Assembly: GCA_947459875.1 (NCBI GenBank)
Contig: CANHFG010000005.1
Span: 1 to 53,237, forward strand
DNA length: 53,237 nucleotides
Reading direction: 5' to 3'
Origin: Ignavibacteria bacterium
GTDB lineage: Bacteria; Bacteroidota; Ignavibacteria; Kapaibacteriales; Kapaibacteriaceae
This document shows positions 1 through 53,237 of the stretch, piece after piece. The position numbers and the translations under genes were made by a program. The notes below the pieces were generated by a model. That model made no database searches. It saw nothing but the letters and a program-made list of their open reading frames with translations, and was not told where the DNA came from. How positions within the stretch are numbered: position 1 is the stretch's first letter; each line of letters opens with the position of its first letter.

Positions 1-1211
<1,211 letters not shown>

Positions 1212-1237
1212 GCAATCGCATGTAAATGTCAGTGTTT

Positions 1238-1270
1238 CGGGGCCGTTGGATTGCATTTCCGGCGGCCCCG
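1238..1270. terminator. Hairpin between convergent katG and the downstream gene, probable terminator
   Basis: CGGGGCCGTTGGA-ttgcatt-TCCGGCGGCCCCG forms a 13-bp stem with 2 G-U pairs. A homologous hairpin with a compensatory change lies at 4984-5018. Confidence 0.7.
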
Positions 1271-1332
1271 TACATTTTCGAAGAAGTATGGACGCTGGTT
1301 CTTTAGTCAGCTTTTATGATCTGTCGCCTGTA

Positions 1333-3900
1333 TCATTCTACCACCATGACCTTTCTGGTTGTCACGGTACCGTTCTGGTCTGTAAGCCGTGCTATGTAGA
1401 CGCCGGGCGATGGAGCAATCATGGGACTCAGCGGTTCGCCCGACAGCCCCGTCAGTGCCGTGCACGTGTACCCGGCATTTAACCATGCCCTGATGTGACT
1501 GTTCCAGGTTCTTGCTTCCGCTGGTTGGACTATTGATGTTGTGAGTTGCTGACCCTGAACGCTCGACGTCACGAGACGATTCTTGAACACACCGGTCGTA
1601 GTGCAATAGTAAATGTCTTCGGCCGCATCGTCGGTGAAGAAGGTGATGACGTCTGTCGCTTCGTTGATTCCGGGGTCATGCACGGCCCACGACAAGCCGT
1701 CGTCGAAACTCTCCAGTGGTCCATCAATTCCATTGATAATTAGCCGGCCATCGGCAAGACGCACACCAGAGTTGCCGATAAATCGGAAGCCCCTACTGGC
1801 AGACTGAGAGTATACCTTCGTCCACGTTTCGCCGTTATCAGTAGAGAGAACAACATGGCAGTCCTGCATCGTCGTGAATAGTGTCTCATTGAGTTGTTCC
1901 TCTCGACGGTTAAAGCTGCGTTGCTTCGCAGTATCTCGAACTACCGTTGAGTACGATGCTACTAAGATATCGGGACTAACTTGAATCATGCCAAGAAAGT
2001 ACGGATCCTGGTCCGGCAGGGTAGATGCCTTCCACGATAGACCCTTATCTGTGCTGCGAACGATACCACCGCAGAGATAAGGACGCGCCACGAGATTCAC
2101 GTTGTCGTATAGATGAACTCCGCTAACGAGTGCCATGACGGTCGTATCATTCAGAGCAAGCAGGGTCCCGACAAATCCTGAACCAATGCTGTCCGATGCG
2201 GCAAGCAGTGGTCGCACATCTGTGCTGTCAACGATGCTTCCATTTGCCCACCGACTCACTATCGTGCCATTACCAATAAGAATGGTACTGCTGTCAGTTC
2301 TCAAAGCCGACGATGAGTTCCGATCACTAAGCACACTCAAGAACGTTCCATCACGATCGAACTGCAGTAGCCTGACTCCCGGAACAAGAATCTCCGATGT
2401 GCTCACAGAAGGAATGCACATGCCGACCGTCGTTAGATAAGCTGGCGATGCCTTCCATTGTCCGTCGTTAAAAGTGACATACTGTCCACTTGTTGTTGCC
2501 GTGATCAGTCGCCCCACACCGGAGCGCTCAGCCCGAACCATGTGGCCGCTGTAAGACACAATAAATGGATCGTTCCCAGCTGCACCACAAAATCCATAGA
2601 GCATTGGTGTAGGCTCTACGTCAGATATGTTCCGCATGGTAGAACTGAGCAAGTAGCCCCGCCCCGACTTCATCGTGAGTACCATTTGGCCGTTCCAGCT
2701 GAGGTTAGAAGGGGTTAAAGCAGGATGCACGTTGGGTAACGGCCGAACATTGTTGTACCGATCATCGTACTCGTTCACCCGCAATTCTTGCTCGATTGAA
2801 TCCTTGAGATGAAGGAATACCTTTCCCAAGCGGCCATCCGACAGTTTCGCATAGTAGTAGGCAGTTTCAGAACTAAATATTGGCACCGGGTAAAACGGGT
2901 GTTTATGCCGAACAGTATCTACGGTATGCCATAAACCCTTACGGTATTCATGAATTGCTCCCGCGGAGTCTACAAGGAACGCTCGTCGTGTCGCAGAATA
3001 CATCAGGTGGCACCGTTGATTGACTATCCTTATGCTCCGTCCATCAGCGGTTTTTAACGACGAAGCAAGAAAGGACGCAACGGTGTCGCCCAGCGCCCCA
3101 ATGCCGAGTACCATCTTCCCCTTAACTTCGTCTATCCAGATGATCGTGTCACGCTCGTAGAACGCTACGGTAAAGTATTCACTTGTTTCGCTTGCCGTTA
3201 CATTCGGTGCAGCATTGATCGGGGTATTAACCGGTGTCCTACTACCCACTTGTTGAGTGAACGGATGTAAGATCGCGTAGTGACCCGATCCATTAGACCT
3301 ACTCAGGTAACCGCCATGTCCATCAACATTTAGGAACACAACGCCCTGATCTTGTGGCAGATCGACCCATGTGTCGCAACCGTCAAATGTCAGGAGTCGT
3401 CTGCTCACTATCGGGGGAGTTAGGATATTGATTGGCAGCCAGAGAGTGCTTGACTTTGAGTACTTGTTTCCAAAATAGAAACCACTTACGGTATCAATTC
3501 TCGCAGGCAGTGTATCACTCACGACGTTGAGCGATTCGTCGAACTTCCACAAACGGATACCAGCATTTCCGGACTGCAAACAGCTCAAGCCCCCCGTGGG
3601 GCGTCGCAGAATGACACTATATTGATAATTGCTCATGTTGTCGATTTCCGAGATGTGGCGCGCATTCCACGTTACCGTATCGACTACATAGATGCCGCGT
3701 CCACTTACATCAAACATCAGCGAACCACTACCGTTAAGCATCGTTGGTGTAGTGTTTACAGAGATTGGATATCCCCGTTCGCGGTAGATGACCTCGGGAC
3801 CTGTTCTTTGGGCAAGAGCTGACCTGGGATCTGCGGCACTCAGCGAGAGAATAACGATAGCTCCCAATACAAAGCATTTACGATTCCGAATGATGTTCAC
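1333..3900 (-). CDS. Large secreted beta-rich protein with Asp-box (BNR) repeats and T9SS-like C-terminal domain, copy 1
   Basis: ORF 1333-3951; best start is GTG 3900, 6 nt after GGAGGA. Signal peptide ends ALA|Q. Asp-boxes STDKGLSW, STDNGETW, SFDDGLSW. C-terminus GVYIARL...TTRKVMVVE. Paralog of 5080-7632. Confidence 0.8.
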   Translation of the reverse strand: MNIIRNRKCFVLGAIVILSLSAADPRSALAQRTGPEVIYRERGYPISVNTTPTMLNGSGSLMFDVSGRGIYVVDTVTWNARHISEIDNMSNYQYSVILRRPTGGLSCLQSGNAGIRLWKFDESLNVVSDTLPARIDTVSGFYFGNKYSKSSTLWLPINILTPPIVSRRLLTFDGCDTWVDLPQDQGVVFLNVDGHGGYLSRSNGSGHYAILHPFTQQVGSRTPVNTPINAAPNVTASETSEYFTVAFYERDTIIWIDEVKGKMVLGIGALGDTVASFLASSLKTADGRSIRIVNQRCHLMYSATRRAFLVDSAGAIHEYRKGLWHTVDTVRHKHPFYPVPIFSSETAYYYAKLSDGRLGKVFLHLKDSIEQELRVNEYDDRYNNVRPLPNVHPALTPSNLSWNGQMVLTMKSGRGYLLSSTMRNISDVEPTPMLYGFCGAAGNDPFIVSYSGHMVRAERSGVGRLITATTSGQYVTFNDGQWKASPAYLTTVGMCIPSVSTSEILVPGVRLLQFDRDGTFLSVLSDRNSSSALRTDSSTILIGNGTIVSRWANGSIVDSTDVRPLLAASDSIGSGFVGTLLALNDTTVMALVSGVHLYDNVNLVARPYLCGGIVRSTDKGLSWKASTLPDQDPYFLGMIQVSPDILVASYSTVVRDTAKQRSFNRREEQLNETLFTTMQDCHVVLSTDNGETWTKVYSQSASRGFRFIGNSGVRLADGRLIINGIDGPLESFDDGLSWAVHDPGINEATDVITFFTDDAAEDIYYCTTTGVFKNRLVTSSVQGQQLTTSIVQPAEARTWNSHIRAWLNAGYTCTALTGLSGEPLSPMIAPSPGVYIARLTDQNGTVTTRKVMVVE

Positions 3901-3979
3901 GTTCACTCCTCCAAAGATCATATTGTTTTCAGCACCAACTGTTAGAAACACATTTTGCTACGCGGTGCTCTTTGCTCCT

Positions 3980-4678
3980 CTATCTTGTGCAGCAGTTTTC
4001 GTTTTTCGGACAACCAACGAGTGCACAGGGACCCTGCCCGCAGTCGGCTCCGGCATCTGAACAATATCTCTCAAACCCTCCACTCGCTTCAGAAGTTGAA
4101 GGACCGTTCGCCGTCTGAACCCAGCGCATTTCATACCTGCAGCACAAGTCGCTACAGGCATATATACAGCCATCTGCCTGATTGACGATTGCACACTTCG
4201 GGCTAAACACCGTCCAACACCAGACACTGCCAATCGCAGGGGGAATGATTCCGTTGTTCCAGGAGCTGTCGCCGATCACGGGCTTCATTGTACACAGTAT
4301 TGCCGATAGTGTTCTCAATGGATTGATCGGCAGAGGCCGGGCTCCATTGAAACACACACGTCGAATCACCGTGTACTGGTTCTGCAGAAGTCCGGGGGTG
4401 CAGGTTGCTGGCAGATACGGCGGCGCGTTTTGTACAACGCTACAGCCATAGGCTGTAACGTTATACGTTTGGTTATCAATGCAGATATCCAGTGTTTTGA
4501 GTTCCACCGGGTTATCGCATGAACATCCCTGGGCGGTTAGATCCACATGCACTGACATCATCGCAACAAGTGCAACGGTGAACATAACAAGATGCGAGAG
4601 CACAGATACTCTCCAGTCGTCTCGCTTCGGCACACCATAAAACCTTGCGACACCGACCTGGTCATTGCACAGATGCAT
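3980..4678 (-). CDS. Cysteine-rich secreted protein (19 Cys in mature part), copy 1
   Basis: Hydrophobic leader ending LTA|QGCSC. Full-length paralog at 7715-8392 with identical Cys spacing. Confidence 0.8.
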   Translation of the reverse strand: MHLCNDQVGVARFYGVPKRDDWRVSVLSHLVMFTVALVAMMSVHVDLTAQGCSCDNPVELKTLDICIDNQTYNVTAYGCSVVQNAPPYLPATCTPGLLQNQYTVIRRVCFNGARPLPINPLRTLSAILCTMKPVIGDSSWNNGIIPPAIGSVWCWTVFSPKCAIVNQADGCIYACSDLCCRYEMRWVQTANGPSTSEASGGFERYCSDAGADCGQGPCALVGCPKNENCCTR

Positions 4679-4786
4679 AATCGAGTCCTCGATACTAATG
4701 GTTACAAATTCATTGGGTCAATCATCGCGACGTATGATAATTGTGTTCTGCCTCAGGTAAAACAGGACTTGTACTACCGCAGCTAA

Positions 4787-4957
<171 letters not shown>

Positions 4958-4983
4958 GTAACAACCACCATCGAATGAATGAT

Positions 4984-5018
4984 ACAGGGCCCCCGGATTG
5001 CCGATCTGGTGGCCCTGT
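4984..5018. terminator. Second copy of the katG terminator hairpin
   Basis: ACAGGGCC-c-CCGGAT-tgccg-ATCTGG-t-GGCCCTGT, at the same distance from the katG stop as copy 1. Confidence 0.65.
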
Positions 5019-5079
5019 TCTTGTTGGACGACATTATGACGCTGGTTCGTAATTCAGCCTTAGCGATCTGGCGCCTGTA

Positions 5080-7632
5080 TCATTCTACCACCACCATTAC
5101 CTTTCGGGTTGTCACAGTGCCGTTCTGGTGTATAAGCCGTGCTATGTAGACACCGGGCGATGGGGCAGTGAGGGGGCTAAGTGATTCGCCCGACAGCGCC
5201 GTCAGCGCCATGCACGTGTACCCGGCATTTGTCCATGTCCTGAGGTGATTGTTCCATGTTCCTGCTAATGCTGGCAGATTATTACCTGTTGCCGTTTCTT
5301 TATCTCGAACACTCGATGCAACCATTCGTTGTTTGAACACACCTGTGGTAGTGCAGTAGTATATGTCGTGGGCTACATCATCGGTAAAGAATGTTATCAC
5401 GTCCGTTGGTTCGTCAAACACTGGGTCGTGGAAGTCCCACGACAAACCGTCGTCGAAACTCTCCAGTGGTCCATCGATGCCATTGATGACCAGCCTACCA
5501 TCAGCAAAGCGCACGCCAGAGCTGCCGATGAATCGAAAACCCTTACTGGCAGATCGCGAGTACACCTTTGTCCATGTTACGCCGTTATCTGTTGAGCGAA
5601 TCACATGACAATCCTCCATGGTCGTGAACAACGTCTCGTTGCGTCGCTCTTCTTCGAAAAGCAGATTGTTTCGTTTCAGAGTGTCTTGCACCACCTTTGT
5701 GTAGGATGCCACCAGTACGTTTGAGTCCACACGGACAAACCCAAGAAAGTAGGGATCTTGGTCAGGAAGTTCCGATGCATTCCATGATTGGCCACTGTCC
5801 GTGCTCCTTACGATGCCACCGCAGCGGTATGGACGTGACACGAGTTTTTCGTTGTCTTGGAGAAGCAGACCACTCACAAATGCCAGCACAGTGGTACTGT
5901 TGAGAGCTGACATAGATCCTATGAAGCCTGACTCAAGAGTATCTGTCGATACAAGGAGCGGCCGTACATCTGTAGTGTCGGTGATACTTCCGTTGGTCCA
6001 GCGGTAGACTACTGTGCCATTCCCGATGAGAATATTACTCGAGTCTATCCGAAGGGCTGATGTAGATGCTTGCTCAGTGATAATGCTCAAGAACCTGCCA
6101 TCCCGATCGAACTGCATTAACCGCACTCCCGGAGCAAGGATGTCAGATGAACTGACGGATGCCATGCGCAAGCCAACTATAGAAAGTTTTGAGGGGGCTG
6201 GCTTGAAACCTCGACTAAGTTGGACGTAATCACCATTTGTCGTTACAGAGACCAAACGGCCGGCACCAGAGCTTTCTGGCTGAACCATATGGCCATGGTA
6301 GGATACCACAAACGGTTGTGTACCTGATTTCCCAGCGAAGCCATACAACATGGGATAGGTTCCAATGTCCTCAAAGTCGCGTAACGTAGAACTGAGCAGA
6401 TATCCATCGCCCGACTTCATTTTAAGAACCGTTGGACCATTCCAGTTGAAGGTAAAGGGAGTAACGTTGGGATGTACACTAGGGTATGATCGAATACTAT
6501 TGTACCCATCGTAGTACGATTTTATTCGCAACTCCTGCACCAACGAATCGCTGAGGTGAAGGAACACTTCGCCCGATGCGCCGCTTGATGTTTTCGCCGA
6601 ATAATAGACTTGTTCTGGGCTATAAATGGGAGAACTTGATGTTTTGAACCGGACAGTATCTATCGTGTGCCATTGCCCCTTTCGATATTCGTGTACGGCG
6701 CCAATAGCGTCGACTAAATACACTCGTCTCGTAGTAGAATTGAGTAGATGACACTTGTTCTTTATAATGCTCACTGTCATTCCCTCCGCAGTCTGGAACG
6801 ACGACCCGAGAAACGACGCTACCGTGTCACCTAACGCACCAATGCCGAGAACCATCTTACCCCGAACTTCGTCGATCCATATGATCGAGTCTTTACCAAG
6901 GATGGCCTTATGAAAAGCATCATCTGTTTCAAATCCGATGTTAGGCGTTGCAAAAATTGGCGTCAGCACCGGTTTGTTACTACTCATCTCATTGGTGTAG
7001 GGATGCAGTATGGAGTAATAATTGGCGCCATCTTTTTGTATCAAGGCGCCACCAATCCCGTCGTTGCGTAGTAGCTTCATTTTCTTCGTTGCTGGCAAGT
7101 CTACCCAAGAGTCGCATCCATCAAATGTCAGCAGCTGTCTACTTACTGGGGGTTTTGCCAAAGGCAACGAGATGACGAAGTACAGTGTCCTCGGTGTATG
7201 ATAATCAAAGTGAGCCAGCATGTTTATTGTGTCAATCCTTTCTGGCAACGTATCACTTACAACATTGAGCGACTCATCAAACTTCCATAGCCGTGTGCCC
7301 GCATTGCCAGTCTGCATGCATGCCATGCCACCAGACTTTCGCTGGTATAAAGAACTGAATTCATAAGATGAGTTGTTCTCGATCTCGGAAATGCGCCGCG
7401 CTCGCCAAGTAATGGTATCGACTACATATACTCCGCGGCCTGCCACCTCAAACATGATCGTGCCGCTTCCGTTAAACATTGTCGGCGTTGTATTCACCCA
7501 GAATGGGTCACCTCGTTCACGGTAGATGGCAACGGGTCTACTGTTCTGAGAAATAGCTGAGCAAATACAAACAAGGAGTAGAGTCGCGATACCGCCGAAT
7601 CGTTTCAATAGTCGTACATCGTACTGCATCAT
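5080..7632 (-). CDS. Large secreted Asp-box/T9SS-like cargo protein, copy 2
   Basis: 850 aa; signal peptide ends AIS|Q. Asp-boxes STDSGQSW, STDNGVTW, SFDDGLSW. Same C-terminus as copy 1 (SPGVYIARL...TTRKVMVVVE). Confidence 0.82.
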   Translation of the reverse strand: MMQYDVRLLKRFGGIATLLLVCICSAISQNSRPVAIYRERGDPFWVNTTPTMFNGSGTIMFEVAGRGVYVVDTITWRARRISEIENNSSYEFSSLYQRKSGGMACMQTGNAGTRLWKFDESLNVVSDTLPERIDTINMLAHFDYHTPRTLYFVISLPLAKPPVSRQLLTFDGCDSWVDLPATKKMKLLRNDGIGGALIQKDGANYYSILHPYTNEMSSNKPVLTPIFATPNIGFETDDAFHKAILGKDSIIWIDEVRGKMVLGIGALGDTVASFLGSSFQTAEGMTVSIIKNKCHLLNSTTRRVYLVDAIGAVHEYRKGQWHTIDTVRFKTSSSPIYSPEQVYYSAKTSSGASGEVFLHLSDSLVQELRIKSYYDGYNSIRSYPSVHPNVTPFTFNWNGPTVLKMKSGDGYLLSSTLRDFEDIGTYPMLYGFAGKSGTQPFVVSYHGHMVQPESSGAGRLVSVTTNGDYVQLSRGFKPAPSKLSIVGLRMASVSSSDILAPGVRLMQFDRDGRFLSIITEQASTSALRIDSSNILIGNGTVVYRWTNGSITDTTDVRPLLVSTDTLESGFIGSMSALNSTTVLAFVSGLLLQDNEKLVSRPYRCGGIVRSTDSGQSWNASELPDQDPYFLGFVRVDSNVLVASYTKVVQDTLKRNNLLFEEERRNETLFTTMEDCHVIRSTDNGVTWTKVYSRSASKGFRFIGSSGVRFADGRLVINGIDGPLESFDDGLSWDFHDPVFDEPTDVITFFTDDVAHDIYYCTTTGVFKQRMVASSVRDKETATGNNLPALAGTWNNHLRTWTNAGYTCMALTALSGESLSPLTAPSPGVYIARLIHQNGTVTTRKVMVVVE

Positions 7633-7714
7633 TGTCTCGCCTGATCGATATTGTTGAAAATGACAGCATAACGCAGTTTATCCGATCGATAGTTACATCA
7701 ATTGCGCACTCAGT

Positions 7715-8392
7715 CTATCTCGTGCAGCAAACATAACGACTGGGACAACCAATCAAAACACATGGACTTTGACCGCAGTCTTCGCTGGGATCAGAACAGT
7801 ATTTCTCAAAGCCACCGTCAAGGTAAGCTGTTGAAGGTCCACTTGCCGTCTGAACCCAGCGCATTTCATATCTGCAACACAAAGTGTTGCAAGCGCTGAT
7901 GCATCCGTCGACTTGATTTACAGTGGCGCATTTTGGAGTAAACACCGTCCAACACCACACACTCCCGATTGCTGGGGGAATGATTCCGTTGTTCCAAGAG
8001 CTGTCGCCGATCACGGGCTTCATTGTGCAAAAGATTGCCGATAATGTCTTCAATGGGTCAATCGGTACAGGCCGCACACCATTGAAGCATACCCGACGGA
8101 TAACTGTGTATTGATTCTGCTGATATGTTGGAGTACATGTCGGGTCCAACAGTGGAATGTTATAGCGCACAGCACTACAACCATAGACAGTAACATTGTA
8201 CGTATTGCTATCGATGCAAATGTCCAGCGTCTTGAGCGCTACTGGCGTATCACAGTTGCAGCCCTGAGCCAACAACCGTGGTTGTCCAATGTGCATGGCG
8301 ACAACGACAATGGCAAGAGATGCGAGAAGCTTGATAAACTGTGTTGTCGGCTTTGCGAGATCCTGACGGGCAGGCTTGAGGTCTGTTCTCAT
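7715..8392 (-). CDS. Cysteine-rich secreted protein, copy 2
   Basis: 225 aa; leader ends LLA|QGCNC. 19 Cys colinear with copy 1; ends CCTR. Confidence 0.8.
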   Translation of the reverse strand: MRTDLKPARQDLAKPTTQFIKLLASLAIVVVAMHIGQPRLLAQGCNCDTPVALKTLDICIDSNTYNVTVYGCSAVRYNIPLLDPTCTPTYQQNQYTVIRRVCFNGVRPVPIDPLKTLSAIFCTMKPVIGDSSWNNGIIPPAIGSVWCWTVFTPKCATVNQVDGCISACNTLCCRYEMRWVQTASGPSTAYLDGGFEKYCSDPSEDCGQSPCVLIGCPSRYVCCTR

Positions 8393-8415
8393 GATGTTTA
8401 CGTTTCCTGCGGCTA

Positions 8416-8619
8416 TTACTGAAATAGTGGATCAATGATTACTACTTGGGGTGACTGCGTACTTCCTGTAACAGCCTGTTGGGATGCCAGAGTATCGCTC
8501 GTGACTTGTTGAATAGCTGTCGAGTTCAACTCAACAAGCTGAGTGTATTGCGATTTGGTGATCTGCTGTCCAGGTGAAAGCAGCCCCATCCATAAGAGAA
8601 TTGCTAAGATAAATTCCAT
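8416..8619 (-). CDS. Small 67-aa putative exported peptide
   Basis: ATG 8619 gives MEFILAILLWMGLLSPGQQ..., a hydrophobic N-terminus followed by a Q/T/S-rich body ending VVIIDPLFQ. Ends 23 nt before the Cys-rich gene on the same strand. Confidence 0.6.
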   Translation of the reverse strand: MEFILAILLWMGLLSPGQQITKSQYTQLVELNSTAIQQVTSDTLASQQAVTGSTQSPQVVIIDPLFQ

Positions 8620-8732
8620 GGCACGCCTATTTAGATGTGATTGATAGATTGGTTTCGCCAACTTCTGAAAACGCTCAATTTGAGACTAAGCTTCTGGCAT
8701 ATATTTTCCGACATTGTTAAACAGGGTTAATC

Positions 8733-10193
8733 ATGACGTTATACCATTATCTACAGTCACTTGCACGTACTGTATCGAAACGGCGTCCAAAGCGAATAGA
8801 GGTGTTCAATGAAAATGAACTCGATAAATCATCGAAAATCTATCAGCTCTATAAACTTGCCTTAGATCCGAATGTTTCGTCCCAACAGGCACATGCTGAA
8901 TTGTATTCAGGGAAAAGTGTAAGTGCACATGCGGATCTCGCTTTCGAGCGATTGCTACAGCGTGCGGCGGAACGGCTCGAGAATCTGCTGTTGTTGTCGG
9001 ACCCGAAGTTGATTTCAAGAGATGAGGCTACTAGAGCAAACATTCAAGCTATTCGTTGGCTTACGGCTGGATTATATCTTGCTCAACATGAGATCAAGGA
9101 CGGGGCTATCTACAACCTCAAGCGAGGCTTGAAAAGCAGTGATACAATTCCCGCACAATGGCAAGGTCTGTGTTCCGCAGCATTACGACAAATGGTGCTG
9201 CATCATTCGATGACGGGATCTAGATCTTCTGCCAATCATTATGCTAAACATTTGACCGAGCAAGTTGCAGCCGTTGCCGAAGAGTCAACTCTGCGCGCGC
9301 GGCATGACGTGCTCTTTGCAGATCTACGAAGAACACGCCTTCAAACTAGCATGTCAGAGAATTCATGGATGGAGCTTGATGAATCCCTTACCATACTATG
9401 CCAACGCTTCCCCCAGACGTGGATCAAGACATCTGCCTTTCGCATGAGACAAACTGTTCTGCAAGTGACAGGCCAACACAATCGGATGCTCTTGGAACTC
9501 AAGACGGCCCCTTTACCCCAGTCAGAAAGACATCTCATGACTGCTGTTAGCTCGCTAGCCGTAGGTAGAACATCGGATGCTATCAAGCATGCTTTATCAG
9601 CTCGCACATACTATCGCCAGGGCAGTCCTAACTGGTTAGTGTGTTCAGATATCGCTATTCGCGGGTATTTACTGAAAGGCATTCCAGATAGGGCCATCTC
9701 ACTTGGACAAGAAGTGCGCAGATACCACAAGTTGCTTGCACATGATTCTGTGCTGGATGCTAGACTTACATTACTAGAGGAATACAGCAAGTCGTTCCAG
9801 CAACTTATCAGCAACGCCCCGATTCGAAGAGGTAGGCCAACCGTCCAGAACAAACGGCTAAAGACACAGTTGAACAACGCCTCAATTGAACAACACCTCT
9901 ATATTTCACTCCACGTATGGCAGCTCATAGACAGGAAAGCGCAACAAGACGAAATTGAATATGACCGAATCCTTTTCAACATGTTGCAATACGTCCGTCG
10001 AAGACGCAGTCTAAGGAACAATCATCGATTCGGAGTATTCGTCGAATTTCTCCACCGTCACAGAGCATCACAACCAAACCAAAAGCATCTTCAAGCCTTT
10101 AAACGCGAACTACGATCACTTGGTACTAAATACTCGACGGGAGAGATCATTGCCTACGAGATTCTCGGAGATATACTGACGAAACGGTACTAG
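8733..10193 (+). CDS. Uncharacterised cytoplasmic alpha-helical (TPR-like) protein, putative regulator
   Basis: 486 aa, no signal peptide, helical amphipathic patterns, basic N- and C-terminal regions. Divergent from the peptide/cassette operon. Function is inferred only. Confidence 0.6.
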   Translation: MTLYHYLQSLARTVSKRRPKRIEVFNENELDKSSKIYQLYKLALDPNVSSQQAHAELYSGKSVSAHADLAFERLLQRAAERLENLLLLSDPKLISRDEATRANIQAIRWLTAGLYLAQHEIKDGAIYNLKRGLKSSDTIPAQWQGLCSAALRQMVLHHSMTGSRSSANHYAKHLTEQVAAVAEESTLRARHDVLFADLRRTRLQTSMSENSWMELDESLTILCQRFPQTWIKTSAFRMRQTVLQVTGQHNRMLLELKTAPLPQSERHLMTAVSSLAVGRTSDAIKHALSARTYYRQGSPNWLVCSDIAIRGYLLKGIPDRAISLGQEVRRYHKLLAHDSVLDARLTLLEEYSKSFQQLISNAPIRRGRPTVQNKRLKTQLNNASIEQHLYISLHVWQLIDRKAQQDEIEYDRILFNMLQYVRRRRSLRNNHRFGVFVEFLHRHRASQPNQKHLQAFKRELRSLGTKYSTGEIIAYEILGDILTKRY

Positions 10194-10234
10194 ATTCTCG
10201 CCCAGATCCTCAATGCGCACGTAAAGGAGAAGTT

Positions 10235-10999
10235 ATGTGGATGTTGTTTGCCCTCTTGCTGACGTGTGTTTACTGCACGCCGCTTTGCTCGCAAACCCAT
10301 GTGTCAGTTGGCTTGGCAGGGGCCTCGGGGGTAGGAACCGTTTCAACGGGAATGGTGCGTGTTCCAAATTGCACGACCTGCGGAACGTACGGTCGCGGTT
10401 CCGGCTCATCTGAAACAATTAATCTGGAAGCTTACCTCAGGTCGGGCGCATCCACCGGAATGCACTTCATCTCACTGCTGAGCGTATCTCGGAATGCGGC
10501 CCGCTCAGGATGGAGGCAGCTTGCAGACCGACTGCCTTTGATCGATAGCGCCGGAAACATCGGTTATTTTCAGACTGGCTATGACCTTTCGTTCAGTTCT
10601 GCATCGACCGGAGTCATGCTTGGCGCTGGTGTGGAATGGGGATCGCTCAGTCTCCTGCCCATCATGCGGGTTTCGTTTGTGTCTGAGGCCTCTACCATCA
10701 ACCGGCTTCAGATCATACATCCTGCTAGTGCCGTCTTTGAACAAGTGCCGGGTGTTGAGTATGAAGACGGCGGCCGGACTCTCGTCACGGAGCGAATCTC
10801 AACGTCCGGACACTCATCAACACTGCTTGATGCCGGACTTCTCTTAGGATACACCTTGACATTCAGCCTTGCCGGTGTGGACGTCGAGACAGCACTGCAG
10901 GTATACGCTATGCGCGGCCTTACCTCTCTTCACAGGAACTCCGATAGCAAGCTTTCCTACGAGGCCGGTGGTCGTCTCTTTCTTGGTATTCGACTATGA
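10235..10999 (+). CDS. Secreted probable outer-membrane beta-barrel protein
   Basis: AAGGAG upstream; signal peptide ends LCS|Q. Alternating amphipathic strands, ends RLFLGIRL. Resembles the N-terminal domain of 43098-44981. Confidence 0.6.
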   Translation: MWMLFALLLTCVYCTPLCSQTHVSVGLAGASGVGTVSTGMVRVPNCTTCGTYGRGSGSSETINLEAYLRSGASTGMHFISLLSVSRNAARSGWRQLADRLPLIDSAGNIGYFQTGYDLSFSSASTGVMLGAGVEWGSLSLLPIMRVSFVSEASTINRLQIIHPASAVFEQVPGVEYEDGGRTLVTERISTSGHSSTLLDAGLLLGYTLTFSLAGVDVETALQVYAMRGLTSLHRNSDSKLSYEAGGRLFLGIRL

Positions 11000-11045
11000 C
11001 GCTGTACGACGGTGCGTGTCAACCGAAACGGATATTGGCCACCGC

Positions 11046-12401
11046 CTACCCAAACACCAACCGTAGCGCCTCTGAGAGTCGGTCAACTGACACAACAGCG
11101 GATGATGCAAGCCCCTTTGCAGGAGCGTAGATCCTCTCGAGGCCAAGACGCGTTGCCTCCGCTACCCGCTGGTCCAAATGCGATACGCGGCGCACCTCGC
11201 CCGTAAGACCAAGCTCGCCCACAAAGACGATTCCTCCGGCAAGGGGCTCATCGGTCACACTGCTCGCAATGGCCATGGCAATACCGAGGTCCAGCGCGGG
11301 GTCCTGCACGGCAATGCCGCCGGCAACGTTCACAAACACGTCTGCCTGGCGGACCTGGATGCCCCCTCGCTTTTCAAGCACGGCAAGGATCATCTGCAGT
11401 CGACGATTGTCGTATCCGGTGCACACGCGCTGTGGTACGCTGTAGCCCGAGGGCGACACCAGCGCCTGTACTTCCACGAGGAGCGGACGCGTTCCTTCCA
11501 TCACGGCTACGATGGCCGTGCCGGGCTCATTGGCGCTGCGCTGCGAAAGCAGAACCTCGCTCGGGTTGGCCACCTCACGCAGGCCGGTCGACGTCATGTC
11601 GAACACACCGATCTCATTCGTCGAACCATACCGGTTCTTCAGCGCACGGAGAACACGATACGAGTACGTTCCGTCGCCCTCAAACTGCAACACCGCATCG
11701 ACCATGTGCTCCAGGACCTTGGGTCCGGCGATCATACCGTCCTTGGTAACGTGGCCGATGATGACCATCGGCAGGCCGGTCGACTTGGCGATGCGCGTCA
11801 GCAGCGATGTACACTCGCGCACCTGTGCAACGCTTCCGGCCGATGACTCCAGCGCATCGGTGGTGATCGTCTGTACAGAGTCGATGATGACCAGGCTTGG
11901 GTTCTCGTTACTGACCAGATGCGCAATGCGCTCGACGTTTGTTTCAGACGCAACGACAATGCCCGTTGGGTCAACACCCAGCCGCTCGGCGCGCTGTTTG
12001 ATCTGGTGCAGACTCTCTTCGCCCGTTACGTATAGGCATGGACGCTCCTGCACGGCTCCGCCGACGTATGACGCAAGCTGCAGCATCAGCGTGCTCTTCC
12101 CCATACCGGGGTCGCCCCCTACCAGCACCATGCTTCCCGGGACGATGCCACCGCCGAGCACGCGATTCAGCTCCTGCATGCCGGTAGGAATTCGGGGGGT
12201 GCGCTCCACATCCACAGTGCCCAGTCGCGCAGCAGAACCGGCAGCAACGGCGGCAAGGCGACTCTTGGAACCCTTCGAGGATGATGGTGCATCAACCTCT
12301 TCGATCATGCTTTCCCAGGAGCCACATCCCGGACAGCGTCCAACCCACTTGGGCGTGGAGTGTCCACAACTGGAACAGCGATAGAGCGTGCGTATTTTCA
12401 T
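11046..12401 (-). CDS. radA: DNA repair protein RadA/Sms
   Basis: Start MKIRTLYRC (ATG 12401). Zn finger CSSC...CPGC, Walker A GDPGMGKST, KNRYG motif, Lon-like C-terminus. Confidence 0.97.
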   Translation of the reverse strand: MKIRTLYRCSSCGHSTPKWVGRCPGCGSWESMIEEVDAPSSSKGSKSRLAAVAAGSAARLGTVDVERTPRIPTGMQELNRVLGGGIVPGSMVLVGGDPGMGKSTLMLQLASYVGGAVQERPCLYVTGEESLHQIKQRAERLGVDPTGIVVASETNVERIAHLVSNENPSLVIIDSVQTITTDALESSAGSVAQVRECTSLLTRIAKSTGLPMVIIGHVTKDGMIAGPKVLEHMVDAVLQFEGDGTYSYRVLRALKNRYGSTNEIGVFDMTSTGLREVANPSEVLLSQRSANEPGTAIVAVMEGTRPLLVEVQALVSPSGYSVPQRVCTGYDNRRLQMILAVLEKRGGIQVRQADVFVNVAGGIAVQDPALDLGIAMAIASSVTDEPLAGGIVFVGELGLTGEVRRVSHLDQRVAEATRLGLERIYAPAKGLASSAVVSVDRLSEALRLVFG

Positions 12402-12430
12402 GCGTCGTAATGAAGGTGATGTGGCGGTTT

Positions 12431-12438
12431 CAAAGCTA
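12431..12438 (-). promoter_or_regulatory. Bacteroidota-type -7 element (TAnnTTTG) upstream of radA
   Basis: TAGCTTTG on the minus strand, 29 nt before the ATG. Confidence 0.5.
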
Positions 12439-12458
12439 GGAAATGTTGAACGCGGGAT

Positions 12459-13391
12459 ATGCACGAGTTGACCACAGACAGCGCCTATGAAGTATGCCGG
12501 AGGGTGACGAGCACCCACGCCAAGACCTTCTATGCGGCATCGCACTTCATTCCTTCCAATAAGCGCAACGCGTGCTATGCCGTCTATGCATTCTGTCGGT
12601 ACGTCGACGACATTGTCGATGTGGCGATGGAGTCCGGAAACGTGACACGTGAGGACGCGGTCCGCCTGGTTGAACAATGGAGAAGCGAGGTCGGTCAGGT
12701 CTATGCAGGAGATCGTGATCAGGGGGCTCATGCTCCCGACATGGCACATCAGGACCGCGCAGCCGTGCTCCTTGCCTGGGAAGACACACTGCAGACGTAT
12801 CACATTCCGCGTCATCTACCCGAAGAACTCATCGAGGGTGTGCTGATGGACACAACCATCACACGCTTTGCGACCTACGCCGAGCTTGAAGTCTATTGCT
12901 ACAAGGTCGCCTCCGTGGTGGGCCTCATGACGTCGGAGATCTTCGGCTACTCATCACCGGACGCATTGACGTATGCCGTCGATCTTGGCATCGCCATGCA
13001 GCTGACGAACATCATCCGTGATGTGAAAGAAGATGCGGTCAGGGGGCGGATCTATCTCGCCCAGGAAGACATGGAGCGCTATGGCGTAAGCGAAGACGAT
13101 GTTTTGGGCAGCCGCTTCACTCCAAATGTCCGTGCGCTGATCGCCGAATACATCCGTCGTGCCGACGTGCTGTATCGTCGGGCCGACACCGGCATCGCCA
13201 TACTCGAGCCCAGCAGTATGGTTACGGTGCTGCTGATGAGTCGCAACTACCAGAAGATCCTGCGCGTGGTTGAATCGATGGACTACAACGTTTTCACGCG
13301 ACGCGCAAGCATTGGCCTGCTCCAGAAGTTGCTGGCCGTTCCGTCGGCCTATCTTGAGGCGCGCCGCCTGCGCAACGCTCAGCTGAAGTAG
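12459..13391 (+). CDS. crtB: Phytoene/squalene synthase family protein
   Basis: AKTFY, YAFCRYVDDIVD (DDxxD), YCYKVASVVGLM, LGIAMQLTNIIRDVKED, GRIYL. Confidence 0.88.
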   Translation: MHELTTDSAYEVCRRVTSTHAKTFYAASHFIPSNKRNACYAVYAFCRYVDDIVDVAMESGNVTREDAVRLVEQWRSEVGQVYAGDRDQGAHAPDMAHQDRAAVLLAWEDTLQTYHIPRHLPEELIEGVLMDTTITRFATYAELEVYCYKVASVVGLMTSEIFGYSSPDALTYAVDLGIAMQLTNIIRDVKEDAVRGRIYLAQEDMERYGVSEDDVLGSRFTPNVRALIAEYIRRADVLYRRADTGIAILEPSSMVTVLLMSRNYQKILRVVESMDYNVFTRRASIGLLQKLLAVPSAYLEARRLRNAQLK

Positions 13392-14221
13392 TATGCTGCG
13401 TCGGTGATCGTGAAGTGTCCGTAGTCGAAGTCACCGGATTCAAGATTCCAGACGAACTCTACCTCCGTCGGAATCTTTACACCATCCATCACTTTGTAGT
13501 TGCGGCAGTGCATCGTGAAGCGCGCCTGTTCAAACCCGCTCTTGTGGTCACGATACTTGTCTGATGTGACGATGCGCTCGATCTCATCAGCATCGTTAAA
13601 GTGAAACGTTGCGTTGACGCGAGTTGCACCATCACTGATCACAGCGCGTGCCGTACGATCATCGACAGACTCCCAGCGCAGCGTCTTCGTTGGCAGAAAC
13701 GCAGTCGGGATCCAGACCAATTCGCTCAGGAAGCGAAACAGCATAGAGGTATCCGTCTCCTTCCCGCCATACTCCTGCAACGTCATGGCACCATAGAGCT
13801 TGATATGTCCATGACCTTCGCCCCGCACATAGCTCAGCTTTGCTGTGCGCCACCATGCTGCATTGTGGCGCAGCACGGCATCCCAGACAAAACCCGGCTC
13901 CATGCCGGAAATAGTTTCCGTGGCCCTGACCGTGAACCACGGACTGCCGGGACGGTGACGGAAACGAGCACGCTGTGTTAGGATCGCATAGCGGAGGTTC
14001 TCCTGTCCGATGCGCACCACATTCAGCAGATATCTCTGTACAGGTGCGGGCAACCCAACCACAAGCTCTTTGGAAAATCGGGGAAGCTGCTGGTTTGAAA
14101 TGGTTCGGACAAGTCGGCGAATAGACCTTCTGACAAAGACCCGGGAGATCAGCGCACTACCTGTCATCAGCACCAGAAAGGTGCCAAGTCCTGCAAGAAG
14201 GATGAGCGCGATCTTGGGCAT
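13379..14221 (-). CDS. Membrane-anchored conserved hypothetical protein (DUF6544-like)
   Basis: N-terminal TM helix; LPAPVQRYL, PGFVW, RFLSELVWIPTA and GVKIPT motifs. Confidence 0.65.
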   Translation of the reverse strand: MPKIALILLAGLGTFLVLMTGSALISRVFVRRSIRRLVRTISNQQLPRFSKELVVGLPAPVQRYLLNVVRIGQENLRYAILTQRARFRHRPGSPWFTVRATETISGMEPGFVWDAVLRHNAAWWRTAKLSYVRGEGHGHIKLYGAMTLQEYGGKETDTSMLFRFLSELVWIPTAFLPTKTLRWESVDDRTARAVISDGATRVNATFHFNDADEIERIVTSDKYRDHKSGFEQARFTMHCRNYKVMDGVKIPTEVEFVWNLESGDFDYGHFTITDAAYYFS

Positions 14222-14227
14222 GTTCCG

Positions 14228-15604
14228 TCAGGACTTACGTCCGGCCTCCCATGAGTACAGAGCTGATGATGCCGAACTTACTATTCCAGAGGCAGCAATC
14301 GCAACAACCATGAGCGGAATGATCTTGAACATGCCACGTCGAAGGGTCTGTTCTACGACCGCTGCACTGAAGATCGTCCCCACAAGAAACAGTCCCAGGA
14401 ACGTTGCAACGATGAATCCGATCAGCAGCGGTTGTGCCAGCCGGCGGTTCACAAGCGCGTCAACAACAATCACAGCGAAGAAGAGCCAGATGATCCAGCC
14501 CCATAACTCGGTGCTTGAGATCACCGATGTCCAGCTCGTCGAAACAACCTCAACAAACCGTGATGAATCAAAACCCCTAAGCTGTTCGGCAGTTGAAGGA
14601 CGCACCGGAAGGTATGCGTTGAAGAAGACAATGTTCCACAGGGCAAACGTCAGCGTCGACACTCCAAGAGTCCCCAGCGCACCAGCAAGCCCCTTGACAG
14701 GTCCGAAAACACGCAGTAACTGGGGCAACGCCGCTGCACCGACGAGACTCACAAGAAGGGGCGTTTCAGTGCGCGACCAGCAAGTACCGGCAAAAGCGAT
14801 GGCGCTAACGACGATGCCGGCAAACTCCTTTTCATCGATCGAACGCATGAGCATCACACAGCCGACGGCAAAGAACGCGGCGTTGGCAAAGTCCGTCTGC
14901 AGGATATACGAATACCCAAGCATCTCGGGCGTAAGAATGAACAGCACCGTCAGCAGCCCTGCGATCAGCGGATGGGCAAGACTGCGCAGCGTTGCCCAGG
15001 TAAACCACCAGAAGCAGATCGCAACGATGCTTACCCAGATCTGCGTGTAGGGGTAACCGATCAGCTTCATCATCACCTGCATGAGCATGGCGAAGGGGGC
15101 ATAAAATGGCTGGTTCGATAGCTGGCCCTGGAGCGATGGATCCGTAAAGACCTGATTGGCTATCATCCCATCTCTGGCAGCGTATCGGGCCACAAGGTCA
15201 ATTCCGGCCATGGCATCGAATGGCGTAACCGGCCAGTACCAGCTGGCCCACACAACCATGTATGCCACGTAGCCGATGAAGCCGACAATGACGACATCGT
15301 AAAGGGTTGGCCTGATGCGAGGCATCGCCAAGAGTCCAGCGAGTGATTGGCGTATGGCATTCCATCGAAGTAGCGGTACAATCATTGCAGCGATGCCTGA
15401 GACCAGCATTGTCTGCAATGAAAGTGGCACACCTGCCAGATGCGCAATGAACATCGACAGAGAATGCAGGAACATGCCCAGCAGTAGTGACATCGGAAGC
15501 AGAACGGAGCGCTGCATCCGGTAGCCGGTTGCCCCAACGGCAAAGAGCCCCACCAGCCATTGCATGAACAGTGTCAGGACGAGCAACGGGACTTCGCTTT
15601 TCAT
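14228..15604 (-). CDS. Polytopic membrane protein, probable GT-C fold glycosyltransferase
   Basis: Start MKSEV overlaps the upstream stop (ATGA). More than 10 TM segments; loop motif PVTPFDA typical of GT-C/PMT-like enzymes. Confidence 0.55.
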   Translation of the reverse strand: MKSEVPLLVLTLFMQWLVGLFAVGATGYRMQRSVLLPMSLLLGMFLHSLSMFIAHLAGVPLSLQTMLVSGIAAMIVPLLRWNAIRQSLAGLLAMPRIRPTLYDVVIVGFIGYVAYMVVWASWYWPVTPFDAMAGIDLVARYAARDGMIANQVFTDPSLQGQLSNQPFYAPFAMLMQVMMKLIGYPYTQIWVSIVAICFWWFTWATLRSLAHPLIAGLLTVLFILTPEMLGYSYILQTDFANAAFFAVGCVMLMRSIDEKEFAGIVVSAIAFAGTCWSRTETPLLVSLVGAAALPQLLRVFGPVKGLAGALGTLGVSTLTFALWNIVFFNAYLPVRPSTAEQLRGFDSSRFVEVVSTSWTSVISSTELWGWIIWLFFAVIVVDALVNRRLAQPLLIGFIVATFLGLFLVGTIFSAAVVEQTLRRGMFKIIPLMVVAIAASGIVSSASSALYSWEAGRKS

Positions 15605-16116
15605 TGACGCGCTCCGAGTCGTTCGTAGACCTGCAGAAGAGAATCGATATTGGTGCTGCCGCCCGGCCTCGTAAGCCAGATCGTATTCTGCTCCAGTACA
15701 ACGTAGGCATTGGCCTTGTGGCGCCGGGCGGTATCCGACCACGCGACGATCGGCTGGAAGCCAACCATCCATGTGAAGATCCGCGGATCGGTCCAGAATG
15801 CCTTAGTGGCCATGAACTGATTGCCATACTCCATCGGAGGCAGCAGAAGCGTATCGTTTGGACGCAGTTTGCTGACGATGTATTCGGGGATCTCGAGGTT
15901 GGCCATGTGCCGCATGTAGATGCGATCCCGCCAGCCACGGATGCGATTCAACGAGTCGAGCTTCTCTCGATAGAGCTCAATGCGCGCCGCAAAGGATGAT
16001 GCATAGGGATTCCCCTCACCCAGATACGGTCCAACGAGTACCGTCAGCACAGCGATCACACCAATAGTGAGCGCTATGCCCCGGACGGTGAAAACTGGTC
16101 GCTCCTGCTCGGTCAC
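15601..16116 (-). CDS. Hypothetical protein with N-terminal membrane anchor
   Basis: 171 aa, starts 14 nt after the atpG stop, coupled to the next gene by an ATGA overlap. Confidence 0.65.
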   Translation of the reverse strand: MTEQERPVFTVRGIALTIGVIAVLTVLVGPYLGEGNPYASSFAARIELYREKLDSLNRIRGWRDRIYMRHMANLEIPEYIVSKLRPNDTLLLPPMEYGNQFMATKAFWTDPRIFTWMVGFQPIVAWSDTARRHKANAYVVLEQNTIWLTRPGGSTNIDSLLQVYERLGARQ

Positions 16117-16130
16117 GGGACAACTCCCGC

Positions 16131-17012
16131 TTATGCACTAGCCAGTGCTTCAGCGCCACCAACGATCTCAAGCATTTCCTTGGTGATCGCGGCCTGACGC
16201 TCACGGTTGTAGAGAAGCTGAAGGCTGCGCATCAGATCCCGCGCGTTCGTCGTTGCGTTTTCCATCGCCATTCGTCGGGCGGCATGCTCGGCCGCATTCG
16301 AATCCAGAAGCGACGTCCAGATCTGCAGCTTGACGTACATCGGAAGCAGCGTATCGAGAATCTCACCGCGTGAAGGTTCGTAGATATAGTCGATGCTTGC
16401 GTTCGACGTGCCTTCTGATGCCGCCGCCACGATCGGGAGCAACTGCGTTGTGCGCACAACCTGACGCATGACGTTGACGAACTGGTTGCCGAGGATCTCT
16501 ACATGGTCGATCTGCATGCCAAGGAATCCGTCCGAAACCAGATCGGCGATCTCTACGGCAGTGCTGTAATCAAGCTTGAAGAAGATGTCCGAGAACTCCT
16601 TCAGGATCGCATCCTTTTCCTTGCGGACGGCATTAACGGCACGCTTGCCCACGGGAATAATGTGGATCGTCGCCTTGGGATATGCGCTACGGAGCTCTGC
16701 AATACGCGTGGTGAGTGCACGCAGAACGTTTGCGTTGAACGCGCCGCACAGTCCGCGATCAGCCGTGATCGGAATGATCGCGATGTTGCTGACGTCCTTG
16801 CGCACTTCAAAGAATGGATGTACGAACTCGGAATCGGCCGATGAGAGATTACCGAGGATCTTCTGGACCTGATTGGCAAAGGGGCGAGCAGCCGTGATCG
16901 CATCCTGTGCACGGCGTAGCTTGGCCGTGGCGACCATGCTCATGGCCTGGGTGATCTTCGATGTGTTTCGGACCGATACGATCCGGTCCCGTGTCTCGCG
17001 GAGAGTTGCCAT
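16131..17012 (-). CDS. atpG: ATP synthase F1 gamma subunit
   Basis: KITQAMSMVATAKL, DRGLCGAFN, EHAARRMAMENATTNA, RQAAITKEMLEIVGGA. Confidence 0.97.
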   Translation of the reverse strand: MATLRETRDRIVSVRNTSKITQAMSMVATAKLRRAQDAITAARPFANQVQKILGNLSSADSEFVHPFFEVRKDVSNIAIIPITADRGLCGAFNANVLRALTTRIAELRSAYPKATIHIIPVGKRAVNAVRKEKDAILKEFSDIFFKLDYSTAVEIADLVSDGFLGMQIDHVEILGNQFVNVMRQVVRTTQLLPIVAAASEGTSNASIDYIYEPSRGEILDTLLPMYVKLQIWTSLLDSNAAEHAARRMAMENATTNARDLMRSLQLLYNRERQAAITKEMLEIVGGAEALASA

Positions 17013-17045
17013 AGGTTGCTTCTTCGATTACAAGTCGTCAGGGTT

Positions 17046-18008
17046 TCAAAGGTATGGCCACTCACGAGTGAGATGGCCGTTCACATAATCAGCAACGGAA
17101 TCTTCCAGCGACCCGAAGGTCACACCCGGAAGAACCCCGTGGAAGGTCGACATGTCAGCCTGCGTGTAGTTCTGATACTGCCGAGCAAGCTCTGCAGGCA
17201 TTTCGATGTACCTGATGTCGGTCTCTCGACCCATGGCCGCAAAAACCGCACCCATCAGATCGTTCCAAGACCGCGCAACCCCTGTCCCGAGGTTCAGGAT
17301 ACCGTTCACGTCGGGCTGGTTCAACAACCGCATCATCACCGCGCACACATCTTTGACGTAGATAAAATCGCGCATCTGTCCGCCATCCGAGTATGCAGAG
17401 TCAGTGCTCTTGAAAAGCTGAACGTAACCGTTCTGATTGATCTGCCCAACGGCCTTGGAGACCAGACTTGCCATCGAGCCCTTGTGGTACTCGTTCGGAC
17501 CGAAGACGTTGAAGAACTTCAGCCCCACACAAGCCCCTTCCATGCCCTGACGTCGGATCCACTGATCGAACAGATGCTTCGAGTAGCCATACATGTTCAG
17601 CGGACGCAGATCTGATGACCGATCAGAGTAACCCAAGCTGCCATCACCATAGGTCGCGGCCGAACTTGCATAGATCAACCGAAGATCATTCTCAAAGGCG
17701 AACTCGGCAACATCGACGCTGTAGCGGTAATTATTGTCATACAGGTAGTCGGCGTCGGTTTCAGTCGTAGAACTGCAGGCCCCAAGATGAACGATCGCCT
17801 CGACGTCCTCATCGAGTCCGCCAATGGCCATCATGTCTCGAAAATCTTCCTTGCTGACGATGTCAATGTACGTGTGACCTGCTAGGTTCTTCCATTTCTG
17901 GCCGCTGCCGAGCGAGTCAACGATCAACACATCCTCACGTCCGGCCGCATTCAGCGTTGCCAGAAAGCAGCTTCCGATGAAGCCGGCACCGCCCGTGAGA
18001 ATGATCAT
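17046..18008 (-). CDS. rfaD: ADP-L-glycero-D-manno-heptose 6-epimerase
   Basis: TGGAGFIGS, HLGACSSTTE, YASSAATYG, PLNMYGYSK (YxxxK), FFNVFGPNEYHKGSMAS, RDFIYVKD. Confidence 0.93.
   Translation of the reverse strand: MIILTGGAGFIGSCFLATLNAAGREDVLIVDSLGSGQKWKNLAGHTYIDIVSKEDFRDMMAIGGLDEDVEAIVHLGACSSTTETDADYLYDNNYRYSVDVAEFAFENDLRLIYASSAATYGDGSLGYSDRSSDLRPLNMYGYSKHLFDQWIRRQGMEGACVGLKFFNVFGPNEYHKGSMASLVSKAVGQINQNGYVQLFKSTDSAYSDGGQMRDFIYVKDVCAVMMRLLNQPDVNGILNLGTGVARSWNDLMGAVFAAMGRETDIRYIEMPAELARQYQNYTQADMSTFHGVLPGVTFGSLEDSVADYVNGHLTREWPYL
17047..17054 (-). promoter_or_regulatory. Possible internal -7 promoter for atpG overlapping the rfaD stop
   Basis: TACCTTTG(A) formed by the last rfaD codons TAC CTT TGA, 34 nt before the atpG ATG. 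Confidence 0.4.
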
Positions 18009-18020
18009 CTGTGCTCCGAA

Positions 18021-19571
<1,551 letters not shown>

Positions 19572-19613
19572 TTCTGTAGTTCCTTAAGGATTTGTGTCGT
19601 TCGTTGGAATGAG

Positions 19614-20153
19614 TTACGCCTGGGCGAGCTTCTTGCCCAGCACGGCGAGTTGATGTCGAAGTGAACCGTCATGCACCTGATCGCCGACGCGAACCACGGC
19701 TCCGCCGATGATGGAGGCATCGGTAGCGTAGGTTGCGATCACGGAGCGCCCGAGAGACTTCGAAAGTGCGCCCTCAATGCGCTCGCGCTCGGCAGCGGAA
19801 AGCTCCGTTGCCGATGTCACGTCAACACGCTGGATGTTCCGGATCGTATCGACTTGCGCGCCCACCTCGCCGACGATTTCCCTCCAGACGTCCCCCCGCC
19901 CCTTGTCAACAACAAGGTGAAGAAACGACAGCGTCAGGGGGCTGACCCTGGAAGAAAAAAGCTCGTCGACAATGCTTTTCTTGAGTTCGAGGGTTACCAC
20001 CGGACTGCGAAGCACGGCCTGGAGCTCCTTCGAAGATTCGACCATTGCACGGACCGTAGCCATATCAGCGGCAATGGTATCAACCGAACCCGACGCAACG
20101 GCCGAGGACAGCAGTGCTTTGGCATAACGGCGGGCGATCTTGAGACTTGACAT
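19614..20153 (-). CDS. atpH: ATP synthase F1 delta subunit
   Basis: IARRYAKAL, IIGGAVVRVGDQVHDGSL; operon position. Confidence 0.95.
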   Translation of the reverse strand: MSSLKIARRYAKALLSSAVASGSVDTIAADMATVRAMVESSKELQAVLRSPVVTLELKKSIVDELFSSRVSPLTLSFLHLVVDKGRGDVWREIVGEVGAQVDTIRNIQRVDVTSATELSAAERERIEGALSKSLGRSVIATYATDASIIGGAVVRVGDQVHDGSLRHQLAVLGKKLAQA

Positions 20154-20158
20154 GTGGA

Positions 20159-20653
20159 TCAGTTCTTCGAGAGTTCGTTGACGTAAGATTCGACGATGCG
20201 CTTGTGGTCTTCTCCGTCGAGCGAGCGTCCGATCAGCTTCTCTGTTGCTCCCACGACCAGCGACGCTACTTCGTTGCGCAGGACCTGAATTGCCTCGTCC
20301 TTCTGACGGTCGATCTCACGCTGTGCTTCGGCAAGCTTCTGCTGCTTGACGTGTTCCGCTTCCTCAGAGGCCCTGCGGATAATGTTCTCTGCCTGGTTGC
20401 GCCCTTCCTTGACGATATCCATTGTTTCGCGCTGGGCCTTTGCCAGGCGCTCCTGGTTTTCGCGGATCAGGTCCTGTGCCTCACGATTGGCACGCTCGGC
20501 CGCTGTGATCGCTTCACGGATCGATGTTTCCCGGGAAGCGATCGCATCGCGCATCGGCTTCCAGCCGAACTTCCCGATGATCAGGGCAAAGATGCTGAAG
20601 TTGATGAGGGTCCAGATGACCAGACCCGGGTCGAACGAAAGAAATGCTGGCAT
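20159..20653 (-). CDS. atpF: ATP synthase F0 subunit b
   Basis: PGLVIWTLINF...KFGWKP then a long coiled coil. Confidence 0.95.
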   Translation of the reverse strand: MPAFLSFDPGLVIWTLINFSIFALIIGKFGWKPMRDAIASRETSIREAITAAERANREAQDLIRENQERLAKAQRETMDIVKEGRNQAENIIRRASEEAEHVKQQKLAEAQREIDRQKDEAIQVLRNEVASLVVGATEKLIGRSLDGEDHKRIVESYVNELSKN

Positions 20654-20657
20654 GACA

Positions 20658-20699
20658 GGTGTGAGGTTTCGGGTGTGATGTGTGAGGTTTCAAGTTTCG
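20658..20699. repeat. Six tandem degenerate heptamers
   Basis: GGTGTGA GGTTTCG GGTGTGA TGTGTGA GGTTTCA AGTTTCG, ending 4 nt before the atpF start. Confidence 0.75.
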
Positions 20700-20744
20700 A
20701 TTGCTGGCAGCGCCTGACCATCCGGCAATAGCGCTTCCGGCAAC

Positions 20745-20765
20745 CGACCCCGGCATGCGGGGTCG
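20745..20765. promoter_or_regulatory. GC-rich stem-loop just downstream of atpE
   Basis: CGACCCCG-gcatg-CGGGGTCG, perfect 8-bp stem, no U-tract. Confidence 0.55.
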
Positions 20766-20779
20766 TAGAAGTGTCAGAA

Positions 20780-21013
20780 TTACGGGTTCTTGACAGCCAG
20801 GAGGATACACACAACGCCGGCCAGAAGGGCAACGCCTTCGATAAGGGCGGCGCCGATGATCATCGTTGTGCGGATATCGCCCGCGTTTTCAGGCTGACGG
20901 CTGCTGGCTTCGAGAGCGGCTGCTGCGAGACGACCGATACCGGTGCCGACGCCGAAGACCGTGATGCCAAGACCGAGACCGGCTGACAACCAGGCAAATG
21001 CTACTGGATCCAT
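20780..21013 (-). CDS. atpE: ATP synthase F0 subunit c
   Basis: Start MDPVAF (ATG 21013). GxGxGxG helix, RQPE loop, ion-binding Glu in ALIEG. Confidence 0.96.
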   Translation of the reverse strand: MDPVAFAWLSAGLGLGITVFGVGTGIGRLAAAALEASSRQPENAGDIRTTMIIGAALIEGVALLAGVVCILLAVKNP

Positions 21014-21078
21014 GAGACTTCCTTCCAAAGTGAGTTGAGGTAAAAATGTTGTTGTCTGTTTCGACGTTGCGTTTGGGA

Positions 21079-22176
21079 TCAGTGCGCCTCGGCGTGATGA
21101 TGGTCATCATGCTGGGCATGGTCGCCCAGAGCCAGACCGACAAAAACAGCCGAAAGCATCGTGAAAATGTATGCCTGCAGGAACGCCACCAGGAGTTCAA
21201 GCAGGTAGATGAACACCGAGAATAGAACGCTGATCGGGGCAACTCCCCATCCGACCGTTGGGCCCATCTCCTGCGCGAAGAAGAAGATCAAACCAACGAG
21301 CGACATCAGCACAATGTGTCCGGCCGTCATGTTCGCAAAAAGACGGATCATGAGCGCGAAGGGCTTGGTGATAATGCCGACCAGTTCGATCGGAACCATG
21401 ATCGGTGCGATGTATGCAGGTGCGCCTCCGAGCAGGTGGGCAAACCATGCTTTGACGCCGGCATCCTTGAAGGCGATGTAGTTCACCACGATCAGCGTGC
21501 AGGTTGCCAGTGCCATTGTCACCGGCAGTGCACCGGTTGCGGCATGCGCACCGGGGAGCAGCGAGATCAGATTCAAGGACAGAATGAAGAAGAAAAGCGA
21601 CAACATGAACGGCATCAGGCGCGACGCACGCTTTTCCGTTCCAACGTTCGGCTGCACGATCTGATCACGCACATAGACCACCAGCGACTCGAGTACATTC
21701 TGAATTCCGCGAGGAGCCGAAAGGGGCGACTTGCGATAGCGTGAACGGGCGATGCCAAACAGGATGGTCACAAGGATCATTGCGATCCACTGGTACGCCA
21801 CAAAGTTGGTGACCGACAGATCAAGCTTCGGTCCTACCGGAGCACCAGCAGCATCCTTGAGAGTTGTGCTGACAATCTTGTGCGGTGCCGCAGGATGATG
21901 CATGGTGAACTGACCGGACTCTTCCATCGCATGCAGATTGGCATAGGTGTGGAATGAGTTCGTTTCATCCATGAGGATGATCGGCAGAATCTCATAGTGG
22001 CCGAAAAAGATGTTCAGCTCATGGTGATCACCAAGCTGATCCAGCAGCTTGTTGAACGTGAACTTGCCGTCATCATGTCCGGCCGAGTGGCCGGACGCAT
22101 GCGTGCCCGGCGCTGCATGAAGACTGTCAGCACCGTGTCCGGTCGAATCGTGTTGTTGCACTTGTTCTTTACTCAT
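21079..22176 (-). CDS. atpB: ATP synthase F0 subunit a
   Basis: KPFALMIRLFANMTAGH, LELLVAFLQAYIFTML; His-rich termini. Confidence 0.96.
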   Translation of the reverse strand: MSKEQVQQHDSTGHGADSLHAAPGTHASGHSAGHDDGKFTFNKLLDQLGDHHELNIFFGHYEILPIILMDETNSFHTYANLHAMEESGQFTMHHPAAPHKIVSTTLKDAAGAPVGPKLDLSVTNFVAYQWIAMILVTILFGIARSRYRKSPLSAPRGIQNVLESLVVYVRDQIVQPNVGTEKRASRLMPFMLSLFFFILSLNLISLLPGAHAATGALPVTMALATCTLIVVNYIAFKDAGVKAWFAHLLGGAPAYIAPIMVPIELVGIITKPFALMIRLFANMTAGHIVLMSLVGLIFFFAQEMGPTVGWGVAPISVLFSVFIYLLELLVAFLQAYIFTMLSAVFVGLALGDHAQHDDHHHAEAH

Positions 22177-22203
22177 AGTCTTGATCGTTCTCGTGCAGAA
22201 GCG

Positions 22204-22581
22204 CTATGCCAGAGCATAACAGCCCGTCAGTAGCTCATCCCCTTTTTTTTTAAAGGGGCGTTTCACGTTTGCCAGCTGCTGACGTTTTGTGCGCTCCATA
22301 GAGAAGTGAAAAAAAAAGACTTCGACCATCAGACCGGCAAATGCAGAGATCGAAAACGTAAGTGCAAATGCAACCTGATGCATCCGCAGAACTCCGAGGC
22401 ACAGGTAGGCAAGCGTCACAACGATGATGCCACGGATACCGAGGCTGCCGAACACAAGCCCCATGAAGCTGTTCAGCTCCTTGGTCTGCGCGCGCTTGGA
22501 CACAACGTATCCCGCCCACGAGTTGGCCACACTGATACCCAGCGCAGTGATGACGGCAACTAAAGGTCCCTTCGGATCCAC
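22204..22581 (-). CDS. atpI: ATP synthase accessory protein I-like membrane protein
   Basis: Four TM-like segments between atpZ and atpB. Start uncertain; GTG 22581 chosen to avoid overlap with atpZ. Confidence 0.65.
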   Translation of the reverse strand: MDPKGPLVAVITALGISVANSWAGYVVSKRAQTKELNSFMGLVFGSLGIRGIIVVTLAYLCLGVLRMHQVAFALTFSISAFAGLMVEVFFFHFSMERTKRQQLANVKRPFKKKGDELLTGCYALA

Positions 22582-22591
22582 CCCTCGTACT

Positions 22592-22834
22592 CTACCTTTC
22601 CCGTTTTGTTTCAGCCCCCTGATCACGCGACAAACGAATGACCATCCGCAGGAACTGCATGAGTCCAACAATCGATCCCAGCACGGCACCGGAAACGAGG
22701 CCGATCGGCTCCGATTCCAGCATGGTGTCGATCCACCAACCGAGCGCCGTACACACAAGCACCGTAGCTGCAAGCTGACCGCCAAGGGCCATGTACGGAG
22801 CAAGCTGTTGCATCGGCGATCGCGAGGTCGACAT
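22592..22834 (-). CDS. atpZ: AtpZ/AtpI-family (ATPase gene 1) small membrane protein
   Basis: LGGQLAATVLVCTALGWWID...P...G motif; first gene of the atp operon. Confidence 0.8.
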   Translation of the reverse strand: MSTSRSPMQQLAPYMALGGQLAATVLVCTALGWWIDTMLESEPIGLVSGAVLGSIVGLMQFLRMVIRLSRDQGAETKRER

Positions 22835-22862
22835 GATCACCACGTCTGTAGAAAATGCCGCG

Positions 22863-22870
22863 CAAAAATA
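22863..22870 (-). promoter_or_regulatory. -7 element of the atp operon promoter
   Basis: TATTTTTG(CG) on the minus strand in the intergenic gap upstream of atpZ. Confidence 0.6.
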
Positions 22871-22882
22871 GGTCGGCGGTCT

Positions 22883-24241
22883 CTAAAAGCCCAATTCCCG
22901 CAGGGCATTGAGTACGGCCTCACCGTAGATGTTCGACGACTCGCCGTACCAGACCCCTTCGGGAATGAAGCGCACGACCCCGTAGGTGGACGGATCAAGG
23001 TATTTCAGGGGGCTGGAAGCCACTACAGTGAATTCCTCCGCTCGGAACTCGTTATCCACATCGTGGACAGCGACGGTGCAGCCGAACTCGGTCGGACGGC
23101 GCTCGTCGATCGGTGCTTTCTGATAGCCGAGCAGCACGAATGGGATGCGGACCTTGACCACATAGCCGTCCTTGGTTCGGGCCGAAACGGCACGGATCTG
23201 ACGTCGTGCCTGGTTCTGCGTGGGATCAAGGTCATCGGTAGTCCGCACAATCACCCGCGGCAGCCGGTCGGCAAAGTCGCCCACTCGGACAACGATGGTG
23301 TACAGGCCGGAGTCGCTGGTGTGGCGGACGTTGACATCGGTCCGGTTGCTGATGCTGACGTTGCGTGAGACACCCGATTCGGCCTCTGGTGATACGTCGA
23401 GATAGAGTTCCAGGTGATCGGCTACGCATGTATCACACCAGCCGGTCACAACATTTGAATCACGGACATTCACCCTCAGATACAGGTAATCGTCGTCGTA
23501 CACCATCCGCGCCCGAAATGACGCGTCCTCCTCCCCGGTCCACCAGTACGAACCTTCGGTAACGTGGTCGATGCCCTGCACGGTAGCTTCAGGTACAAAT
23601 CCCGCAAAGACCTGCCTGCCCCTTGCATAACACGGAATGGTCATGTACTGACTCTCGTAGGCAGCCTCATCGTCCTTGCGGAGGAATCGTTCGCGTGTTG
23701 ATAGCGTCTGGAATGATCGGTAGGATTCGTGACCCAGGGACTCAACCCTGTTGGTGACGAACTGATCTACCAATACCACCGCCCCCTCCCGGAACCGGTA
23801 GCCAAGAATGGACCAGTCTTCGGACTTGCGTTTGACGGTGACGTAGCATGATGTATCACGGATAACCACGCCGACCTCAAGGGGAAGATCCACAAACGGG
23901 AAGGGCATCTTCGAGATGTTCACCAGAAAACCGTCAACATCCACGAACATGTACACGAGGCACTCACGCTTGCGCGAACCGCTGACGTGCAGGGACACAG
24001 CAAGATCGTACACACCGTCGCCACTGAAGTCTCCCACATCCCAACCCCAGATGCGGTAGCTCGCTCCCAGGGGCATTGCATTGCGAACATCAGACAAGAG
24101 CTCCTCGGCGAAGTACGGATCAGCCCTGCGCTTGAACTCTTCGAAATCCATGCCTGACTGCGACCACAACGCCACGGGCCAGCATGCGGCAATCAGCAAA
24201 AGGGGCATCAGAGCCCGGCGTATGGTTCCGCCGAAGGTCAC
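22883..24241 (-). CDS. Secreted hypothetical protein with FG-GAP-like motif and C-terminal CBM9/DOMON-like domain
   Basis: Signal peptide LWS|Q; GDFSGDGVYDLAV; YDDDYLYLRVNVRD...DHLELYLD...GYVVKVRIPF. Confidence 0.6.
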   Translation of the reverse strand: MTFGGTIRRALMPLLLIAACWPVALWSQSGMDFEEFKRRADPYFAEELLSDVRNAMPLGASYRIWGWDVGDFSGDGVYDLAVSLHVSGSRKRECLVYMFVDVDGFLVNISKMPFPFVDLPLEVGVVIRDTSCYVTVKRKSEDWSILGYRFREGAVVLVDQFVTNRVESLGHESYRSFQTLSTRERFLRKDDEAAYESQYMTIPCYARGRQVFAGFVPEATVQGIDHVTEGSYWWTGEEDASFRARMVYDDDYLYLRVNVRDSNVVTGWCDTCVADHLELYLDVSPEAESGVSRNVSISNRTDVNVRHTSDSGLYTIVVRVGDFADRLPRVIVRTTDDLDPTQNQARRQIRAVSARTKDGYVVKVRIPFVLLGYQKAPIDERRPTEFGCTVAVHDVDNEFRAEEFTVVASSPLKYLDPSTYGVVRFIPEGVWYGESSNIYGEAVLNALRELGF

Positions 24242-25236
24242 AGCGTACGCGCGCTCGACAGGATGGTATCACGAACCTCGATATGACTCGCCTTGAGGCG
24301 AGCTCCATACTGCGCCACGACCTGCGCCGATGCATACGAAGCCAGCCGAGCAGCATGTTCCGGGTGGTACCGATGCAGCACGCCGTAAAGAAATGCGCCG
24401 GCATACATGTCGCCGGCACCGGTCGCATCAACGGGCGTAACAGCGTAGGCAGGCGCATTGGCCGTGGTGCCATTCCAATGCACCCGGCTGCCCTCTGCCC
24501 CCTTGGTAACAACGACGTTGCGATAGCGGGAAGTAAGCGCTTCAAAGGCCTCTTCGGCCGTTTCCGTTCCTGCCAGGGCCGTTGCCTCACGTTCGTTGCA
24601 GAATACGAGGTCGCAATGCTGCAGGACGGAACGAAGCCGGTCGCCAAAGACGTCCACGATGAACCCGTCGGAGCAGCTCACGGCCACAGACGTTCCATGC
24701 TTGCGCGCATGATGCAGGGCCACATCAACGGCTTCGGCACCATTATCATCGGTAAGCTTGTACCCCTCAACATAGATCCATTCACTTGATCGGATGACAT
24801 CCTCACGGATATGCGTCCGGTCGAACATGGCATTCACGGCAAGTGTGGTATTGAGTGTGCGCTCGCTATCAGGGGTGATCATCACCAGGCAGCTGCCAGT
24901 GGTCTCACCGGCCACGGAGGCAGCGGAAAGCTCGATGCCGAGCTCTCGAAACTCCGAAGCGTAAAAATCCCCGTATTGATCACCACCGAGCACGGAACAG
25001 TAGGCCCCCTGACCTCCGAACTGGGCAAAGGCAATGATGGTGTTTGCGGCCGAACCGCCACTGCAGCGATGAACGTCACGATCGCCAAGCCGGGCGATGA
25101 TCTCTCGCTGCCGGTCGGCATCAGTGAGGGTCATGGAGCCCTTCTGGACGCCGAATGTCGAAAGCTCTTCCTCGGTCACGCGGTACTCGAGGTCAACGAG
25201 GGCATTACCGATGCCCGACAGCATAATGTTTTTCAC
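24238..25236 (-). CDS. PfkB family carbohydrate/adenosine kinase
   Basis: GIGNALVD, GGSAANT, VTKGAEGS, DATGAGDMYAGAFL. Confidence 0.92.
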   Translation of the reverse strand: MKNIMLSGIGNALVDLEYRVTEEELSTFGVQKGSMTLTDADRQREIIARLGDRDVHRCSGGSAANTIIAFAQFGGQGAYCSVLGGDQYGDFYASEFRELGIELSAASVAGETTGSCLVMITPDSERTLNTTLAVNAMFDRTHIREDVIRSSEWIYVEGYKLTDDNGAEAVDVALHHARKHGTSVAVSCSDGFIVDVFGDRLRSVLQHCDLVFCNEREATALAGTETAEEAFEALTSRYRNVVVTKGAEGSRVHWNGTTANAPAYAVTPVDATGAGDMYAGAFLYGVLHRYHPEHAARLASYASAQVVAQYGARLKASHIEVRDTILSSARTL

Positions 25237-25240
25237 GGCG

Positions 25241-25248
25241 CAAATATA
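25241..25248 (-). promoter_or_regulatory. -7 element, probably leaderless promoter of the pfkB gene
   Basis: TATATTTG-CGCC-GTG start. Confidence 0.55.
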
Positions 25249-25300
25249 GAATCATGGCCCTCGATTGGCGGCCAGGCAGTTTGCCGATGAATGCGCCGCG

Positions 25301-26332
25301 CTATGCCGCGGATACGTCCACGCCAGAAAGGCGCACGATCTCCATGCACAGCTCCGGAAACTCCATACCGGCAGCACGAGCCGCCATGGGCACAAGACTT
25401 GTGGCCGTAAAGCCGGGGATCGTGTTGACCTCAAGGCAGAATGGCATGCCTTCCGGCGTCAGTCGGAAGTCCACACGACTGTATGCGCGGCATCCCAGAA
25501 TGCCATGAGCTGCCACGGCTAGGTTGCGGACGTGCTCGTCGATAACGTCCGAGATATCTGCCGGACAGTGATACTCGGTCTTGCCTTTGACGTACTTGTT
25601 CTCGAAGTCATAATACCCATCCTTCGGAACGATCTCAATCACCGGCAGGGCCTCATTACCAAGAACTGCCACAGTCAGCTCACGTCCCGGTACGTAGGCT
25701 TCGATCATCACCGAGCTGGTGAACGCCCCGGCCAGCCGGATGGCGGCTTCAAGCGCATCAAGATCGGGCTCGTGCAGAATCGTCATCCCAACGGTCGACC
25801 CCTGATCATTGGGCTTTACCACGAGCGGACCCGGAATCTCGCGCATAAGGCTCTCAAACAGACCGTCGTCATCGAACTGATCATGAGTGACGCTCACCCA
25901 CGGCGCAGTTGGAATACCGGCCGACTGAAACAGGAGCTTCGAAAGCCCCTTGTCCATGGCCGTCGCACTGGCCAGCATGGTACTGCCCGTGTAGGGGATG
26001 CCACGCAGGTCCAGCAGAGACTGCATGTATCCATCCTCGCCATAGCGTCCATGAAGCAGGTTAAACACCACGTCAACGCCATCAAGATGGGTCGACGTGA
26101 CACATTCAAGCAGCCGGCGAGAGTTGAACGCATCCAACTCCTGCATCGTCACTTCCCGCGCCGATGCCTCATGCAACTCCTGATCGGTAAGGGGCTCGGC
26201 GGCTCCCCGCATCGGGTCGATCGCAACAACTTCATGTCCAAGCTCCCGCAGGGCGAACACCGCCGCCCGTCCGCTGAGAAGAGAAATGTTTCGTTCGGTG
26301 CTGATACCACCGAGCATCACGGCAATCTTCAT
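25301..26332 (-). CDS. ddl: D-alanine--D-alanine ligase
   Basis: Start [14 protein letters not shown] (ATGA overlap with udg). LHGRYGEDG, KPNDQGSTVG, YDFENKY, LEVNTIPG. Confidence 0.95.
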   Translation of the reverse strand: MKIAVMLGGISTERNISLLSGRAAVFALRELGHEVVAIDPMRGAAEPLTDQELHEASAREVTMQELDAFNSRRLLECVTSTHLDGVDVVFNLLHGRYGEDGYMQSLLDLRGIPYTGSTMLASATAMDKGLSKLLFQSAGIPTAPWVSVTHDQFDDDGLFESLMREIPGPLVVKPNDQGSTVGMTILHEPDLDALEAAIRLAGAFTSSVMIEAYVPGRELTVAVLGNEALPVIEIVPKDGYYDFENKYVKGKTEYHCPADISDVIDEHVRNLAVAAHGILGCRAYSRVDFRLTPEGMPFCLEVNTIPGFTATSLVPMAARAAGMEFPELCMEIVRLSGVDVSAA

Positions 26333-27084
26333 GACCCTTTGGCTTCCTGATACAGTGAGCGGAGGAACTTGACATCTTCCCAGACGAGCTTCTTCCATTC
26401 CGGGTTGCGCAGCAATGCCGCCGGATGATAGGTCACAAGCGTCGGGATACCCTGGTAATCATGAACCGTTCCACGAAGTGCGGTCATGGTCTGGCTGGAC
26501 TTCAGCAGCGTGTGTGCCGCCGTCAGGCCCAGCGCAAGAATGAACTTCGGCTTGATGAGCTCGATCTGTTTCCACAGATATGGTTCGCATGAATCCGTCT
26601 CGCCCACAAGGGGCTTACGGTTATTTGGAGGACGGCACTTGAGAATGTTGCAGATATAGACGTCGTCGCGCTGCAACTCGATCGATTCAAGGATCTTCGT
26701 CAGCAGCTGACCGGCCCGACCCACAAACGGGAGGCCCTGAGCATCCTCATCGGCTCCGGGCGCCTCGCCAATGACCATGATGTCGGCATTGGGACTGCCC
26801 GATCCGAAAACAAAGCTCGTGCGAGTAGCGCCCAGCGGACACTTCATGCACCCGCTGATGTCGGCATGAAAACCATCGAGCGTGGTGGCACTCATGAGCG
26901 AGTCTACCGGCATTGCTGCGGCCTCGGAAAAATCGACCTCAGCAACAGCATCGATGGTTTCTGGAACGTTCGCATCAGCGATCGAGATCGTTGCCGGATC
27001 GACGTGGTCGACGTACAGCGTCGATCCATGCATCTGTTTCTGCTGCTGCAGGTATCGCTGCAATTCATCGGCTATCGTCGGCAT
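26329..27084 (-). CDS. Uracil-DNA glycosylase family 4
   Basis: CMKCPL (4Fe-4S ligands), [28 protein letters not shown]; start MPTIAD. Confidence 0.93.
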
Positions 27085-27091
27085 GCTGACA

Positions 27092-29620
<2,529 letters not shown>

Positions 29621-29749
29621 GACCTCTTTGTCCTTCGGAACGTTTGGTGTTCCGCCGAATGACGAACAGACGTCCGTTCTGTTTCGACGGAACGTCCGAA
29701 ATATACTGCGTCAATGTTGCGACGGACTGCCGAGATTATGCACAGCCAC

Positions 29750-30661
29750 TCAGTCGAAGATGCTCTTGACCTTGCCGATGCTGACGATCAGATTCGGTTC
29801 TTTGGACACCGATGGAGCGGACGCCGCAGCAGGGGCAGGAGCCGCAGCGGTCTTCTTGCCTTTCTTGCCCTTCGGTGCTGCGGCCTCGGCCACGGGAGCA
29901 GAGGCAACCGGAGCTGCAGCGACGGTCTTCACCTCGAAGGTTACCCGAACGTCAGCCAGCTTCACGTCGCGAAGTGCCTGGCGGATGGTCTCAAAGCGCG
30001 ACTGCACCAGCGCCTCATTGGGGTCGACGGGAGCAGGCGGCATCACAGGTTCTTCGGGAAGGGGCTGACCCTTCTTGACCTTCTTTACGGCCTTTGCCCA
30101 GGCGTCATGCAGCTTGTTGTACTCTGAAAGCTGCTTTGCCCTAAGGGGCGCTAAAAGGTCCTCATCGCCGGAAATCTTCACCACAACGTTCAGGTGCTGA
30201 TTAGCACGCAATACTTCAGCCAGATCCGCAACTGCCGTGCGCCCCGATTCCGACAGGGTGGCGGCATTGCGGTCGAAGGCGGACATGGTTGAGCTCAGAA
30301 GTCGACCCTCGACAAAGGCCCGAACGGTAAAGTCACGCTTGATCACCATGAACTTCTCCGACTTCGGGATGTCAAGGATGAACTCCTTGCGGTACACGTT
30401 ATGTCCGGCCGCAACGATCTTGTGAGGTCCGGCCTCCGAAAGCGTCTGCAGATACGAGCCATCCTTGGAGTTCGAGGAGATCGTCACGCGCTTACCGGAC
30501 GGAGAATAGATGTGCAGCTTGCACCCGACCGGTTCACCGGTCACCGAGTCCTTGATGAACCCCTCAACGTTCAAGATCGCCTGCTGTGCGGTCAGCGGAA
30601 CGAAGCAGGATAGAGAAACGAGCAAAGCGGCAAGCAGAGAGAAACGACGTGGTGTACGCAT
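29750..30661 (-). CDS. Secreted protein with beta-sandwich domain and degenerate OmpA-C-like domain
   Basis: Start MRTPRRF, signal LTA|QQ. FDRNAATLSESGRTAVADLAEVLRANQHLNVVV resembles the start of OmpA-C; Ala/Pro/Lys-rich inserts. Confidence 0.55.
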   Translation of the reverse strand: MRTPRRFSLLAALLVSLSCFVPLTAQQAILNVEGFIKDSVTGEPVGCKLHIYSPSGKRVTISSNSKDGSYLQTLSEAGPHKIVAAGHNVYRKEFILDIPKSEKFMVIKRDFTVRAFVEGRLLSSTMSAFDRNAATLSESGRTAVADLAEVLRANQHLNVVVKISGDEDLLAPLRAKQLSEYNKLHDAWAKAVKKVKKGQPLPEEPVMPPAPVDPNEALVQSRFETIRQALRDVKLADVRVTFEVKTVAAAPVASAPVAEAAAPKGKKGKKTAAAPAPAAASAPSVSKEPNLIVSIGKVKSIFD

Positions 30662-30665
30662 ACGA

Positions 30666-31436
30666 TCAGGTATCCTTTGTTGACGAGAGAAATGAGGCGA
30701 TCCCGGCACGGAAGTCCTCCGTCTGCCGGGCCATGGCATTCATAACAGTTGCATAGTGAAGGCCGGCATCCAGAGACATTCCGTGGACGGCGTTGAGCAT
30801 CGACTTGGTCATACCCATTGCCGAAGCGCTGTTGCGGGCCATCTTTCCGGCAATGCGCATGGTCTCTTCCTCGAGGACCTCATCGTCGACCACGTACGAT
30901 ACCATGCCCAGACGTAGCGCTTCCTCGGCACCGATGTTCTCAGCGGTAAGCAGCAGTCGCCTGGCGCGCGTATCGCCTATCTTTCGCACGAGATAGACCA
31001 GGACGATGGCCGGTACGAAGCCGATACGGACCTCGGAGTATCCGAAAACAGAGCTCGATCGTGCGGCCACAACCACGTCACAGACGGTCGCCAGCCCGCA
31101 TCCGCCGGCAATGGCCGGACCATGCACCATGGCAACAACCGGCTTCGGACAGTCAACGATCGCCTGAAACATGTTCTTCAATGACGTCGAGTCATCAACG
31201 TTCTCCAGCGGCGACAGTTCGGAAATGCGCTGCAGGTATCCAAGATCGGCACCTGCGCAGAAGGCCGGACCCTCTGCGCGCAGAACGATCACCTTTACGG
31301 AAGAGTCGTCGCGCATCTGATCCACGGCACCATGCAGCGCCGCGATCAGCTCAGTGCTGAGCGCATTACGCTTTTCGCCTCGATTCATCGTGATCGTGCC
31401 GATGCCGTCACAGACAGACGTCAGGAGAATGCTCAT
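30666..31436 (-). CDS. Enoyl-CoA hydratase/isomerase (methylglutaconyl-CoA hydratase-like)
   Basis: NRGEKRNALS, AFCAGADL, AIAGGCGL, SEVRIGFVPA; ATG 31436. Confidence 0.9.
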   Translation of the reverse strand: MSILLTSVCDGIGTITMNRGEKRNALSTELIAALHGAVDQMRDDSSVKVIVLRAEGPAFCAGADLGYLQRISELSPLENVDDSTSLKNMFQAIVDCPKPVVAMVHGPAIAGGCGLATVCDVVVAARSSSVFGYSEVRIGFVPAIVLVYLVRKIGDTRARRLLLTAENIGAEEALRLGMVSYVVDDEVLEEETMRIAGKMARNSASAMGMTKSMLNAVHGMSLDAGLHYATVMNAMARQTEDFRAGIASFLSSTKDT

Positions 31437-31441
31437 GGACC

Positions 31442-31449
31442 CAAAAATA
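31442..31449 (-). promoter_or_regulatory. -7 element, probably leaderless promoter
   Basis: TATTTTTG-GGTCC-ATG start. Confidence 0.55.
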
Positions 31450-31496
31450 CGCCACGCATAGCCCCCTGCCATGCAGGATTGAGTACTGGGCAGCTG

Positions 31497-34343
31497 TTAT
31501 CGAGCGATCACCAGGGGCCAGGAGCGCGTCAGATCTCCGCTGACCATGCGGATGTAGTAAGCCCCGGAACCAAGAACGTCGATACTGATCGGATGCAGGA
31601 AGGGGGCTCGAAATGGGAGTCGACCCAGCTCCTCGGCTAGCAATCGACGTCCGGTCACGTCGCAGATCTCGAAAACAAGCGGCGACTGCGGATAATCGGC
31701 GTAAACGGGAACATACACCACACTGGACGCGGGATTCGGGAAAACGGCAGAGGGGCCCGCAGCTGAGAAAAGAGTGTCCGTCGGACGCTGACCCGATGCC
31801 CATGTGTTCTGTCCGAGGAGTGCTTCGATAGTGGACATCGCCGTGTCGATCACGATCACCTGTCGAAACGACCGTCGATGTCCCGGCGGAACAGGCATGG
31901 CAAACCGCATCCCTGTCACGGTTGCCACATCATTCACATCGGTATATCGGAAACGCTCCGGATCGCGCAGGATCTGGGTCTTCGTCTCGGTCGTAAATCC
32001 GCTATAGGTTGTCGTATTGTCGATACCTGCCAGCAGGGGGCGACTATCACTGTAGGGAGATTCACAGTACATGGCAACCATAGGCTGCTGCTGACCAAGC
32101 GCCACGACGTATTGAAATGGACTGCCATTGTCGCCACCATAGGTCCGGTTCTTGGCTGGCTGACGCCCCAGATCCCAGTCATAGAACCATGCAACAGCCA
32201 GATCATGCAGGGCAGTATCGCTCCGGTTGGTGATGGTCCCATCGATCCGCACGACGTTGCTCGCTGAGTCCAGCTCGACGCTGAGTTCTATCTCCACACC
32301 GATGCGAAGAGAGTCGGGCGCATCGGCATCGCTAACAATGCCCGACACGTTGCGATTTCCGGAGAACCTTCGCAAAGGACGGAAGTGATCGTTGTTGCGA
32401 CGGACCGATCGAACGGCATCGACGGTGCGTCCGTTGGCATGGACCATCAAGCCCCCTTCATAGAGCTGACCGCAGAAGTCCCGAAAACGCACTCCCTCGC
32501 CCTGGCCACGCTCGATATCGGTATTGCCGATACGCCCGCGATCACCGATGCTCACGCGCATGTCGTTGTTGGCAAGAGTTGTGAAGGCAGGAGAAGGAGT
32601 AATGGCATAACTGTATCGTCTGCTGATCGATGCACCCGAGCGATCCGTTCCAAGAAGGCGCATGTGGACGTATGCAGCGGTATCGGTTTCGGCCACCACA
32701 ACGAAGTCCTGCACGGGCATGAAGAATCTCTCCCCGATGCCGATCTCACGCTGGACGATCGTGCCTGCCATGGACTGCGCACGAAGCGCGTCACTGCCCG
32801 CTCCACTGATGCCCTCCACGCCGATGAGCTTCATCGTCCACGGAGCCAATCGGTTTATCAGACCGATGCGCGCCGAGAGCGTATCGCCCACCGTCCAGCG
32901 TTGCGCTCCACTCTTGGCAACGAGCTCGACCGTGTCGACCTCGATCGACACCAGCGTATCCGGATGTGCAGTGACAGCCTTGAGGGCGTTCACTCGACCA
33001 CGCGGAAGCTGAAGGGGGCTGATCCCTGCCGGAATGTCCTTCCAGGGTTCTTCGTCCACCGCATCCCTAACCATCGCGCAGGCCTCAAGCGGCCCGATAC
33101 GCGGGTATCGCGAGCGGACAAGTCCCACCAGAGCAGATGCGATCGGCGCCGATCCCGACGTACAGCAGAAACTTGCATACGCGCCATCGTTGGACGTGCT
33201 CCAGCTGGAATGTCCGGGTGCCATGACGTCAACAGTCGGTCCGCGACCGGTCATGGCTATGACATTATCGGAGGCATCGACCACGCCAACTCCGAGAACG
33301 CCTTTGTAGCTGGCCGGGTAGAAGGGCGATGCCGAGTAGTGGTTCCCGGCAGCGGCCACAACGGCCGTGCCCCGCGCAATGGCATATGAGACAACATCCT
33401 GGTCGATGCATGACGGAGACTGGCTACCCCAGGAACAATTGACAACGTCGAAGCCATTGACCGCACAGTACATGATGGACTCGTATCCAAAGACGATGCC
33501 GGTTGTTCCGTTGGGCATCGTGCGTAGGGGAAACAACTTGCACCTGCCGCCTACCCCGGCAATGCCCTTGGCGTTATTGGCCGTAGCCCCACATGTACCA
33601 GCTACGCTGGTTCCGTGACCATTATTCGGGTTGAAGGCATCTCCCGGCGATGAGGCATCTTCCTTCCACGAGAAATTATATCCACGATGGTCATCGATGA
33701 ATCCGTTGCCGTCATCATCGATGGAATTGCCGGGGATCTCTGCTGTGCGCGTGAAGATCGACTCGACGAGATCCTCATGCTCGGTGCGAACGCCGCTGTC
33801 ACTGATACCGATGATCACCGTGTCACTTCCCGGCTCGATATCCCACGCTGCGTAGACCTCAATAGTTCGCAGAAGGTCCTGACGCAGTCGTTCAGGGTCG
33901 TTGGGTTCTCCACACAGCTCCATCACGCACCACGGGGCGGCGCATTCAATGGGTCCGCAACCCATCAGCAGTCGCGCAATGATCTGCTCCGGTGGAAGCT
34001 CCGGGCGATCATAGCGAACTACGTACGAACGCAGCAGACGTTCCTCTATGACAAGAGCATCATTCAACGTCATGGGTCGATCTCTGTTCGGCCCAGTTCC
34101 ACTTCGCTGCTGAAACGCCAGCGACTGCTCGAACGGCAGTACTGGACGTTCGACAGTAAGACCCAGCTCGGCCAGAACGGCTTCGGCGCGTGATGCATAC
34201 TCGGGCGCGACCCTGATCTTGAGCATTCCCTTCAACACCGGATCAGGCCGATGCGGCAATTCGGCAGGCCAGACATCATACTGTGCCGAAGAGGTGGTGA
34301 CGACCAGCGCAAGCAGCACTGGCAGCAAGACGAAACTGTTCAT
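31497..34343 (-). CDS. Secreted S8 (subtilase) serine peptidase with T9SS C-terminal domain
   Basis: Signal SSA|Q; triad ISDSG / HGTSVAG / CCTSGSAP; oxyanion AAAGN; VFPNPAS...GAYYIRM C-terminal domain. Confidence 0.88.
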   Translation of the reverse strand: MNSFVLLPVLLALVVTTSSAQYDVWPAELPHRPDPVLKGMLKIRVAPEYASRAEAVLAELGLTVERPVLPFEQSLAFQQRSGTGPNRDRPMTLNDALVIEERLLRSYVVRYDRPELPPEQIIARLLMGCGPIECAAPWCVMELCGEPNDPERLRQDLLRTIEVYAAWDIEPGSDTVIIGISDSGVRTEHEDLVESIFTRTAEIPGNSIDDDGNGFIDDHRGYNFSWKEDASSPGDAFNPNNGHGTSVAGTCGATANNAKGIAGVGGRCKLFPLRTMPNGTTGIVFGYESIMYCAVNGFDVVNCSWGSQSPSCIDQDVVSYAIARGTAVVAAAGNHYSASPFYPASYKGVLGVGVVDASDNVIAMTGRGPTVDVMAPGHSSWSTSNDGAYASFCCTSGSAPIASALVGLVRSRYPRIGPLEACAMVRDAVDEEPWKDIPAGISPLQLPRGRVNALKAVTAHPDTLVSIEVDTVELVAKSGAQRWTVGDTLSARIGLINRLAPWTMKLIGVEGISGAGSDALRAQSMAGTIVQREIGIGERFFMPVQDFVVVAETDTAAYVHMRLLGTDRSGASISRRYSYAITPSPAFTTLANNDMRVSIGDRGRIGNTDIERGQGEGVRFRDFCGQLYEGGLMVHANGRTVDAVRSVRRNNDHFRPLRRFSGNRNVSGIVSDADAPDSLRIGVEIELSVELDSASNVVRIDGTITNRSDTALHDLAVAWFYDWDLGRQPAKNRTYGGDNGSPFQYVVALGQQQPMVAMYCESPYSDSRPLLAGIDNTTTYSGFTTETKTQILRDPERFRYTDVNDVATVTGMRFAMPVPPGHRRSFRQVIVIDTAMSTIEALLGQNTWASGQRPTDTLFSAAGPSAVFPNPASSVVYVPVYADYPQSPLVFEICDVTGRRLLAEELGRLPFRAPFLHPISIDVLGSGAYYIRMVSGDLTRSWPLVIAR

Positions 34344-37219
34344 CGAACAAACCGTAGATGTCGGAATTGACGGGATCGTGCGTCCTCGATACGGAGCGTG
34401 TAGGCCCCCTTCTCGAGTGTTGACGCATCAAAGGTCACCTGGCCTTCACCGGAATGAAACCACGAGATTCGCTCACGGCCAAAGACGTCGAACACCGTGC
34501 ATCGTCCCTCCGTGCCCGAGGCACGAACCGTGGCGATGTCCGTGACGGGGTTGGGAATCACAAGTGCTTCGATCTGTACCACATTCTCCTGGCTCACCGA
34601 TACGGGCGAGAGAAACTCACGCAGAAGATCGGACGCGGGCCCCCAATTCGATGCCGAGGCGATCACAACCTTGAATGACCATGTCTGCCCGACCTCAAGG
34701 GGCTTCGTGCGGCGCATGCCAACAACTCCGCAGATATCACCAACGGCCTCATTGAAGGATGCTCCGCCGGAGAGCAATTGAACGCGATCACGGTGTGTGA
34801 AGCCGTCGCTGTCATCGATGATCGTATTCAGGAGGACTCCAACCGACTGTGCACGATCCTCGGCGTCATCGCTGAGAACTGCGACGCAGATCCCACCTCT
34901 TGTGCTCTCCTTGTAGATCACCTGTGCCGCTGCATTCGGTGTCCGCATCGTGGCAGGCAGAGCCTCTGCCAGGGGCTTGATCGTGTTGTCCCTGCCGCCC
35001 GTGGTGATATCCCAGTCCAGCAGATATCCGGCAGCGACCGACGGCAACGGGGCTGATCGGGGCGTGATGCTCACGTTCCAAACCGTGATCGACTTGTCTT
35101 TGAAGGGAAAGCTGCACGTCTGCACCACTTCAACCCCGATCTGGGCAGCAGCTGCAGCGTCGACCATCCGGCACGAAGCCGGCTGCGGCTCAACCTCGAA
35201 CGGCTTTGACGCGATAAAGTCCGACGTATACGGTGGATCATTCCTGAACCCGGTCACGGAGCGGTCGCCACCGTCAACGAGGAAGAACCCGCCGGGCGAC
35301 ATCAATTGGTAGACCGGCTTGTTTACAAAACCACTTCCCTGCCGCGTACTTGCCACCGAATTGTATCCGACCATGCCGTCATCAGACATCGAATAGAGCA
35401 ACGAGTCATTCTCGAACCGCGAGATCGGCGCCGGCAGGTTGAGGTAATGAAAGGCGTAGTCTTGATACGTTTCTCCTAGGAACTCCACACGCATCAGGCA
35501 TGCCTCTGAGCCGATCGCCTTCACCACGAAGGGGAATTGCTTCGAGCGGGCAGTACCGGCCGTTGCGATCGTTCCGAGGTTGTCCCTCTCACGCAGGGCC
35601 TGCAGGTCCCATCCGTTCGCGGTCAGGATACGGGGCTCGATCTCCACCCATGCCGGACCAAGGTCGTTGGCGATCTCAAACTCCAAATAAAGTGTGTCTC
35701 CAACCCGGAAGCGCGTTGGCAGCGGTCCGGATGAAACGGTCTGACGAACCGATGCAATGCGCATCGAGGGCTGGGAAAGGGGCTCAATGGTGACCGCGCG
35801 GAACATGCTCAGGCGCGGAGCAACGTACTGCGAAACGCCCGGATTCACCGATGTGATGTCAATGGCCGTGCGTCGCAGATGGGCTGCCACCTGACGTGCC
35901 GTCAACTGCGGCCATCGCGCACGAACAACCCCCGCAGCACCCGCTACGATGGGCGCGGCAAACGACGTGCCGGCTGTGCCTGTTGATGTGTAGTCGCCTT
36001 CGGGTCGGTCCCCACTGTAGGTGGAGATCGCAAGATTTCCGGGCGCCATCACATAGGAATTCCCGGCCAGTCCGCTGCTACCGATCACAAAGTCATCCGG
36101 CGTAGTCTCGCCTACACCAAGCACACCTTCATAGGACGACGGATAATTGCGCCGGTTATAGGCCGCGCCGGGTACATCGCTTCCATGATTCCCGGCCGAG
36201 GCGACAACAAGAACATTTTTTGCTAGACAGAAGTCGATGACGGACTGATCAATAGCCGACGCTGGCTTGACCACACCCCACGATGCATTCACAACGGGAA
36301 AACCTCGTTCGGCCGCATATATGAGAGACAGATATCCGAACTGGATGCCTCCGGTTGCGCCGGCAGCACCAATCGGGAAGAAACGGGATTTCATGCCCGC
36401 CGAAGCGATACCCTTGCCATTGTCCGTGGAAGCCGCCGCGAGTCCAGCAACCCGAGTACCGTGATCGAATGCCGTTCTCGGCGGTGTTGAGCCCCCTGAA
36501 AAAGCAAAGTCGTACCCACGGAAATCATCAACGTAGCCGTTTGCGTCGTCATCGATCTTGTTATCGGGTACTTCTGCCCTGTTGGCAGCAATGTTGTCCT
36601 TCAGGTCCTCATGGTCCTGATAGCAGCCGTCATCGCTAATGCCGATGACAACCGAGTCCGAACCCTTGAAGATCTCCCACGTCGCATTGAAACCTATGGT
36701 CTGCAGATAGTCCTGCTGTGAAAGGGCCGGGTCGTTCGCTCTGGCATGCAGCTGATCGATCGTCCAGGGTTCGACGATCTCGATCTCCTCCGGGATCACC
36801 TTGCGCAGATAGGCGATCGCCGAGGGCACGTTGCGCGGACCCGTAAACGCGATCGTAAATGTCCGTGTCAGCCGGTCTTCGGCATCACGCAGTTCGTTTC
36901 GCTGAGCCACCCGGGCTGCATTCATCGTCATGCCGGGCTCCGGCGCGATGATCGCCCTTGAGGAGAAGAATTCCGTGCGCTCCGGGGGCAGAAACTGCTG
37001 TGCCACCGTAAATCCATCAGGAAGAACGCGGTTAACCTCGTCGGCCGTGCGTTTTGAGACCATGCGGACATGAAGTCTTCCGGCAACGATCTGAAGCGGG
37101 CGACCACCAAATGAAATCGTTTCGCTCGCTTCCTGCTGCGCGTGAGCGGTGTGCGACAACAAACAAAGCAGTACGATCGGCAGAACGTGGACAACGTTTA
37201 GAGCGAGAAGTTTGGGCAT
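34340..37219 (-). CDS. Secreted S8 serine peptidase with T9SS C-terminal domain (paralog)
   Basis: Signal AHA|QQ; ISDDG / HGTRVAG / GTSFAAP; ASAGN; IPNPVT...GAYTLRI C-terminal domain; ATGA overlap with the next gene. Confidence 0.9.
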   Translation of the reverse strand: MPKLLALNVVHVLPIVLLCLLSHTAHAQQEASETISFGGRPLQIVAGRLHVRMVSKRTADEVNRVLPDGFTVAQQFLPPERTEFFSSRAIIAPEPGMTMNAARVAQRNELRDAEDRLTRTFTIAFTGPRNVPSAIAYLRKVIPEEIEIVEPWTIDQLHARANDPALSQQDYLQTIGFNATWEIFKGSDSVVIGISDDGCYQDHEDLKDNIAANRAEVPDNKIDDDANGYVDDFRGYDFAFSGGSTPPRTAFDHGTRVAGLAAASTDNGKGIASAGMKSRFFPIGAAGATGGIQFGYLSLIYAAERGFPVVNASWGVVKPASAIDQSVIDFCLAKNVLVVASAGNHGSDVPGAAYNRRNYPSSYEGVLGVGETTPDDFVIGSSGLAGNSYVMAPGNLAISTYSGDRPEGDYTSTGTAGTSFAAPIVAGAAGVVRARWPQLTARQVAAHLRRTAIDITSVNPGVSQYVAPRLSMFRAVTIEPLSQPSMRIASVRQTVSSGPLPTRFRVGDTLYLEFEIANDLGPAWVEIEPRILTANGWDLQALRERDNLGTIATAGTARSKQFPFVVKAIGSEACLMRVEFLGETYQDYAFHYLNLPAPISRFENDSLLYSMSDDGMVGYNSVASTRQGSGFVNKPVYQLMSPGGFFLVDGGDRSVTGFRNDPPYTSDFIASKPFEVEPQPASCRMVDAAAAAQIGVEVVQTCSFPFKDKSITVWNVSITPRSAPLPSVAAGYLLDWDITTGGRDNTIKPLAEALPATMRTPNAAAQVIYKESTRGGICVAVLSDDAEDRAQSVGVLLNTIIDDSDGFTHRDRVQLLSGGASFNEAVGDICGVVGMRRTKPLEVGQTWSFKVVIASASNWGPASDLLREFLSPVSVSQENVVQIEALVIPNPVTDIATVRASGTEGRCTVFDVFGRERISWFHSGEGQVTFDASTLEKGAYTLRIEDARSRQFRHLRFVR

Positions 37220-37260
37220 GGCCGGTGGTTTTAGCAGATTGAGTTTTTGTGCACTCCAAC

Positions 37261-38991
37261 ATGTCAGACCAGCAACAGTACATCGTCACGGCCCGAAAAT
37301 GGCGTCCCCTCCGCTTTCATGACGTTGTGGGGCAGGAGCATATTACAACAACCCTGAAAAACGCCATTGCCATGAAGAGGGTGCACCATGCCTACCTCTT
37401 CACCGGCCCGCGCGGCGTTGGAAAGACCACGTGCGCACGAATCCTCGCAAGGGCTTTGAACTGCACGAATCCGACCGATCAGGAGCCATGTAACGCGTGC
37501 GAGAACTGCACGAACATGCTCGAGGGTCGCAACATGGACATCGTCGAGATCGACGGAGCGTCCAACAACAGTATCGATGACATTCGCAAGCTCCGCGACA
37601 ACGTCAAGTACGCTCCAGTATCGGGCGCTTACAAGATGTACATCATCGATGAAGTGCACATGCTTTCAACGGCGGCTTTCAATGCGCTGCTCAAGACGCT
37701 GGAAGAGCCCCCTGCCCATCTGATATTCGTTTTTGCGACCACCGAGATCAACAAGGTTCCGGCTACGATCCTGAGCCGCTGTCAGCGTTTCGACTTCCGT
37801 CGCATGGAGATCGACACCATTGCTCAGCATCTGGCCCACATCGCTGCGGCTGAGAAGATCAGCATCGACGAAGAGTCCCTCATCGCCGTTGCCAAAAAGG
37901 CTGACGGGTCCATGCGCGACTCACAGTCGATCTTTGACATGGTCGTGTCGTTCTGCGGCACGTCGATCACAATTGCCGACCTGGGCCGGGCACTGCAGTT
38001 CATTGATGCCGACTTCTACTTCACACTCAGTGATGCGATCTTGAAGCACGACATTCCGACGATGTTCGAGCAGGCGCGCGTGGTGGTTCAGCGCGGTTAC
38101 GATCTTCAGGAATGTCTCATCGGACTGCTTGAGCACTTCCGCAACATTCTCTCGGTGATCACCACAGGCGGTACGGGGCTTATCGAGGCCTCAAAGGCCG
38201 ATCTGGAGCGCTACAACGATGCCGCGTCGCGGTTCACCAAAGCCGACGTTCTGAGGATCATGACGCTGATCTCCCAGGGAGAAGCGGCCCTTCGTCAGCA
38301 TCCCCCGCAGCCTCGTGTGCGCTTCGAATTCACTCTTGTCCAGCTAGCCGGCATGGACTCGACCGTCGACCTCGGAACGGTGCTGGCGGCGCTGGCCAAT
38401 CCAGCCACCGCGCAACGAAGTGCACCGACCCTTCCGGCATCAATCCCTTCCTCGGCCAATCAGTCAGTGGTGGGCGGTGTGGCCTCGGCCCAACACATGC
38501 CGGTGCGTCTGGGCAATCCCGTTGTTATGCGTGCGTCGCCAACGCCTGTGAGTTCACTTTCGCAATCGAACATCGCCCGACGCTGGTCACAATGGGTCGA
38601 CACGCTCCCCGAGAGTCTGGTCTTCGTTCAGCAATCGGTCCAAAAGAGCCTTGTGCGGGCCGACGTTACCGATGTGGGCATAGTCCTTCACACCACCTCC
38701 ACGGTGTTGCAGCAGCGTCTGAGCGACTCGCTCCCGGCACTCAAGGAGCACCTCGCCGGCACCTACGGCGTAGCTATCGGAGTGAGTGTCGTTCTCAATA
38801 ACCGCCAGCAGGGAGCTCAGCAGGCACAGACGAGTGCTACCCCTGCCACGGCAGCTCGGGCGAACTCCGAGGACCCTACAGGCGTTGAGGCCGTCACAGT
38901 GTCGGTGCAGGGCGGTGAACAGCTGCTTCCGATCGAAGAAAAACTTGTTGAACTGTTTGGCGCGCGCCGCTCAACCGCGCCGAGGAGATAA
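37261..38991 (+). CDS. dnaX: DNA polymerase III subunit gamma/tau
   Basis: ARKWRP, GPRGVGKTT, Zn-binding Cys cluster, IIDEVHML, SRCQRFDF. Confidence 0.96.
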   Translation: MSDQQQYIVTARKWRPLRFHDVVGQEHITTTLKNAIAMKRVHHAYLFTGPRGVGKTTCARILARALNCTNPTDQEPCNACENCTNMLEGRNMDIVEIDGASNNSIDDIRKLRDNVKYAPVSGAYKMYIIDEVHMLSTAAFNALLKTLEEPPAHLIFVFATTEINKVPATILSRCQRFDFRRMEIDTIAQHLAHIAAAEKISIDEESLIAVAKKADGSMRDSQSIFDMVVSFCGTSITIADLGRALQFIDADFYFTLSDAILKHDIPTMFEQARVVVQRGYDLQECLIGLLEHFRNILSVITTGGTGLIEASKADLERYNDAASRFTKADVLRIMTLISQGEAALRQHPPQPRVRFEFTLVQLAGMDSTVDLGTVLAALANPATAQRSAPTLPASIPSSANQSVVGGVASAQHMPVRLGNPVVMRASPTPVSSLSQSNIARRWSQWVDTLPESLVFVQQSVQKSLVRADVTDVGIVLHTTSTVLQQRLSDSLPALKEHLAGTYGVAIGVSVVLNNRQQGAQQAQTSATPATAARANSEDPTGVEAVTVSVQGGEQLLPIEEKLVELFGARRSTAPRR

Positions 38992-38996
38992 CGAAC

Positions 38997-39467
38997 ATGG
39001 CATTACAACCCGGCACCAAGGCTCCGGCAGTAAAGGCACTCACCGACGGAGGGGGCAAGTTTGCTCTGTCTTCGCTGAAAGGATCGTGGGTGGTGCTGTA
39101 CTTCTATCCAAAAGACGACACGTCCGGCTGCACGGCTGAGGCCTGTGATTTCCGCGACTCGATGGCAGACCTGACAAAGCGCGGCGTTTCGGTCGTTGGT
39201 GTCAGTCCCGACAGTCCAGCTTCGCACGACAAGTTCAAAGCCAAATACGACCTGAACTTCACACTCGTTTCCGACGAAGATCATAAGGTCTGTGAGTCCT
39301 ACGACACCTGGAAGCAGAAGTCCATGTACGGTCGCACGTACATGGGGGTAGAACGAACGACCTACGTTATCGATCCGGCCGGGAAGATCGCAGCGACCTT
39401 CGAAAAGGTAAAGGTCAACGGACACGTCGATCAGGTCCGCGCGACTCTTGCTGAGCTGGGTGCGTGA
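38997..39467 (+). CDS. bcp: Thioredoxin-dependent thiol peroxidase (BCP/PrxQ)
   Basis: LYFYPKDDTSGCTAEACDFRD, ERTTYVID. Confidence 0.93.
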   Translation: MALQPGTKAPAVKALTDGGGKFALSSLKGSWVVLYFYPKDDTSGCTAEACDFRDSMADLTKRGVSVVGVSPDSPASHDKFKAKYDLNFTLVSDEDHKVCESYDTWKQKSMYGRTYMGVERTTYVIDPAGKIAATFEKVKVNGHVDQVRATLAELGA

Positions 39468-39470
39468 TCG

Positions 39471-41087
39471 ATGATCGACACGCATGCGCACATTGACACG
39501 AAAGCGTTCGATGAAGATCGTCCGTCAGTCTTGGAGCGTGCCTTCGATTCAGGAATCGAATACATCATCGTTCCTGATATCAAGCCCCCTGCCCGCCCAC
39601 ATTTGAAGAGTGTTGTTGATGCCGACCCGCGGCTGTTTCGCGGAGTTGGTATTCATCCGCATCATGCCGGCGAGGTCGGCCCCGGCGATCTTGACGACGT
39701 ATTGGAGCAGAGCTTTGAGGAAAAGGTCGTAGCCATCGGCGAGATCGGGCTGGATTACTACTATGACTTCTGCCCTCCTGAGACGCAGAAGTCGTACTTT
39801 CGTGAGCAATTGAAGATCGCAAAGTCGCGATCGCTGCCGGTGATCGTCCACAACCGGGAAGCCGACGAGGACGTTCTGCAGATCATCGAAGAGGAGCAGG
39901 ACGGCAGCCTGCGTGGCGTGCTGCACTGCTTTTCCAGCGGCGTGGACGTTCTTGAACGGGCTATCGACCTCGGTTTTCATGTGTCGTTCACGGGCAACAT
40001 CACTTTTGCGCGCTTCACACTACACGATGTTCTGCATCGTGTTCCCCGCGACCGATTCATGTTCGAAACAGACTCACCATACATGACCCCCGTACCACAC
40101 CGAGGCAAGCGTAACGAGCCTGCCTACGTGAGACTGGTAGCGGAAAAATTCTCGGAGATCACAGGAATGACATTATCGGATGTCCTTGATACGACTACCG
40201 CCACTGCCAAGCGCCTTTTTGGTCTGGCGATGGCCCTCATCGTTGTTACGATATCTGCCGTGGCCCAGCCGGTGGCCCCAGATCCGGATAATTACGACGT
40301 CGACTCCGACTATGATGTTGCCTATGAGAACTACCAAGTTGACTCATTGACCTGGGCACGTCTTGTCGCCCCGCGGTCGTTCGGTTTTGGCATCAGCGTC
40401 GGATCGAACACCATCACCGAGCGCCGGGTGTACCAGCAGATTTACCAGCGTGACCTGGCAAAAGGTCCTTTTTGGAGAGACTCCTCTGACTTCGGTGACT
40501 CTGTCACGTCGTTCTCGTATCCATCGATCCTCAGCTTCGGTGGCACCTTTGCATTTCAGGCCAGTGACCGGCTGATGCTGGAAGCCACCTACGTGAACAC
40601 CCGAAACGATAGCAAGCAGCGCCTCTACAATCTGCCGGTCATCACGACGCATATCGCAGAGGCTACGATGCTCTATGCGCTCAATCCCTACAACAAGGTG
40701 AACTTCATTCCACAGATCGGCATGGCATACGCCTACACGGACGACGGCGTGCAGACCATCTCCAAGCTGGGAATCGTTGGCGGGATAGGCGCCGGTGTGG
40801 CCATTCCGACCTCGTTCGGTACGTTCTACCCGATGTTCAATGTGCGGTTCAACTTCATGCTTGGACAGGACCTGAGGCAGGTCGTGCGCACCGAGTTTGT
40901 TGATGAAGAGGATAAGTCGAAGTCGTGGTTTGACCCTTCCATGACGCGGCCCGACCCGCTTGCTCCGAACTCCGGAACGCAGGTGTATTACGATCAGGCA
41001 ACGAACAGGTATTCGCAGGATCTGGCTGACATCACGACGATCTACTCGATCCCACGGCTGACGATCCTGTTCTATCCTAACTTCTGA
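39471..41087 (+). CDS. tatD: TatD family hydrolase fused in frame to an internal signal peptide and a C-terminal outer-membrane beta-barrel-like domain
   Basis: aa 1-250: DTHAH, GIHPH, GEIGLDY, VHNRE, HCFS, ETDSPY, AKRLF. aa 247-265: signal-like segment. aa 266-538: amphipathic strands ending in Phe. Confidence 0.85.
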   Translation: MIDTHAHIDTKAFDEDRPSVLERAFDSGIEYIIVPDIKPPARPHLKSVVDADPRLFRGVGIHPHHAGEVGPGDLDDVLEQSFEEKVVAIGEIGLDYYYDFCPPETQKSYFREQLKIAKSRSLPVIVHNREADEDVLQIIEEEQDGSLRGVLHCFSSGVDVLERAIDLGFHVSFTGNITFARFTLHDVLHRVPRDRFMFETDSPYMTPVPHRGKRNEPAYVRLVAEKFSEITGMTLSDVLDTTTATAKRLFGLAMALIVVTISAVAQPVAPDPDNYDVDSDYDVAYENYQVDSLTWARLVAPRSFGFGISVGSNTITERRVYQQIYQRDLAKGPFWRDSSDFGDSVTSFSYPSILSFGGTFAFQASDRLMLEATYVNTRNDSKQRLYNLPVITTHIAEATMLYALNPYNKVNFIPQIGMAYAYTDDGVQTISKLGIVGGIGAGVAIPTSFGTFYPMFNVRFNFMLGQDLRQVVRTEFVDEEDKSKSWFDPSMTRPDPLAPNSGTQVYYDQATNRYSQDLADITTIYSIPRLTILFYPNF

Positions 41088-41089
41088 CC

Positions 41090-41710
41090 ATGGCCTACAT
41101 CCTTACCGGCACTGCACTGTCGACGGATCTGGCGACCATTCGCGCAAAGGATGCTCCGATCGACGTGTTCCGCACAGCTGTGCACCGCATTGGTCTGCAT
41201 CTGGCCTCGGCAACACTGAATGCTTTGCCATCTCGCTCGGTAAATGTTGCCACACCTCTCGAGACCACGACCTGCTCGGTCATCGATGGACATGTCGTAC
41301 TTGTGCCTATCCTTCGGGCCGGCATGGGCATCCTCGATCCGTTCATCGCCCTGTGTCCGCAGGCATCGGTAGGATTCATCGGGCTGAAGCGCAACGAAGA
41401 GACCCTCGAGCCGCACGAATACTATCGTAACCTGCCTCCATCGGATCCGGCAACGACGTTTATCGTGCTCGACCCTATGCTTGCAACCGGCGGAAGCATG
41501 AGCGCAACTCTTTCAATGCTTCGCCCCCTACCACACCAGCGCCTGATGGCGGCCTGCCTGATCGCTGCTCCCGAAGGTATCGAGATCATCGAGCGGGAGC
41601 ACCCGGATGTGGCCCTCTTCTGCGCTGCGCAGGATCGCGAACTCAATTCACTTGGCTACATTGTTCCAGGTCTTGGCGATGCCGGTGATCGTCTGTTCGG
41701 AACGCTATAA
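41090..41710 (+). CDS. upp: Uracil phosphoribosyltransferase
   Basis: VPILRAGMG, VLDPMLATGGS, GYIVPGLGDAGDRLFGT. Confidence 0.96.
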   Translation: MAYILTGTALSTDLATIRAKDAPIDVFRTAVHRIGLHLASATLNALPSRSVNVATPLETTTCSVIDGHVVLVPILRAGMGILDPFIALCPQASVGFIGLKRNEETLEPHEYYRNLPPSDPATTFIVLDPMLATGGSMSATLSMLRPLPHQRLMAACLIAAPEGIEIIEREHPDVALFCAAQDRELNSLGYIVPGLGDAGDRLFGTL

Positions 41711-41735
41711 TCATTCACCCTGAAAGGAACCCAGC

Positions 41736-41942
41736 ATGACCATTCTTCACTTCGGCGATCACAGCATCCCCTATGCCGATATCCTCAACGCCCGCGTCAA
41801 CTGCAGCTTTAATACGGCAGAAATCTACGTCGACATTGAAGTGCAGGGAGGGGGCGTCATGAGCCTCAATCTGCCTGATTCACTGAGCTTTATGGATGCG
41901 TTCATCGACCACATCCGCAGCGAGAAGAACATTACGAAGTGA
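41736..41942 (+). CDS. Small hypothetical protein
   Basis: 68 aa, AAAGGA upstream, same strand as upp, fills the gap. Confidence 0.5.
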   Translation: MTILHFGDHSIPYADILNARVNCSFNTAEIYVDIEVQGGGVMSLNLPDSLSFMDAFIDHIRSEKNITK

Positions 41943-43098
41943 TGGCTGCCAGGTACTCGCGCACCGATGCGACGAGCCTCTGAAGGTCGTTCTCCGACGT
42001 GTGGAGATGGACGCTGAATCTCAGGATCGGCGCATTATTCCACCGGTGAACAACCACCTCAATACCGCGCTGGTCGTAGAGCCAGTCTTTCATTGCGGCA
42101 ACATCGACATCATCCGGAAGGAGCACGGTCCCGAGCTGAAGCAAAGGGTCTGCTCCTTCCGCTAGTATTGAGCGCACCCCAGCGAGGTTCACCAGCTGCT
42201 GTTCGGTGTGGCTCGTTAGTTCTCGGCATCGACGCTGCACAGCATGCCAGTCAGATCGGTGCATCCATTCCAGCGCAAACGGAAGCGTGAGAAAGGGGCT
42301 GTGATCGCGCGTGCCGAGAAACTCATTCTCGTCAACAAACGCCCCATCCCCAACCGTCGGAATATCGGCTCCCCAGCTTACCACCAGTGGAGGGAGAACG
42401 TGCCGGTATTGCTCAGATGCCCACATGAACGCCGAGCCCTTCGGCGTGCACATCCACTTGTGACAATTGCCGGTATAGAAGTCTGCTTGAAGTGTTGATA
42501 GGTCCAACGGGATGTGACCCGGTATGTGCGACCCATCAATAACGGTAATGATGCCGGCCTGCCTTGCACGCTTGCAGAGCTCTTCGACGGGCATGCGTAG
42601 TGCCGTGGGACTGGTGATGTGACTGATAAACAGCAGTCGTGTTCGCTCGTTCACGCCCGACCAGATAAGCTCCAACAGGTCTGCCTGTGAAGGGGCTGGC
42701 ATGGGTATGCTCACGCGGTTCCACACAGCCCCCTTGCTGATGGCGTACTGCTTCCATGCGCGGTCGCAGGCCCCATACTCATGATCGGTCGTAAGGATCT
42801 CGTCGCCGGGCTTAAGCATTGCCCCGAAGGCATGAGCGGCGATGTTTACGCCATAGGTCGAGTTTGTGACGTACACGAGGTTGCTGGCATCAGCCCCCAG
42901 GTAACCGGCAAGGGCCTCACGTGCAGTGCGCATGTGAAACATGAGCTCACGGAAGTACAGCACCGGCTGACGTTCAAGCCGCTCTATCCAGCGACGTTGC
43001 TCCTCAAGAATCACTCGCGGGCAAGCCCCGAAAGAGCCGTGATTGAGAAAGGTCACATTCTCGTCAAGAAGAAAATCACTTCGGTCGGGCATGTTCAC
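41932..43098 (-). CDS. PLP-dependent class V aminotransferase (isopenicillin N epimerase / cysteine desulfhydrase-like)
   Basis: FLNHGSFGACP, TDHEYGA, IDGSH, GNCHKW (PLP lysine), GTRD. Alternative start ATG 43092. Confidence 0.9.
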   Translation of the reverse strand: MNMPDRSDFLLDENVTFLNHGSFGACPRVILEEQRRWIERLERQPVLYFRELMFHMRTAREALAGYLGADASNLVYVTNSTYGVNIAAHAFGAMLKPGDEILTTDHEYGACDRAWKQYAISKGAVWNRVSIPMPAPSQADLLELIWSGVNERTRLLFISHITSPTALRMPVEELCKRARQAGIITVIDGSHIPGHIPLDLSTLQADFYTGNCHKWMCTPKGSAFMWASEQYRHVLPPLVVSWGADIPTVGDGAFVDENEFLGTRDHSPFLTLPFALEWMHRSDWHAVQRRCRELTSHTEQQLVNLAGVRSILAEGADPLLQLGTVLLPDDVDVAAMKDWLYDQRGIEVVVHRWNNAPILRFSVHLHTSENDLQRLVASVREYLAAITS

Positions 43099-44981
43099 TA
43101 TCGTGCTATCGATGCGCGTACGCTGCGGTTGGAAACTCGGCCCATCGGGGTTCGATTCGCATCGTCTTCCGTCACGTCGATGCGAACGTTCAAGCGCTCA
43201 GACCGGACCCCTATCAGAGCCACTATTGCCTGCGCACGTTTCTGTGCCAACTGTCTGTTTGACTCTATGGTGCCGATATTATCGGTCGAGGCCACAAGGG
43301 TCACACTCGCTCCGCTTCGCAGAGCATTGCGGACAACATCCAGTTGCGACTGGCTGACCATCCTGGGCGTTGAACTGTTAAAGTCGAAATAGCTCAAGGT
43401 GACAAGCTCCTCACCCTGACGTCCGTCCAGTCGACGTACGTCAATTGATTCGTCGGCAATGCCCTCAACAATTGCGCGAAGGGTCGCATCACTCGAGCGC
43501 ACATCACCGACGGCGGCAGACGAACGCAACTCAAGTGTTGCCGCTGCTGTCGAGAGCATCGTCGTATCGATGATAACACTATAGGCCGGCCCCGTTCCAA
43601 CGATGGGAAGGGGCTTGCCATTGAGCGATGCCGTGACCGACTCAGTGCAGGTCGTGTCACACGTAAGAACGTGGGCAAAGCTCACCGTACCGGCAACGCG
43701 CGACACCTGTACCGTGGCGTCTCCCGCTGTTAGCAGGGCGGGTTGATCGTTGATCAGAAAGCTAACGTTCCGCTGCTCATCTAATCGTTCAGTCTCCTCC
43801 GGTTGCGGAGGATTTTCAGTCTTGACCGAGATGCGTGAGTTATCGATCCCGAGCTTGCGTATTGCCCACGCATAGCGCTCACGTGCAAGAACCGCCGGCT
43901 CATCGGCTGCGGCCGAGCCGATGATCGTCAGTCGCGCCGACGGATCATCATTCATCGCCGTCCGCACGGCGTCAATCACCCGCTGTTGAATCTGCTCGCG
44001 CTCTGACTCGCCGGCAAGAGGCGAGGTAGAGTTTCGCTCGAAAAACATCACTGACGGTACCGAAAAGAGACGCCGAATTTCCTTGCGCTTGAGCATCGGC
44101 AGCACGATCGTGTCGGATGTATTCGGCAGCTCAAGACGCGAGATCACCGTTGGCACACGAACAACAGCCGGTGGCGGTGGCGGCGGTGGCGGTGGTGGCG
44201 GTGGAGTAGGGTTTTGCTTCCGAATACCATAGCGCACCGATGCACCGAACTGGATGGAAGCAGCAGACCAGCTCAAACTCGAAGTCAGGTCCGTCAGTCC
44301 GTACAGCACACTCAACTGTGGCGATACTTCTAGTCCACCCGTGGTGGCCATCGGCCACGATACCGCAAGCGTTGCGAGCATCTGCACGGATGTGTTGGGA
44401 AGATCACCGCTGTAGATATTCCTGGTCCGTGCGCCATCAACGAACGTCACACCCGCATCGGTAGGCTCGATCAGTTCCTCCTGCTGCGAGAAGGTTGCGC
44501 TCATCGGCAGTCCTATCATTCCGCCGATTCGAACACGAAGCGGAAGAGACGACAATGGCCGGGCACTGACGAATGGCTCTATGCCAAACACAGCGTAGGA
44601 TGCATCAACCGTGTGGCGGGATACGCCATCCGAGACCGTGTTGCCCTGAATGACGAAGGAAGTGAACTCATCTTCGACAAGTGAAGCAGACAGATCAGTC
44701 CAGGAAAGACGAGCTCCTATGCGCACCGGCTCGCCTCCGATGAACGTGCCCAGATCGTATGTCACAGCAGCGCCGATTGCCGGTCCAATACCATTGCCGC
44801 TCGTGAAGGTTGCACAGCACGACGGGAACCGAGGATCCAGAAGGCGAAAACCGGCCGAGTGAACGTTATAGCCCGCTGCAACATCGGCCTGCAAGCCGAG
44901 GCGCGTCAGCGACGTGTCTCGCTGCGCCACTGCAGCGTGCATTCCAACCAGAGCAATCAGACAGGCAAGTCGTAGTATCAT
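43098..44981 (-). CDS. OmpA-family protein: N-terminal beta-barrel, poly-Pro linker, OmpA-C-like domains
   Basis: Signal AVA|Q; run of 12 Pro; FDFNSS...STDNIGTIESNRQLAQKRAQAI...NRSV. Confidence 0.82.
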   Translation of the reverse strand: MILRLACLIALVGMHAAVAQRDTSLTRLGLQADVAAGYNVHSAGFRLLDPRFPSCCATFTSGNGIGPAIGAAVTYDLGTFIGGEPVRIGARLSWTDLSASLVEDEFTSFVIQGNTVSDGVSRHTVDASYAVFGIEPFVSARPLSSLPLRVRIGGMIGLPMSATFSQQEELIEPTDAGVTFVDGARTRNIYSGDLPNTSVQMLATLAVSWPMATTGGLEVSPQLSVLYGLTDLTSSLSWSAASIQFGASVRYGIRKQNPTPPPPPPPPPPPPAVVRVPTVISRLELPNTSDTIVLPMLKRKEIRRLFSVPSVMFFERNSTSPLAGESEREQIQQRVIDAVRTAMNDDPSARLTIIGSAAADEPAVLARERYAWAIRKLGIDNSRISVKTENPPQPEETERLDEQRNVSFLINDQPALLTAGDATVQVSRVAGTVSFAHVLTCDTTCTESVTASLNGKPLPIVGTGPAYSVIIDTTMLSTAAATLELRSSAAVGDVRSSDATLRAIVEGIADESIDVRRLDGRQGEELVTLSYFDFNSSTPRMVSQSQLDVVRNALRSGASVTLVASTDNIGTIESNRQLAQKRAQAIVALIGVRSERLNVRIDVTEDDANRTPMGRVSNRSVRASIAR

Positions 44982-47900
44982 CGCACGATCAGTAATGACG
45001 ACGATGAAACATACCCCTGTGCATCGAGCAGGACCCTGTAAGCGCCTACTTGGAGAGAACGAACGTCAACGTTACGGTTGTTCGCGCCATCGACCAGCTC
45101 AAACGATTCGTCCACGATGACCATGCCCTGTGGATCCACGATTCGAAGTCGTGCAGGAGTGTTGCGATCAGACCTGATTCCGACCGTGACATCATCAGAA
45201 GTCGGATTCGGGAACACCCCACCGATGCTTGGGCCGGTACGGAATCTGAAGTGTCGGGTTGGGTCGGGGTTTGCGATCCTCAGCAGTGCTGCAGCATACG
45301 TTGTGGAGACGGCCTTCCCGAAGGCAGTTGCCGACGTGTCCATGATCATCACCGAGGAGTCCTGCCGACCGATACCGGCAGGCCCAACAAGCCAGATGGC
45401 CGTATCCTGCCTACTGAAGGAACGCTCCACTCGGAACCGTATACGACGCCTGCCAGCGGAGAACTCCTGCGAGATGATCTCGCCCGAGCCCCCTCTCACA
45501 TCGACACTCTGCGCAAGGAAATGATGTTCATCCATCTCAATGATCGCTTCGAAGGGGCGGATGCCATCGTAACGCACGTTCTCGGTGATAGTCGTGATGA
45601 TGGGTATGCGGACGATGCTTCTCGGGTCGACCGTTACACTCTGCGGCCTCACCACAGCCGTGCCGGTGTAGGCAAGGAGCCGCACCTGCGTGATGGCAGC
45701 ACACGGGGTAAAGCGGAACGACAGCACATCGTTGCCACTGATCGGAGCCCCGGTATGCGTGACCGTAAAGACAACCGAATCGCCCGGAGCGATCACCGTC
45801 GGCACCGTCAGATCGGTGGTAAACGGAGCTCCAGAAGTGAGCGTCAGCTCTGCAAGCGAAGCAGGCGTTGCCGAACGGTTCCACAGGGTGACCGTGCGCT
45901 GGGGCCGCTCGGGGATGAATGCCAGTGCCGGATGAGACACCGAGATCTCGTCACCCGCGCCACGACCTGAAACACGGATAGACCGGTAAAGAATGTTCTG
46001 TCCGGCGTAGGCAATGACAACTTCGTCGGTGTCGCTACCGCGTCGGCGGGGAACGAAGAGAACTTCGATCTCCAGGCTTGCGCCTGATGCCAGCTGCTGG
46101 CCCGGGGTGAAACCACGGACTCTGAATTGAGAGTTCGTTCCGCCGCGCATGAACAATCCGTCGATCACCACCGGCACGGGATCATTGTTGCGGAGAACAA
46201 TGAATGTTCGGCGCGTCGTGTCACCAACGCAGACATCACCGAAGTTCGTCAGATCCCCGAACGTGGTGAGATTTCTGTCGACCGACCTAATCCTGAGAGG
46301 AACCTTGATCGTGCGGTCACATGCACGAAGTTCAAACGTATCTGTCAGCAGTCCGGTATCGCGTGGTACCGCCCTGAACCTGATCGGCAGACAATCGCCG
46401 GGTGCGATCGTATCGGCGCGGAATGCCTCGGGCATCGTGACCCATAGTGAGTCCTTGAGTCCACCGGAGTTGAAGATCGCTGCTACCGAGCCACGATTGC
46501 ATACTTCGCCGGAGATCACCGTATCGATTCGCGATCCGATCAGCTGATCGCCGAACGAGATCGTCGGAGTCGACATATCCGGAGGCATGATCGCGAATGC
46601 TCCGTCGCTGAGATCAGTTTCGGGATTGATGATGCGCCGCACAAGAAGATTCTCACGCAGGTCATCGGAACATGAGGCAAGCGTGGAGCCATCAGGACCG
46701 TATTCGATGTCATTCATGAGCAGACTATGCCCCGGCATACCTGGTATGCCGCCGAGAATCCGACGTCGTTGCACATCGTATTGCTGGATCTGAGGCTGTC
46801 CGAGCGCACCAAGCGTCACGAATGTCTCGCTTGGATTGATGGTCACACCGACGATGTTCGAGCCCTCGCGGTAGATCACCCGGATCAGCGCCGATGTGCG
46901 CGTATCGTAGAGAAACGTCCGCTGCTCCTGCGGTGTATTGCTGCGTCCGGCATCGGCAACACCAGCAAGGGCGATCAGGCCGTTGGAGCGCGATACGGAA
47001 AGCGTCTGCATCAGCGGAGCACCCATGCGCAGCAGGTCCGTCCGGTAGCGAATGACCTCTGCGCCGGTCTCCGGTGAGACCCTCACGACGTCGCCACTGA
47101 TGAGGGCGACGTTGATGAGACTATCGACAAACCGCACAGCCGAGATGGGCGCATCGAGCGTAATGGTCGACCGTGACGCCAGCGTCGCGCCGTCGAGCAC
47201 GCGAATGCTGGCCGTAAGCGGTCCGGCAACATAGACCGTCGTTCCTGCAGCGTTGGCACACACCTCGGTGACCTCGGGGATGTCTGCCTCGACAACTGCC
47301 CGGGCTGTGACGCTGCCCGAATCAAGGCGCACGATCTGGTCGCGTGCCGGTGACGGCCGATTGACAACAGCCAGAAGGTCACGCGTCGAACCGGCATAGC
47401 TCAGCGCCGAGACCTTCACTCCGGGAAGGGTAGTGCCATCGATCACATACCGCTGCTGCTCGACGGACGATACAACGTCCCATTCGATAACAGTTCCGTT
47501 CTGATACACGGCGCTGATGTAGCGTCCGTCGGCCGAGAACGCCAGATTCGTTGCCTTTGATGCTTCACCAAGAAGCCAGCGGGCATCCGACGCCCCCTGT
47601 TTCTGATACACCCTGATGCGAACGCTGTCGGAGTATGTCTGCGGCACATCCCACACGATCGACGAATCGGCCGTCGAGTCGATGAAATTCCACGTGCGAC
47701 CATTATTGGTCGAAAACTCCACGAACGAGGAAAAGCCCTGGATAGCCCCTTTCCATCGGATCGGTATCCGCTGGCAGGGGGCGAGTCGCTCACCGCCATT
47801 CGGACTTATGACCTGCAGCAATGTCGATGGATTATAGGTTGGCGTATTGGCGAACAGCATGACCGTAAAGCGCTGACCGCCCTCAAACACCACGGTCAGA

Positions 47901-48652
47901 ACATCGCTTACGGGGCCCGGCTTGGTGGGTCGGAAGACAAGGTCAAAGCGGTAGTCCGTGCCGACGTCGACCTCTACCGGCGGAGGCTTCGAGCCATACG
48001 TGCGCTTCCAGACGATCGAGATGTCGCCGGAGGTGGTGATCAGTGAATCGATGAACAGGCGACGTTCGTTACCGTTGGCGTCACGCGTTGCGGCGAACGT
48101 GCGCAGGTTGAGCTTCGTCAGCGATTCGCTCCCCACGGCAACATCTCCGAGATCGAGAAACAGCGGCAGTCGCCGAAACGAACTGTCGCAGATGAACACC
48201 GATCCGCCACGATTCGGGTTGACCGACCACGTCAGGGGGAGAATTCCGACTTCGCCGTTCGAGACGGCAAAGAGCGTGGCACCGCCCTCGTTCAGCGTCG
48301 GAAACACATTGATCTTGGGGGCGAATGTCGATGCCGTAAACACCGCGCGCCATATGCCAGCACCATCGGGAGAAAGCGATGTGATCCGCATGAAGCGGTT
48401 GCTCTCCTGCACGTACACATCCTGCGCCGTGAGCGCAGCCGGCTGTCCTGCGCGGGTTGCGCGAAAGCGCACGGTCACCTGCGGAAACGTCGAAGCATCG
48501 ATAAAAGACCCGACACCAGGAATGGCCACACCTGTGATCGTAACCTGAGCGCTGAGGCATGTCGGCCATACGATACAAAGAAGCAGCGCCAGAGAGAACC
48601 TGATGGAGAGACGCGGTAGCAGGGGGCTTTTCCTGTGGTGTAGTGATGACAT
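44978..48652 (-). CDS. Large secreted protein with WD40-like propeller, Ig-like (choice-of-anchor D/ASH-like) repeats and T9SS C-terminal domain
   Basis: Signal LSA|Q; AFSADGRYI, YGPDGSTLASCSDD; FGDVCVGDT...LRN...V.F.P repeats; VFPNPTS...GAYRVLL. Confidence 0.8.
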   Translation of the reverse strand: MSSLHHRKSPLLPRLSIRFSLALLLCIVWPTCLSAQVTITGVAIPGVGSFIDASTFPQVTVRFRATRAGQPAALTAQDVYVQESNRFMRITSLSPDGAGIWRAVFTASTFAPKINVFPTLNEGGATLFAVSNGEVGILPLTWSVNPNRGGSVFICDSSFRRLPLFLDLGDVAVGSESLTKLNLRTFAATRDANGNERRLFIDSLITTSGDISIVWKRTYGSKPPPVEVDVGTDYRFDLVFRPTKPGPVSDVLTVVFEGGQRFTVMLFANTPTYNPSTLLQVISPNGGERLAPCQRIPIRWKGAIQGFSSFVEFSTNNGRTWNFIDSTADSSIVWDVPQTYSDSVRIRVYQKQGASDARWLLGEASKATNLAFSADGRYISAVYQNGTVIEWDVVSSVEQQRYVIDGTTLPGVKVSALSYAGSTRDLLAVVNRPSPARDQIVRLDSGSVTARAVVEADIPEVTEVCANAAGTTVYVAGPLTASIRVLDGATLASRSTITLDAPISAVRFVDSLINVALISGDVVRVSPETGAEVIRYRTDLLRMGAPLMQTLSVSRSNGLIALAGVADAGRSNTPQEQRTFLYDTRTSALIRVIYREGSNIVGVTINPSETFVTLGALGQPQIQQYDVQRRRILGGIPGMPGHSLLMNDIEYGPDGSTLASCSDDLRENLLVRRIINPETDLSDGAFAIMPPDMSTPTISFGDQLIGSRIDTVISGEVCNRGSVAAIFNSGGLKDSLWVTMPEAFRADTIAPGDCLPIRFRAVPRDTGLLTDTFELRACDRTIKVPLRIRSVDRNLTTFGDLTNFGDVCVGDTTRRTFIVLRNNDPVPVVIDGLFMRGGTNSQFRVRGFTPGQQLASGASLEIEVLFVPRRRGSDTDEVVIAYAGQNILYRSIRVSGRGAGDEISVSHPALAFIPERPQRTVTLWNRSATPASLAELTLTSGAPFTTDLTVPTVIAPGDSVVFTVTHTGAPISGNDVLSFRFTPCAAITQVRLLAYTGTAVVRPQSVTVDPRSIVRIPIITTITENVRYDGIRPFEAIIEMDEHHFLAQSVDVRGGSGEIISQEFSAGRRRIRFRVERSFSRQDTAIWLVGPAGIGRQDSSVMIMDTSATAFGKAVSTTYAAALLRIANPDPTRHFRFRTGPSIGGVFPNPTSDDVTVGIRSDRNTPARLRIVDPQGMVIVDESFELVDGANNRNVDVRSLQVGAYRVLLDAQGYVSSSSLLIVR

Positions 48653-48682
48653 GTGTGGTAAACGCCGAAGCAGGCGAGATAG

Positions 48683-49474
48683 TTACACCGCAGGTGCTGG
48701 GGGGACAAAACGTGCAAGAAACTCGACAACTACGGGATCTGAAGATGCCTGGAGTTCGTCGACCGAGCCGGTAAAGCGCACCACGCCGTCATGAAGCATG
48801 ATCACGTGATCGGCAATGTTGTACACGCTGAACATATCATGCGTGATCACCACGGAGGTGGCTCGGTATTTGCCGGCCAGTTCATGCAGCAGATCGTCGA
48901 TCTGCTGGGACGTGACCGGGTCGAGACCGGTTGTGGGCTCGTCATAAAAAATGTAGTTCGGCTTGCCCACAAGAGCACGCGCCACACCGACACGCTTGCG
49001 CATGCCTCCCGAGAGGTCACTTGGCTTTTTTCCGGCAAGGATGGTGTACTCCCGCTCATACTCGGCACTGCCATTGCCATTGACCGGTGGAAGAAGCCCA
49101 ACGGCGCTCAGCACGCGACGTGCCTCGGCATCGATCAGCTTCTGGTCGGTCACACCGTGCTCAACCAGACTGATGATGACGTTCTCAAAGACGTTCAGCG
49201 AGTCGAAAAGGGCAGCCCCCTGAAAGACGTAACCGATGCTACGGCGCATGTCAAAAAGCTCCTGCTTGGAGAGCGTATTGACGTCACGTCCGTCAATGAG
49301 CACTGAGCCGGAATCAGCCTTGAGCATTCCCACGATGTGCTTCAGCAGAACGCTCTTTCCGCACCCTGACCGGCCGATGATGCACGTCGTCTTGCCCGCC
49401 GGAACAGTGCAGCTCACGCCATTGAGAACAACCTTGTTCCCGAATGTCTTCTTGATGTTACTAAGCTCAATCAT
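48683..49474 (-). CDS. ABC transporter ATP-binding protein, MlaF/Ttg2A-like
   Basis: [43 protein letters not shown]. Confidence 0.88.
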
Positions 49475-51264
49475 GCACCGGCCGGTAGAGACATCCGTGA
49501 GCGAATGACCTCGAGCGTCCCGGTCGGGATGGCATCAATGAGCTTTCTCGTGTAGGGATCGTGAGGCGCTTCATAAAGCTCGTTGGACGTATTCATCTCG
49601 ACAATCTTGCCGGCATTCATCACGGCGATGCGATCGCTGATAAACTTTACGACGCTCAGATCGTGCGAGATGAAGATGTAGGTGAGCTTGAACTCATCGC
49701 GGAGCGAAACGAGCAGATTCAGCACCTGTGCCTGCACTGACACATCAAGCGCACTGACGCTTTCGTCGCAGATCAGAAGCTTTGGTTTGAGTGCCAGCGC
49801 ACGGGCGATGCAGATCCGCTGTCGCTGTCCGCCGGAGAACTCATGCGGATAGTTCGAAAAGTGCCGCGGCAGCAGGTTTACCTTGTCGAGCAGGTACATC
49901 ACATGCTCTTTACGCTCCTTCTCATTGTCGCCGATCCCGTGCACCGTGAGCACTTCCATGATCGCACTGCCCACGCTCAGACGCGGGTTCAGCGATGAAT
50001 ACGGATCCTGGAAGATGATCTGGAAATCGCGGCGCATCTTCTTGAGGTCCGATGCGCCAAGCGCGCGCACATCCTTCCCGTCAAACATCACCTGTCCGCC
50101 GGTGGGCTCTACCAGACGCAGCACCGCACGCCCGGTGGTGGTTTTACCGCAACCGGATTCGCCTACAAGACCCAGCGTCTCGCCGGGTTTCACTGAAAAC
50201 GTGATATCATCAACGGCTTTGACCACGCCGCTGGTGCGGCCAAAGAAACCGGACTTGATCGGAAAGTGGACTTCGAGATTCTTGACATCAAGCAAGGGGG
50301 CTTCTGCGGCAAGCCGCGCATTGCGCTGAGTTATCTCGGTTGCAGAAAACGACACTTCGTCGATGCGCTCGTCCACAGACTCGCGTGTGCGGGCAGTGAT
50401 CTCACCACTCTCAGACTCTTCCATGAAATCCCGCACCGTGGGCAGGATCTTGAGCTTACGGTCCAATCGCGGGCGGCACGCCAGGAGCCCCTTGGTATAT
50501 GGGTGCTGAGGGTTCTCAAAGATCTGCAGAACCGGCCCCTGCTCCACGATGCGGCCTTTGTACATCACGATCACATCATCGGCGATCTCGGCGATCACGC
50601 CCAGATCGTGCGTGATGAACATCATGGCCATGTTATGCTCGCGCTGCAGCTGTCGCATGAGATCGAGGATCGTTGCCTGCACCGTTACATCGAGCGCTGT
50701 CGTCGGCTCATCGGCGATCAGCAGATCCGGATTGCACGACATCGCCATGGCGATCATCACGCGCTGTTTTTGTCCGCCCGAGAGCTGGTGCGGGTAGGAC
50801 GTCATCATCTGCTCCGGACGTGGCAGTTTGACCTCGTTGAGCAGCTGGAGAGTTCGGGAGCGGGCCTCTTCGACCGATACCTTCTGATGCAGCTTGATGG
50901 CCTCAATGATCTGGTCGCCACACGTGAAGACCGGATTGAGCGAGGTCATCGGCTCCTGAAAGATCATCGCCAGGCGATTACCGCGGTAGGAGCGCATCTG
51001 CTCCTCGGAGATCTTCAGAAGATCCGTCGTGGTTCCGTCGGCTTCGTGAAAGATGATCTCACCGCCCGTGATCCGTCCAGGGGGCGAGGGTATCAGCCGC
51101 ATGGCGCTGAGACTCGTCACGGACTTCCCCGAGCCGGACTCGCCCACAATACCCAGGGTGCGACCCTTGTGCACGGTAAAAGAGACATTGTTCACGGCCT
51201 TGACGTCGTAGACGTCCGACCTGAACTCCGTAACGAGGTTTCGGACTTCAAGCAACGGTTGCAT
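49471..51264 (-). CDS. Peptide ABC transporter ATP-binding protein, fused double ATPase (OppD/F-like)
   Basis: Start MQPLLEV. Two cassettes: GESGSGKS with YPHQLSGGQ, and GESGCGKT with [12 protein letters not shown]. Confidence 0.92.
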
Positions 51265-51270
51265 AGGCGT

Positions 51271-51278
51271 CAAAGATA
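51271..51278 (-). promoter_or_regulatory. -7 element, probably leaderless promoter
   Basis: TATCTTTG-ACGCCT-ATG start. Confidence 0.55.
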
Positions 51279-51338
51279 CCCAACTGGCTGGCCTCAACCG
51301 CGCTCTGAGAGTGAATCCCGGCGAGGCCGAAATGAGCT

Positions 51339-52634
51339 TTATGAGCGCATGCTCACCACCAGCCGACGGGCATTCCAGCGCAGGTAGAGCGTAGAAAAAC
51401 TCCGTCCGGCAGCCATCGATAGCGCCGCAGCCAGAGCCCCGTTCAGCTCGGTCATACCTACCAGGATGATCATCGTGCCGGCAATGCCCCCTACCTCCAT
51501 CATCGTGGAGATGGTCACTTTAACGTTCTGACGGGCCGTGATAAGGGCCGATCGATACAGCGAGTAGGCCACTGCAATAAACGGAAGACTCATCAGCACG
51601 TATGTGGGCACGCGGGCAAACTCTGCCAGGTCCGGACGCAGGCCATAGATGTGCACGTAGATCATCGTCAGAAGGGGCGTGGTGGCGATCAAGGCAAGAA
51701 CCGCCGTAGTAACGATCACGATGCGCACGCCGACGCGTCGCACCACTTCGTAGTTCTGGAAACGGTCGCCGATGAGGGCCACGCCAACTTCCTGATAGGA
51801 AAAGCCAAAGCTGCGGAAGATGAAGACCAGCGAATCCACCACCGGCAGGACTGCCAGAGAGGTGAGTGTTAGCGGCGCCCGACCCATGAAGAACGTCAGC
51901 ATTGGCGTTACCACAAAGCCAATAAGCGACGTCAGCGCAAGGGGCATCCAGAACTGTCGGATGTCGTCATTGGTAAGCACAACATCGCTATCAGGCATCT
52001 CCTCGTATGTCTTTAGAACGTCACGGCACATTATGCGTGTTGCGATGGCCTCGCAGATCACACCAACGGTGAGGCCGGCTGCGCCGATCACCACACCATT
52101 GAGACCACTGTACGCCACGAGCATCCATGCCGCGCCCATCATCGTCAGCAGGCGCACCACCGTGCCGTATGCTACCAGGCGCGTGTTGCCATTGCGGATC
52201 ATCAGTCCCTGATAGAACCGACGGTAGCCGATGGCCGCCGGCCAGGGGATGAGAACGACCAGGGCATCGCGCATCAGAGCGCTTACCTCTTTCGGTAGCT
52301 GAAGAATGCCGTTGGCCACAACATCATACACCCACGGAAGGGTCACAACGACCATGCCGATCGTAACGGCGATGTTGACGCGACGCGTAAAGCGTCGCAG
52401 CGTGTGCATTGAGCGCCGGTCGCGGGCCAGCGCCACAGACGTGCTCAGCAGCTGGATCACCGGCGACTCTATGAGCATCGCCAGGGCAAGGGCCACACCA
52501 TACGCCGCAAGGTTCACCTCCGCATTCGTCATGCGGGCGATCACCGACGTCAGGATGGGCCCCTCGATGGCCATCATCAGCCATGTGAGACTCAATGGAA
52601 CCCAGAATTTGACAACGTCGCGTGTGGTAAGCAT
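51339..52634 (-). CDS. MATE/MOP-superfamily membrane transporter
   Basis: About 12 TM segments with an internal two-fold repeat (FWVPLSLT / FWMPLALT). Start ATG 52634 or 52706. Confidence 0.75.
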
Positions 52635-52740
52635 GGTAAGGGGCGAAACTGCGGGTGAAAGTGGTTGATATGTCCGGAAGATCTGAGTCTCGAACGTGAG
52701 ATTCATCGGTCTTCTCGTTGTGCGCTTCTGGAGCGGCTAT

Positions 52741-52863
52741 GCTCCACAAAACGTTTTGCGGAGCCTAAATGCGGTTTCACGCTCCACAAACTCGTGTTTT
52801 GTGGAGCCTAATTCCCGTTTCACGCTCCACAAACGGACTTGTTGCTGATGGACGCTCCACAAA
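52741..52863. repeat. Array of direct and inverted GCTCCACAAA repeats
   Basis: Direct copies at 52741, 52781, 52824 and 52854; inverted copies at 52755-52764 and 52798-52807. Confidence 0.85.
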
Positions 52864-53013
52864 CCGACCGAAAGCGCATCCCGAAAAAGCCCCAAGTTCT
52901 CCTCGACGTTAATCCTGACGTCGCTGTGCATGAGGCCTCTCGACTGATGTTCCCAACTGAGCAACATCATGCAAATTTGTGCCATGGACCTCTATGAACG
53001 ACAACCGTAGAGA

Positions 53014-53065
53014 TTCCGGAGCATACTGCCCCCCCCCGTTCCGGAGCATACTGCCCCCCGTTCCG
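53014..53065 (+). repeat. Tandem 22-25 nt repeat resembling an IS21-family terminal repeat
   Basis: TTCCGGAGCATACTG-C9-G, TTCCGGAGCATACTG-C6-G, TTCCG. The IS21 resemblance is from recalled end architecture; no transposase is in the window. Confidence 0.6.
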
Positions 53066-53104
53066 ACGTCAAATAAGCCAGTAGACAGTTTCCGTCGGAT
53101 AGAA

Positions 53105-53237
53105 CTACAACAACTCCGGCAGTCCGAGCTCGCGAAGGTAGGCGTTGTGCTTGGCCTTGGCTTCGCTGACGGCGGAGTCGATCTCTACGAGCTTGCGATG
53201 AGTAGCTTCAAGATCAATTTCTTCTTCGGTTGACGCA
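53105..53237 (-). CDS. hsdM: 3' end of type I restriction-modification methyltransferase subunit M (partial)
   Basis: Not in the ORF track. The minus strand reads ASTEEEIDLEATHRKLVEIDSAVSEAKAKHNAYLRELGLPELL*, matching the EEEIDL...HN.(F/Y)L.ELGL HsdM C-terminus. Confidence 0.72.
   Translation of the reverse strand, partial: ASTEEEIDLEATHRKLVEIDSAVSEAKAKHNAYLRELGLPELL

Follow-up and report, generated by a model that had tools for sequence, protein, structure and literature searches.

An in-frame fusion of TatD to a predicted outer-membrane beta-barrel through a putative internal signal peptide, conserved across an order of Kapabacteria/Ignavibacteria-type bacteria

Introduction

Bacterial genes are expected to encode proteins that belong to one compartment each, and their export signals are expected at the N-terminus. 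One departure from this layout is FbcH, the cytochrome b/c1 precursor of Bradyrhizobium, a bacterial polyprotein that is split at an internal signal sequence. Cleavage by signal peptidase behind a folded domain of 250 amino acids is rare in bacteria. The TatD / YcfH / YabD (YchF-TatD) proteins, defined by PF01026 and TIGR00010, are metal-dependent hydrolases and 3'-5' exonucleases. In Bacteroidetes, signal peptidase I substrates follow a Q-rule with glutamine at position +1 of the cleavage site, as described in PMC5837995 (see also PMC10653852), and PMC5837995 gives a Q-value of 77% for Ignavibacterium album.

Here, we describe a locus in a window of 53,237 nucleotides (the whole stretch of DNA that was analyzed, from an Ignavibacteria bacterium) in which a TatD gene without a stop codon reads on into a predicted outer-membrane protein. 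The published papers searched contained no report of a TatD/outer-membrane fusion, and homologues of the fused protein carry only the annotation name “TatD family hydrolase”.

Results

A single open reading frame covers TatD and a C-terminal domain

The fused open reading frame consists of TatD, a hydrophobic segment of 13 residues, an AVA/QP site and a domain of 273 amino acids (Table 1). Past the end of TatD it reads LAMALIVVTISAVA followed by QP and the remainder of the C-terminal domain to ...ILFYPNF. The sequence-only reading had described a TatD that lacks its stop and continues into this domain, and all coordinates of that description match the sequence, with the frame open from start to end.

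Table 1. Features of the fused open reading frame, in window coordinates
Feature	Position	Strand	Basis
Whole fused ORF, 538 aa plus stop	39471..41087	+	no internal stop
TatD/YchF-type metal-dependent hydrolase domain, aa 1-252	39471..40226	+	PF01026, TIGR00010
Candidate nested initiation site: GGAG 40154-40157, 9-nt spacer, ATG of M233 40167-40169	40154..40169	+	
Putative internal Sec/SPI-type signal, K247-A265	40209..40265	+	residue patterns and conservation
Predicted signal peptidase I cut between A265 and Q266	40265..40266	+	Q266 codon starts at 40266; Q-rule pattern
Acidic linker and predicted amphipathic helix (aa 278-298) before the barrel	40266..40376	+	AF2 model, alignments
Predicted 8-stranded outer-membrane beta-barrel with long loops, aa 303-538	40377..41084	+	AF2 and fold matches
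C-terminal strand LTILFYPNF, terminal aromatic, OMP beta-signal-like	41058..41084	+	alignment A1

Contigs from four independent sequencing runs (four studies) contained no indels in the frame and 14 substitutions, 12 of them synonymous and the other two being S338T and V390I. The preponderance of synonymous strain differences indicates that both halves of the frame are under purifying selection. The neighboring genes are dnaX, prxQ and, immediately downstream, upp. A scan for sigma-70-type promoters between 38900 and 41800 yielded no sites where 1.0 was expected, other promoter types being outside the scan, and the five terminator-like hairpins in the same interval are not notable against an expectation of 2.0 +/- 1.6. 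The stretch is also present in six RNA-labelled runs, as contigs that establish its presence but carry no information on transcription, transcript ends or strand. A candidate transcript start at 39720-39837, suggested by contig breaks in runs X17 and X19, was read as an assembly break, since short contigs of other organisms in run X10 match the same conserved stretch coding for GEIGLDYYYDF.

The TatD half matches its family over the full length

Pfam TatD_DNase (PF01026) aligned to residues 2-251 over profile positions 1-253 of 253 (E 1.7e-74, 250.9 bits against a cut-off of 27), and TIGR00010 scored 238.1 bits against a cut-off of 206. These profile matches indicate that the TatD half is complete, ending where the family ends, and assign it to the metal-dependent hydrolases. 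Residues H5, H7, E91, H127, H152 and D201, which we take to be the metal-binding and catalytic His/Glu/Asp positions of TatD, are invariant in a 19-sequence alignment (A1). The fused gene is the only PF01026 match in the genome, the assembly of which is 99.4% complete. Secretion of TatD itself was ruled out, as the chain has no N-terminal signal and opens with the MIDTHAHI metal site of the family.

The fusion is conserved across an order

All 45 homologues retrieved with residues 255-538 are 515-564 amino acids long and carry PF01026, and matches were present in 41 of 41 genomes of relatives. Within the genus, 22 of 24 genomes match over the full length without stops, the other two being cut by contig ends, and each of the 28 loci that were read (12 from the genus, 16 from the order) is a single open reading frame of 453-558 amino acids. 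The frame remains open in relatives down to approximately 39-49% identity, and no stop after ...LFGL was found in close relatives in the genomes searched. A profile of the C-terminal domain searched against 1.84 billion proteins returned 74 cluster representatives, 34 of them 465-543 amino acids long; among the shorter matches, 13 of the 25 that were read begin inside TatD, and stand-alone forms of the barrel are rare (two of 25, P0061 and P0093). The TatD-barrel fusion is thus conserved across an order of Kapabacteria/Ignavibacteria-type bacteria. Both the fusion and the hydrophobic segment, whose retention in clade orthologues the sequence-only reading had named as a check, are kept in all relatives examined. 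With both halves and the junction retained in each of these relatives, the fusion lies far beyond chance.

Other families of the class fuse the same TatD orthologue to a different partner, the radical SAM protein TIGR04038. Three such fusions (L030, L031 and L033) are 453-469 amino acids long, with a TIGR04038 match at E 1e-58, above the cut-off. The genome studied here has no TIGR04038 match above cut-off.

The C-terminal domain is predicted to form a small outer-membrane barrel

An AF2 model of the 273-residue domain reached a pLDDT of 86.6 and a pTM of 0.71. With VIA-align, residues 34-273 of the model matched five solved outer-membrane barrels over nearly all of each target, with Z-scores from 18.7 to 17.0: Legionella porin III, NspA (1p4t; Z 18.2, rmsd 2.3, 150/155 aligned), the OmpA membrane domain (3nb3; Z 17.9, rmsd 2.0, 130/137 aligned), the N-domain of OprF (4rlc; Z 17.3, rmsd 1.8, 127/135 aligned) and OmpW (2f1t; Z 17.0, rmsd 3.2, 165/183 aligned). 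Soluble 8-stranded barrels such as YceI reached a Z of approximately 10. The top Foldseek matches were likewise all outer-membrane barrels, but at TM-scores of only 0.3-0.42, and the VIA-align matches were the clearer result. The count of eight strands is taken from these fold matches; it agrees with the roughly eight amphipathic strands and terminal Phe that had been read from the letters alone, and the confident barrel model is the outcome that a structure prediction of residues 266-538 had been expected to give.

Sequence searches with the domain were less informative. Against PDB chains, its profile gave nothing useful (best E 0.62, Ail/OmpX), and the domain itself matched no Pfam (at E<=1) or NCBIfam family. 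PF13505 (OMP_b-brl), which our own domain does not match, was matched by seven of 20 members of family alignment A2 (best E 4.9e-7), and homologue P0005 carries a precomputed PF13505 match. P528 and R529 are invariant in alignment A1, and the terminal residue is Phe in 17 of its 19 rows; among 25 loci the last residue is Phe in 19 and Trp in three, with Leu, Met or an extended tail in the other three. The helix ahead of the barrel occupies residues 13-33 of the model, and alignments show the acidic linker and helix to be missing or much shorter in order-level relatives. The model indicates that the domain is a small outer-membrane beta-barrel of the generic OmpA/NspA/OmpW-like 8-strand kind, and we take its role to be that of a generic small outer-membrane protein.

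The junction resembles a Sec signal with a Q-rule cleavage site

The internal signal was called from our own residue patterns and from conservation. Its n-region, comprising K247, R248 and the stretch from F250 through G to L252, is the end of the last helix of TatD; residues 253-262 form the h-region, and A263-V-A265 the c-region. F250, L252, A265, Q266 and P267 are invariant in alignment A1. Among 103 distinct junctions, 91 show a small-x-small-Q pattern and 12 do not; in the 91, +1 is Gln by the pattern itself, the -1 residue is Ala in 79, and the -3 residue is A in 41, L in 23, G in nine, T in six, S in six, V in four and C in two. The uncharged run at the junction has a median of 15 residues (range 8-20), a length typical of signals and below that of a membrane helix. 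The structure model shows a helix at residues 251-264, with pLDDT below 50 at 260-266. The distance between the cut site and the first strand amounts to only about 9-12 residues in some relatives, too few to span the periplasm uncut, and this was counted in favor of signal-peptidase cleavage.

Lys or Arg occupies the column of residue 247 in 86% of fused TatDs compared to 40% of unfused ones, and Asp or Glu in 0% compared to 25%; because of this enrichment and this absence, the TatD tail is judged to be adapted to the role of an n-region. The junction thus has the positive n-region, h-region length (7-15 residues), small -3 and -1 residues and +1 Gln of a Sec/SPI (Q-rule) signal. Its position is not N-terminal, as it begins at residue 247 of the frame; only in a product started at M233 would it be so. 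The reading of K247-A265 as a Sec-type signal with an AxA site and a following Gln, as proposed from the letters, had the correct coordinates and is supported by the conservation and Q-rule pattern.

In the genome itself, Gln occupies the predicted +1 position in 144 of 556 exported candidates (25.9%), these being open reading frames that match a crude signal-peptide pattern, compared to 3.5% Gln overall. The earlier remark that +1 Gln is common in other exported proteins here is consistent with this, and the genome follows the Bacteroidota Q-rule. Genes for the corresponding machinery are present: two S26 peptidases, a glutaminyl cyclase (Glu_cyclase_2, E 3e-95), M50 and S49 proteases, and four Omp85 genes over cut-off.

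An in-frame start codon lies upstream of the signal

An in-frame ATG at 40167 behind GGAG/AGGA had been pointed out from the sequence, and both motifs lie where they were placed, with GGAG at -13 to -10 of the ATG and AGGA directly adjoining it. In comparisons of this one clade with unrelated TatDs, in which shared ancestry inflates the figures, a Met no more than 39 residues upstream of the h-region occurred in 99 of 104 fused versus 31 of 102 unfused TatD segments, a Met at either of two alternative columns in 88 of 104 versus 11 of 102, and a Met at the M233 column in 49% versus 7%, and a Shine-Dalgarno (SD) core accompanied 18 of 23 junction Met codons versus 17 of 214 other Met codons. 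Five of the 104 fused junctions have no upstream Met. The tree requires 13 changes of the Met state, in which M233 and M241 stand in for one another. The xCG-GAG codons that provide GGAG are retained together with the ATG in 12 of 12 loci of the genus, where neighboring synonymous sites vary, and SD-like sites precede 51 of 166 signal-bearing starts in the genome compared to 9% of random positions. A dip in synonymous-site variation at codons 225-230 ranks 11th of approximately 351 windows and is not decisive; codons 99-113, 120-125 and 179-187, within TatD, vary less. The Met columns are hydrophobic positions at which Met is a mild replacement, and the SD-like cores derive from Glu codons of conserved TatD residues. 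On balance, we lean slightly toward ribosomes also starting at this nested ATG behind GGAG. If used, this start would yield the pre-barrel alone with a 33-residue signal peptide, and the amount of barrel would be uncoupled from that of TatD.

Discussion

The locus is probably an old, selectively maintained fusion of TatD and an outer-membrane barrel, the precursor of which is cut after A265 into the two proteins. The joint would be the former signal peptide of the barrel, with its positive n-region now supplied by the last helix of TatD. Ribosomes starting at 39471 would produce a precursor of 538 amino acids, the TatD part of which would fold in the cytoplasm, while segment 253-264 would engage Sec with its N-terminus inside and its C-terminus outside, so that the C-terminal 273 residues would be translocated. 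Signal peptidase I would cut after A265, glutaminyl cyclase would turn Q266 into pyroglutamate, and BAM would insert the barrel in the outer membrane through its C-terminal Phe strand. TatD would remain at the inner membrane as a protein of 265 residues with a short hydrophobic C-terminal tail, and a signal-peptide peptidase or a site-2 protease may release it at a later stage.

Cleavage of a precursor and a nested start had been put forward as two routes to the barrel, one or the other. Each is supported by the sequence comparisons, and it is the choice between them that falls away: for lack of a stop codon, every ribosome that translates TatD goes on to the barrel, which makes the full-length precursor unavoidable and leaves a nested start no role other than to supplement the precursor route. 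It is unlikely that the internal start (M233 here, or the “xMTT” Met of other lineages) is the only source of the barrel in the outer membrane and that the full-length product is a by-product, never processed, which remains in the cytoplasm or is broken down. The excess of Met and of SD-like cores ahead of the signal speaks for such a nested gene, as does the canonical signal peptide of approximately 29 residues, with two to three Lys/Arg in its n-region, that would begin at the “xMTT” Met. However, the sole TatD of the genome would then always drag along an unfolded barrel precursor of 273 residues, which is costly and aggregation-prone and has nonetheless been kept across an order, five of 104 junctions offer no Met, and the hydrophobic segment would be just as free to act when it is part of the full-length chain.

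Permanent retention of the segment as a signal-anchor, by which cytoplasmic TatD would stay tethered to a barrel in the periplasm or close to the inner membrane, appears rather improbable, even though many type II proteins have a large cytoplasmic N-domain and soluble barrels of the YceI kind also match the model. The uncharged run is short for a stable helix, the invariant Ala at -1 and Gln at +1 are as in cleaved proteins of Q-rule organisms, the outer-membrane barrels match far better than the soluble ones, and both the terminal aromatic strand and the PF13505 matches of relatives point to the outer membrane. An assembly error, a frameshift or a young, inconsequential loss of the stop codon is practically inconceivable and was ruled out: other than the division of the assembly into 150 contigs nothing speaks for it, and it is contradicted by the same frame being open in all 28 relatives' loci, by the indel-free runs and by purifying selection on both halves.

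Regarding function, no support was found for the suggested coupling of an outer-membrane channel to DNA processing, given the generic barrel, the neighboring genes dnaX, prxQ and upp, and the sister lineages in which the same TatD is fused to an unrelated radical SAM partner. In our view, the fusion has to do with biogenesis and expression, not with DNA handling. We consider it very unlikely that the signal serves to deliver TatD to Sec as a tail-anchored nuclease, made 1:1 with the barrel, in an envelope route of nucleic-acid uptake or degradation with the nested start tuning the ratio; upp, located immediately downstream, is a salvage gene.

Throughout an order of bacteria, one frame serves both a housekeeping enzyme of the cytoplasm and a predicted outer-membrane protein, and it appears that the enzyme's last helix was co-opted as the n-region of a signal peptide and adapted to that use. 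Should the predicted cut be true, it would provide a natural and widespread example, in bacteria, of cleavage by signal peptidase I downstream of a large folded domain, and would also show how a tail-anchored cytoplasmic enzyme can arise in nature; a true nested start would make the locus a clear case of two unrelated proteins made from the same frame. In annotation, the pipeline name given to these proteins of 450-560 amino acids hides what is predicted to be an outer-membrane protein family.

Compared with unfused TatD/YcfH/YabD proteins, the fused gene likewise matches the profiles over the full length above curated cut-offs and keeps the His/Glu/Asp positions, but it has no stop after the C-terminal ...LF.L and adds 286 amino acids; a near-invariant Asn (99 of 102 unfused) is Thr in 68 of 104 fused sequences, and the last helix is shifted toward Lys/Arg. 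The barrel has the predicted 8-strand fold and terminal aromatic strand of NspA, OmpA, OprF and OmpW, and seven of 20 relatives match PF13505, whereas identity to these proteins is 10-12%, our own copy matches no Pfam model, and it differs in its long extra loops, its N-terminal helix and a signal peptide that is not at the N-terminus of the frame. Like Bacteroidetes Q-rule substrates, the junction has Ala at -1 and Gln at +1, in a genome with a glutaminyl cyclase gene and a genome-wide excess of +1 Gln; unlike in those substrates, the signal is located 250 residues inside the polypeptide. The TatD-TIGR04038 fusion resembles the present one in that the same TatD orthologue reads through into a downstream partner, but the radical SAM partner is cytoplasmic and has no signal peptide, and that association is known and named. 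The layout of FbcH, with two complete modules and an internal signal sequence between them, appears to recur in the TatD-barrel frame: both encode two proteins in one open reading frame, and in both the internal signal peptide is the presumed site of a signal-peptidase cut. FbcH joins subunits of one membrane complex, whereas the frame described here joins a cytoplasmic enzyme to an unrelated, predicted outer-membrane protein, and may in addition contain a nested start.

The fused reading frame

The TatD part of the fused gene matches Pfam TatD_DNase at residues 2-251 (profile 1-253 of 253, E 1.7e-74), and its TIGR00010 score of 238 bits is above the cut-off of 206. There is no stop codon after the usual family end, ...TAKRLFGL; instead, the frame continues as AMALIVVTISAVA, followed directly by QPVAPDPD..., for a further 286 aa to the C-terminus ...IPRLTILFYPNF. 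The positions reported from the sequence-only reading for the signal-like segment K247-A265, the ATG of M233 (the candidate nested start) and the preceding GGAG all agree with the window sequence.

Features of the fused gene, and loci of TatD-radical SAM fusions in relatives
Feature	Location	Strand	Remark
Fused ORF	39471-41087	+	538 aa, uninterrupted
K247-A265	40209-40265	+	window sequence
ATG of M233	40167	+	window sequence
GGAG	40154-40157	+	window sequence
TatD fused in frame to radical SAM domain (CxxxCxxC)	L030:1495-2853; L031:1495-2853; L033:1495-2901		other families of class

The fused ORF begins 3 nt after the end of a PrxQ/Bcp-type peroxiredoxin gene and upp starts 2 nt after it, with dnaX farther upstream. 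Across 37249-41710, dnaX, prxQ/bcp, the tatD-barrel gene and upp lie on one strand with gaps of 5, 3 and 2 nt, and the cluster looks like one operon. The fused gene is the sole TatD gene found in this 99.4%-complete genome. Each of the 24 genus relatives also has a weak additional TatD-like match, covering aa ~58-208 at 30-35% identity (E 2e-14 to 2e-10), in a frame of ~220-260 aa; no such second match was found in the genome itself, searching with the protein or with PF01026.

A homologue search with residues 255-538 returned 45 proteins, each of 515-564 aa and each carrying PF01026, and a whole-genome search gave a match in 41 of 41 relatives. The match was full-length and stop-free in 22 of 24 genus genomes, the remaining two being cut by contig ends, and in 16/16 genomes from 10 other families of the order TatD lay inside the open frame (454-543 aa); the 16 order-level loci inspected each held a single ORF of 453-511 aa with unchanged layout. 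The stretch is also covered by contigs of four runs, each from a different study, at 99% identity or higher and with zero inserted or missing letters. As 12 of the 14 differences within the ORF were synonymous (the others being S338T and V390I, with the junction untouched), both halves are under purifying selection. The open frame in relatives and the indel-free contigs rule out an artefact and confirm the fusion first seen in the sequence alone.

In the RNA-labelled runs X17 and X19, contigs break at 39720-39837 with higher depth downstream (9.3 to 36.8 in X19), and in DNA run X10 short contigs of other organisms match the same conserved motif; this probably marks a break in assembly rather than the start of a transcript. 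Among 12 genus orthologues, synonymous variation was lowest at 39765-39845 and 40005-40031 (TatD codons 99-125 and 179-187), lower than in the region preceding M233; codon bias at the invariant residues could explain this, as could an embedded element.

A predicted Sec signal at the junction

In a 19-sequence alignment with identity down to ~50%, F250, L252, A265, Q266 and P267 are invariant, and residues 253-264 are variable yet hydrophobic throughout. All fused proteins collected gave 103 distinct junctions, whose uncharged run is 8-20 residues long (median 15); in 91 of the junctions, a small-x-small-Gln pattern occurs 13-29 residues past the invariant Phe, with Ala at -1 in 79 of these 91. 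The 12 junctions without the pattern still have signal-like ends, e.g. FA/N, ASA/E and AA/H. By these features, the junction has the shape of a Sec signal with a predicted signal peptidase I cut and a +1 Gln according to the Bacteroidetes Q-rule. The Q-rule paper (PMC5837995) gives a Q-value of 77% for Ignavibacterium album. A crude signal pattern selected 556 ORFs in our genome, of which 144 (25.9%) carry Gln at +1, vs 3.5% Gln overall; by this count the genome, too, obeys the rule.

The TatD tail itself is adapted in fused proteins, judging from 104 distinct junction segments of fused proteins compared with 102 distinct segments from unfused TatDs that are >=240 aa long. The unfused set was drawn from the 120 best short homologues, after excluding two with long non-hydrophobic tails and reassigning three truncated fused ones to the fused set. 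Lys/Arg occupies the residue-247 column in 86% of fused vs 40% of unfused segments and Asp/Glu in 0% vs 25%, supporting the proposal that the last TatD helix doubles as the signal's n-region. In the T246 column (40206-40208), Asn is present in 99/102 unfused segments, and fused segments have Thr in 68/104 and Asn in 29/104.

In the full-length model, a further helix (251-264) comes after the last TatD helix (235-249); with confidence <50 at 260-266 and a pTM of 0.47, no fixed two-domain packing is predicted.

The C-terminal domain

The C-terminal domain of the window's protein matched no family in Pfam or NCBIfam. An AlphaFold2 model from a 20-member family alignment was confident (pLDDT 86.6, pTM 0.71), with a helix at the N-terminus and then long antiparallel strands. 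Top Foldseek matches were all outer-membrane barrels, at low TM-scores of 0.3-0.42. A full VIA-align search produced clear matches (table below), with soluble 8-stranded barrels such as YceI reaching a Z of only ~10.

VIA-align matches of the C-terminal domain model
Structure	Z	rmsd	Aligned
Legionella porin III (9nh2_A)	18.7	3.8	167/224
NspA (1p4t_A)	18.2	2.3	150/155
OmpA membrane domain (3nb3_A)	17.9	2.0	130/137
OprF N-domain (4rlc_A)	17.3	1.8	127/135
OmpW (2f1t_A)	17.0	3.2	165/183

Pfam OMP_b-brl was matched by 7 of the 20 family members (best E 4.9e-7), and the terminal residue is Phe in 17 of 19 aligned sequences. Together with the VIA-align matches (Z 17.0-18.7), this identifies the modelled fold as that of an 8-stranded outer-membrane barrel with extra loops, bearing out the barrel originally proposed.

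A candidate nested start

An in-frame Met lies in the 39 residues preceding the hydrophobic segment in 99/104 fused vs 31/102 unfused segments, and at the M233 column or the 'xMTT' column (an alternative junction Met of other lineages, 9 codons before the Phe) in 88/104 vs 11/102; these columns are hydrophobic positions, and the fused proteins form one clade, so neither Met nor Shine-Dalgarno (SD) counts are independent. A FastTree phylogeny built from 96 full-length fused proteins implies at least 13 switches in Met state. Deep lineages mostly carry the 'xMTT' Met, and the M233 Met marks a well-supported 56-member clade including our genome and recurs three times next to 'xMTT' sisters.

The codons xCG-GAG are kept in 12/12 genus loci, placing GGAG at -13 to -10 of the ATG, while adjacent synonymous sites vary; of the 8 loci whose Met lies 9-10 codons ahead of the conserved Phe, 5 have GAGG at -12 to -9. 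An SD core within -18 to -4 precedes 18/23 junction Met codons vs 17/214 of the remaining internal Met codons in these genes, such SD-like cores deriving from Glu codons of conserved TatD residues, and the junction Met is absent from 2 of 25 loci. For comparison, SD-like sites occur at 51/166 signal-bearing starts in our genome vs 9% at random positions. At codons 225-230, the dip in synonymous variation comes only 11th among ~351 windows. On this sequence evidence, we put the chance that M233 is a working nested start slightly above even. Three database proteins of 242-267 aa (P0052, P0063 and P0082) start at the 'xMTT' Met or a few codons upstream of it, on contigs perhaps truncated upstream, and thus gene callers already call the barrel alone from this start.

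Distribution and origin

A barrel-domain profile search of 1.84 billion proteins yielded only 74 cluster representatives, of which 34 measure 465-543 aa; in 33 of these 34, the domain begins at residue 269-297. Among 25 shorter representatives inspected, 13 start inside TatD and are therefore fragments of the fusion, three are cut in or after the signal, two (P0061 and P0093) are barrels standing alone behind an N-terminal signal of their own, one is odd, and six weak matches belong to ordinary outer-membrane proteins. Of 301 genomes sampled evenly across the phylum, the domain was found in 19: our genome, all 16 sampled order relatives, a genome from another family of the class, with a frame of 501 aa, and one giving a weak match. 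One genus relative (G021) has a second, diverged barrel copy (G021:C49:3-871, 44-45% identity to aa 246-538), at a contig start and in two pieces, beside the full-length fusion of the same genome.

Five other class genomes comprise one with a barrel fusion, one with TatD alone and three with a TatD-radical SAM fusion; the L030 fusion scores above cut-off (E 1e-58) against TIGR04038, the known 'TatD family nuclease-associated radical SAM protein', and no match above cut-off to this model was found in our genome. Neighbouring lineages have thus joined the same TatD to different downstream partners, which argues for gene-order accidents that were later kept more than for a DNA-related role of the barrel.

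Proposed processing and comparison with known systems

As the frame lacks a stop and no other TatD gene was found, every TatD molecule would be made as a full-length chain, and the internal signal must therefore be handled in any case. In the simplest reading, the hydrophobic segment of the precursor would engage Sec with the N-terminus inside, and the barrel part would be translocated, cut off after A265, capped as pyroglutamate at its N-terminus and inserted by BAM; TatD would stay inside, ending in a short hydrophobic stretch. Searches of the genome for such machinery identified two S26 signal peptidases, a glutaminyl cyclase (E 3e-95), four Omp85-family proteins above cut-off, M50 site-2 proteases and an S49 (SppA-type) peptidase. 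The predicted cut lies only ~9-12 residues ahead of the first strand in several order-level relatives, so an uncut chain should be unable to reach the outer membrane there. A nested start would supply extra barrel precursor without tying its amount to that of TatD, which would be sensible if the cell needs more barrel than enzyme. We infer both the processing and the nested-start steps from sequence features. The sequence-only reading had proposed this architecture and both routes, for which sequence support was obtained; its suggested link to DNA processing found no support.

A literature search found no paper on a TatD/outer-membrane fusion, and databases name the fused proteins 'TatD family hydrolase'. 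Each part belongs to a known kind (TatD hydrolase, small outer-membrane barrel, Q-rule signal peptide), and the fused gene differs from these in their combination. The closest mechanistic precedent known to us is the Bradyrhizobium cytochrome b/c1 precursor, which is reportedly split at an internal signal.
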